Below are positions 1-64,000 of a DNA stretch of 64,000 nt, piece after piece. Positions within the stretch are counted from its first letter, which is position 1. Every line of letters begins with the position of its first letter. Location: contig NC_045696.1 of NCBI RefSeq assembly GCF_009834535.1, positions 88,042,001 to 88,106,000 on the forward strand, written 5' to 3'. The translations under genes and the position numbers were made by a program. This DNA comes from Camelus ferus. Lineage: Eukaryota. Under the pieces are notes generated by a model. It was given only the letters and a program-made list of their open reading frames with translations, was not told the DNA's origin and did no database searches.

Positions 1-1437
1 AGATACAAGGGCAGGGTGGCATTCCTTTGGAGACCTGGAAGTTTCAGTTTTGATCTGAAGCTTTAAAAACACCGCTTGAATGTATTCTGCCCCTCCTGGG
101 CTCTCAGACTTCATGATAGAGTTCAAATCATGATATAAAAACAGCAAAGCACAATATAAAGACCGCTTAAAAAAGGTCAATTCTTTCCAAGCTGTTTCTA
201 TTCCCCTTATGGAATTACTAAACAGAAGGCTTAGTTGAAGATCCCCGAAAGTTCATTCATTTCTGTAAGAGCTATGAGAATGCTCATAAAACCAGTTTTG
301 AATAGGAACCCACCCATATGTTTTATGCTGTTTTTCAGGCAGTTAGCCTAATTAAGCCTCCTAGGCAGGTTAGAGTCCCCCTGTGGAAACTAAATTGAGT
401 TTAAATACAGAATTATCTCAAAATCTATGAGCTTTTGATTGATGCTTCAGTTAATTTTGACAATTGAAGTGGCCTCCTGCTTATCTTCACTTTAGGAAGA
501 TGAATAATTATGGTAATGACTTCATTAACTCTTTGATGTCAGTCCTTGGAATTTAGAAAAGTTGTTTTGCCTAAATTCAAGGCCTAGGAAAGACAAATAA
601 TCAGTCTGTTAGGCATATTTGCTTCAAATTTTCATCTCATTCCACTTCACTGTCATACCCACAGGCAATACCAGAAATGTTAAATTGTGTGTCCAACCAC
701 ATAAGAGGAGATTAAGAAAAAAATCTCCATTCAGATGAATATGGCTCTCAACAGTACCAGAACTCTTTACAATCTAAGATTTTTTTTTTTAATTTCAGGT
801 CGCCAACAGATTGCATTCTCTGTGCCCTCATAGCATCTCAGTCTGGATAAGCAAGCATTCAATCACCATAATAGACTCTTTGCTCTGAAGAAAGGGGTAC
901 ATTATAAGTAATTTGAAAGAAAAAAATAAGTCAATGAATGGATTTGGGGAGATAACAAAATATTTCTTGGAGTTAGTTTCAAATAGTCATAAAGAGAGGG
1001 ACTCAGACTAAGAACTTAAATTGTATAGCTGAGGTCATACAACTAACGTCTTCTAGGTTCATCAAGACTAAGTTGCTGCAAATGCTCCATATATTTTCAT
1101 TCATCTTTAACCTTTTACAAATAAAAATTTCACTCATTTTACTTTTTGAAAAGGAGGTGTTGAGGGTGAAAATAATTTAAACAAGAACTCTCACACATCA
1201 CATATTATCATCAATTCTCTCCTTTTGGAAATAATATGAATCATAACACTACCCCAGAGAGGTCCGGGAATGATCTCAGGTGATTTTTAGCGCATTTGAA
1301 AATACTTTTTGAAAGGAAAAATTACCAGATCAATATTTGTTTTGTACAACAAACACTAGGCAGATTTGTTCATCATATGCTTGGATTCCTAAAAGTGCAT
1401 CCGGGGGAAAAGGAAAGAATTTTGATATAGAATCTAA

Positions 1438-1454
1438 AAGATTTAGATCCTTTT
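1438..1454. repeat. Target-site duplication, left copy (right copy 8587-8603)
   Basis: Identical 17-mer AAGATTTAGATCCTTTT on both sides of the L1. Confidence 0.92.
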
Positions 1455-1830
1455 TTTTTTTTTTTTTTTCAGAAGATACTTGGGTTTTGCTTTATAATCT
1501 CTGCCTTTTTTTTTTTAACAGTTTTTATTGATTTATAATCATTTTACAATGTTGTGTCAAATTCCACTGTTCAGCACAATTTTTCAGTTATTCATGGACA
1601 TATACACAGTCATTGTCACATTTTTTTCTCTGTGAGTTATCATAACATTTTGTGTATATTTACCTGTGCTATACAGTGTAGTCCATTCTACAATTTTGAA
1701 ATCCCAGTCTATCCCTTCCCACCCTCCACCCCCCTGGTAACCACAAGTCTGTATTCTCTGTCTGTGAGTCTATTTCTGTCCTTTATTTACGCTTTGTTTT
1801 TGTTTGTTTGTCTGTTTTTGTTTTTGTTTT

Positions 1831-4800
1831 TTAGATTCCACATATGAGCGATCTCCTATGGTATTTTTCTTTCTCTTTCTGGCTTACTTCACTTAGAATG
1901 ACATTCTCCAGGAGCATCCATGTTGCTGCAAATGGCATTATGTTCTCGGTTTTTATGGCTGAGTAGTATTCCATTGTATAAATATACCACTTCTGCTTTA
2001 TCCAGTCACCTGTTGATGGACATTTAGGCTGTTTCCACGTTTTGGCTATTGTAAATAGTGCTGCTATGAACATTGGAGTGCAGGTGTCATCCTGAAGTAG
2101 ATTTCCTTCTGGATACAAGCCCAGGAGTGGGATTCCTGGGTCATAGGGTAAGTCTATTCCTAGTCTTTTGAGGAATCTCCACACTGTTTTCCATAGTGGC
2201 TGCACCAAACTGCATTCCCACCAGCAGTGTAGGAGGGTTCCCCTTTCTCCACAGCCTCTCCAGCATTTGTCATTTGTGGATTTTTGAATGACGGCCATTC
2301 TGACTGGTGTGAGGTGATACCTCATTGTAGTTTTGATTTGCATTTCTCTGATAATTAGTGATATTGAGCATTTTTTCATGTGCTTTTTGATCATTTGTAT
2401 GTCTTCCTTGGAGAATTGCTTGTTTAGGTCTTCTGCCCATTTTTGGATTGGGTTGTTGATTTTTTTCTTATTGAGTCGTATGAGCTGCTTATATATTCTG
2501 GAGATCAAGCCTTTGTCGGTTTCACTTGCAAAAATTTTCTCCCATTCCGTAGGTTTTCTTCTTGTTTTATTTCTGGTTTCCTTTGCTGTGCAGAAGTTTG
2601 TAAGTTTCATTAGGTCCCATTTGTTTATTCTTGCTTTTATTTCTTCTAGGAGAAAATTTTTTAAATGTATGTCAGATAATGTTTTGCCTATGTTTTCCTC
2701 TAGGAGGTTTATTGTATCTTGTCTTATGTTTAAGTCTTTAATCCATTTTGAGTTGATTTTTGTATATGGTGTAAGGGTGTTCTAGCTTCATTGTTTTACA
2801 TGCTGCTGTCCAGTTTTCCCAACACCATTTGCTGAAGAGACTGTCTTTATTCCAATGTATATTCTTGCCTCCTTTGTCAAAGATGAGTTGACCAAAGTTT
2901 GTGGGTTCATTTCTGGGCTCTCTATTCTGTTCCATTGGTCTATATGTCTGTTTTGGTACCAATACCATGCTGTCTTGATGACTGTAGCTCTATAGTATTG
3001 TCTGAAGTCTGGAAGAGTTATTCCTCCAGCCTCTTTCTTTCTCTTCAGTAATGCTTTGGCAATTCTAGGTCTTTGATGGTTCCATATGAATTTTATTATG
3101 ATTTTTTCTAGTTCTGTGAAATATGTCCTGGGTAATTGGATAGGGATTGCATTAAATCTGTAGATTGCCTTGGGCAGTGTGACCATTTTAACAATATTGA
3201 TTCTTCCAATCCAAGAGCATGGAATATCTTTCCATTTTTTAAAGTCTTCTTTAATTTCCTTCATCAATGGTTTATAGTTTTCTGTGTATAATTCTTTCAC
3301 TTCCTTGGTTAGATTTATTCCCAGATATTTTATTACTTTGGGTGCTATTTTAAAGGGGATTGTTTCTTTATTTTCTTCTTCTGTTGATTTATCGTTAGTG
3401 TAAAGAAATGCAACTGATTTTTGAATGTTAATTTTGTAACCTGCTACCTTGCTGAATTCTTCAATCAGCTCTAGTAGCTTTTGTGTGGACCTTTTAGGGT
3501 TTTCTATATATAGTAACATGTCATCAGCATATAATGACACTTTTACCTCTTCTTTTCCAATTTGGATCCCTTTTATTTCTTTCTCTTGCCTGACTGCTGT
3601 GGCTAGGACTTCCAGGACTATGTTGAATAGGAATGGTGATAGTGGGCATCTTTGTCTTGTCCCAGATTTTAGTGGGAAGCTTTTGAGATTTTCACCATTG
3701 AATACTATGCTGGCTGTAGGTTACTCATATATAGCTTTTATTATGTTGAGATATGTTCCCTCTATACCCACTTTGGCGAGAGTTTTTATCATAACAGGGT
3801 GTTGAATTTTACCAAATGCTTTTTCTGCATCGATTGAGATGATCATGTGGTTTTTGTCCTTTCTCTTGTTGATGTGATGTATTACACTGATTGATTTGCA
3901 TATGTTGAACCAGCCTTGTGTCCCTGGGATGAACCCCACTTGGTCATGATGTATAATCTTTTTTATGTGTTGTTGGATTCTATTTGCTAAAATTTTGGTG
4001 AGGATTTTGGCGTCTATGTTCATCAGTGATATTGGCCTATAATTCTCTTTTTTTGTAGTGTCTTTGCCTGGTTTTGGTATCAGGGTGATGGTGGCTTCAT
4101 AGAATGAGTTTGGGAGTATTCCCTCCTTTTCAACGTCTGGAAGAGTTTGAGAAGGACTGGTATGAGTTCTTCTTTGTATGTTTGGTAGAATTCCCCGGTG
4201 AAGCCGTCCGGTCCCGGACTCTTATTTGTAGGGAGGTTTTTAATTGCTATTTCTATTTCCTTTCTAGTGATCGGATTGTTCAAGTGTTCAGATTCTTCTT
4301 GATTCAGTTTTGGTGGACAGTATGTTTCCAGAAACTTGTCCATCTCCTCTAGGTTATCCAGTTTGGTTCCATATAGTTTTTCATAATATTCTCGTATGAT
4401 ATTCTGTATTTCTATTTTGTTTGTTGTAATTTCTCCATTTTCCTTTCTTATTTTGCTAATTTGTGCTCTCTCTTTTTTCTTCTTTGTGAGTTTGGCCAGA
4501 GGTTTGTCGATTTTATTTACTTTTTCAAAAAACCAGCTTTTGGTTTGGTTGATTTTTTCTATGGTCTTGTTAATCTCTATTGTATTTAATTCCTCTCTGA
4601 TCTTTATTATTTCCTTCCTTCTGCTGCTTTTTGGGGCTTTTTGTTCTTCTTTTTCTAATTCATTCAGGTGGTGGGTTAAATTGTTTATTTGAGATTGTTC
4701 TTCTTTTTTGAGGAAGGCCTGTATCGCTGTAAACTTCCCTCTTAGTACTGCCTTTGCTGTGTCCCATAGGTTTTGAGTGGTTGTGCTTTCATTATCATTT

Positions 4801-5624
4801 GTCTCAAGGTATTTTTTAATTACAGCTTTGATTTCCTCATTCACCCATTGTTTTTTCAATAACATATTGTTTAATCTCCATGCTTTCCTTTTTTTCTCCT
4901 TTGTTTCTCTGTTGTTGATTTCCAGTTTCATGGCATTGTGGTCAGTAAAGATGCTTGAGATAATTTCTATCTTCTTAAAATTGTTGAGGTTTCTTTTGTG
5001 CCCAAGTACATGATCGATCCTGGAAAATGTTCCATGTGCACTTGAAAAGAATGTATATCCTATTTTTGGGGGGTGTAATGCTCTGAAAATATCCACCAAA
5101 TCTAGTTTTTCTATTGTAGTATTTAATTTCTCTGTTGCCTTGTTTATTTTCTGTCTGGAAGACCTGTCTAGTGATGTTAATGCAGTGTTAAAATCTCCAA
5201 CTATGATTGTATTCCCATCAATATCCCCCTTTATCTCTGTTAGTAATTCTTGTATGTACTTTGGTGCTCCTATATTGGGTGCATATATATTAACGAGTGT
5301 AATATCCTCATCTTGTATCATTCCTTTAATCATTATAAAATGTCCTTCTTTATCTTTCTTTATGGCCTTTGTTTTAAAGTCTATTTTGTCTGAAATCAGT
5401 ACTGCAACACCTGCTTTTTTGGCTTTTCCATTTGCATGGAATATCCTTTTCCATACTTTCACTCTCAACCTATATGTGTCCTTCTCCCTAAAGTGTGTCT
5501 CTTGTATGCAGCATATTGAAGGTTCTTGCTTTATTATCCAGTCTGCCACTCTGTGTCTTTTGACTGGAGCATTTAGTCCATTAACATTTACAGTAATTAA
5601 TGATAGATGTGTGTTTATTGCCAT
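1831..5624 (-). pseudogene. ORF2: L1 ORF2 (APE endonuclease, reverse transcriptase, C-terminal Cys-rich domain), inactivated
   Basis: Motifs NVNGLN, CCIQETH, GDFNT, SRIDH and TDHN (EN), YADD (RT), and CWRGC..HCWWEC. Lesions: 1-bp frameshift at about 4134, in-frame TAA at 3721-3723, QG->QR in QGCPLSP, frameshifts at about 2897 and 2777, and an 18-bp in-frame deletion at about 2646 relative to the second copy. Confidence 0.95.
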
Positions 5625-5842
5625 TTTGAACTTATCTTTGCAGTTGAATTGGTATATCCTCTTTGTTCCTTTCTTCTTCCTTTTGTGGTTTGGTAATTTT
5701 CCTTTGTATTATCATGGATTTTATTTAATTTTTGTGACTCCTTTGTAAATTTTTGGCTTGTGGTTACCCTTTTTTGTAAATCTATCAACCCATTACTATA
5801 ACTGTTTTTATTAAACTGATAGTAACATGATCTCAAACCCAT
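5615..5842 (-). CDS. Putative 75-aa basic peptide ORF in the L1 inter-ORF region (translation unproven)
   Basis: ATG in AGGATGG context, open for 75 codons in very A/T-rich sequence. The stop (AAATGGCAATAA) lies just inside ORF2, 4 nt after its ATG codon. Confidence 0.4.
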
Positions 5843-6028
5843 CCTACTGTTAAAAAAATTTTAAAAAGAAAGAAAAAAATATTCTATATTTCCCTGCCTC
5901 CCTCTCCCACTCTCAGTGATTTGTATGTCTTCTTTCATAATTTCATGTTTACTTTATTTGTAATTCATGAGTTATCACCTTTCCAGTTGTGTGTTTCTCA
6001 TTTCTGTAGCATCCTACTGCTTTTCTAT

Positions 6029-6931
6029 TTAGAATAGCCCTTTCAATATTTCTTTTAGCATGGGTTTAGTGTTGCTAAACTCCTGCAGCTTTTTTTTGTC
6101 TGTGAAACTCTTTATTTCTCCTTCTATCCTCAAGGATAGCCTTGCTGGATAAAGGATCCTAGGCTGCATCTTTTTTTCATTCAGGGCTTTGAATATATCT
6201 TGCCACTCCCTTCTGGCCTGTAGTGTTTGTGTAGAGAAATCAGCTGAGAGCCTTATGGGGGTTCCCTTGTAACTTACTCTTTGCTTTTCTCTTGCTGCCT
6301 TTAGAATCATTTCTTTATCCTTGACTCTGGCCATCTTGATTATGATATGTCTTGGTGTGGGTCTATTTGGGTTCTTCCTGTTTGGGACCCTCTGAGCTTC
6401 CTGTACTTGGATATCTGATTCCTTCTTTAAGTTTGGGAAGTTTTCAGTCATGATTTCTTCAAAAACCTTTTCAATCCCCTTTGATCTTTCTTCTCCTTCT
6501 GGGACCCCTATTATGCGAAGATTGGGACGCTTTATATTATCCCATAGGTCCCTTATGCTATTTTCATTATTTTTTATTTGCTTCTCTTGTAGTTCTTCTG
6601 AATGGGTGCTTTCTATTGCCCTGTCTTCTAGATCACTAATTTGTTCCTCTGCATTATCTAGTCGGCTTTGCACAGCTATTAGATCATTCCTCATCTCTGT
6701 CAATGAGTTTACCCATTCTACTTGGCTCTTCTTTATAGCTTCAATTTCATTTTTGACATATTTTATATCTCTAAACACTATCTCTTTTAATTCCTTCAGC
6801 AATTCGATCACTCCTTTTTTGAAATCTTGATCTAGTAGGCTATCGATGTCTATTTCGTTGATCTTTCTTTCAGGGGATTTCTCTTGTTCTTTTAATTGGG
6901 AAAGGTTTTTCTGCTTCTTCATCTTGCTCAT
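6029..6931 (-). CDS. ORF1: L1 ORF1p (coiled coil, RRM, CTD nucleic-acid chaperone), uninterrupted, 300 aa
   Basis: Motifs RPNLRIIGVPEGEE, ENFPNL, TPRHII, IRLSADFS..TLQARREW and YPARLS, with an N-terminal heptad region. Confidence 0.95.
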   Translation of the reverse strand: MSKMKKQKNLSQLKEQEKSPERKINEIDIDSLLDQDFKKGVIELLKELKEIVFRDIKYVKNEIEAIKKSQVEWVNSLTEMRNDLIAVQSRLDNAEEQISDLEDRAIESTHSEELQEKQIKNNENSIRDLWDNIKRPNLRIIGVPEGEERSKGIEKVFEEIMTENFPNLKKESDIQVQEAQRVPNRKNPNRPTPRHIIIKMARVKDKEMILKAAREKQRVSYKGTPIRLSADFSTQTLQARREWQDIFKALNEKKMQPRILYPARLSLRIEGEIKSFTDKKKLQEFSNTKPMLKEILKGLF

Positions 6932-7329
6932 ACCTCTTTGGCACTGTGGTTTATGGAGTATCAGTTGTTTATTTTGGTCCTTAAGGATTTTATCTATCTG
7001 ATGCCTATTTAGGAATAGAACTTAGGAAAAAAAGAAAAAAAAATAAGAGAGAGAGAGAAAGAATTTTAAAAGAAGGGAGAAAGAGGGTTTGAAAACAGTG
7101 TATAATGAATAATAGAAGAGTGAGTTGAAGCAGGGTATTAATCGGGTTGAGACGTCCTTTTGAAACCTTTACAAAAAAAGGGGGGGGGGGATGAATAGAT
7201 GTATTTGAAACCTGTGTCTAATCAATAGCAGGACATCAAAACCCAAGAGAAATAGAAATGAATTAAGAAGTTAAGAGAGTAATAGAAAATAGAACAGGTA
7301 AAAACAGATTAAAAAAAGGGGGGGGGGTT

Positions 7330-8586
7330 GTCGGTGTTCTCCTGGAGTCTGTGTGCTTTCACTGTGAAGTCTTTCTGTCTTCGTCCTGTTTTGGAAGCTC
7401 AGCTTGCTGTTTTCAGAGGCCCTCCGTTGGCGCCCTCTTCTGTGCTGCTCCCAGCACCTGTCGGCAAGCCGATCGCGCCTCCTCCTAACACTGGGTCAGG
7501 TGCAGCTCTCTGCTGTGGGCGGGCGGGTCGCTGCCCCTCCAGATGCCACAGTCAGATGTTGCAGACTGGCCGGGTAGGAGGGCGGGTCGTGCCCCCTCCC
7601 AGCACCTCGGTCAGGGGCTGTGTTCCTGCCCGAAAGGCGGGGGGCCGTTCTCGCTCTACCTGCGCCGCTGCGGGTAGCTCCGCTCTCTGCGGCTGCGCGC
7701 CCCGCCCTGGTCGGCGCCCCGCCCTGGTCGGCGCCCTGCGGGTGGGCTCGCGGAAGACCGAGGGACAGCTCTGTCCTTGCTCCGAGCCAAAACCCAGCTC
7801 CTTGTCTGTCTTTGTGGAGCAAGTTCTCTGAGGGACCAGGATGGAAGGATCCTATCTGCCCCGGGCTGCAGGCCAGTCTCAGTCTGGCCTTTGAGGCTGC
7901 TGGGCCCTTCGGTGCAGATGCAGGTTTCGCCCCCGCCACCGCCTGAGTGCTCAGCGCGGAGGATAGGGCGGCTGTGCCTGAGCCCCGCCTCTCTTCCCCC
8001 GAAAACTTTCCGTGGGTTTTCAGAGATGGGGGTGTGCACCCTTCCCCCGAGAGCACATCAACCTTGCTGTTTTATGGAGGGCCCAGGTTGTTCTGCTCTG
8101 TGCACCCACAGCCACGGCGCGCAACCCCTTGCGTTCCCCCAGGACTGCCTCCGTGCAGCCCGGCCCTGCCCGCGGCTGCCGGCCTGCGTCTCAGGCTGGG
8201 TGTCGGGGGGATGCTCTGTGCCCGTTTAACTTAGTTCTGTTAGTCAAGGGCTGCTCTGTACAGATCCGAGCCTCAGAGGCTCCCCCTCCGTCCCGCTGGC
8301 CTCTCAGTTGGAGAGGGGAGACCCAGCGAGCGAGCGCCAGTCCTCCTTTGCCGCTCCCTCCCCGCGGGACCCGTCCCGTCCCGCGCTGCTTTGCCTTTTG
8401 TTCTTTCTTTTTTCCTTTTCTCCTACCAGATTTTTGGCGTCTTTATCTTTTGAAGAGGGCGATGTTCTGTCGGAGTTCCACAGGTGCTCTGGTTGGCTGA
8501 GTGGGTCTGTAGTTGTGGGTCTTGGTGTATCTGTGGGAGAGGGTGACCTGCGAGCGTCCTTCTACTCCGCCATCTTCAAACAATTC
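7330..8586 (-). promoter_or_regulatory. L1 5'UTR internal promoter, CpG-island-like, with YY1 site
   Basis: GC- and CpG-rich block with many GC boxes. YY1 core CCGCCATCTT at 8567-8576 lies about 10 nt from the 5' end, as in other mammalian L1s. Confidence 0.85.
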
Positions 8587-9406
8587 AAGATTTAGATCCT
8601 TTTAAACGTTATTCTAAGAGCAAGTTACTTGCCATCTCTGAGCCTCATCTTTAAAGTGGCCAGTGTGTTATCACTGTTGTGGTAGATTAAAAACAAAAAA
8701 TCCCACAAGGAATTTGCTGGAAATTTGGAGCAGTTCTGGTGGCCAGATAGCAAAACTCAGGCCCCCTCCCACAGCCATGATTCAAGGACTAATCAGTGTC
8801 CAAGAGCAGAGTAGACTCTGTTCTCCTCTGCTCTGATACTACTCCCATGTACTTTCAGTGCTGCTTATTGGCTGTTACTACTTCAAGAACTATTTTTCTA
8901 AGAGATTATCCAACACTTTCAATGAGAGTCTTTGCTTAATAAAGGAAAGGGAAGTTAAATAGAATATTCCTTTGTTTTCATTGCAGAGCATCGGATCAGA
9001 TAGCGTTCTAACAGAAGTGTGTTAAACAATTATGTTGGACCAGAATTGTATTGTATTTAAGATTTTATTCAACTGGTTAAATGTCTTGTCTTATGTAAAA
9101 CAGAGTACCTCTAAGAAATACCAGTGAGGATTGTGTTTCCACAAAAATATTTAACTTGCTTTGGGCAAGAGTACAAGAATTCATAGAAGTAGAATTATGC
9201 TTTAATGAACCATACAGAACATCAAAATTGCCTCATCGCATTATGATTTCAGTTAAGCAGAGAATTACAACTGCTAGTGTGCAGAAAAGGACACTTTTCT
9301 GGAGTTTGGAATGTTGGTTTTTCATATTTATTTTGGCTAAAATACATAGGCTAAACTCTTGCTGCCCTATCTCTTCTCCCTGCCTAAGTACTTTAGGAAG
9401 TACTTT

Positions 9407-9552
9407 ATCAATTTTTATTTTTTATTTTGGGAGGAGGTAATTAGGTTTATTTATATATTTATTTATTTACTTTATGGAGGTACTAGGGATTGAACCCAGA
9501 ACCTCCTGCATATTAAGCACATGCTCTACCACTGAGCTATCCCCTCCACTCC
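9407..9552 (-). mobile_element. tRNA-derived SINE (camelid Vic-1-like)
   Basis: Reverse strand reads ATAGCTCAGTGGTAGAGCATGTGCTTAA..GGTTCAATCCC (A and B boxes) with an AT-rich tail. TSD TAGGAAGTA(C/T)TTT at 9394-9406 and 9553-9565. Confidence 0.85.
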
Positions 9553-9879
9553 TAGGAAGTATTTTAAATCAAACTCGTTATGGTCCCTGTAATATCTGAA
9601 AAATAGCCATGTCAATTTCTATAACATTTGTCAGGGTTCATGATTCATATGTACCTCATTATTTCATAAACTTTTCTTAAGTCCCAGACTTGTGTTTTCA
9701 AATGTCTGTCTCTGCCACCGACTAAAGATGTGATTGTAGAAGAGGACTTTTACTATTCTGTGCTTTCATTTCCTCATATGCAAAAGGAAGGCATTACATG
9801 AATAAATAACATTTATAATCCCAGACAACTTCAATAGTTTGTGACTCTAGCACCACCTTAATGGTCTGAAAGGTATAGC

Positions 9880-10850
9880 CTATTCAAAATGGCTAAAAAT
9901 ACTGTTAGATGTTTTATAAACCTGATTATTCTCAAGTATTTCCAATCCGGACAGCAACGAGGAATTGCTCCATGTCAAAAACTGAGTCATGGTTGATTTT
10001 TTTAATCCTGTCAATTCTAAGGCCACAGTGTCCCACAAATATCACTTCAGTCCTTTTCATCTTCTTTGGAGAAGCCATTATCTTAATCACTTTTCCTGAA
10101 TTAGTGAAATAGCCTCCTGTCTGATCTACCTGCTAGCAGTGTCTTTAACTTTTAAAACATCCGTCACCTCAATATCAAATCACTTCCCTCCATCACAGAT
10201 TTAACAACGCCATTCTTACTACAAATGGTTTTTCGTGTCCTTCACAAATAAGTTCACATTCCTTATCCTGGCATGAAAGGTGTTCCAAAATATAAACCTT
10301 TTTATTGCTATTTACTCCCCACTTTATTATATAGGTCACCATTCCCCAATCAGGGTGATAATGAAGCATCTACTCTTTCACGAGGTTGTGATGGTCAAAT
10401 GAGATAATGTGTGTAACACAGGCCTAGAACAATACCTAGTAGAGAAAGAGTGCTCAGTTTGTGTTAACTGCTTTTACAAATACTCTCAGTGCCCTAAACT
10501 TTCCACACCTGTCTTTTCCTTGCCTGTACTTTAAATCTAATTCAAACACCTTCTCCTTTGTGAAGTCTTCCTCACTATGTGTCAGAATTAATCTCTGATT
10601 GCACTGTGTCTCCACAGCACCTCCCTTAAAAATCTATTGTCTCAGTATTCAGTATGCCCCATGCTGTAGACAGAACATCAAGTCATGCATTCATTCAATG
10701 AATAGGCTATTTCCAGCACCTACTATGTCGCCAGCATTGTTCAAGGTTTTAGATATAAAGGAGTATAACAATTTAAAAAAATGTGCTTTCTGTTTTCATC
10801 AAGCTCACATTCTAACAGGGAGAAATGGATAATAAAGTAAATATGTCATA
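9880..10850. mobile_element. Decayed L2 and MIR fragments
   Basis: MIR core (gttgtgatggtcaaatgagataatgtgtgt, about 10385-10470) and L2 3'-end-like pieces (cattcattcaatgaata..cctactatg, about 10687-10820). Confidence 0.5.
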
Positions 10851-11282
10851 CAACAGGTGTTATGAAGTGCCCAGGGCAGAAGCAGGAGGACCAACTCTCT
10901 AACTCAACCACTTCTTCTGTACTGGAAGTTCCATGTATCCTAAGACCATCTTGTTCTCCCCTTCTGCCTCTTGTCACCCAACTCTGTGTACCACTGTTAT
11001 AGTGAACACGTACTGGATTGAACTTGAGCCTGTAGTGAAAACAATATTTTAGGCAAAATGCTTAAACTTTCTGCTTCAGTTGCCTCCTCTGGAAGAGAAA
11101 TGAGCATATTTATTTACACGTTACTGGGGAGATGAAGTGAGATGTCTATAAAGTACTGGGATTTTATACTGGCAGCAACAGATGCCATTGTTGTTATCTT
11201 TAACAAGCATTTCTAAAAGTCTTGTAATAGTTGATTCATAAGAATATGACCTGGTGAGAACACTCATTTTAAAGACTATTTT

Positions 11283-11897
11283 GTAGACTTACCATATGAT
11301 CCAGCAATCCCACTTGTAGGCATATATCCGGAGGTAACTCTAATTCAGAGATACAGGCACCCCAAAGTTCATAGCAGCACTATTTACAATAGTTAAGACA
11401 TGGAAACAACCTAAGTGTCCATTGACAGATAACTGGATAAAGAATTTGTGGTGTATTTATACAATGGAATACTACTCAGCCACAAAAAATGAAATTTTGC
11501 CACTTGCCACAACATGGGTGGACTTCAGGGGCATTACACTAAGTGAAATAAGTCAGACAAAGAAAGACAAATACTGTATGATGTCACTTCTATGTGGAAT
11601 CTAAACTATAAAACAAACTAGTGAAAAAAAAAGAAAGAGACTCACAGATATAGAAAACAAACTAGTAGTGAGGAGAGGGAAGCAGGGGAGGGCAATATAG
11701 GAGTGGGAGATTAAGAGGTACAAACTATTATGTATAAAATAAACAAGCAACAAGGATATATTGTATAATTCAAGGAATATAGGCAATATTTTATAAGAAC
11801 TATAAGTAGCATATAACCTTTAAAAATTGTGAACCACTGTGCTGTACACCTTTAACTTATATAATTTTGTACATCAACTATACTTCAATAAAAAAAG
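11283..11897 (+). mobile_element. Older L1 3' fragment (ORF2 end plus 3'UTR)
   Basis: Encodes [25 protein letters not shown] sequence and ends CAACTATACTTCAATAAAAAAA. Confidence 0.88.
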
Positions 11898-13460
11898 AGA
11901 AAAATTTCTAAGAGATTCTCAAGATAAAAGTCAAAAATTACTTTTTGAATGAGTTATTTAATAAAATACTCACCAAGTTCAGGAATAGCTAGAGATATTA
12001 ACATAAATAGTAATAGAAAAGCTATCAGCCCACCTCAAGGACTATTTATGATAGAAGGACCTTAAAAATCTTTTGATCTAACCCTTTATTTTACAAATAA
12101 GGGCCACAGAGAAGTGACTTGCCAAATGTATCACCAAAAGTTGGCAGAGCAAGCACCAAGCTTCAATCTACAGTTGTTCTCCTTCAAAGAAAAGGAAAAA
12201 AGCCCTGCTTTTTCCCTCTTCAGACTAAAAAGAAATTTGTTGTCTTACAAAGGAGAATTGTTTTAGTCCACCACATTTTAAGACTTTTCTGAAGTACATG
12301 CATATATATACTTCCATAGTTTTCTGCCTTCAAGTAAATACATGACATTAGAGAATGATTTTCTGTTATTACCCGAGTGATCTGCTTGGGTGTTTAAAGG
12401 CTTCCTTGAATTCGATTCTTACATGGCAAGCATGATGAACCATTTTCCCAACCAGCCCTTTATGCAGTGATCCAGCACATGGTAACCAACTAAATAGTCT
12501 TTACTAAGCAGCATTACCACAGACAGCCTCCCCAAAAGACCAGAAAATCAGCACTAGGGACCACAGGCCTTTTCTTTTCACATAATGAAGTCTTGAGGAA
12601 GAGCAGAGAAATAAATGGAGTTTAATATAAACATTGAATCACAGATGAAAGAACCCCATCAAATGCTGACAGAAGAAAAACATCCAAACAGGGTCGATAA
12701 GCAACAACCTGCATAAAACACCACAACCACCCTGACAACCAAGCTTTTACTCCTCCTCTGGGGAAATTCAACACCCCATTAGATGAGCAGAAAGCAGATG
12801 CCCGGAAGGAAAATTCTATAACCAGTGAAGACCAGTTGATGGGACATTTTCAGAATCATCACTGCACAAATGACACCCAAGATGTTGATACCCCTTCCTC
12901 TTCTAAGTTGTTTGAGGGTTTGATAGTGAAAAATTTATGAGAAATCACAAAAGCAGTAAGCCTCACTCCCATGTAGCTGGGAGGAGGATAAAATAAGGCC
13001 ACTTCATAAAATTTCTCCTTTATGATATGTCCATTTCAAAAATACCAAGGAACCCCTTTGAAAATATTATTTGGGGAAAGGTTAACTTGCATTTGTGTTG
13101 CTCTGAATGAAATGAAAGTTGTTTTATGTTAGCAATACTAGGAATCACAAGCTAAAATATAAATAAGATTATTAATAATAATATTTGCAATCCCGTAGTC
13201 TCAGCATTCTTATTTCCACCACATAGTCCTGGAAATCATCATTTGCTTCATTTTCTGAGACTCCTACCTGCTCCCCCGGTTCCAATCCTGCCCAGCCACC
13301 AACTGAGCTCTTAAATGAAAATCAGATTATACCTTTCTGCTTACACTCTATGACGGCTGCTCCTTTCCCTTTGAAGAAAACCCAACATTCCTCCCTTGAG
13401 TAGTGAGGTCATGACTCACCTGTCTCTCTAATCCTCATCCTTCTGCCATTGCTTAACATC

Positions 13461-13926
13461 ACAGGGGAGGAGCTTTTTGGTCCTTAGGCTGATCTAATAA
13501 CCAAACTAACATAAGAAAAATTAGTAGAAGAAAAACAAATTTACTTACATATGCATGAAGCCCCCATAAGAATATGAGACTCAAGGGCAAGTTGGGCAGT
13601 TGAGGCTTATAAGCCATCCTGAGCTAAGGAATAGGATCGGGGCCTGGGCTTCATGGAGGCGGGGCCGGGGGGGGGGGGCAACTCACAAAATATAAGAAGG
13701 TGTTTGGTAGTTAGATGTTTGTCCTGCCATACGGATAAGTCATTCAGATAAAAAGGTATCTCTGGTAATAGCCCTTTTTCTGCACCAGGAACCCCATCTA
13801 AATTCTTTTAGGTAGTTAAGGGAGAGATAAAGTTTCTTGAGTCCGCTGGGTCTTAACTGCCTTCTGCTCAAAATTATCCACATGTCAAAGTGGCATATTT
13901 TGGGGAAACTCATTCTGATCCCCTCT
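13461..13926 (-). mobile_element. ERV1 LTR, MER34/MER39-like, inserted in an L2 remnant
   Basis: Characteristic end ..CTCAAAATTATCCACATGTCAAAGTGGCATATTTTGGGG..CATTCTGATCCCCT. L2-like sequence flanks it at about 13200-13450 and 13930-14370. Confidence 0.7.
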
Positions 13927-14372
13927 GTCACCCTCCTGCCACATGGGGTGTTTCACTGTTCACACATGCCAAGCTGTCTCCCAGCTCAGGGCCTTTACCC
14001 TTGCTTTTCCCTTAGCCTGGGTCACTTTTCTTCCCAGGTCTCTGTGCCTCTCTCTAATTCACCTGATTCCAGCCTCTATAGACATGTCAGTTTCTCATAA
14101 GGACTGTCCTTCCTCACCCTATCCAAAGCCACCATCTCAGCCTCGAATTACCCTCCATGCCTCACTTGGCTTTAGCATCTATCTCCCTGGGGCTTTTTGC
14201 CTCACTGCACTTAATCACTGTCTGATATTAGATTATGAATGCATGAGTTTACGTATCTACCATGTGTCTTTCCTCATGCTCAGGTCAGCAGCAAGCAGCA
14301 GTGACTTATCTTACTCAACACCATTTCTCCAAAGTCCAGAATAATGCCTGGCACACAATAGGCATGCTATAG

Positions 14373-14374
<2 letters not shown>

Positions 14375-14414
<40 letters not shown>

Positions 14415-14427
14415 CACACACATACAC
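14375..14427. repeat. (TA)n then (CA)n microsatellite
   Basis: Seen directly. Confidence 0.9.
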
Positions 14428-14439
14428 AGAATGAATCAA

Positions 14440-14970
14440 TGAACAATAACAATAATTTACTAAGTATCTACTACATATTGGCTACTTTATTTATAGTATT
14501 TCTAATCCTAAATGCACACACACACACACATACACACACAAAAACCCTGCCAGATAAAGATCATTCCCATTTTCTTATCTAGGGAGAAAAGTGTTTAAAG
14601 AGGTTATATAACTTTCCCAGCCACACAAACAGTGATGGATCCAGAAAGGGAATCCAGATCTCCCTGGCTACTTTCTTTCTGTTACAGAACACAATATTGA
14701 AGATATCAATAAAGTTGACACTAATAAGAGTAAATATTTACAAGGTACTAACCAAGTGCCAGATACTGTTATAAGCACTTTATTTCTATCAGCTCATTTG
14801 AAGCTCAGGACAACCCAATCGTATTGCTGCTTTTATCTCATTTCATAGATAAAGAAGTTAAGGCTTAGACAGGTTATAACATTTGCCCAGGATAAAAAGC
14901 TAGTCAGTGGAAGAGTTTGGACTCAAGCCGAGGCCACCTGGATTTAGAATCTGTGCTTCTAACTTTCATG
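14440..14970 (-). mobile_element. Two MIR fragments
   Basis: Sequence such as ..cattTCATAGATAAAGAAGTTAAGGCTTAGACAGGTTATAACATTTGCCCAGG..GGACTCAAGCCGAGG resembles the MIR core and tRNA region. Confidence 0.6.
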
Positions 14971-15477
14971 CTGTAAAGCGAGATCAGATGTTTCCTTTGT
15001 ATCGTTTCTGAAGTGAAACAGGTGAGGCACAGAGTGGTGTCCCTTTCTCCACAAAGGTCACAACACGGCGTTCCTGCAGCAGCACCTCTGCCACCCAGTG
15101 TCCAGTCCCCAAAGTACACAGAGAGCTTGGAACTACCTGGAGAAGACCAGCATGTACCATGCTGGGAGCCAGAAAATTAGGGATAATAAATAATGTTTTG
15201 GAGAGCATTTCAGTTTATAGTTTACAACACACTTTAGTAAAAAACTTCTTGAACTAATTTTAGAAGGTATTCATTTTAGATAAAATTGTCATCCCAACCA
15301 ACCTACTTTATAACCAATTGTTTTGAATTCAATTGTTTTGTGCCAAGTCATGGTAGCTGGATTCCAAATGTATTTTCCAGGTGAGAGAACTGAGGATCAG
15401 GGAGGTAAACAAACATCATATATGTCTTCAGGACTCAAAACCAAATCATTGGTTCCAAACCAACAGAAGTAGGAAAG

Positions 15478-16011
15478 TTTGCAGAAAGAGCTAATACAGC
15501 TTCCCTGAGGCTGTTATCTTTAGAAGGTTTTGCCTTCAAGTTTGGTCCTTGGCTGGCATCTGGGAACATGGCTTTTACATCGTTCACTAAGTGATGAGGT
15601 TGGACTGCTGTGCCAGCTTGCTTAAACTGTACAAACAACATTTTTTATGGTGAGCACCCACTCTTTTTCCATCTTAGAGTTTGGAATTTTACTGGTACCT
15701 CTGTGATCAGCCCCCAGTGAAAACCCTGGACTCAATCACAAGCAGCCTTCCCTAGGCAGGCACGTTGCACACATGCACTTTTTCTGCGGAAGGAGAGGGT
15801 GCTGTGTGCGACCCCTCCTGGGGGGAAAGGGCATAGGACGCCTGCACACAGATTCCTCCAGACTCTGCCTGATGCGTTTTTCCCCTTCCATCTGGTTGTG
15901 TATTCTTACTGGGCTGCTCTAACAAATCTGAGCTGAGAGTATGATGCTGAAATCTGTGAATCCTGCTAGTGAATCGCCCAGTGTGCAGGTGGCCCAGGAG
16001 GGCCCTGAGAC
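15478..16011 (+). mobile_element. ERVL LTR, MER68-like
   Basis: Start TGCAGAAAGAGCTAA..CCTTGGCTGGCATCTGGGAAC and end ..GTGAATCCTGCTAGTGAATCGCC..GAGACA match the remembered MER68 consensus. Confidence 0.7.
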
Positions 16012-17281
16012 AGAAGGGCAACAGGAGGATGAAGGGCCCTTGGCAAAGGTGATGGAGACCAGGGAGAGTGGGGACCCCTCTGTGGACAGACCTGGAAGCC
16101 AAGAGAGTCACTGGGGTTACACAGACCTTGTAATCGACACCTGAGGTAGGAGCCAGCCCCCACAGCTATGTAATTTACTGATACAAAGGGCAGGGCTGTG
16201 CCTCTAATAAAGAACTCTTAGTATTTATTCACCATCAGTCAAAAGGAGGAGAGGAGGCTGCCCCAGCATTTGAAGTTTAAACCCCAACACTTTCCAAGAG
16301 AGTTAAAATTATAGGAGAGAAATTGGCTTTTCTTGGCTGAAACTCTGCATACTGATTAGCGCCCAAAGAGGCAAATTTATTCAAATCTACCTCCCTAAAA
16401 CAAATGCCATCTTTTCTGGGGGAGTAAAATGGTGTGGAACTATATATAGGATACACCATTTAAAATTCCTTTTTCAGGAAAATTCCTCTCCACATTCCTT
16501 TGCACCAGACACATTTGTTACCTGGATAGCAGCTGAACCTCATTTCAAGGGTGATAGATAACTAATCTCTTGGGTCTTATCCAGACCCCATGCATACACT
16601 GTGGAATTTATGTTGTAAAATCTCTTAATAGATGTCTACCTGATGGCAAATTCATTTTGGTATTTTAATACTCAAGCTCACTTCTAGTCCAAGATACACC
16701 AGCTTTCTTTTAACACTTCCCCCCTATGTTAAACTTTTCAGAAAGAAACTGACCTCCCCATACACTTACACCCATATACACACAGGTAAAAATCCCTTCT
16801 ATCTAGAAAGATTTGGATTCAGAAAGCACTTCAAAAGAGCTGGCACCACTCATCCCAAATGGCTAAGAGAGAACCAGTTAGAGCCAGAATGGCAACTCTT
16901 ATAATATAAAAAAGACCGAGGGGTCCAGTGATACCATCACAATATTTACAGGGTTTTATTTCACAAAGGGCAGTGCTGAAGTCACATCAACAGGGGAAAT
17001 ATTCTTTCCATATATTAAATTTTTTTTCTTGGGGAAAAAAAGGGATGCTCAGAAAAAAATGTGCTCTCTTCTTAGGTAGCTGGAAGGAAAAGCGAATGTA
17101 ATTTAAGTCACACCATCACCTTTAAATACAGGGCTGAAGTCTACTAACTCTGTCTCCCTGCCTTTGAAGTCATCATATGAACAGCATATGTCCCCCCAAA
17201 TTCATATGTTGAAATCCTAACCTACAATGTGATGGAGAAGAAGGTGGAGCCTTTGGGAGGTAATTAAGCCATGAGGGTAGA

Positions 17282-17709
17282 TGTGAGCAGGCCTGGAGAC
17301 AAGTTAAGGCCGTGGGACCCAAAGACACAGCCAGAGCCTTGAGATAAGTTAAGGCTATGGGATCCAAGGCCACAATTACAGAGCATGTTTGTAGTATGCA
17401 GTAAATAATTGCTCCACGCATGCGTCAATTATATAAGATTTAGAACAAAGGAAATAGAAGTACGCATGTGCTAGAGATATTCTGTAAGCCTAATGAACAA
17501 AGAAACTCAGGCTGCGCATGTGCTGACAGAAAACAGATAAAAGCAGGACAGGTGCATCATAGGCGCGCACCTCCCTGTGGCAATAAAGTGTTGTTAACCC
17601 CATGGTGTCTCCAGCTGAAGTCTGTCCGGTGGTATGGCAACTCCTCATGCATTTTTTCATTTGGGCCACTCACCTCCTAGATCCCCACATCAGCCTCCCT
17701 CGGCTGACA
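17282..17709 (+). mobile_element. Solo LTR, 428 bp, probably lineage-specific
   Basis: TG...CA ends, perfect 5-bp TSD GTAGA (17277-17281, 17710-17714), AATAAA at 17582. Confidence 0.85.
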
Positions 17710-17760
17710 GTAGAATCCTGAGGAACAGGATTAGTGCTCTTATAAGAAGAGAGACTAGAG

Positions 17761-17867
17761 GGCTGGGTATAGCTCAGTGGTAAAGTACATGCTTAGCATG
17801 GACGTTCTGGGTTCAGTCCCCAGTACCTTCACTAACAAAAAGAATACCCTTTTTTTTTTTCAATAAA
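17761..17867 (+). mobile_element. tRNA-derived SINE (camelid Vic-1-like)
   Basis: GGCTGGGTATAGCTCAGTGGTAAAG..GGTTCAGTCCCCAG. The 17-bp TSD has 2 mismatches (17744-17760, 17868-17884). Confidence 0.82.
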
Positions 17868-18679
17868 AAGAAGAGACACCAGAGCTTGCTTCCTCTCTGC
17901 CACATAGGGAAACAACAAGAAGGCAGCCATCTACATACACCCAGGATGCAGAATCTTACCAGACACCAGATCTGGCAGTGCCTGGATCTTGGACTTCTTA
18001 GCCTCCAGGGATGTGAGAAAAAAATGTTGTTTAAGCCACTCAGTTTATGGTATTTTGTTACAGCAGCCAGAGCTGACTAAGACATCCTGGTCATAAAAAG
18101 AATATCAGTCTCTTGCATTCATGAGCTACCAGAATGTTCAGAAAGAGACAGAAACTTCTCCTTCAATGAGCAGTGAAAATTCCTGAGAGATGGCAGGGTA
18201 TGAGACTCCATGGGTCTGAAACCAGGGCTCTAGAGAAAGAAGGGAGAAGTGAGAAGAGAGGGAAGTCAGAACTGAAAGAGTACGCACATGGCTCACACTT
18301 TTGTAAAGGGTCTACCTTCAAAATACCCCCTTCCCATTACATATCCCCATCAGTGCAATATAATTAGATCTGAGGATAACTAGTGAGTCAAATTGTAAAG
18401 AAAGGCTGAGAACTCCCCAATCATTTTATGAAGACTTTGTAGCTAAGAATTGGAAGAATTTTTCCTCCACTGGGATTACTAAAGGCACCGCTATAACAGC
18501 AAAAAGGATCCCTCCATGAACACAGACACAGTAAGACAAATCTGCCCAGACTGAAAGTTACTCGAAGTAGAAGTCATGTTTATTCATTTTAGGCTGCCAC
18601 TTTCTACCCTAGGCAGGTATGCAGTAGGTACTTAACGATTTGTTACTAAAGAATGAAAGAGTTGATTCCTGTATCTAAA

Positions 18680-19420
18680 ATTGAGATTCCTTTAAAAACT
18701 AAAAATAGACTTACCATATGATCCAACAATCCAACTCCTAGGTGTATATCTGGAGACATGTCTAATTTGAAAAGATACATACACCACAGTGTTCATAGCA
18801 GCACTATGTCCAATAGCCAAGACATGGAAGCAACCTAAATGTCCATCAACAGATCATTGGATAAGGAAGTTGTGGTGTACGTGTGTGTGTGTGTACATAC
18901 ACACATGGAATACTACTCAGCCACAAAAAAAGAATAATGCCATTTGCAGCAACATGGATGGACCAGAAGATTGTCATACTAAGTGAAATAAGCCAGAAAG
19001 AGAAAGAAAAATACCAGATGATATCACTTACATGTAGAATCTAAAAACTGACACAAATGAACTCATTTACAAAACAGAAATAGACTCACAGACATAGAAA
19101 ACAAACTTAAATTGTTATGGGACAGGAAGGGTGAAGGGATAAACTGGGATTTTGGGATTTGCAGATACACACTACTATATATAAAACAGATAAACAATAA
19201 GGTCCTACGGTATAGCACAGGAAACTATATTCCTATATTCAATGCTTTGTAATGGCCCATAATGAAAAGAATATGAAAAGGGATATATATATGCATATAT
19301 GTATCTTTGAATCACTGTGCTGTACACCAGAAATTAACACAACATTGTAAACTGACTATACTTTAATTTAAAAAACAAAGAAAAATCTCTGGACTGGAAA
19401 AAATAAAAATTAAAAAGATA
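18680..19420 (+). mobile_element. L1 3' fragment
   Basis: [19 protein letters not shown] coding remnant, 3'UTR and A-rich tail. Confidence 0.9.
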
Positions 19421-22309
19421 AAATGTTGCCATCTCTACTGCTATTTTGGCCTGTCAAAAATGCATCCATCTTACAAGCCCCCTGCAAAGTTTTCTCTAAT
19501 TCTCCTGTCTGTATAAAGTCTCTTTCTCCTTAGAATGCTCATTGTACTCTATTATCTTGATGATAATTATCTTAATCAAGCTTGAAATTAAGTCATATGT
19601 GTCTTCTGTCCTCATCCTTCTCCCCACCCTACTCCATCCCTGGCCCCATGCACTATAAACACCTTGGACATCATGGGCATCTTTTTGTCCATAGGCTCTT
19701 CTATTACATTCTAGAGCAGAGTGCCTTATTTACAGGAAGTGCAGATATTTTAAATATGATTTTATACTCATGCAAAATAGTCTACTGCTTATTTTTTTCT
19801 GCTCCCACTTCTCACATGACAGGGTTATCCTTAAATAACATCACAGGATTCATTCCCGATTTTATTTTGTAAAGCAAATAATTATTGTCATACTTTTTAT
19901 GCATGTTCCATAGCTGTATCACAGTATGGCTACTATTCCCTGCCACTAACAATTAAAATCTCATCATTTATGAACATTTTTACTGTTTTGGGAAAAATCT
20001 CTTTCTTCTATCCTGTGCTGGATGAATATGTTCATTTTATTTCCTCACCTGATATTGCACCTCAGGTGGAACTGGATATACTCTGCGGGGATCTTGAAGA
20101 TAAAGTTTGACTCACTCGATGACTTGTTAATCCACATGGGCCAAAACACTTCTGATTTCTCATTTGTAAAATGAGATTTTAAAACCTTCATTATTATTTA
20201 TTAAGCATTCACTATACCCAGGGACCCTAATAAAAGATACTGCACTCAAACAGCTTAAAAATAAGACCTCCACTTGCAATAAGGGGACAAGGTGGGAACT
20301 CTCACCCAGGGTCATTCAATTTCGGGTGCTTTACATATTAAAAGGGTGCACATTTTGTAAGAAGGCTGGCAAATGATTCCTAAGGGGGCGTTTGTAGCAT
20401 AGTGGCAGAGAAGTACCAGGATTAGAGAACCCACAGCTGGAGCAGTCTAATAACAGAGAGGAGGGTGGACAACATTAGAGGTTAGTTCAGAGCATTAAAA
20501 AATTTGAAGGGAGACTAAGGCTTTTTCTTTTGCAGAGATATTAACAAGTTGTACACATCAAGATAGGTAGGCAAACTTTCTGGTGTTACCTCTGAGAAGG
20601 ATCCGTTTAGTTTATAACCACACCAAGTACAATAACCACCAACTCTTTATCCAGGTCACAAAATTCCACCCAAAACCAATCATGACCAGACTCCTAAATA
20701 GACATTTGTTTCCCCCAAATTCCTAATTTACCTACTTTTCACTCCAGACAATGAGTCAGACCCTTTCTATCCTTAGCTCCCTCATATCATATTAAATCAA
20801 GACAAAGAGTGTCAGCTTTATGTACCAATTTTTTTAACACAACATGATTATATTTCAATACACAACCAAAATATAAAACACTGTAGTAAATGTACAAAAT
20901 TGATTCATCAAAAAATCTCTCTTAGAATTGAAAGTTCATTTTTATCTTTGGCCCTATTCCCTTTATTCCTTCCCATTTATCTGAGCCGGGCATTTCTTGT
21001 TTTCTCTTGCTGTGGAATTAATTAATTTAACTCAAGGTAGTTGTTTTCATGTAATCAACACCAGTGAGGCAAGCACTAAAGAATTCTAATAAGAAGCAAC
21101 CATGATGAAGTCAAAGTTTTCCATTGCACAACTCTTTTCTTTAGTTTCCTTTTCAATGTATAGCTTAAAGAAGTCTCAATTATTTTTATTGTTTCTATCC
21201 TATTTGTCTCATGTCACAGAACTTAAAGCTCAAGGGAACTTTAGAGATCATACAACCCAATTCATTCACTTTATAGGTAAGAGAAAGAAAGGTATTTAAT
21301 AGCAGAGCCAGGTCCCATGATCTCAGATCTAGTGTTCATACCTTTTAATTGCATCTCCTCCCTGCTCTGCAGTGTTCCTAAGGGGGAAACCTTTAGCTTT
21401 ATTTCCAACTCCCATTTGGAACGCAGCTTCCAAAGGCAACTATGACTAGCAGTCCCCATATAAATCATGTCGGAATGATTTGGAATGTGCCAGTGTAGCT
21501 TCACGTAGGAGGTTTACCTCTAAAATCCACACTTTATATTCAGTAGTGAATGTTTCTTAGGCAAAATACATTCTGTCCTGAGAAATTAATTTATCATGAT
21601 AATAAAAATTCAGCTCCCAAAGATTTGAAATCACACTTATCCAAGAGATTTAACTTAGTTAAATGACTTCCTGCTAATTACCCCTTAAATGCATCTCCGT
21701 GTTTATAGAAAAAAAAAGTTAAAGTTTCAGTTAAAACTCCAGGAAAGCATGTGCTATTTGAAAAACATAGCTTCTGATGAAATGTTATTTTCTATTTTGT
21801 CAAAGAAAATTTGCAGCTGTGTATAAACAAACTTTTCAATTGCTATAGAAAGTCTAATTTTTTCATCTCCTTAAATAAAACTCATAGAGTATGAAGTAAA
21901 CAGCTAAAAGGAGATATATTTAAAAGATGCAAAATTTTATTCTGTTCTTGCAGTATTTTTTTTTTTTCAAAATGAAGCATCTGGTGTCAAACTCAAGAAT
22001 TAGCACTAACTTTAAAAAAGGCATTGTTTCACTGTTGAGTAGTGAAACAGTCTTCCAGGAAGAAATAAAATCATCTGATAAGTATAACAAAAGTAAATTA
22101 GAGTTAACATTAAAAACTGTAAAAAAAAATCTATAAGAGATACAAATGTTCTCTTGTTTATTTATGTTTCTGGTTTTATCTCTGAGTTAAAATGAAAATA
22201 GTTTCCATTATGAAATGTCATATAAATAATAGATACACATTTATTTCTGAAATAGTGTCTGAAGATGACTAGCTCTGTGATATACATTATTGAAATATAT
22301 TACATATAA

Positions 22310-23191
22310 TGAAGGGTAGCAGAATATGCCTCCCTAAAATACGCCCCTTTGGCATAAGAATTAATTTGAGCTGAAGGCAATTAAAAAGACGCATATACAA
22401 AAAAATGCTCTCTGCCCTTCCCTTGTTTTCCTAAAAGCAGGACATAACATTTGTAAAGGTGTTTCCCCTCCCCTTTCTCCCAGGAGCACAGAAGCTGACT
22501 GCTGGAGACAACTCTAGATCCTTATCAGCCCAGTGACATCACCAGATGAACCTACATAATATACCTTTCAACCAGCCCTTTTACAGTCAGTCCTCCATAT
22601 CTGCAGGCTCTGCACCCGCAGATTCAACGAACCTCCGACTGAAAACATTCCAAAACAAAACAAAATAAAACTCCAGAAAGTTCCAAAGGGCAAAACCTAA
22701 ATTTGCAACACAGCATTTACATTGTATTAAGTATTATAAGTAATCTAGAGAGGATTTAAAGTATGCAGGAGAATGTGAGTAGGTTATAGGCATATAATAC
22801 ACAACTTTATATGGGGGACTTGGTTTCCACGTGGGGTCCTAAGACCAATCCCCACGGATACCAGGGGACGACTGTATTCCATCAGTTCCCCCAACTATTT
22901 ATCTTCCCACAATTTGCCACTCTAGAAACTCAAAATTTTTTTTGCCCTTTATCTTGACACCTCTCTAAAACTTTGTTGTTCTTTTGTTAAGAGGCTACAT
23001 AAGCCCAGGTCTTAACCACCTTTTTGATTTACTCAGCACTAAGTGCCCCCATGTATATGCGTGATGCACATAGTAATGAACTTTCATTTGTTTTTCTCTT
23101 GCTGCTCTGACTTCCGTCACTCTAATTTATGGGGCCCCAGATGGAGAACCTAAGATGGGTAAAGGAAAAAGAAAATGTTTCCTCCCTTACT
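22310..23191 (+). mobile_element. ERV1 solo LTR, MER34/MER39-like, containing a MER2 insertion
   Basis: Starts TGAAGGGTAGCAGAATATGCC..CTTTGGCATAAG..TTTGAGCTGAAGGCAATT. Apparent 4-bp TSD ATAA (22306-22309, 23192-23195). Confidence 0.75.
22584..22874 (-). mobile_element. MER2-like TcMar-Tigger non-autonomous DNA transposon
   Basis: Imperfect TIRs CAGTCAGTCCTCCATATC / GATACCAGGGGACGACTG, with TA duplication on both sides. Confidence 0.85.
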
Positions 23192-23356
23192 ATAAATTGA
23201 TGAATACGTTAAAAAAAATTAAGAGTTTAAGCCTCCTAAAGTCACAGTCCATGCCCTTTATGTTCACAGTTGTATTTCCAAGGATCTGGCCCAGTACCTA
23301 ACACACATTAAGTGCTTAATAAAATTGTCTCAATGAATGTGAAAGTATGCATACTT

Positions 23357-24270
23357 TGTTAGCCAGGATTCTCACTAACAACAAAACACACAAGGCAACT
23401 TTAAGCAGAAATGAAATGCATTGAATAACTTTAGGTATTACTATATACCTAAACTAGCAGGACTAGCATGAAAACCAGAAGGTCAGGCTTCGAGGCTCTG
23501 AAGCCAGAAACAACTTTCAAACCACAGAGTGAGACTATTCCAGGGAGGAACTCTCTGCCTCTTTCACTGGAACAAACACTGGCTTACACTGCTGATACTG
23601 TGTGGCATGGTCCCTGAACCTGCATAGAAAAATGATCATCTCTTTCATGCTATTCCTTGGCAGTGCAATCTGTAGCAACCAACATGCAAAACTTGCATCC
23701 TCTTCTCTAACCTCTTCTCATGCACTAATCACTAAATACAGATCTGTTTCTTAGGTGAGAGTTTTCCAATTATTTCTTCCTGAATATGACATATCACCAT
23801 GCTTTCAGCTTCTGTTCCCTCATTGCCAATCAACTGACCATTAAATCAACACCATGTAATTTAGGATTTTTAGTGGCACTCTAATTCTGATGACCCATTT
23901 CCACACCAGTCAGGATAGACAAGGTCAGGCTGCAATAATAATAAAAAGCCAAAATAATAATCATGTAACACAGCAAGACTTCGTTTCTCACTTTAGTATT
24001 GGAGACTTTGTCCACTGCAATTATGTAGGGATCAGGGTGACAGGAACCCCTTTGCACCCCTTTCAAAGATTTCCAGTCCGATAAAGATGAATATGGCAAA
24101 GGGCATATGAGCAATAAAAGCTTCCACCTATATTGACCAAAACAGGCCACCTGATTATACCTACAAGTCACAAGATAACATCCAACTTGAAAAAGGACAG
24201 GGAAGGACAATCCTACCATTGCCTAGAAAAAAAATCACACATGTTTGGCGTATAGTATTTAAGACTGAAC
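23357..24270. mobile_element. Old MaLR/ERVL LTR-like fragments (MLT1J/K type)
   Basis: Weak resemblance only (agtcaggatagacaaggtcaggctgcaataata..). Confidence 0.3.
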
Positions 24271-24513
24271 ACATTTAGGAGGCAGGACTCATGATGTAAG
24301 ATATTTCTGAAACAGAAGAAAAAATGTTCTAAACATTCTGAGTGAATAACAAATAATAACAACATTTTCTCCAGTATCTAAAATTATTTCTCTCAATATG
24401 TACTATCAATAGTTCTGAGAAAATAATTTTTCCACTTCTTAATTTAGTTTAAATTGAAGATAGAAAACTATATAGAATTTGATGCATCACATTTGACTTA
24501 GTAATTTTCATAT

Positions 24514-25082
24514 CGTGGTAAACAAACTCTAGAGTGCTCCCAGTAATTCCCACTTCCTGGTGCCCACTCCGTTGTGTAATCCCCTTCCCTAGAGCATGGA
24601 AGGGGCCTGTAACTAATAAAATACGGCAAAGGGATGGAAGGTCACTCCCTTGATTATGTTATATAAGAGTCTGTCTAAGCATACTAGAGTAAGACACTAT
24701 TTGGCTAGCCTTCAAGAAGTGAACAGCCATGTTTTGAACCACTAGAAAGAGAACCACATGGCAGGGAATTGTGGGCACCCTCTAGGATCTGAGAATAGCC
24801 TTCAGCTGACAGCTAGTAAGAAGCTGAGACTCTCAGTCATACAACCATAAAGAAATGAACTCTGTCAACAACTGTAATGAGCTTGGATGCAGACTCTTAC
24901 CCAGTCAAGCCTCCAAATGAAAATGCAGCCCAACAAATATCTTGATAGCAACCTTGTGGGACACTGAGCTAAGCTGTACCTAAAATCTTGCCCCACGGAA
25001 ACTGTAACATAATAAATATTTGTGTTGTTTTAAGGTGCTAAATTTGTGATAATTTGTTACACAGACGTACAAACAAATATAC
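24514..25082 (+). mobile_element. MaLR LTR (MLT1E/F-like)
   Basis: TTGTGTAATCCCCTTCCC..AATACGGCAAAGGGATGGAAGGTCACT..CCCAGTCAAGCCTCCAAATGA..GCTAAATTTGTGATAATTTGTTACAC. Confidence 0.8.
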
Positions 25083-25089
25083 GTGTTTA

Positions 25090-27610
25090 TTGCCATTCAA
25101 TGTTCAAGATAGTCCAATAATTCTATATCCAGATTCATCGATTGTTTATATCTTATTCATTTGCTTTATGATCTTCTCTCTCACACACACATACATGTGT
25201 GTATGTGTATGCATAAATTTTTTGAGTCATTTGAAATCAAGTTGGAGAAATGCCTCTATCTCTAAACCCTTCATTTAAAAAAAGCGTATTTTCTCACATA
25301 GCTGTATAATTATGAAAAATAGGAGATTTGTTTAACTTTTAATCCACAGTTGATATTCAAATATCATAAGTTGTACCAAGAAAGCCTTTTGTAGCTAGGT
25401 TTTCTTCTCTCTCTGATTCTAGAATTCACATTAAACTCATGTCATAACACTTTAGTTTCCTTTACATCACTTATCCTAATCTCAGTCATTCTTGACTGGA
25501 GATTTTCAAAACAATAAAGACCAGTGTTTATTTGAGGTTTCCTCATGATTGAATTCAACATATACATTTTGGGCAAGAACACCACAGAAGTGATGTTGTG
25601 TCCTTCTCATTGCACGGTATCAGAAGCCACTTGATGTCTGTATGTCTCCATATAGGTGATATTAACTTTGATAACTTGGTGAAGATGGTACACCCAGTTA
25701 GTTTCTCAACAGCATAGTTACCATTATCCAATTTGCCAATTTGCAATAGATAAGCAATTTACAGGAGAATCTTTGATATAACATAAGCTTCCTGTTCCTT
25801 AAAAACTTTACCTACTAGTTTTAACACCTTTTGACGATATCCTAACTCCATAATTCCTTCTATAGTTGTTTGCTGACATTCTATTATAAGGAAGAGCTTT
25901 CTCTGCTCCTTATTTGTTTGCTTATTTGCTTACATCATTATGGATTCATGGATTATTATTTTACTCAATTAAAAATATATTACAATCATTTTATTTAGAA
26001 GCCAAATTTGTCCCAGATTTAGCCAGTGGGGAGCCCCTTCAAGTTGGTGCCTGTGTCTTTTGACTAGTTCCCATCATTCCCTAAGCACCGTCTTACTTTC
26101 TAGCATAACAAGATAACTCAGGCTTACACTTTCCCCATATTGGCCCTTGATATCTATTATTCGTCCAAGGAGCCCTAGTTTCTTTTAGAGAGTAGTATTT
26201 AGTAAGCAAGATCCAGGCACTAGGTGTGCTCATTGCTACTGGAATGGCATTGCTTCTAAGTCTCCTCAGTGTACAAAGCTAGAAAAGAGAAAACATATAT
26301 AATGTGTATACACACACACAGTGAGTTCATATTAATACCTCCAAATCTAATTCAATACAGCAGGGTACATTTTAGTCTTCCATCTTTCCATATTTGTGAC
26401 TCCCTTCTCCAACATTTAGAAACTGGGTTCCCATCATCCTCAATATATTTACTCATTTTCTCAAGCTTACAATACACTAAACGTAATTTCAGAAGCAGTA
26501 ACTCATACCTCTGTGGCAAGCAAACCTACTATCAGAATTCAGTAGTTTTGGGTTTTTTTTTTTTTTAAGGTTAGGTGGCAAATTTAGATCCAATGCAATG
26601 CATACATGTTAAGGGTACAATCTGATGAATTTCTGACAAACGGATATGCCCATTAACCCACATGCCTATCAAGATATAAAATATTTCCATTACTCCAGAA
26701 AGTTCACTGATGCCCCATTTCAGTCAACCCCTACTTTTCTGGATTTGTTTGTTTCACCATAGACTAGTTTTGCCTGTTCTAAAACTTTAAATAAATTTAA
26801 TTACATAGTAAATAGTAACTTCTTTGCATACAGCTTCTTTCACTCAGCAAAATGTCTGTGAGATCCATTCACATTATTTTGTGTATCAGTAGCTTGCTCC
26901 TCCTTACTGCAGAATGGCCTGCCATTGTATGAATATCCCGTATTTTGTTTACCTGCTCTCTTGCTGATGAATGTGGAGGTTGTTTCTGGCACTGGAGTAT
27001 AATGAACCATATGCTATGAACACTCTTATACAAGATTTTTTGTTAATACATTTTTATTTCTCTTGAGTAAATATCTAGGAGTATAATTGCTGAGTCACAG
27101 GACACATACATGTTTAACCTCTAAGAAACCACCAAACCTTTTCTGAAAGGGTCCCTTTAAAACATACAATTTACATTCCCCAAATCTAGCAGTTCCATCT
27201 GCTCATATATTTGCCAACTTTTCTTGTTGGCCTTTTTAACTTTAGCCATTCCTTGTGTTGGTAGTGTCACTTCACTATTGTTTTTATTTGTGTTTCCCTG
27301 ATACCTGGTGACATTGAGCACATTTTCATGTGTTTACTGACCAGTTGTATACACCCCTTTCTGTACTGTCTTTTCAAGTCTTTTGCCCATTTTTGGCACT
27401 TTTTTTTTATTACTGAGTTGTAAGGAATCTTTATACATTCTGCACATAAATTCTTTGCCAGATATATGTTTTGCAAAAATTTTCTCCAGATTTATGATTA
27501 ATCTGTTAATTTTCTTAATAGTCGTTTGATAAGAAGTTTTTAAAAATTTTGATGAAGTCCAATTTTTCCATCTTTTCCTTATGGTTATTATTTTCTGTGT
27601 TTTTATTTAA
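25090..27610 (-). mobile_element. Old L1M (L1MC/MD/ME-type) 3' fragments
   Basis: 3'UTR-like segments plus the ORF2-end remnant KWAKDLKRQ..KHMKMCS..IRETQIKT at 27267-27476. Confidence 0.7.
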
Positions 27611-27739
27611 TCTTGCAGGTTTCTTTCTAGCTATCTTGAATTATTTTCTAAATAGTAAAGAATAATGTTTAATAACATGTTTGTAATCTAAAATTATTGT
27701 ATTCTACTTAGCTTTCTTTTTATTATACTTTGTCTAATC

Positions 27740-27928
27740 TAGTGACTATCAATCTGGGGGAGATTTTGACCCTCAGGAGACATTTGGCAATGTCTGGAAA
27801 CACTTTTGATTGTTACAACTATAGGAAAGGGGTGATATTAGCATCTACTGGGTAGAGTCCAGGGATGCTGCTAAGCATCCTACAAGAAATCCCCAAATGC
27901 CAGTAATGCCAAGGTTGATAAACCTCTG
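27740..27928 (+). mobile_element. MER20 (hAT-Charlie)
   Basis: GGAGACATTTGGCAATGTCTGGAAACAC..GGCATCTA-like..CCAGGGATGCTGCTAAGCATCCTACA..GCCAAGGTTGATAAACC. Confidence 0.85.
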
Positions 27929-30900
27929 TCTCACCTGAATTGGTAAGAGGGGAGAGAGATGGAACAACAGACATATCTTGGTTTCATTAACTTAAAACAG
28001 ATAATTAAATGTTTGAGCCAATGAAAAGCACATAATAACATGAACTCAGCTCCTAGGAAGCTGCAAGTTCCTAGGAAGATCTGAAGTTATTGGGACTTCT
28101 TTGGTCAAAGGAATCTAAGCCAATGCTTAGATCTAAGGCATGGCTTAAAAAAAAAAAAATGAGAGCAGGTCTGCCTCTTACAGAAGGAGTCCCATTAGTA
28201 AAGGGTTACTGCTCAAGCTAAATTAAAACAAATCAGTGACATTTTTCTCTTCATTATGTGCACAAATCTCCCATAAAAATCAATGAAAGCCACATCTGTG
28301 TAACAGAGATCAGAATGCAGCTAATTCAGGCTCTAACTTGCTAACCCTTCCAGGGCTCATAAACCTCACAATAGTTGCTCGGGAACAGGAGGACCATGTG
28401 ATGAGCACAGCAGCTCAAGCCAAATCCTGGATGAACCATCCAGATCATTCTGCTCTCTGGTTTATCAGGCAGCTGAGAAATCTTAAGGTTCTGGATGTGA
28501 TCACAACTGGAACAGAACTCCAGGGAGTTCCAAATCAAAGGATGAGCCACTGCACTTATAAAAACATTTTCCTCCTAATTATCAACATGGTCTGTATTTA
28601 CTGTAGAAAATACAAAAATATAGAAAACTATAAATAAAAACATTGTCTATTAATTCATCATCCAGAAGCAATCACTATTGCCTTTTTGGAAGAGCTACCT
28701 TTGGGTAAAATTTGTCTGTGTAATTCTTTTTTTACTTACTCAAGATCTAACTTTATATACAATTTTGTACCCTGGCTTTTTCACAGAACATTTTCCCATG
28801 TGATTAACAAAATCTTTGAAGTATTATTTTGATGTGTACCCTACTCATCAGTCACCAGATTTTATCATAATTTTTTCTTACCAATTGTTTATTTCTTATT
28901 GGATCTAGATTGCTTCTAATTTTTCACCATTCCAGATAATGCAATGACATCTATCCTTGTGCAGATATGTTTCTTCTCATTTTGTATTATTTTCATAGCA
29001 TGCAGTCCCCAAAGTGCAACAGCAGGTATGATTTAGACCACTTCAAGACTCTTTATGTATACTGCCAATTTTTTTTCTGAAACACATTGCATTAATTTAC
29101 TTTCCTCAGAGCAGTGTATACACCCTCAACTCACTGTTACCCCAGCAGATCTTTAACTGTACTAATATATTAGGTACTTTGATATTTATTTATTTCGTCT
29201 TCTCCCTCTCAGAGGAAAGTGACAGAAGAAAGGATCACAGCAGGTAAAACTGTCAGCATTAATTTACCCTGGAGCTGATAATAATACATGATGTTTTGCT
29301 GTCAAACGTCATGGTAGGAAACAAAGAATTCTAACAGCCTGAAAAATACTGAACTGAAATACGAACAATCTTATCTTGTAAGGTAAGAGAAGTTTAGGCT
29401 TTATATAATCAAAAAAGATCTCCAAGTACATATGCACATATAAAGTCAAATATAATACATTTTTTAAAAAATCAATCTTTATATATGTGGGGGTAAAAAG
29501 GCAACATATCACCATTAACTATTATGTTTTCCTGGATCTCTATGTAGTGCAATGATACAACATTAAATACGGTTTGTGTGCAGAGTTCGGCTGTGTTGTC
29601 GAGTGTCAGAACAGATATTGATGCTGAGAACTAGGAAATGATCGAGTTAGAAGAATAAGCACTCTTTGATGACCTGGGACTGAGTATTTTCACCTGTGCA
29701 GGGTCAAATCCGGGAAGAAAAGTCATTTTGGCTACTGTTCCCTTTTCACCACTTCTGACATTTGACTATATTACACTAGCCCTGGGAAGTAGAAAATGGA
29801 AGGGAAAAAAAAAAAAGCAAGATAGAAGGAAGATGGACTTTAGGAGATCAAAAAAAAAAAAAAAAAGTATCAGTGTAGAACACTTAAAGAGAAAAAAAAT
29901 CCTTCAAGTAGCACAGAAAGCTGAAAACCAGGTTTGTCTTGACTAGTGTCTTACAGAATCTTATAACCTTACGTTCACCTTGTGATCTTGAGATCCATCT
30001 TGAGGGCAGAGGCCATGTCTCAAACTTTATTTCAGTTCATAGTAAGAAACTCAGTACTTTATCCATGGTAGGTATTCATAACTTTTTTAAATTTTGAGAT
30101 AAAAAGTATTTATTCTGTAATTCATGAAATATTTATCAAATGCCCACTATGTCCCCAGTACTATTCCAAGCAGGCCCTGGGAAAAGAGTGGTGAACAAAG
30201 CAAGACCTCTGCCCTCATGGATCTCAGAGTCCAGTGTGAACTTAAAGCTTTATTGACAAAAGCAGGCAGACTTTTGTTTGGGCCACTGTTTGCCAATTTG
30301 ATTTTTTTAAATAGTGCATTCTTTAAAAAAAAATATTGATATAACTTATACTGATCATTGAGGGTTTTTTGGCCCTCAATGCAAGTACCTCTCAGCTTAC
30401 CCTAATCCAAGCTCTGGTGAGATGTGTCTTTGAAAAGTTGACATGACAATTAGAAATTGTCTCATCACAGTAGAAAACTCCTTGGGGATGATGTGTCCAA
30501 GAATCAGTCTGTCCAGGCTGCAAAGCTACAACAGGAGCAGTAGTAGTAGTTAGTTGTGGTTAGAGGATTTCTCAGGAAGAGAAAAGCTATTTGACAACAA
30601 ATATTTACTGAGTTCCTACTCTGTGCCAGGCAATATTCTGGAACTGACAATACTGCCATGAATCTATTGACAGATTTTCTGCCCACACAATGTTTACAAT
30701 CTAGTTAGAGTCAAAGGTGAGGCAGTAACAATGACCACAAACCATAAAGTATTATCAGATACTAGTAATTTCACTAAAGAAAGCAAAGCAGGGTGTTGGG
30801 ATAGCCCATGAGTCAGCAGCGTGAGTGGGGTTGGGTTATGGTTGGGGCACTGACTCTAAGGAGATAACAACTGAGATAAAACCTGAACCTGAGATGAACC

Positions 30901-31199
30901 TGATGAGTAAGAGCTAGACATTCAATAATCTGGGGAAATATTATTCCAGGCAGAGAGAAAAGCAAGTAGAAAGGCTTTGACATATGAACCAATTTTGTTG
31001 TCTCAAAACTGAAAAAGAACTGTGACTGGAGTAGAGGGGACAGGGGGAGGCAGAATGGTTGGAGTGAAGCTGAAGAGGTTGGCGAGTGAGTCACGTAGGA
31101 TTTTGTAGGCCCTATGAGGAGCTTGGAGATTTTTCCTTTTTACATCCATGGGAAGCCAGAGCAGAGTTTCAACTTGATTTGCATAAGAAAAGATCATTG

Positions 31200-33852
<2,653 letters not shown>

Positions 33853-34049
33853 AAGAAAAGATCATTGTACAATGGTTTGGATTGGAACAAGAATAGAGGC
33901 TGGTTGGAGATAGCGAGGTAGCCTAGCAGAGAGAGGACGGTGACTGAGCCTACATCATAGCAGTGAAAACAGAGAGAAGTGGAGAAATCCCAGACAGACC
34001 GTGGAGGTGGGACCATCAGGCCTTTCTCCTGGACTGGCTCTAACCCCAC

Positions 34050-34190
34050 CACTTACTGGGCAAGTTTACACAACCTCTTCGTATCTCAGTTTTCTCATTT
34101 GTAAGAGGAAGACAATAACTGTGCTTATTTCATAACATTGAAGTTCTTAGGATATAGAGCCTGGCACATACTAAAGTGCTCAAGAAATGT
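34050..34190 (+). mobile_element. MIR fragment
   Basis: GGGCAAGTTTAC..CTCAGTTTTCTCATTTGTAAGAGG..GCCTGGCACATACTAAAGTGCTCAA. Confidence 0.65.
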
Positions 34191-34963
34191 CACGTACCAC
34201 TATCTTCACCATTTACACGTGGAGGAAGAGAGGAATTAAAAAGGGCCTTCGGTCTGGTCTGAGCCACTGGTAGACAAGGCTGTTTTTGAGATGGGAAAGA
34301 TGGAAAGGCACACTTAGGAGACAGGAAATTCAGAGTTCTCTTTTGAACTTGTTCATCAGAGATGCTCGTGGAAAATCCTTTTTTTTTTTCAAAATAGATA
34401 TTAATATTTAAAAAATTATCCAAGCTGGCTTTTTATTACTCACAAGTTATTGTGAAAATTTTTAAACAATTTGTACCACCCCTTCCAGGAAAGTGTGTTC
34501 TGTCCTTACAGTCCTCATTGGCAGTGTATTTTGATGTTATAGAAAATAACACAAACATTTCATGTAACTTTGTAAAAATGTACAATGACATGGCAGAAGC
34601 CAGAATCCCTATGGTGAATTATAAAAGAAAACACATTTTTTCTTCAAGCTTAAGTGTTATTGAAGTTATATAAACAGCGAATTACAAAACAAATAGTGAA
34701 CGAACACCTGTGTATAATTTTTCAAAGCAAAAATGATTAGTTATACATTTTTTTCATTTTATTTCAGCCTTTCCAAAGCACTTTTAAAAGCCAAAGTTGC
34801 AAATTTTCCAGTCACCTGAGTCTGGAACTCACGAAAAGGCTAATACTGAAGATAGAACATCATCAACAGACAGATGCATTTAAACCTGGAGAATTAGGAC
34901 AGGTCACCTTAGGAGACAGTGTAAACAGAGAAGGAAAAAAAAAAGGCCAAGGACTGAGCCCAC

Positions 34964-35015
34964 AAGAATGCCAAATTTCAAAAAAAAAAAAAAAAAAAGA
35001 CTGCCAAATTTCAAA
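34964..35015 (+). mobile_element. Poly(A)-only insertion flanked by a TSD
   Basis: AAGAATGCCAAATTTC, then an A run (34980-34998), then AAGACTGCCAAATTTC. Confidence 0.7.
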
Positions 35016-36988
35016 CTGAGGGAGGAAAAAGGAGTCAACAAAAGCTTAGAGGAATAGTCAGAGAAATGGGAGTAAGCTAGGAAGGTGTGGTGTTGTGGAA
35101 ACCAGGGGAGGATCCTAGCATTTTAACCCACACCCAATATTTTATAATGAATAGTTATACTTTTCTGATAAAATACAAGTTAAAAGCACAGAGTCGACTT
35201 CAATTTCTCTGCAACAGTGCTCCACACCAATTTTAAAAAATGCAATTAAAAAGTTGAGGAAACACCTTGTAATTTGGTTTGGGATATATACTCTTTCCCA
35301 GCTTAGAAAGAGATCCTCACAGCAATTTCCCCAGAACTTTGTAATTCACTGGAGTAGAAGATAATAGATGCAATAAATAGAAATTATCATATAAATGCCA
35401 AGTCCTATTACTTTATATGAAATAAATTCCCCAGGTGACTACAAAGATATGAAAATACATAATGCATAACTTGATCATTCAGTTTAGAAAGATCAATATG
35501 AGAGATTGATTGCATTTTTATTGAAAGCTAGGATCCATGTGATTGTTAGGTAATGAAGAACATCTTCAGGGAATGCACATTATAGAAAAAGTAAATAAAT
35601 TAAATTCATGAACTCATACCTGACAAGTGATACACAAAGGAAAACAAAAACAAAATTCCATTGAGAGCATGGACAATAGCCTTTATTTCTAGCCAAGCAG
35701 GACTTTCTAAGTGTAACAGGTTTAGGAATTCTTGTTGTTAAATTAGTGCTAAATATCATAGATTAAGCAAGGCAAAATCTGTAATTTCTAAGGAATTTTG
35801 TCATTCTTAATTTTTAATACTTCTTATTTTCACATTTAAAAAAAGTACTTTTTATATTTGCATCCTTGGTTTGAAGAGCATTGTTTTCTCAGAGTCAAAT
35901 TATTCCACATTTATTTATACCTTGCTTTGTTCACAACACACAAAATGAGGTTGTTTTAATGTTGCATAAAACACACAAGTATAAACTAATTGACAGTATA
36001 GAAGTCAAAGGAATTTAAGAGTTAAAAATAGTAATTCCACCAGTAAAACTACAACACAGAAATTTGAACCATTTTGTCATGTACAGGCCTAAAAACAGCC
36101 ACAAATTGGGGTTTACATTTTCAGGTCATCATAACAAAGAGGAGACAAAATCATAAGATTTTTTCTTAATTAAAAACAGACAAAAGATGAAGGAAAGGCA
36201 TATGTTTTGCCCAACAGGAAAGCCTCAAAGAAATTGCCACCATAAAGTCCTTAAAATTTCACATATATTATTTCCCTCATCCTCACAAAAATCTTTCTAA
36301 GGGAGGCCTTAATCTTAGTAACTATCCCCTTAATTGGCTATGCATTTTTTAGTCTGTGTGATTATTTTTAGCATTTTCATATCTTAGCTGTAATCTTTAA
36401 CTCTGCCCTCTACTGTATCCTCCCACATTGTAGCAATCTCAAATCCTATTGATTTTGCTGCTCAATATTTCTCATATTCTTTTAATGTGACCCTCTCTCC
36501 CCTGTCCCCACTCATTTCAGTGAATATCCTCACACCTGGATTCCATGATAACCTTGTGACTGATATGTCACTCCTACAGACATCTCTACCATCCATTTTA
36601 TAATGGCATTTGATTTTTTAAAATCTCTTTACGTTGGCCCCATTATCTTAAGAAAAAATCCAGACCCTTTAACATAGTTTGTAAGTCCTTCATGACTGGG
36701 TCCTACTTATTTTTCTAGAATCATTATTCCTCTCAACATCCATACTTCCTCTCAATCTTATTATAAACTTGGGGTCCAAGCTCCTCCCCTCTGACTTTTG
36801 CACTGGTCCCTCTCTTTGGAATAAACACCCTCACCTTCATCTACATCCTCTGCAGCATTTAGGATTCAGGTTATTTCACTGGAGAACCGACTCTTGACTT
36901 GCCTCCCCTTGTCCAATGTCTCAGTAGAGTGCTATACTTTCACTAGACTTTCTTCTGTTGCAGCCTTTATCATAGTTTATTTAATCAC

Positions 36989-37337
36989 TGCTGATCTGAA
37001 TGTTTGTGTCTCGTGAAAACTCCTATGTTGAACACCTAATGCCCAAGGTGATGGTATTCAGAGGTGGGGCCTTTAGGGGCGTGATTAGCTCAGGAGGGCA
37101 GAGCCCCCGGGAATGGGATCAGTCACTTCATAAAAAGGTTCCAGGATCTCCCTAGCTCCTTCTGCCATGCGAAGATACAATGAGAAGCCTAAGACCTGAA
37201 AAGGGACCCTCTCCCAACCCTTCTGGCACCCTGATCTCAGACATCCAGCCTTCAGAATTGTGAGAAATAAATAGCTGTGGTTTATAAACCACCCAGGCGG
37301 TAGTGTTTTGGTATAGTAGCTGGAATGGACTAAGGCA
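36989..37337 (+). mobile_element. MaLR LTR (MLT1A-like)
   Basis: CTGAATGTTTGTGTC..GTGATGGTATTCAGAGGTGGGGCCTTT..GTGAGAAATAAA..GGACTAAGGCA. Confidence 0.85.
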
Positions 37338-37372
37338 ATCTCCTTACTTACTATTCAATTGCGTGGCTCTAT

Positions 37373-38013
37373 TGAGAGAGGATGGGGGCAGAGCACAGCC
37401 ATTCAAGGAATGACACAGCAATTAACATCAAAATGGTGGAAGATTCGAACCTCAGTAGGCCTTGAGGCTCAAGATGGTGGGAGATTTGACTTCGAGCAGA
37501 TATTGAGCTTCATTTTACGCCCATATTAGCATGGTAAATAGCATGGCCCACATGCGCCATGACAGTCCCAAGGCTAGCCACAAAAGGTCAAAGAGTGGGA
37601 AATCGCCAACTTCCTGGGAATCCCAGCCCCTTCCCCAGGCTAGTTAGACTAGTCCTTCCACTTATTAGCATCTTAAGCTAACGAGCTCACAAAAAACTGG
37701 CAACACAGTGCCTCGCGGCTGCTCTCTCACCACCCTCTCTTTCTCCCCCTTTGGAGATGGCCGGCACTCTGTCTGTGGAGTGTGTACCTACTGTTACTCT
37801 AATCTGAGCACCCAACCCCCACACCTCATGGCTTTTCTCTTGCCTTTTGATGTATCTCTCTAAATAAATTTATCTTTACTCAACTGTGGCTCACTCTTGA
37901 ATTCTTTCCTGCGTGAAGCTAAGGACCCACACTTGGCAGGGCACGTCCCAGGGGCTCAACCGAAGCCTGGGACACAGCCCTCCTCACGCCCCGTATCTGT
38001 TTTTCCTGCATCA
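37373..38013 (+). mobile_element. ERV1 solo LTR, MER41-like, 641 bp
   Basis: TG..CA ends, 4-bp TSD CTAT (37369-37372, 38014-38017), GCGCCATGACAGT and TTGAATTCTTTCCTGCGTGAAG motifs, AATAAA. Confidence 0.85.
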
Positions 38014-38175
38014 CTATGACTACCCTGCATTTTAGTTTTCTTTTTCAAAGTTTGGTCCTTAGATCACATCTGGGGTATTTGTTTAAAAAATGCAGATTCC
38101 TGGTTCCTAACTCTAGACCAGACTCTGACACCTTGAGAATAGAATATGAGAACATGCTCTTTTAACAAACACCCT

Positions 38176-38960
38176 AGACTGGTGCTATTTAACAGAAATA
38201 CCCTATGTAATCTTAAATTTTCTAGTAGCAACATTTAAGAAGGTAAAAAGAAAGAGGAGAAATCAACTTTGCTAGTATATTTAACCCAATCCCTACCTAA
38301 AACATTATTATTTGAACAGGTAATCAATATAAATATTATTAATAGATACTTCACATTTTTTATACCAATTCCTCAAAATCCAGTGAGTAACTTATGCTTG
38401 CAGTACATCTCAATTCCAACTAGCCACATTTCAAGCGCTCATGGCCTTGCCAACTGAAGACCATCACTTGCCATCAGGCTCTACAAGGATTAAGTCATTA
38501 GTTATTCAGTCCGTGATCTTCAACCTCCCTTCAAAAGGGTGAAGATCAGGAAGGAGGCACTCTGTGCTCTGGGAAAAAAACTGGCAGAACAGGCCTTCAG
38601 AGAGTTAGATATTTTCTGGAGAAAGTTTTATGAACCCAATTTCTTGCATCTTCTCATACCTAGAAAAGCACTAAAAATCTTTACTAGAGAGACCTGCTCC
38701 TAGCGAATGGCAGCATCCTTCTTGTGACTAGCAGCATCCTTCTACCAAGAAGTGTGCTTCATTGCACGTACCCCCTTTACCAAATCATATGTATACTGAC
38801 CTCAGAGCAGCTCTTCAAGGCTATCTGAGAGGCTGTTTCCCAGGTTGCAGTCCTCAGTAAACCCCAAATAAAACTGAACTCACAGCTCTCCATTGTGCAT
38901 TTTTCTTCAGTCAACAGCCACATGTAGCAAGTGGCTGCCCTTTAAGACAAAATAACCCAG
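38176..38960. mobile_element. MER33/MER3-like hAT element split by an LTR, preceded by a MER5-like fragment (about 38045-38175)
   Basis: TAAATTTTCTAGTAGC..CTAGCCACATTTCAAGCGCTCA|LTR|GCCACATGTAGCAAGTGGCT. Confidence 0.7.
38448..38916 (+). mobile_element. ERV1-type solo LTR
   Basis: Terminal inverted motif TG..ACTGAAGA / TCTTCAGTCAACA, AATAAA near the 3' end, degenerate TSD GCCT/GCCA. Confidence 0.75.
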
Positions 38961-40539
38961 ATGGTTCCGTTACAAGATACCGATAATTTAACTCTGATAA
39001 AGGAAACTATGACTGTCTTTCATATAATTTTAACTCTAATACCCATGCCAAGCACATAGCAGACAATCAATAAATTCTTGTTTTGCTGTTGAATGTTACA
39101 CATTTTAGTTTAAAAAGAGCATAAAAAGATCTTGAAAAATCAGAACAAGAAGCAGTCTCTGAGAGGTGCTTTAAATATGGCAAGTCTCAGCCTCACAAAG
39201 CTAAAGAAAAATGTCTCTGTTCCCACAGCCACTTACATCATGACTGCCACATTGCCCTGTTATAATTACTCTGAGCTCAAAAGTATAATGGCCACTTGAA
39301 AACATCTTGAGCTGAGAAAAGTTGGGATAAGAAAATGGGAAAAGGGCAGGAGGAACCTACAAGTAATTACATTTGTCACCAAAAATTATAACAAAAACAT
39401 CCTCATCCACGTGTATATTTTAGCATCCTTCTCTGCAGCCTTCATCTCCAAGGCCATGAATTCAGCCTCACCTTTTGAAACATGTTCCAGCTTCAAGGCT
39501 TATGATTATTTCTCCAAAAAGAAAAGAAGCGAGGAGCTATGATCTAAACACAGACGTTAACTATCAAAAAGGCTGTGAAATCTCATATTAACCTGGCAAA
39601 TTTCTGTTTTCTCACTTTCTGGGGAAAAAAATAAGAAGCACCATGCTTATATGATGTATAACAAAGAATCTTATTTTTTCCCAAATGTCAGCAGATACTT
39701 TTCAAGTCTACCCTGAAAGAGTAACACAGCAACCCTGAAACAGGAAAGGAGTGAAGAATAGAAGCCCAGCTTGACCCCCCAACTTTGCTTATCTCCATTA
39801 CTTTTTAATGTGCAAAATAGCAGTAACAAGTAACAATAGGTTTTCCTGCATCCTGTTGACTTCAATGTAAGCAGGAGAAAAAAACTTGTCATTTCCCGTA
39901 TGGTAATCCAATTCCTGTGTTGTTTATGCTGTTTGGGTATGTGAAACACTTAATATGAACATCTTCAAAATTTCCATCAATATTCCTGTATTCAAGGGGA
40001 AAGAAATTTATGTAAAAATGACCTCTGCTGCTTCAAGGATCATTAGAAAAAAAGAAAGAAATGAGAGGTAATGCTCTCAAAGCAAACTCAGAAAACAATG
40101 AAATTCCAGCTCTGCCTTTAGCTTCTGCTCCCTCACTCTCTTCCTTCTATACCCTGCACACCACTGGGGAAGGGGGCAGTACACGTCTTCTTTCTACTTA
40201 AGCCGGAAGCATGTGAAAAGCATCTGGCCAGATGTGAAATTTGCTGAGGAACCAAGGTGGTGCCTATTCTTCTGCCTGTTCTCTCCAGTCATTTCAGCTG
40301 TGTGACTCTGTTTCCTAAATTTGTGCCCAGACTTTTGAACTCCGTTCTGAGTCCTCCTGGTTCTCCTCTGTTCAGTCCCAAGGCATCAACCCGACCTGGA
40401 GGCTGGCCCCTGCAGTGTCTAACATACCTACTTCTGGTTCCTCCCTGTGCTCGGCATTCACCCAGAACAGTCCTGGCATAGAGAAACTTGACTTTAGAAG
40501 TGCACCTGCAAAGTGTGGTTTTCCAGTGAATGTTCCAGC

Positions 40540-40983
40540 TGTTGCCGGAGAATAAGTTTTTCCTTGCACAGGAAAGAATTCAAGAGAAAAGCACAGTGGC
40601 ACAGTTAAGTGAAAGCAAGTATATTTAGAGAGATACACACTTTATAGACAGAGTGTGGGCTGTCTCAGTAGGCAAGAGGGTGACCACGAGTTCCAGGGTG
40701 GTTAGTTTTTATGGGCTCAGTAATTTCGTATGCTAATATGGGGGAGGATTATTCCAACTATGCTGGGAAAGGGGTGAGGACTTCCAGGAATTGGTCCCCC
40801 CTCCACTTTTTGACCTTTTGTGGTCAGCCCAGGAACTGTCATGGCGCCTGTGGGTGCACCATAGGCTCTAGGTCTACGGGAAGTCTAATCTTCCACCATC
40901 TTGGTTCTAACCAGTTTGTCCTGTCCTCAATTGCTGTGTCATTCCCTCAATGATTGTGCCCTGCCCCCTTCCCTCCTATCTCA
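40540..40983 (-). mobile_element. ERV1 solo LTR, MER41-like, 444 bp
   Basis: TG..CA ends, 4-bp TSD CAGC (40536-40539, 40984-40987). Shares reverse-complement blocks with 37373-38013 (ACTGTCATGGCGC, TTTGACCTTTTGTGG, AATTGCTGTGTCATTCC). Confidence 0.85.
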
Positions 40984-41699
40984 CAGCGACAATGCAAAGG
41001 GAACCATCAGGGAAGCTGAGGGAACAAAGGTACTCTGAACAGAGAAAAACTCCATGCTAAAGGACAAAGCACAGCTGAGGTCTGTCAGATTGACCCAAAG
41101 CTTCAACTTTGCCTCTGCCCTCCGCTTCCAATAAACATAAGTGAAACGTACATAGAGCAGGGAAATGTGTGGCAGTGTGGAGTCAGAACGCTACTTCACT
41201 TCATTTCACGAAGATCTGAAACCATGCAGCAAGGATTTTACAGTAACTTAGGTTAAATCTAGGACTATAGATAAGTTTTAACATTTGACTCCTTTAGTTA
41301 TCCAACCAAAATATATCAACCATCTTTTCTCCATTTCCTTTCACTTCAGTGTTGTTTTAAGCCTTATGAAAATCAAATATCTCTCTCTAAAATGAGATTC
41401 ATATAAAAGGATATATTCATAGAATGGACAATCGATTGTAAAGCTTTACTCTCCAAAATGTGGCTACAAATTGACACCAAACTGTTGAATGGAAAATACA
41501 GAAGCAGACCCAGCAAATGTTCACTCTTTCAAGAGCCTTGGCAAGTTAAAAGAGGAGGGATTGCCTATCTAGAATAGGATCCCAAAGTCCTAAAAGAGTT
41601 TTAAGAGCAAAGAGATTTGGGCATTACTATGAACTCAGCAAAGGAGTCAGTTAAGCAATAGATCTTAAACAATAATAAGCTCTTAAAATATCTATGAAA

Positions 41700-42240
41700 C
41701 ACACACAACAAGTAAAATTTAAAACTCTGAAACCTAAAAATTATGCAGGAATATATTCTAACCAAAATATAAGACTCCCATTCCTACACACACACACACA
41801 CACAAACACACATCTACCCTCTAGTAAATTATAAACCTCATTCTAAATCAAATAATAAACTTTTTAAAAAACAAATGACAATGAAAGCACTACATATCAA
41901 AACCTATGAGATGTAGCTCAAATAACACCCAGAAGAAAATAGGTGGACCAAAATGAATTTAATAAAAAGTAAGATAAAAAAATGTACATAGCAGAATTCA
42001 ATTAGAGAAGACAGATTAAAGAAAAATCAAATAAGCATAAATAAAGTAGAAGAATATTAGTTTAAGGAAGACATCATATTTAGTGGTGAAATATTAAGAG
42101 GCCGCATTCAATTCAGAAACATTATTTAACATTATCCTAGAGATTATGGTCATTGCAAAACAAGACAGGAGAAATATGAGGCATAAACACTGAAAAGAAG
42201 ATAAAATCGTTATTATTTGAAGATAGTATGTTTGCCTTAT
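41700..42240 (+). mobile_element. Highly decayed L1M ORF2 fragment
   Basis: AATGACAATGAAAGCACTACATATCAAAACCTATG and TTATTTAACATTATCCTAGAG..TTTGAAGATAGTATG resemble the linker and RT regions. Confidence 0.55.
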
Positions 42241-44129
42241 TACAAATATGAGAGAGATAAAATATTAGCTTTGAGTAGGAAAACATCTCTCCAGCTGACT
42301 CTGTAGGAAAGGAGATAAGAATGTGGCTGCAGAGAGTTGAGACAGGGCACCCAACTGGCCACCATTTCCTCTGAATTAGATGAACATCTCCTAAGTAACA
42401 GGAAGCTGGGGGTTAAGAAGAGACTTGAGAGTTTGTGAAAATCTGGAATAACTACAGAGGGCAATTCTTCATGACCAAATTTTGGAAATCCAGATGAACT
42501 TATACACCATAAATTCAACGATGGAGACATCAAACACTGTAGAGCTGTTTGCATCTCTAGAATACTTGTAGTGAATCTAGAAACTGGTGTTAACACAAAA
42601 ATGTAGTGTCTTTGGGATAACAGAAGTTTTGAGATGAGGGTTGAAAGAAAATGGAAGTGATAGAGAACTATACCAAGTGCCATAATCCTCAATTTGCTTG
42701 GTCAGTATCAATCCATATGACTTTGCCAAATGATCACAAGGAAGCAAAAGGCTTCATAGTTATCTTTTCCCTTTGTTCTTTTATTTCTGCCTAACCTGCA
42801 ATATAGATGAGCTATTGAAAATATACAGAGAATAACACTACTGTTGTAACTGCTGAGTTTGTACAATGGGACTTGGAGACTGGGAACAAAAAGGGTAAAT
42901 CTGCATTCTTTCAGTTCTATATGCATGACTTCAAGTAAATGAAGATTTTTTTTAATCAAAGCATTTCTCCTTTTAAGTATTAAAATGTATAAATAAAATG
43001 TGTAAATAAAATCTTTGTTTCAGACCCTATTTTTTGTATCAGACATACGTTTTTTAAAAAGTGATCTATTATCTCAGATACAGCTTGACTAACCTTTATG
43101 CACCAATGTGTGCGTACACACATACATACACACACACTCCGTCTCATGTGTACATATGAAGAGTACTGATGTGGCTGCTCAGTGCACAATTAAATACACT
43201 CCCTTCTCCATCTCATTAGGCCACTAAAATCATTTAAGCGTGTCTAGTGTATTTCTCTCTCCTTGCAGCATGTTACAATGCAGTCCTCTCTTGGTGAAAA
43301 GTGTGACAATAGTTGCCATCACTTTCTATTACATTTGAAAGTGGTTGGTCTGTGGATGAATTCACCAGAGCAATAATGTCAAAATTCTGATGGAGGATTT
43401 ATGTGCCAAAGCTCTTGCTTCTGTTAACCAAATCTGTGCACATAACTTTCTGAACTCTTAGGAATCTAGACAGCAGGAACTGTTTTAAACCAAGGTTAAT
43501 ACCCATGTACAGGTTGCCAGGAATGTCCCAGGTTGACAAAAGCAGTGGGGACACAATAGGAAGCAGCTTTATTGTAATGCATCTGCAATTCAGTCATCTC
43601 ATGTGGAAGAGTGTGCTGTACATTTGAATGTATAATCTGTGCTGGGAATGCTCAAGCTGTACTGCTAATTCAGTCTCACGCTCTCTGGTAGGAATTTATC
43701 CTGGAGATGAGTATAGTATCTGCTGCTTGGCCATGTAATTGAATGGGATAGAGTCTAATTGTGCAAAAAAAAAATCTGCATTTAGACAGCCACACATATA
43801 TAAAACGCCAAGATGATACCTTACTTTTAGAGACAAGATCATTTTGCATGTGCAGAGAAATGTTTAAATATTAATGTTGCTTGTGGTTCCACATTATGAA
43901 AACCAACTCCTCATCTTGTTTTTAAGGCAACAGGAAGACTGAAGTCAATGCTTGATTTTGTTCAAAAATTGCAAACTGTTAATCACCCTGCTTTTAAGAA
44001 CTCTATAAAGGCTGCAACTGTTAAAACTACTTTTATATCCTATAGCTAATGAGATATAAATTTATGTGATATACTGCATCAAGCTGATTGCTTGGAGATT
44101 TCAGTTCTCTTATTGACTGATTTTACCTA

Positions 44130-47100
44130 TTATGATACAGCCTTGAAAGGAGTCACCACCTTTTGTTGTGGTTATTCATTTTACCTCCTGAGAACAAAGC
44201 TGCAAGCCAGCTATTCTTTTTCCTAGCAGGAGAGTGGTCTTTATGCTATAGATCTAAGTTTCTCTGAAAATGTACAGAGTGACCAAACACAAACTGGCAT
44301 CATTACATGAACTATGTAACCCAATGTCAGCTGAGGTCATCCCTGAGCTCTAGAAAAGGTTAACTAAGATCCCTTTACCTGAGGAAAGACAGAAGTGGAT
44401 TTTATTTTATAATATGCAAGGGCAAGGTGGTCCATTGCATTAGACATTTCAGGAACACAAAATAATGGAGATTTCTTAGCCATCACTGCTTCCCAGGAGC
44501 ATGGGACTCAGGTAAATTTTATGTTTGTCAGTCCCTCTCTTTCATCAAGATGAACATTATTTGCTGCTTAACAACCCAGAGGAAATCATAATCCTTCTGA
44601 GTGGAATCAAACAGGGTCTAAGGAATAGTCCCTGAAGGACTTTTATTGGCATTTTTCCCTTAAAAGAGAAAATCTCTTTGGTTAAGAGGTGATGGCAAAA
44701 GGCAATTGTTTTAGAGTTCTAGAAATTAGGCATCTTAAAAGAGGGATGCCTAAAATGAAAAAGAGATATATTAGTGTAAAATATTGTATTTAAGAATAAA
44801 GATCCAGGAGTTGAACCCTGAACTGAGTAACCAGTCCATTAGATTCTAAGAAGTCGGTGGAGGAAAATCTCTCACTAAGTTATGTGAAACTCTAGAGCTA
44901 GGATTGTGATGCTGTTAGTGACACGCAGTCTTGGTTGCCTCTCATATAAGGGCATGCGTGACCAGAGCATTTCACCCAACTTCCAAAGTGGCCAGGGCAG
45001 TGGCCTGTCAAGGGAGAATTGAAGCCTACGGATGTTCTGCTGAGGCGTTGAGGATTTTATCACGTTATCAGGTTTCAGCTCCAGAGTTTCTTCAGACCCT
45101 GGGGACAAGGGCCAGCTGCCAGGCAACCCAGAGTCCCAGGAGGGATTTAGACAGTTATACTTTTGTTCACAACGATGCTGAGCCAGGTAGGAGGGAAAAA
45201 AATGGAAAATTTTGATGAATTATAGCCAGATTTGAAGGGAATGAAAGAACTGAAAATTTGATAATGATTGACAATTTGAGCAAGGTAACAAGATTCAGTC
45301 CAATTTATAACTAGGTGCCAAAACTGGTTTTTCTAGGGATGGAGACAAAATCAATTAAATCTCTATAAGCTAGACAGAGTTTGCATGCCCATCGTTTGGC
45401 CACAATTTGAAACGGGGCAAAATAGCTCAAAGACAATGAACGAAAGTGTGTGCTACTGAGGACGCATAGTTTTCCACTGAAACACAAAATTTCTCTCTAC
45501 AGTGACCATTCTTAGTATCTAAAATAATCTCCAAGAAAGATTATTCTTAATCACAAAATAAGAATGGCCTTATCATATTTAATCTTATTATTTACATAGG
45601 TAAAGAAAAAATGGTATTTTATCTTACAGGCCTTCCTACACTTGTTTTGCTGGACATTTTCATTTAGAATTTCAGTTTTGGATTTTTAAGAGCCTCTTGA
45701 CCAGGAAGCCAAGCCAAGAACTTTCCACCAGCTCTCACTAGTAGTTCTTATAAATTTGAGAGAATTCTCTTCTGGAGGTTGCCAAAAGACCCAAAATTTC
45801 CTGGGTGGTGTTTGAGGTCTCCAAGAACACTCTCTGGTTTACTAAAAGGATTCACAGAATTCAGAAAACCCACTAAACTCACAATTGTGGTTTATTGCAT
45901 AAAAGGACACAGACTAAAAGCAGCAACGGGAAGAAGTACATAGGGCAGAGTCCAGGAAACACTAGGTGGAAGCTTCCTGTTGTCCTCTCCCAATGGAGTC
46001 CTGTCTATAACACTTACTTCTCCCAGAAATGAGAGGTGTCAACACATAGGAGTATTGCCAACCAAGGAAGGTTACTCAAGCCTGGTGTCTGTGGTCTTTA
46101 TCGAGAGTCAGTCACAGAGGCAGGGTTGACTGCCTGTGTAAATGGCCTTAGTCTCCAGCCCCTTCAGAGGTCAAGCTGATGCCACATGGCCCAAGATCCC
46201 TACCATAAGTCACATTGTCAGCATAGAATATGTGATGTGTCTGTAGGTCTGCAGATAAACAAAGACACTCTGATCAGCCAGGATATTGCAAGAGCTTAGA
46301 GGTTACTGCCCAGGAGCCAGGGCAAGGACCAAATCTTTCTTTAGAATGTGCAGGGTAGAGACAAACCAAATGCTAAATTTACCCTTTACAGCTCACTTGG
46401 CCAACCAGGAATTGACTTCTTACACATCTATAAGTTGGAAGCCTCATAAGCAGGTACTGGGTTAGTTTTTCCCAAGAGGGCTTTGTAAGAATTGGCTCCA
46501 TAGAGTCAAACTGTGTTCTTTAAAAGCAGCTGGTCATATCTGATTAAATGAGCATCATTATCAGATATAATATTCCAGGTAAGAACTTGATTGCATAACC
46601 AATGATTTCAATTATGTCCTCATGATAAGAACAGATTCTTACTGAATCTATATAAATAATTATATTGGCATAAAAATAAGAATATTTGTCAATATTCTTC
46701 AAAAAGAAAAAGATATCTTTGACAAATGTTTCATTTCTGTTTATAAGAGCATAGTCTACTAAGTAGTTAGGCATTATGGATAACTTGAAGAAAAGGGAAT
46801 GGGACTCTTTATATATCCAGAAAATAGAACATTAAAATCTCAACAATAATCCAAACAAAACCCACAATTATCCTTGATCAGTTCAATTAGTCCTATGTAA
46901 TTAATTCTCATTCTGCTTGATCTTGGGTCAGCAGTCTATCAGCTTCTCAGCTAGAATTCTAGAAATCCTTACTCAGCCACTGGTCTTAAAGTTATTTAAA
47001 TGATGCCATCAGAAGCCTGTGCCCAAAAGTACTGTGTATAGTCCTTTTTCATGGGCCTCTAAAGTGGTCCTTTGTTGAAAACAAAGTGCTCTGGACTGTA

Positions 47101-50010
47101 GTTGATTGCAAGTGCTTTCAAGAAAGTATTAAATAAAACAAACAAACAAAAAACTATCTCTAGATGACAATTTAAAATATCTGTGGCTGATATATTTCTG
47201 ATAATTTTCAAAAGAGAAAGATCTGATGAACATTCATTATAAGAATAATGCAATTGACAAAGAAATTTGGTTGTTTCTATGGCATGTAAAACAAGATAAA
47301 ACTCAATCTAAAAAGTTTTAGACAACATTGTGTATAAATATAATCATTATCCCATTTCCAAAGAAGAGTAGATATTGTACATAATTAATAAAAATAGGTA
47401 AACATAATCTTTACAAAGGAAAAATCTTTAGATGTAACATATATTAATCCTGAGACATAATTTACTATGACTATATTAATCATGTAGTTAGAATTTATTA
47501 AGAAACTATCAGGAATATCAAATAAAGAGATTGTCTAAGTCTGGAGTAGTTCCTAAACATCTACACATTAATAAGACTCCTTAAGCAAGTGATCTAAATC
47601 TCCCATTGAAAACTACTGGCATTGGAGATGCTCAATCCAACTAGAAAGTAAATTTAGACCAAGTTAGTGTTTTAAAAAATAACTGAAATTATGATGTGAA
47701 ATAATCTTTTAAGTAACTGAAATTATGTTATGAAAATATGATAACCTTATACTGTTACCGAATATCAGACAAAGCAGCACCAGGACCCTGACAAACAGAA
47801 ACATCTTATGGACACTAAGGGCATTAACAAATCTCTAGGACCTTCCCATCAAGCACATAATTTCTGAAATGTTTGTTTCAATAACACTTAACCCAAACAA
47901 ATATAACCTAGGGACAGTTAAGTATCTCTTCAAATTTGACAATGCTTTCCATGCAGCTCTTCAAATAGTAACATATTTTCCCAAATTAACTATTTCTAAC
48001 ACCATTCTTTTTACAAGGTGAAAGAATAAATGCTTCGTGATTTTCTGGGGCCCTTCTTAGACATACCAGAAACTGTTTCAGGTGAAAAAGATAGGACTCA
48101 GTTTTGGAAAGAAAAAAACCAAAAGTTGTCACGAGATTTGAATACTTCAGATGGGAATTAGATCATTTCAAGTACCTGAAAGACAATACTTTGCAACTCA
48201 TTTCAAAGTAGTAAAAAAATATTTAAAAATAAACATAAAACGTAACATGATTATAGAGAATTTTAATGTGAGAAGTCTTTGTTTTCTTAAATAAGCAAGG
48301 AAGTAATTAAGTCAACATAAACTACAGAAGATTATTCTGGTAAGATGCAGAATCTTTGTAATCTAGATAAACTATACAGAAGGTGAAGAATAACCATTTA
48401 CAACCTATTATTAAGAGCAGATCAATAATCCAAGAAAATTTTGTCATTTTGACAGAGAGAAAATCAAATTCTAGTTTTGCATTAGTATAATTTGATACTA
48501 AAACTATTTTTGAAAATCTTATAAATAAATCCATAAAACATTAGCCAGCTTTGATCTCAACATATAAAGCTCCCTTTCTAGGAAAGTTTTACAACTTCTT
48601 ATACCCATTCAGTATTGTCCCACACTTTTCATTTCTCATTCTGAAACAACCAGTTATGCTACTTTAAGACAGAACTACTCTCTCTTTTCCTTAACAAAAA
48701 CACATCCTGCATGTCTTGCGTACAAAGTTGTTCCTCTTTGTCACTATTGCCACTAGTAGAGTCTCATTCATGTATGTTAATTATAACTTTCAACCACAGT
48801 AGCTTCTGTTTTACAGAGGAAACTAGGAGGTGGATGATGTGAACTGTCTGTCACACACCAGCATCTTGCAACAGAGAAGCCAAGCTCATGAATACGCATC
48901 TCACAACTTCCTACAGCCCTAATAATACAACTTCTTAAAACGGCAAAAGTGAACACATTTGACAGATGCAAACATGTATAGAGCCTCTCCTCACATACAA
49001 AACAGAAGGCAAGAAAACAATATAAACTTTAAATTACACCTGGTAATTAATGTTTCAGTATTCTGTCTTACTTAGAAATCATGTAGATAGCCAATGAATA
49101 TTAATTAACTCAACTTAGTTTAAGTCCAAGGTTTTAAATTACCAAAAATCTTGGAAACTACCTTAAACTCACATACTGCAAAACATAATTTCTATTGAAA
49201 TAAAATTAGAATAATTCAATTTGATTAAGTAAAAATTTACTTTTCCATAATCTTAGACATTAAGTACAACTAATACTAGTTTACTATATCAGTGAACTTA
49301 ACGTAAGTTTAGGAAGAACATACTCAAGTAGAATAAAAGGTGCACTTGTCATATACTTGATGATAAAAACTCAGAGAAGACATATCTGGTTTTAATGAAA
49401 CCAAAATTATTAAAGTAGTCTTGTTTGCTGAAGAGTTACCAAAAACATATAAACTTGAATTGTTAAGACATTGCTTGAGTTAGTTTCTATAAAAACACTT
49501 CTTTTTTCACATTGAAAAATATCTGTTTCAGTTTCTCTAATTTCTCGGAATTTTAGGAATATTCAATTTATATATAAGTACTATTTTATCCCTAGGTCAA
49601 TCAAAATAAAACCTTTTTAAGAAATTTTATAATCCAATTTAGTAATACCATCCAGAGATAGGAAAATACTACACACTCACACAATGAAAGGTAAAGGGCT
49701 TTTCTAAATCACAGACCTAAAAACATACAAATACAAAGAAAGAGAAGGTGTACAACATTAATTCTAAAATTTGGCCATGGGTCAAGCCTAAACGCAGAAA
49801 TACAGATTCACAGAAAAGCTATTCTCTTCCCTGTGGGTACAAATTCTTAATTGATTTGACCTCAAAATAGACTAAGAGACAAACAGAAATGACTAGCAAA
49901 CCAGATTCTCTATTGCCTTTTACCCAATAGAAGTAAGAGCTCTTCAAACCATTTATCTGTTTACAAAGATCACCATTCAAACCATAAAAACAAGAATAGC
50001 TAGCACCAGA
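44130..50010 (-). mobile_element. Decayed class I ERV internal region (MER4-group-like, non-coding)
   Basis: Blocks typical of MER4-group internals (TTGACAAAGAAATTTGGTTGTTTCT, AAAACTATCTCTAGATGACA, AGAAGCCTGTGCCCAAAAGTAC). A PBS-like TGGTGC lies at about 50003-50008 next to the LTR. The left boundary is uncertain. Confidence 0.6.
45805..46392 (-). mobile_element. MER21/MER77-like LTR inserted in the ERV internal region
   Basis: GGTCTCCAAGAACAC..GGATTCACAGAATTCAG..GTCCTCTCCCAATGGAGTC..GTATTGCCAACCAAGGAAG. Confidence 0.7.
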
Positions 50011-50017
50011 AATTAAG

Positions 50018-50416
50018 TGAAAGACAAAAATGCACAGGACAATTAGGACAATTAGTTACGACTATAACTTTTGTAGGTTTACAATTCCTTAAAGGTGTTT
50101 GACCTCCCCTAAGTTGTATTTGTGTGGGATAGGATTTTATTCAGGCTATTGCAATAGGGAGAACATTCATTAATGAGAAACATTCAAAGAAAAGGAAGAG
50201 AGTCTGGGATTTTATAGAGATAGAGATGACTAAAGAGTCATCCAAATATCTTATGGGAGTCATGAGGAAGGATACTAAAGGGCTAACTTTGGAATATGCA
50301 AGGGCAAGTTTTTATTTGGGGGTTAGCTATTTTCTGGAACACAAAAGCCAGGGAGGATTTCTGAACTTTTGCTGCTTTTCAAGAACACAAGGCTCAGGAA
50401 AAGAACAACATTGTGA
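50018..50416 (-). mobile_element. ERV1 LTR (MER89/MER90/MER110-like), probable 5' LTR of the adjacent internal region
   Basis: Reverse strand begins ACAATGTTG..CCTGAGCCTTGTGTTCTTGAAAAGCAGC..AGAAATCC..TTTTGTGTTCC and ends ..TTTGTCTTTCA just before the PBS-like site. Confidence 0.55.
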
Positions 50417-53400
50417 TTGTGTTAAGAGTTGTTACAAAACGTTAAAAAGACAGGAGGCATTCACAGAAGGGTGTAACCCTGGTAGGACAAATATATTTCC
50501 CTTACAGTGTCATGCATTCTGATCATCTCCCTTCCCAAACAAAACTGATCGCATGCCCCTGCTCCTAAATCCTTTGGTCATTCTTCCATGCTGCTCAGTC
50601 ATGCACCTATCCCCTGGCTCCACTTGACTCCATTCTGTTTTCTGCCAACATTCTCTCATGAGAAAAAATAATTTTCCACTTTCTCATGCAGAGAAATTTA
50701 GCTTGCTTTTCCCAGTGCAAACAGCCAACTCAGATCTGAGTCTCCCTCTCCTGAGCAAAGACTTGGTTAAAGCTCCAGAATCACTATTGGCCAGATCCTC
50801 CATAAACTCTTCCACAGCATGACACCCTCCACCTTTGCGCTGGGGAGAACACGAAGGTTTCAATCCTCTACTTACAATTCAAAAATCCCAGAGAGGAAAA
50901 CTATGTAAAACATAGAGTTCCCATCAGTAGTTGGAGTCAGCAAAAGGAATGCTGAATCACAGGAGCCCTTCTACTTGTCCCTTCTATGAATGTATCCCTC
51001 TCTTCCATATCCCGCTAACATACTCAGCATGCCTCGGTAAACTGCATCCCCACACTGTACCCCATACTGTGACCATCTCAAATTCCACCCCTTCAAATGC
51101 ACTGAAGCATGATCTTAGAGAACCATCAGCTGGAAAGGATTCTCACAGACTGCCTCTGTCAAGCATTGTCCAAAGACAACATTGGCAGCAGCCACAAATG
51201 AGATAGAGCAAGTGCAAAAGTTCTCCCCAATGAACATTCACACGAGAGAAGCAACAAACTATCACTCCAACTTCCCTTACTCCTGCCTCCATCCGTAAAC
51301 TAGGCACTCCCTGGTTGCTGCTTATGCTATTCATTCTCATTCTCTCTCTCAATCTCTCAGTATCTCTCTCTCTCTAACAAACATTCGTTCTCCTCTTCTT
51401 CTCTACCAATACTACAATAAACAGAAATGCAGAGATGTAGGACACCCCCTGCCAGGAAGACCTGCCAGTGTTCTATGAAGACCTGGGGCTGGGTGAACTA
51501 CTTAGTCAAAGGATGAGAATGGGAAGCCCAGCCTGGCCTTGAGCCCATGCAGTGTTCCACAGTTTCGGCTTTACTAGTCATGCTGACCCTCTCCTATAGT
51601 TTGAGACCTCAGAGTGGAGAAGGAGTGTGATTATTTCACACACATCCTTAAACCGCAACATTGACCACTTCTAAACCCATTTTTTGCACCAAGCCTTATA
51701 TATTTGTTTTAACGAGCTCCCTACATGAAGCCACCATAACCTGCAAAGATGATCCTCCCCCTCTTCTTTGGTTTGCCATTCAGTAACTAAATTAATAACT
51801 GATGTATTAATTATTGATTTGAAATAAAGTGACAGTGCTTAGAATTTTATTCTAACATTAAGTGTCTTCAAGATAAAAAAAATGACTCATTGCAGAAGAA
51901 ATTACATTGTGTCCCTCTAAATGTTCACTTAATGTTATATACACAGATATTTACTGTAATGAATATTAATAACTTATTAGGCATTACTATGCCAGGCAGT
52001 GTATTAAATATTCTATGTGTAGAAACTAATTTAGTACCTCCTGTGTGGAAAATGTATTACTGTTTTAAAAAACTGGAGTACAGAGAAATTAACTTCCCAA
52101 GGCCACATAGTGAGTGGCACAGCCATGCCTCAGATTCAGGTCTTTTCAACTGCAAAACCTTATATCTCTCCCTTCAACTAAGAATTATTCATCCAGATGG
52201 AATTATATATAGATTCATATATGTGTATATATGAATCTATATATCTTTTTTGCAAGAGTGTTCATTTTTTTCCAGGACCCAAACTTTCACTCTTATTTTG
52301 GAAATGATTGGAAATATTTGGAAGTTGGAACATGGAAGGAAAAAAAGTCAAGTAAAGGAGAAGAAAGAGCTGAAGGGCTTTGCCAGCAAAGGCCTGGAAG
52401 CATCATAGCACCCACATTGTTTGGAGTAAGATCTTAGCCCTGTGCGGAAAAGAGATGGAAGATTGCATAGCTTAGCCTGAAATGATCATGAACAGAATTA
52501 AGAGCATATCTTCCTTAGAGGATTTAGAAAATTCCCAACCAGCTATGCCAAATAAATTAAAGTCTCCAGCCTTATTTTCCATCTTCGATATCTAAATAGT
52601 TGGTCTCTGGCATCATGAAAGGACCCAGGAAATTGAAATTAATACTGAGTCATTCAGAAACAGAACAATTGGATGAAGCAAGACACATCACACACATTAA
52701 AATGCCATTTAATACACATATTTTCTTCAACATAGAAATTCACAAGAAAAGATCTCATTAAAATCATGGAGGAAGGAAATCCTATAAATTTCTAGGAACC
52801 AAAATCAGGTATAGAAAATTGAACCTTCCAGTTCTTACTAATTTAGTCTGTTTAAATTGCCAGTAACACTCATTTCATTTATTGCATTGTCAGATTTATT
52901 TTAATAATTATAGCAAACTTAAGAGTTTTCATATGTTTTCTTGTGATCTTGGTCTCTCTAATCTCTCTTCCCCTCTGGCAATGTAAATTACCCAGTCTTG
53001 AATTTTTCCATACAGGGTTCTGTTTAGGAATCTCAGCTTTACGGTTGGGGAAAGGTTTAATCTCTTTGAAGGCAATATCCCAGTTACAAACATGGAGCTA
53101 AGAGCAATGTATTTTTCTTCCTATGAAGTTGAAACTATAGAGAGAACACATATCCAGCAGATATGCTTATAAAAAGCCAGTTTTAATGTCACCTCCTCTA
53201 AACCCTTAAGCACTTAATCTCTTAAACCCTTTCCACAGGGGAACAAAATGTAAAGTCTCAATCCCAGAAAGTCCTGATCAGAACGTGGCTCACACGGATG
53301 CCAGAGGCAAAATGTAAACATAATACCAGCAGCCTCCCGAGAGAAACAGTGAATCTTCCAATGGGTCCTGCATCAGTAGGAGGAATAGTATCTTTGACAC

Positions 53401-54399
53401 CAGGCTGTCGAAACAAAGGTAGAGTCTTAAAGAGACCAGGGATTCATGGGCCGCGGGTCTGTAATCTACAAATCCCTCCAGTGCTCTACCAAAGCCAACC
53501 GAGGTCTTCTCATCAAACATAACAAATTTACAGCTGTGTGATTATAACATAGAACCTACCAAGGTCAACAATTCTTAAGAGATTATGAAAAGAAGAAATT
53601 TTCATTATAGGTAGCATCTGCCCAGAGGATGGACACTATGAAGAAAGATTTTCCCACAGACCCTGCAATGCAAGGAACATCATAGATGAGAGCCTGTCAG
53701 CCCAGTGCCCTTCCCTCAACCAGTGACTTTCTAATTAAAAATCAAACCCAATTTTAGGGGCTTGCAGATGAATCACAAGCACTTTCATAATTTTGTATAA
53801 AAAGTGTTTGGGCTACTTCCTGATGACCTATTAACTACCAGAACCTTATAAAATGAATTAACTGTTTGATAGAGGATTTTTAGCTTTCAACTTACTAACT
53901 TAAGGATATTAGGTTGTTTTAAGTAATTATTACATAAAATAAATTAGTGCTAAAGTTAATAAGTGTTTCATATATGCTGCTGCCATCAGGTTTCCTGCAA
54001 TTTCTCTGTTATATTTCTCTCTAGTGATTTGTTTTCATCCACTGGAAAGTAATAGTTACAAGGTGAGGGGACCAAAGGTCCCTTTCACATTCCCAAAAGG
54101 GCCATGGCTTTAAAAGTTTGAGAATCATTACCTATGAAGACATCCAGCCATGAATTTCATTCTCTGTGTACACAGAAATGAAATGCCCAACTGGAAACAA
54201 AGAATAATTTTCCCATGAAAACTCTTTTAAACTGGGATAGAATGTGTTGACTGAGATATTCTTTTCACCAACTGAGGGACTTCTCATAATAGTCTCAACT
54301 CAGACCCTAAACCCTAACTTTGCCTCTCTTTGGTTAGAAAATGGTCAGGATGCCTAAGCATGCTCTATCTAGTTCCATGGCTTTGTACACCACCTATGG

Positions 54400-55010
54400 G
54401 CCAAATATTTCTAAACACAGATCTCCAGCCATGGCCTTGCCACTGATCTCCAGATTCTTATATTCAACAGGTTGCTCAATACTTCCCCTTAAACGCTTAA
54501 TATTGTCCTTAAATGTAACATGTTCAAAAGAAAAATATTTGCATGTCCCTCCCCACACACACCCTACAACCAATCTTTCCCTAGTCCTCTTCATTTAGTG
54601 GCTCCTCCCAAACCCTAATGGCAAAAACCTAGTAAGATTCCTAAATTTCAGTCTCGTCCTGGCCCTCCCACATAGTTTGTGGTCTTCCCAGGTGTTACTG
54701 CAATTCTAACTCCAAAAAATAACGCAGATCTATTTGTCCTCTCTCTCCCCACCATTGCCATCCTGCTTCAAGCCACATCCTAGTCTTATGAGGGCTCCCA
54801 CAAGGGCCTCCTAACTGACTTTCCAATGTCCTCTTTTGAGCACTCCCTCTCTCATACCCTTCACATGTGCACATGCATGCACACACACACACAATCTATT
54901 CCTTATATGACAACCAGAAGCATCTTTCTCAAATACAAATAAGACCATGTCACTCTCCTGCTTAATACTCCAATGTATTACACTGCCCTCATAAAAACAA
55001 ATTTCTTATT
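54400..55010 (+). mobile_element. L2 fragment
   Basis: CCTCCTAACTGACTTTCC..CAACCAGAAGCATCTTTCTCAAATACAAATAAGACCATGTCACTCTCCTGCTTAA. Confidence 0.7.
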
Positions 55011-55019
55011 TACAAAATT

Positions 55020-55667
55020 GGACATTGAGTTGATGAGGCTTAGATGAGATTTTGGCCTTGAGCTGAGCTGATACTGTAATGAATTTAGACTTTGGGGAAA
55101 TTGGAATGGCATAAACATACTTGGAAAGTGGAACTAACTTGAATCTTTGAGAGCCAGAGGGCAGACTATATTAGAGAGAATAATGTCCATCCAAAGATTT
55201 TCTGGAACCTGTGAATATGTTACCTTATATGGCAAAAGGGACTCTGCTGTTGATACTAAATTAAGGATCTTGAGATGGCAGGATTATCCTGGATTATCTG
55301 GGCAGCCACAATGTAATCACAAGTATCTTTATAAGGGAAGAGAGGAAGGAGGACAGTCAGAGAAGATGATGTGACAATGGAAGCAGAGATCAGAGAAGGG
55401 CAGGGAGATGTGAAAATACCTTACTGCTGCATCTGAAGACAAAGGAAGGAGCCACTAACCACGGCAGGAAGGTGACTTCTAGAAGCTGGAAGAGGCAAGA
55501 AAACAGATTCTCCTCTAGAGCCTACAGAAGGAATGCAGACCTGCCAACACCTTGATTTTTGCCCAAAGAATCTGATTTTAGACTTCTGATTTTCAGACTA
55601 GAAGAGAATACATTTAAGACATCCAGTTTATGACAATTTGTTGCAGTTACAATAGGAAACTAACACA
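55020..55667 (+). mobile_element. MaLR internal 3' end (55020-55166) plus MLT1C/D-like LTR (55167-55667)
   Basis: GCCAGAGGGCAGAC junction, then GGAACCTGTGAATATGTTACCTTATATGGCAAAAGGGAC..GATTCTCCTCTAGAGCCT..ATAGGAAACTAACACA. Confidence 0.85.
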
Positions 55668-56259
55668 GGCCCTCATAAAGAAAGCTAGTTGATGTGTGTG
55701 GTCTGTGTGAATGTGTAAACAGAATTTACTTTTATACTATATTCTTATAAATTTGGATTTTAGGTGTTTTCTTTATTTAATGTACATTTGTTCTTGTTAA
55801 GTATTTTGTTGGAAAAATGTCTAATGGCCAAAGAGAATAATCATGCTTTCTCAACATTTCTAAAGACAAAACTAGAATGAGCCCACCCATCATGCAAAAA
55901 ATTTTAAAAAATTAAATTATCTCATTTTAGCTTAAGAATTTATATAGTTTTTACTCTATGATAAATTCATGTTTATTTAATTTTAAGAAAACAAGATTTT
56001 AAATTACTTATACCATCAGGAAAAATAACTCCATCTTTCTTGCTAATATATACCCAGCCATGTGTATCAATTCTGGAAAATGGGCTAAATTAATAAAAGG
56101 GGGATCACATATTAGATTAAGCATTTGATATCTTTTCTCCTACCTGATATCACTACATTTTAAAAACCCATATTTATAAATAGGAGAATAAAAATAAAAA
56201 TTTTAGCTGTTCAATGCTAAGTCAATCACAAAGGAGGGAAGTCCAGAATTTGAGGCTGT

Positions 56260-56472
56260 ATGCAGTGGAGTACTTAATATTTAGCAATCACCCTCTAAAA
56301 GGAAAGAGAAAAAACTCCTAACATAGTTTTTGCCAATGTCTATGGTGTAAATATCCCCACCAAGGCTGATTCCAAGCTACCAATGGTATGTCAACCAGCT
56401 TGCAAAAAATTTCTGAAAACTTTACAATTGAATGTTGCAAGCCAAAGACACTAGCTCCAGCTCACCACCAGT
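56260..56472. mobile_element. MER63-like hAT fragment
   Basis: GCCAATGTCTATGGTGTAAATATCCCCACCAAGGCTGATTCCAAGCTACCAA..GCTCCAGCTCACCAC. Confidence 0.65.
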
Positions 56473-59400
56473 TGTACGGCACACAATTTGTCAGCTAACA
56501 ATGCTAAAAATTTTGATACCTGTATCTACTAAGGATAGAAGGTCACTCAGGTCCATGGATATTCTTTTATCTCAGAAAAACATTCATGCAATGATAATTT
56601 TACTGAGGTTGAATAATTATGTCCTTTACTTAGTTAATGTTTTATTTTCAACAAACATAAAATGAACTACCTATCTTTTCTGAATACCACTTTGTACTGG
56701 GTACTTATTTTCTATTCATTAACTCCACTAATTCTCACTACAGCTCTGGGATCTCAACTAACTCATAGTTCCCATAATTAACTGTCTATATCTAACTCTC
56801 AACTCTATTTTCTTATTGCAGCAAAAGAGCCTTTCTTCACAGTTGTTGGTTGAGAGGATTCAGCCACATTAAATTACATAAATAGTAGATTCACTCATTT
56901 TAGCAATCCAACCATTAGACTTTGTCTTAAAGTCTCTTTTTAGTGGAAGAAAAAAGAACCTTAAATTCTTAAGACAAGTTCCTTCCACAGTATGATAGAG
57001 CAAGCCTTCCACATTACTCCTTTCATTATAAAGTTATCTGTAAAGTTAAGCTTTCAAATAACTATTTCCCCCAAATATTTAATTTTGTAATATACAAATT
57101 ATTCCTTCTCCCCATCTCCTTGCCCCCAACCCTGGTTCACACTGAAAAGTTCAGGAGGCAGACTGTTTGAGATAGGGTGTAAGTGAAGAGGTGGCCTCCA
57201 GTGTATTGAAGGTTCTTAAAGCATCTCTTCCTTTTATAGACATGGCCCATCTGTGCACATGTCTGAACAGTTTTTATTAAAATTCCCTTCCTGAACATTT
57301 ATTTATCCATGAAGCACTTTACAAAATAACTTTTCTTTGTAGACATTGTTATAAATATAGCAAATATAGCCAAGTTTTAAAAGTCAAACTATTATTATCC
57401 ATGCTTTTATCCAACCAAGTGAACCCCAGTCTCTCAATCAGTGTTGAAAGCATGCCTTTTGAACACATTAGAATAGGTGATGCTTCATAAGGGAATATTT
57501 TTGTTAGCTTGGGTGCCTGGTTTTGACCCAAAATAGCTTCAGCCATTTCTATCACACAGTGATTCCAATCACAGGAGTGTCACCTTTCAAGGTGAAGCTG
57601 AAACTGACTACAAGAATTTTAAAAATATCTTTCTTTTGCTATTTGGACTTTTTTATTATAGTCTTTCTGGCCAGGATATTTCTTCTTTTAGAAGATTTTT
57701 CTTCTAAATTTTCATGATTTGTAAATGTTACTGCAAGAGTAATAAACTCATACATTTGCCACTAAAGAGGGGATTTTCCCCCTTTTTTATAAATCAGAGA
57801 TACCAAAGCTTAGGCTCGCCTGTGTTTCTATGATGACAATCCCATATTTAAAGTTTTAAATATATTACACTTTCTTTATCCGCCACTTCATTCAGTAGTG
57901 ATAGTTGGCCTGGTGATAACATATTAATTATTCCCAAGCTCGTTATGAGGAGTTTTAGAAATAATATCAGGTTTGTTTCACACTTGCTGATTTCTGGTTG
58001 CTGTGAATTTTCTCCCATTATCTGTTTTATTTTTTAATGGCTTTAACCTATACTTCAAAGTGTTTCTTTTTGATTACCAAATGTTGTCACCAGCTGAAGA
58101 TTTGAATTTAAACAACTATACTTTAAGTAGGTAAATGAAGAATGACTTTAAAACCACAGCACATGGACTCACAGATACAGATTTGGGATACAATTATGTC
58201 AATTAGGAATGAGCATTGGAAGATGAGGTCCTTTGACACAGTGGCATAGATGTAGGCAAAGTCCTTGGATCTAATTACTGGCAGAATTTGAACTTATCTG
58301 TAGGAATTAATTTTTAGTGCATAATCAAAACTTTAAAACACTTGGTTTAAAAGAAGAAAAACTTCTCTTTCAGAAAAAAATTTTGTAGATCATCTGTAGA
58401 CTTCCAGGGGTCACACTCTCTACTCCTTTACGCTGACTGCCAGTATGTTGCCATTGAGCTCTTTTGGCTCAACTTCAGGGCACATGCGCTAGATTGCTCA
58501 TCTCAGATACCAAATCTTCCACTTGCGCTCTTGGGCCATTCTCTTTCTCTCTAGGCTCTCAAAGCAACAACCAACCAATTAGTCAAAAAGGAGTTTTGCT
58601 ATTTATGCTTACAATAAAACCATTTTTAAAATGTTTACTCATCTTTAATCATAAATTTTATCAAGATCATTGATATAATCCTATCCAGCACTATCCAGTG
58701 AAGAAGCAGGATGGAAACAGTTTCATCACAATCAAAGCCTCCCATTTCAAACCTTCAGAAAAGTTGCAAGAATAGTACAATACACAAGAATATACTCTCC
58801 ACGTAGAATCATGTTTCTCAACCTTTCTTTCAATATAACCCTCCTAAGGCAAACTTATATATAATTTTTCCTAATTGCCAACTCCCACCCAGGGGTTTAA
58901 TACTACAGATACATTATACATCTGTTTATGTGCTGCATGTATACTTACATTTACAGATAAAAGGAGTATTTTTGGCCTCCCAAGAAACAATTTCCACCCT
59001 CTTGGAATGATATTGCTCCAGCAGGGAATGCATTATCTAGATACACACTTGTTTAACATCCCCACAACTACTTTCTCTGTTATTAATTCTTTACACACAC
59101 ACACGTGCACACACATGCACATACATATAATTTTATATTAATTAAATAAATTTATTGGGCATATAATTTTATTAAATTTTTTTTTCAAGAAAAATTGACA
59201 CTCCAGAAAGAAGTATCATATTCTTCTTGAAGCATATGAGCCCAGGGACAAGCCTAGCCCAGTTAGAGACCTACTCCGTTCTGTTAGACCCAACAGTAAA
59301 TACAGCAGCTAATTTTAAGCAAAGAACTTCCATGGTGATTCCTCCAATATTAATTAGTTGCAAATTGTTTAACTATATAATTGGATGATCCGACCTAATG

Positions 59401-60189
59401 AACAACAGAATACGTAGAAGAAATTGCCATAAATGATTGAGTTTGACATTGGTTGATCTGAGTACACTTATTTTTTTTTACCAAAATTAATTAGTATAAG
59501 CTGTTCATAATTAGTAAATTACCTCAGATCTAAAAAGCTTGATTATTTTTTCTTAATAATTAAGTTAAGATACACAGGCTTTCCAGGTGTCAAGTTAGAT
59601 CTGGGGGGTTCAATCAGGTCACTCACCAGACTCTGGCCATGGTACTGAAATGTGAAAACCTCCTCACTGCTGGTTCTGGCAGCTGAGCCCTCATTTGCCT
59701 CTAAGGATTTACTTGAGCTCTTTAGAGGTGATAAAGAGTTTATGATATTCAACTTGATAAGATCCTAAGTGGGTACTTCTAAAATCCATTTTTAAGACAA
59801 ATTTGTTTTATATATTTAGATCCATGCAGAAGATTTTTGTTTGAAAAAATATTTCCATGATAAAAATGTTTAAATTTACTGCCATATATTGAAAACTACC
59901 CTCTCTTTCATATTGACTCATAATGTAGATAGGGATAGGTTAAATCGTAGGTCCCTAAAAGGAAGGTTATGTATTTTATACATGAACAAAATTATGACAG
60001 GATGTAAGAGACAATGCTCCCCAGTTCTGAAGCTCAGAAGCAGTTTCCTTCAAGTAACAAAGGTGAGAGTAGCCAACCTACCTGACTTCTGGGAAAGTGT
60101 GCATTTGTTTGTTAAAGCCAGAGGGGAGAGAGAGAGGCTGGTAACAGGAAAAGAAAAATTTTTTAATAATAATACATTAAGCAACATAA

Positions 60190-61030
60190 ACTAACAGTTC
60201 ATTGAAAATAAAATATTAATGGCTTGTAATATGTTAAAATGTGCTAAACCTCACTCATTATAACGTAAATGTAAATTAAAAATACACTGAAATACATTCT
60301 TTCTCTATCATAAAGAAAATAACAAAAAGTTTGAGAACATTCTAAGTTGGCAAGTGGATGCAGTAACAGGCATTCTTATACTTTGCTAGGCAGGGGTATA
60401 AATTAGTACCTACTCTGTAGAGGACAATTTGGCAACATTCATCAAAAAAAAAACAAAACCTCAAGCACACATATCCTTGGAGTGTGGAATGCACTTCCAG
60501 GAGATTATCCTAGAGATATATTTGCATATAGACATATACACATATATGTATATGTGCACATAATACACACACACACACACACACACACACCAAAGAAAGC
60601 TTTGCAGAATTTTATAATTGCAAAAATATCCAGAAACAAAATGTCCCTTAATAAGGTGCTAAAGAAACTATAATTAAATAATATAATGTTATATTACTAG
60701 TTTTTAAAAATAAAAGGCAGCTCTACATGCACAATTGTAGAACAATCTAAGATAGTTAAGATTTTCTTTTGAAAGTAAAATGCAGAAAAGAATATATATT
60801 GTTATCTGTTTTAAAAGTATGATTATAATCATACAAGTTTATGGAGACAAGATATTTCTAGAAAGATACAGCAAGAAACAGGTAACAATAGTGGTCTTTC
60901 TGAGGGAAATGGGAAGTTAAAGGGTGGAACAGTGGCTTCCTTTCCACTGTCCACCCTCTTTGTACCCATTGACTTTTATACCATGTACATGTATCACCTA
61001 TTCAAAAATAAATACCAATTTTTTTTAAAT
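60190..61030 (+). mobile_element. Old L1ME-type 3' fragment with internal (CA)n
   Basis: GGGGTATAAATTAGTAC..GGACAATTTGGCAACAT..GGAGATTATCCTAGAGATA, ending in a 3'UTR-like sequence. Confidence 0.65.
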
Positions 61031-61104
61031 AAACAGAACTTAGCACACCAAAAGTAGAATCTTCAGTGCCCAAGAGAACTACCTTCCAAGAAAGTGATCA
61101 AATT

Positions 61105-61315
61105 AAGGGACTGGCAAACTTCTTCTGTAGGCTTAGGTAACAGATATTTTTGGCTTTGTGGACCATGGGTCTCTGTTTCAGCTTTTCTGTTAACTCTTCC
61201 AAAGCAGTACAGAAACAACCACAGACAACACATACACAATTGAGTGTGGCTGTTCTCCAATATACCTGGACAGAAACAAGCAGCAGGCTGAATGTGGCCT
61301 GCTGACTGAACCCCC
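61105..61315 (+). mobile_element. MER58A-like hAT-Charlie element
   Basis: GGGACTGGCAAACTT..TATTTTTGGCTTTGTGGACCAT..GTGTGGCTGTTCTCCAAT..GCAGGCTGAATGTGGCC. Confidence 0.7.
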
Positions 61316-64000
61316 TCATCTAACTCACTGTGGTCATTGTGATGAATGATTTTTTTCTCCTGTACAAGTCCTGGGTAGGGATGGTCTGAGAGATAATGCT
61401 GGTTAAGATTTCACCAACATAAATAAATAACCCCCAAAGATAAAGTATATATCAAACACACACACAAAAAAAGATTATTATGAATCACAAAATCATATCC
61501 ATTAGACATGATGTGAGTGAAGATTTATTTGTTTTCTTTATGGAAATGTCACCATCATGTATTTAAATGTTGAATAAATGTAATAGAGAGAGTAGACAGG
61601 AATAATAAGCTCTTACATTTTTTTTATTGCAGTACAGATAATTTAAAGACCCTGTTGAGAGTAATTGCACTAGGCTAATAAAAATATTGCATCTCCAAAT
61701 AGTAAGTATTGACAAATAAAACCAGAAGAATTTATGAAACTATAAAATATATCCACTCTTTCCACAAACCCTAATGTAGTATATCAAACAGATAATAAAT
61801 GTTTTGAGTAGATAATAAAGGGTAATGGTTTGGCTTTAATAACTTGCAAGCTACAAGAACCTCAAGTGAGAATGTTTTTATTAGCACTAAACTCAGTGTT
61901 CCAGCTTATTAGTAGATTTTGCTTAGTCATGATTTCAGTGATTCTTGTTTCCTTGTACACTAAAACCATTGTCAAGGATTTTTGTGCATCTCAATTGACA
62001 GGAGAAATAGTGTTTACTTTGATTTGCTTTCCTTGCAAGTTTGCAGTATGCATTTCAACAAAGTTATCAACATCCAAGGCTATCTGTAGGTCACATGAAC
62101 ACACTTAGAACATAACAGAAATTTAATAACACTCAGGTTGCTGAAAATGTCAAATAATAAGCAGCAGGTGTTAAAAAATTTAATAGGAATTCAGGGAAAT
62201 ATATGTTATTTTTATAGAATAATTTAGTGCAACAATGTCCTCCAGAATTCTATACCAAAAGACATAGCTGAAAAAAAGGAAAAGGTTTGACTAGCAATGA
62301 AGGGAAAAGTTTAACAAGGTGGTGTTAAGGTAACTTCAAACAAGTAAAAGACATGGTGTCAAATACATTGACAGACAAAGTAATAGCAAGAAACCACCAA
62401 GGTTAAAGCAAGTTCAACCATACTGTTGATAGGCTATCATTACAGTGGTTCCAAACACTTTGATTTGCAGCATCTTCGCTGAGCAAGTGAAAGATGACAG
62501 ATCAAAGCCATGGTACAGAAAGATGCCGTTTCACTCTGACTCAGACCTTCAGCGGCATACCTCACTTTTAATCTCTTGGCCTGCAATTGGCAGTGAAGAT
62601 CAAGGCATCTTTCTTTGCTTCTACTGGTTCAACAGCACAGTCCCCTTTAAAATAACCATAGTATTTCACCAGCAGGCAGCCAGATCACGAGGCTGTCAAC
62701 AAATCCCCGTTTCCTCACAGTAAAGAGTTTTCTAAATACTTTGGATTAAGTGTGCTTGGAATCAGGACACAGTATGTCTTAAATTCTGAAAAACACACCA
62801 GTGACTTATAAGCTTCGTGAGATTTGCCAAGTTACATCTGTCAAGGACCCACCTCAGAGCTCTGGCAGGACTTCAAGGACTTCACATCTATAATTTGAAA
62901 ACATATCAGCTGTATTGCTCTGTGTATCCTTCTGGTAACATAAGGACGAAAATCAAGTCTCCTTAGGCTGGACTTAAAATTATTCTAGGGAGTCTAACTC
63001 TTTCAAAAACTTAAAAACTCTTTATACAAAACATCAACAGAAACAGTAATAATGTATATTCTGTATTAAAAAGGTATGGGAAACAGAACACCAAACCTTA
63101 AGGAAAACATACAAAAATAGTTAAATTGATTTGATCACATAAAAGTTAGAAAGAACGCATGTCAAAAAAAACAAAAAACAAAAAAAAAACACCACCACCC
63201 TAGAAAGGCAAAAGATAAGCTGGGGGCATGGAACTTGCATATAATATACCCATCTACATGACTGATACATTTTCAGAGGATGAGAGAATTTACATAACTT
63301 TTCAAGTTTATCCAGCCAATGAATGGCATGGTTACTCAAATCTAGGTCTATCTGATCAAAAAGTCATCTGCTTAAACAAAGGAGGCTACAGAATAACAAG
63401 TCTAGTTATGTAAATAGATATTGGGACATTCATCTGTCTTTATACACCCAATTGTTAAGATTTTAAAAGAACTTTAAATCTCTATGACATATATTTCTGA
63501 ATTGTTTGATTGCTTTTAAATTGGTACACATTATTTTTATAAACAACATTCCTATGTTGAAATAATGTCAATTAAAATAATGAGATACCATTTTTCATTT
63601 ATTGAATTTGTTTTCAAAATATATAACAACCAATTGGGCTGAAGGCTTGGGAAAACAGGCATGTTCATACATTACTTTGGCATTTTATATGATTATGGAT
63701 GATTTCAATTTAGTATTTTCATTTCTAATTTTCTACTATAAACACATATTTATAATTTAATTTTTCAAATAAAGATATAGGAGAGACTATCAACTTAAAG
63801 TCAATCCAACAACAACGACAAAATAGATTCAAGTGCAAAACTAGGTAACAGCAGCTTTCTTTTCTTTTGGTTAAAAAATTACTGTTTCACTTGGGTAGGG
63901 TTATACCTTCTTTGATTTAGTTAAAAACTTGTGGTACCTCAGGTCTGCATGGCACTCCCAAGCCCGTTGTCTTCTTTCAGAGTATCAGAGGGAAACTGTC

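Follow-up and report, generated by a model that had tools for sequence, protein, structure and literature searches.

A long open frame in the ORF1-ORF2 spacer of a camel LINE-1 element as a candidate relay for ORF2 translation

The mode of ORF2 translation from LINE-1 (L1) RNA is a standing question, and long spacers between ORF1 and ORF2 are a puzzle. For human L1, termination-reinitiation was described (Alisch et al. 2006, as cited in PMC4091050, PMC5972666 and PMC4072516), in which, as in the model proposed here, the upstream ORF must be finished while its product is irrelevant; translation of human ORF2 requires that an upstream ORF, no matter which, has been translated to its end (PMC4091050). 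The upstream ORF in human L1 is ORF1 and the spacer measures 63 nt, whereas at the locus analyzed here a separate ORF of 75 codons (ORF-X) bridges the last 218 of 404 nt and ends past the ORF2 AUG. A similarly long spacer is found in the megabat L1 (Yang et al. 2014, PMC4072516), and its small spacer ORFs were proposed to aid reinitiation. Unlike ORF-X, these are unnamed small ORFs of one element, and the accessible part of that paper describes no long frame kept across mammals.

In caliciviruses and influenza B virus, which use TURBS elements (PMC5972666), stop and start also overlap within a few bases, but the upstream ORF makes a real protein. A third L1 ORF of similar length is ORF0 of primates (71 codons; Denli et al. 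2015, as cited in PMC5203782). It is antisense, located in the 5' UTR and primate-specific, whereas ORF-X is a sense ORF between ORF1 and ORF2. Within the full-text literature searched (most subscription papers and the Repbase and Dfam notes lie outside this scope), no paper on one long conserved ORF in L1 spacers was found. ORF-X is best filed under the known L1 termination-reinitiation mechanism, here with a proposed dedicated relay ORF as its carrier.

The host element and ORF-X

The window, i.e., the whole stretch of 64,000 nt that was analyzed, contains a full-length L1 copy (Table 1), which has the coiled-coil, RRM and C-terminal ORF1 domains, ORF2 endonuclease start, poly(A) tail and target-site repeat of a mammalian L1 and a GC-rich 5' region (7000-8600). 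The closest named relatives of its ORF1 are the ORF1 proteins of pig and bat L1. The copy is inactive because its ORF2, starting at 5624, is broken after 514 codons. A second L1 copy at 31249-33294 (plus strand) is 5'-truncated, lacks the spacer, shows 91% identity over 2 kb of the 3' half and is followed by a purine-rich repeat. No second copy of the spacer exists elsewhere in the 64,000-nt window.

Table 1. Positions of the L1 copy, its ORFs and its spacer features in the window.
Feature	Position	Strand	Description
Full-length L1 copy	1455..8587	minus	poly(A) tail at low end; flanked by a 16-nt target-site repeat, both copies identical (1439-1454, 8588-8603)
ORF1	6029..6931	minus	300 codons, intact; Pfam Transposase_22, Tnp_22_dsRBD and Tnp_22_trimer above cut-off
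ORF1-ORF2 spacer	6028-5625	minus	404 nt
5' part of spacer	5843..6028	minus	five short AUG ORFs (4, 8, 4, 3 and 25 codons); G-rich, then U-rich tract
ORF-X, spacer ORF (proposed ribosome relay)	5615..5842 (5842-5615)	minus	75 codons; frame of ORF1, +1 frame of ORF2
Nested ORF	5632..5715	minus	27 codons, frame differs from ORF-X; stop 7 nt before ORF2 AUG; weak start context
Stop/start overlap AAA TGG CAA TAA	5615..5626	minus	ORF2 AUG 5624-5622; ORF-X stop 5617-5615; found in short-spacer L1s too
ORF2 (endonuclease and reverse transcriptase)	1831..5624	minus	four frame pieces; Pfam Exo_endo_phos on first piece

The first-pass annotation of this DNA had described a Lys/Arg-rich 75-codon ORF with strong Kozak context inside the 404-nt spacer, ending a few nt past the ORF2 AUG. 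Each of these properties was reproduced: the start context is agtaggATGg (A at -3, G at +4), K and R account for 16 of 75 residues (counted by eye) and the TAA lies 4 nt after the ORF2 AUG. The strand, which the annotation had not named, is minus, and the plus strand there is full of stops. ORF-X as an in-frame N-terminal extension of ORF2, which the annotation had named as a refuting case, is excluded by the offset of 218 nt and the +1 frame. After dinucleotide shuffling of the spacer (n = 5000), an AUG-ORF of at least 75 codons was present in 0.9% of the sequences, after mononucleotide shuffling in 0.4%, and the frame of ORF-X itself remained open in 0.2% of the shuffles. Besides ORF-X, the spacer contains 8 AUG mini-ORFs of 2-27 codons. 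The longest, nested within ORF-X, is a possible second route to ORF2. Within the 5' spacer, all three frames carry 5 stops each, and the last of the short ORFs (25 codons) stops 18 nt ahead of the ORF-X AUG.

The position of the ORF-X stop is largely a by-product of the first codons of ORF2 (AAA ATG GCA ATA A), since an ORF2 start encoding M-A-I behind an A-run reads K-W-Q-stop in the +1 frame. Among 14 short-spacer loci in which ORF2 starts on ATG, the same frame has a stop at the ORF-X stop position or one codon earlier in 6, runs on in 5 and stops just before in 3. The stop/start geometry alone is, thus, weak evidence; what needs explanation is the long open frame with its kept AUG.

Other RNA signals were searched in the same region. 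By eye, UGGGA, the TURBS core, is absent from the 100 nt before the ORF2 start, and the core in a conserved stem known from TURBS-type reinitiation was not found; the spacer region folds no better than its shuffles (z -0.56). The G-rich and U-rich tracts form a hairpin directly before the ORF-X AUG (5915-5861, minus strand, z -2.3), inside which one UGGGA is located about 65 nt before that AUG. As a conserved element this hairpin was rejected, because z ranged from -0.4 to +1.7 in 5 of 5 other loci. A conserved splice acceptor before the ORF-X AUG was rejected as well, since the AG is lost in several types. Judged by the sequences compared, none of the signals considered (TURBS-like element, conserved hairpin, splice acceptor, -1 frameshift) appears to be general.

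Two further features overlap the spacer. The 10-mer CAGTAGGATG occurs twice in it (6019-6010 and 5849-5840, minus strand) and nowhere else in the window, and each copy ends on an AUG located 16-18 nt downstream of a stop codon. An antisense ORF of 181 codons (5203-5748, plus strand) overlaps the ORF2 start and the 3' half of ORF-X. A Laminin_I match obtained in the Pfam search is below the cut-off and due to composition.

ORF-X in other copies and L1 types

Called proteins identical to the ORF-X peptide were found on 10 other contigs, and variants at 92-97% identity were open, one of them with an in-frame deletion of 2 codons. With an ORF1 profile, chosen to avoid selecting for ORF-X, 82 loci were retrieved. 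The two gene ends could be located in 37 of them, which comprise 4 with a long spacer (L001, L002, L003, L038) and 33 with a short one. All 4 long spacers are homologous to that of the window and have the AUG at the same or the next codon. As DNA, one of the four complete long spacers is fully open from AUG to KWQ-stop (L002, 82 codons). In L001, 68 codons are open before a stop that comes 24 nt short, following A-run slips; L003 has a private deletion and one stop, and L038 is a decayed copy.

Two protein searches with single sequences gave only 2 relatives each, so that a profile was needed. Built from 8 spacer peptides, it matched, out of 1087 candidates, 829 called proteins with E ≤ 1, and those listed were unnamed. 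The best 120 of the 829 matches represent four L1 types: the window type (2), an older/B-like type (30), a C/D-like type (54) and an A-like type (34). Among these 120, 70 stop at KWQ-stop and 31 at NGNK-stop (+14); the others comprise 5 that read on, 1 that runs into ORF2 and 13 that terminate prematurely. Hence, the stop is placed within 14 nt of the ORF2 AUG (at +10 or +14) in 101 of the best 120, counts that come from matches selected for openness and a query-like end. The frame is open for 73-120 codons across all types, the upper value being reached in the A-like type from an earlier AUG. The peptide likeness between mammalian L1 spacers, which the first-pass annotation had named, is real according to the spacer alignments and the types of called proteins. 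The DNA alignment had hinted at frameshifts that compensate each other between the window and the older pig type, a reading abandoned because the called proteins show collinear frames.

In A-like copies, L003:821-1048 and L004:1938-2190 (proteins P0172, P0186 and P0216), the whole spacer (~130 codons) is open in the ORF1 frame after the TAG. Such a spacer could be a lost ORF1 tail or a read-through route.

Published spacers of elephant, hyrax and opossum were taken from supplement 4 of PMC5381506 and read by eye, without computation. In the frame of ORF-X, the elephant spacer is open for 88 codons from an AUG at 196 up to the ORF2 AUG, with 7 and 13 stops counted in its two other frames. The hyrax spacer is likewise open for 85 codons, starting from an AUG at 169, with 12 and 5 stops in its two other frames. 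In both, the AUG has the same offset as in the window. A V/A-T/A block at codons 26-27 from the AUG (V26-T27 in the window) was recognized by eye in the window, the pig types, elephant and hyrax, with 11 identical bases between elephant and window. The opossum spacer listed there lacks the frame, with 3 stops in the last 19 codons (by eye). According to the elephant and hyrax listings, the frame probably dates from the placental ancestor. A rule by which spacer length equals 2 mod 3 fits the listings of window, pig, elephant and hyrax; it was dropped since only 2 of 8 long spacers in a separate table follow it. That table gives the hyrax spacer as 421 nt, the listing as 422 nt.

For pig, consensus sequences from supplement 1 of PMC6501411 (53 subfamilies in total) were used. 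Of 34 places matching the motif, 27 were read, including 26 with a long spacer; the family labels A-D were inferred from order and spacer length. Read by eye, 12 of the 26 long-spacer consensuses have the stop of this frame beyond the ORF2 AUG, 1 has the frame fused to ORF2, and in 13 the frame is broken early, always by a 1-nt length change. Several of the broken consensuses also drop bases in ORF2, and the breaks are therefore partly consensus noise. The hand translations agree with the called proteins P0172 and P0147.

Selection, the relay proposal and rival explanations

Stops over the first 41 codons were counted in the frame of ORF-X and in the other two frames, giving 0/5/5 in the window, 0/4/1 in L001 and L002, and 1/3/3 in L038. 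Neutral evolution was simulated on a tree of three types, those of the window, L002 and L003 (branches 0.14, 0.33 and 0.36; substitutions only; window as ancestor). The probability that all three tips are open was 1.5e-5 to 4e-4, whereby the L003 type was taken as open on family evidence and not from that L003 copy.

The dN/dS of ORF-X ranged from 0.6 to 2.1. Between window and L001, 41 codons gave 14, 13 and 14 differences at codon positions one to three (dN/dS 2.1); over the whole ORF the ratio was 1.2 for window and L002, 1.1 for window and L003, and 0.64 for L002 and L003. Control values from L001 and L002 were 0.07 for the ORF1 end and 0.26-0.28 for the ORF2 start. Due to small counts, ratios above 1 were not taken as positive selection. 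Amino-acid identities were 0.34, 0.34 and 0.28, compared to 0.43, 0.42 and 0.33 expected under stop-free drift, and 11 invariant columns were observed versus 12.8 expected. We conclude that ORF-X is real and old and that its openness is under selection; it does not behave as a conserved microprotein. A kept AUG and a kept frame with free residues are best read as a sign that the act of translation counts, not the resulting peptide.

The first-pass annotation had proposed a conserved microprotein or a relay ORF controlling ORF2 translation. Its relay half gained ground, as other copies and lineages have the frame open to a much greater extent than neutrality predicts, and this frame is not that of ORF2. 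The microprotein half found no support, with dN/dS at about 1, identity equal to stop-free drift and no confident fold. A dN/dS of about 1 had been listed there among the refuting results; since the open frame was retained, only the protein reading is refuted by it.

We consider it somewhat better than an even chance that ORF-X is a relay ORF, which would deliver ribosomes to ORF2 by termination-reinitiation, its translation being selected and not its product. A small share of ribosomes would remain on the L1 RNA past the ORF1 stop and move on through the short AUG ORFs upstream of ORF-X. These ribosomes may then start at the AUG at 5842, as suggested by its strong context and its retention. 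Elongating through the open frame, they would traverse the last 218 nt of the spacer and bypass three internal out-of-frame AUGs. They would stop 4 nt past the ORF2 AUG, a geometry seen in the DNA, and might restart there, which would result in a low dose of ORF2p coupled to ORF1. Short-spacer L1 families could do without ORF-X because in them the ORF1 stop itself is near ORF2.

Two properties expected of a relay are present, i.e., a stop only a few nt away from the next AUG, which is partly forced by the ORF2 codons, and an AUG and open frame which are kept while residues drift. Control of ORF2 translation by ORF-X would also fit published mutants of the 445-nt megabat spacer (PMC4072516), provided that its AUGs include a homologue of the ORF-X start. 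Changing all AUGs lowered retrotransposition ~3.3-fold, removal of the 3' third 6.9-fold and shuffling 8.8-fold. Counting against a relay, cell assays show long spacers to be inhibitory and not required (PMC4072516, PMC6501411), megabat truncations keeping the first third alone or the middle third alone did not lower activity (PMC4072516), only 1 of 4 complete long spacers is open, 13 of 26 pig consensuses break early and opossum lacks the frame. In a review (PMC5381506), reinitiation across long spacers is regarded as inefficient and risky, and IRESs are proposed instead.

The main rival to a relay reverses its sign. ORF-X would act as a damper, a strong out-of-frame uORF overlapping the ORF2 AUG which diverts ribosomes and keeps toxic ORF2p low, and selection would hold the frame open up to and across that AUG. 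A well-known case is uORF2 of ATF4, an out-of-frame AUG ORF in a capped leader, which overlaps the main start, represses, and is free in sequence but kept in position. ORF-X differs from it in lying behind a long ORF and in overlapping by only 10 nt, which is inside the range for restarting. A damper predicts the identical pattern of kept AUG, kept frame and free residues; in addition, long spacers lowered retrotransposition 26-40-fold in megabat chimeras (PMC4072516), and the human spacer improves a pig L1 (PMC6501411). Since removal of the megabat spacer AUGs lowered activity instead of raising it (PMC4072516), we regard this explanation as unlikely, and relay and damper can both be true. 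That the frame has no role in ORF2 initiation, being open by chance or through a constraint on the RNA (A-richness, an IRES-like element, avoidance of RNA decay), is quite unlikely in our view. The A-rich 5' spacer parts do give stop-free runs of 50-65 codons in L001, L002 and L038, IRES-like structures were predicted in long spacers (PMC5381506), and the spacer was lost in many lineages, 33 of 37 measurable loci being short. Nevertheless, this explanation conflicts with the shuffles (0.2-0.9%), a neutral survival of ~1e-4, the many stops in the two remaining frames of this DNA and the folding z of -0.56.

As a third L1 protein, ORF-X would be a basic, mostly disordered peptide, with constraint on length and charge alone, which binds L1 RNA or acts nascent on the ribosome. 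The frame being open for 73-120 codons in all types would suit such a protein, as would a K+R content of 24% among the 70 matches ending KWQ-stop and the 14 positions with a majority residue common to all four types. We hold it to be very unlikely, for besides the dN/dS of about 1 and the identities and invariant columns no higher than under stop-free drift, AlphaFold on 47 sequences predicted one long helix without a confident fold (pLDDT 59.6, pTM 0.24), 0 of 47 members had a Pfam family above cut-off, the ESM Atlas returned no usable match for the peptide, the basic composition follows from the A-rich strand, and the middle is read in differing frames in young pig copies. Very doubtful, too, is an extended form, by which the L1 of the placental ancestor had three cistrons and the nascent ORF-X peptide, basic and constrained in the manner just described, makes the ribosome slow down at the stop/start or attaches to L1 RNA, thus setting the ORF2p dose; if true, the L1s of human, mouse, cow and dog would have lost ORF-X through independent deletions. 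Finally, ORF-X could be part of a fusion, through ORF1-stop read-through (ORF1-X), a -1 shift from ORF-X (X-ORF2) or a splice-made ORF-X/ORF2 messenger, which we judge highly improbable. ORF2 is in the -1 frame of ORF-X in a gag-pol-like manner, the open part of the ORF2 frame contains an imperfect heptamer (G GAA AAU) at 5702, the L003 type spacer is entirely open in the ORF1 frame, and in the window a pyrimidine tract and AG precede the ORF-X AUG. The 5' spacer of the window, however, has 5 stops in the ORF1 frame, and the elephant ORF2 frame has just 4 open codons upstream of its AUG; no slippery site was recognized by eye in the listed spacer. L002, L038 and several pig consensuses lack the AG, and the L003 type lacks the tract.

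The persistence of the inhibitory spacer was left unexplained in PMC4072516. A relay ORF would explain how the spacer is crossed and is testable by single-base changes in existing pig L1 reporters. ORF-X would also be a clear natural case of an open frame selected without selection on its product, perhaps over the entire placental age.

Variants of young spacers and stray records

Viral contigs and plasmids were searched and contained no L1 spacer. Eight contigs of bacterial genome records (L075-L082) encode a mammalian L1 ORF1, which represents contaminating host DNA. An AUG 13 codons before ORF2 is in the ORF2 frame in L002 (L002:1359-1397). In L001 (L001:2382-2429) and the youngest pig consensuses (places 20-27), a one-base loss turns this AUG into the start of an additional, new 15-codon ORF ending KWQ-stop. 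Young pig spacers (L001:2306-2381) also carry A-runs of up to ~25 nt within the ORF, which are read as poly-lysine. Such poly-lysine A-runs are known sites of ribosome stalling or sliding.
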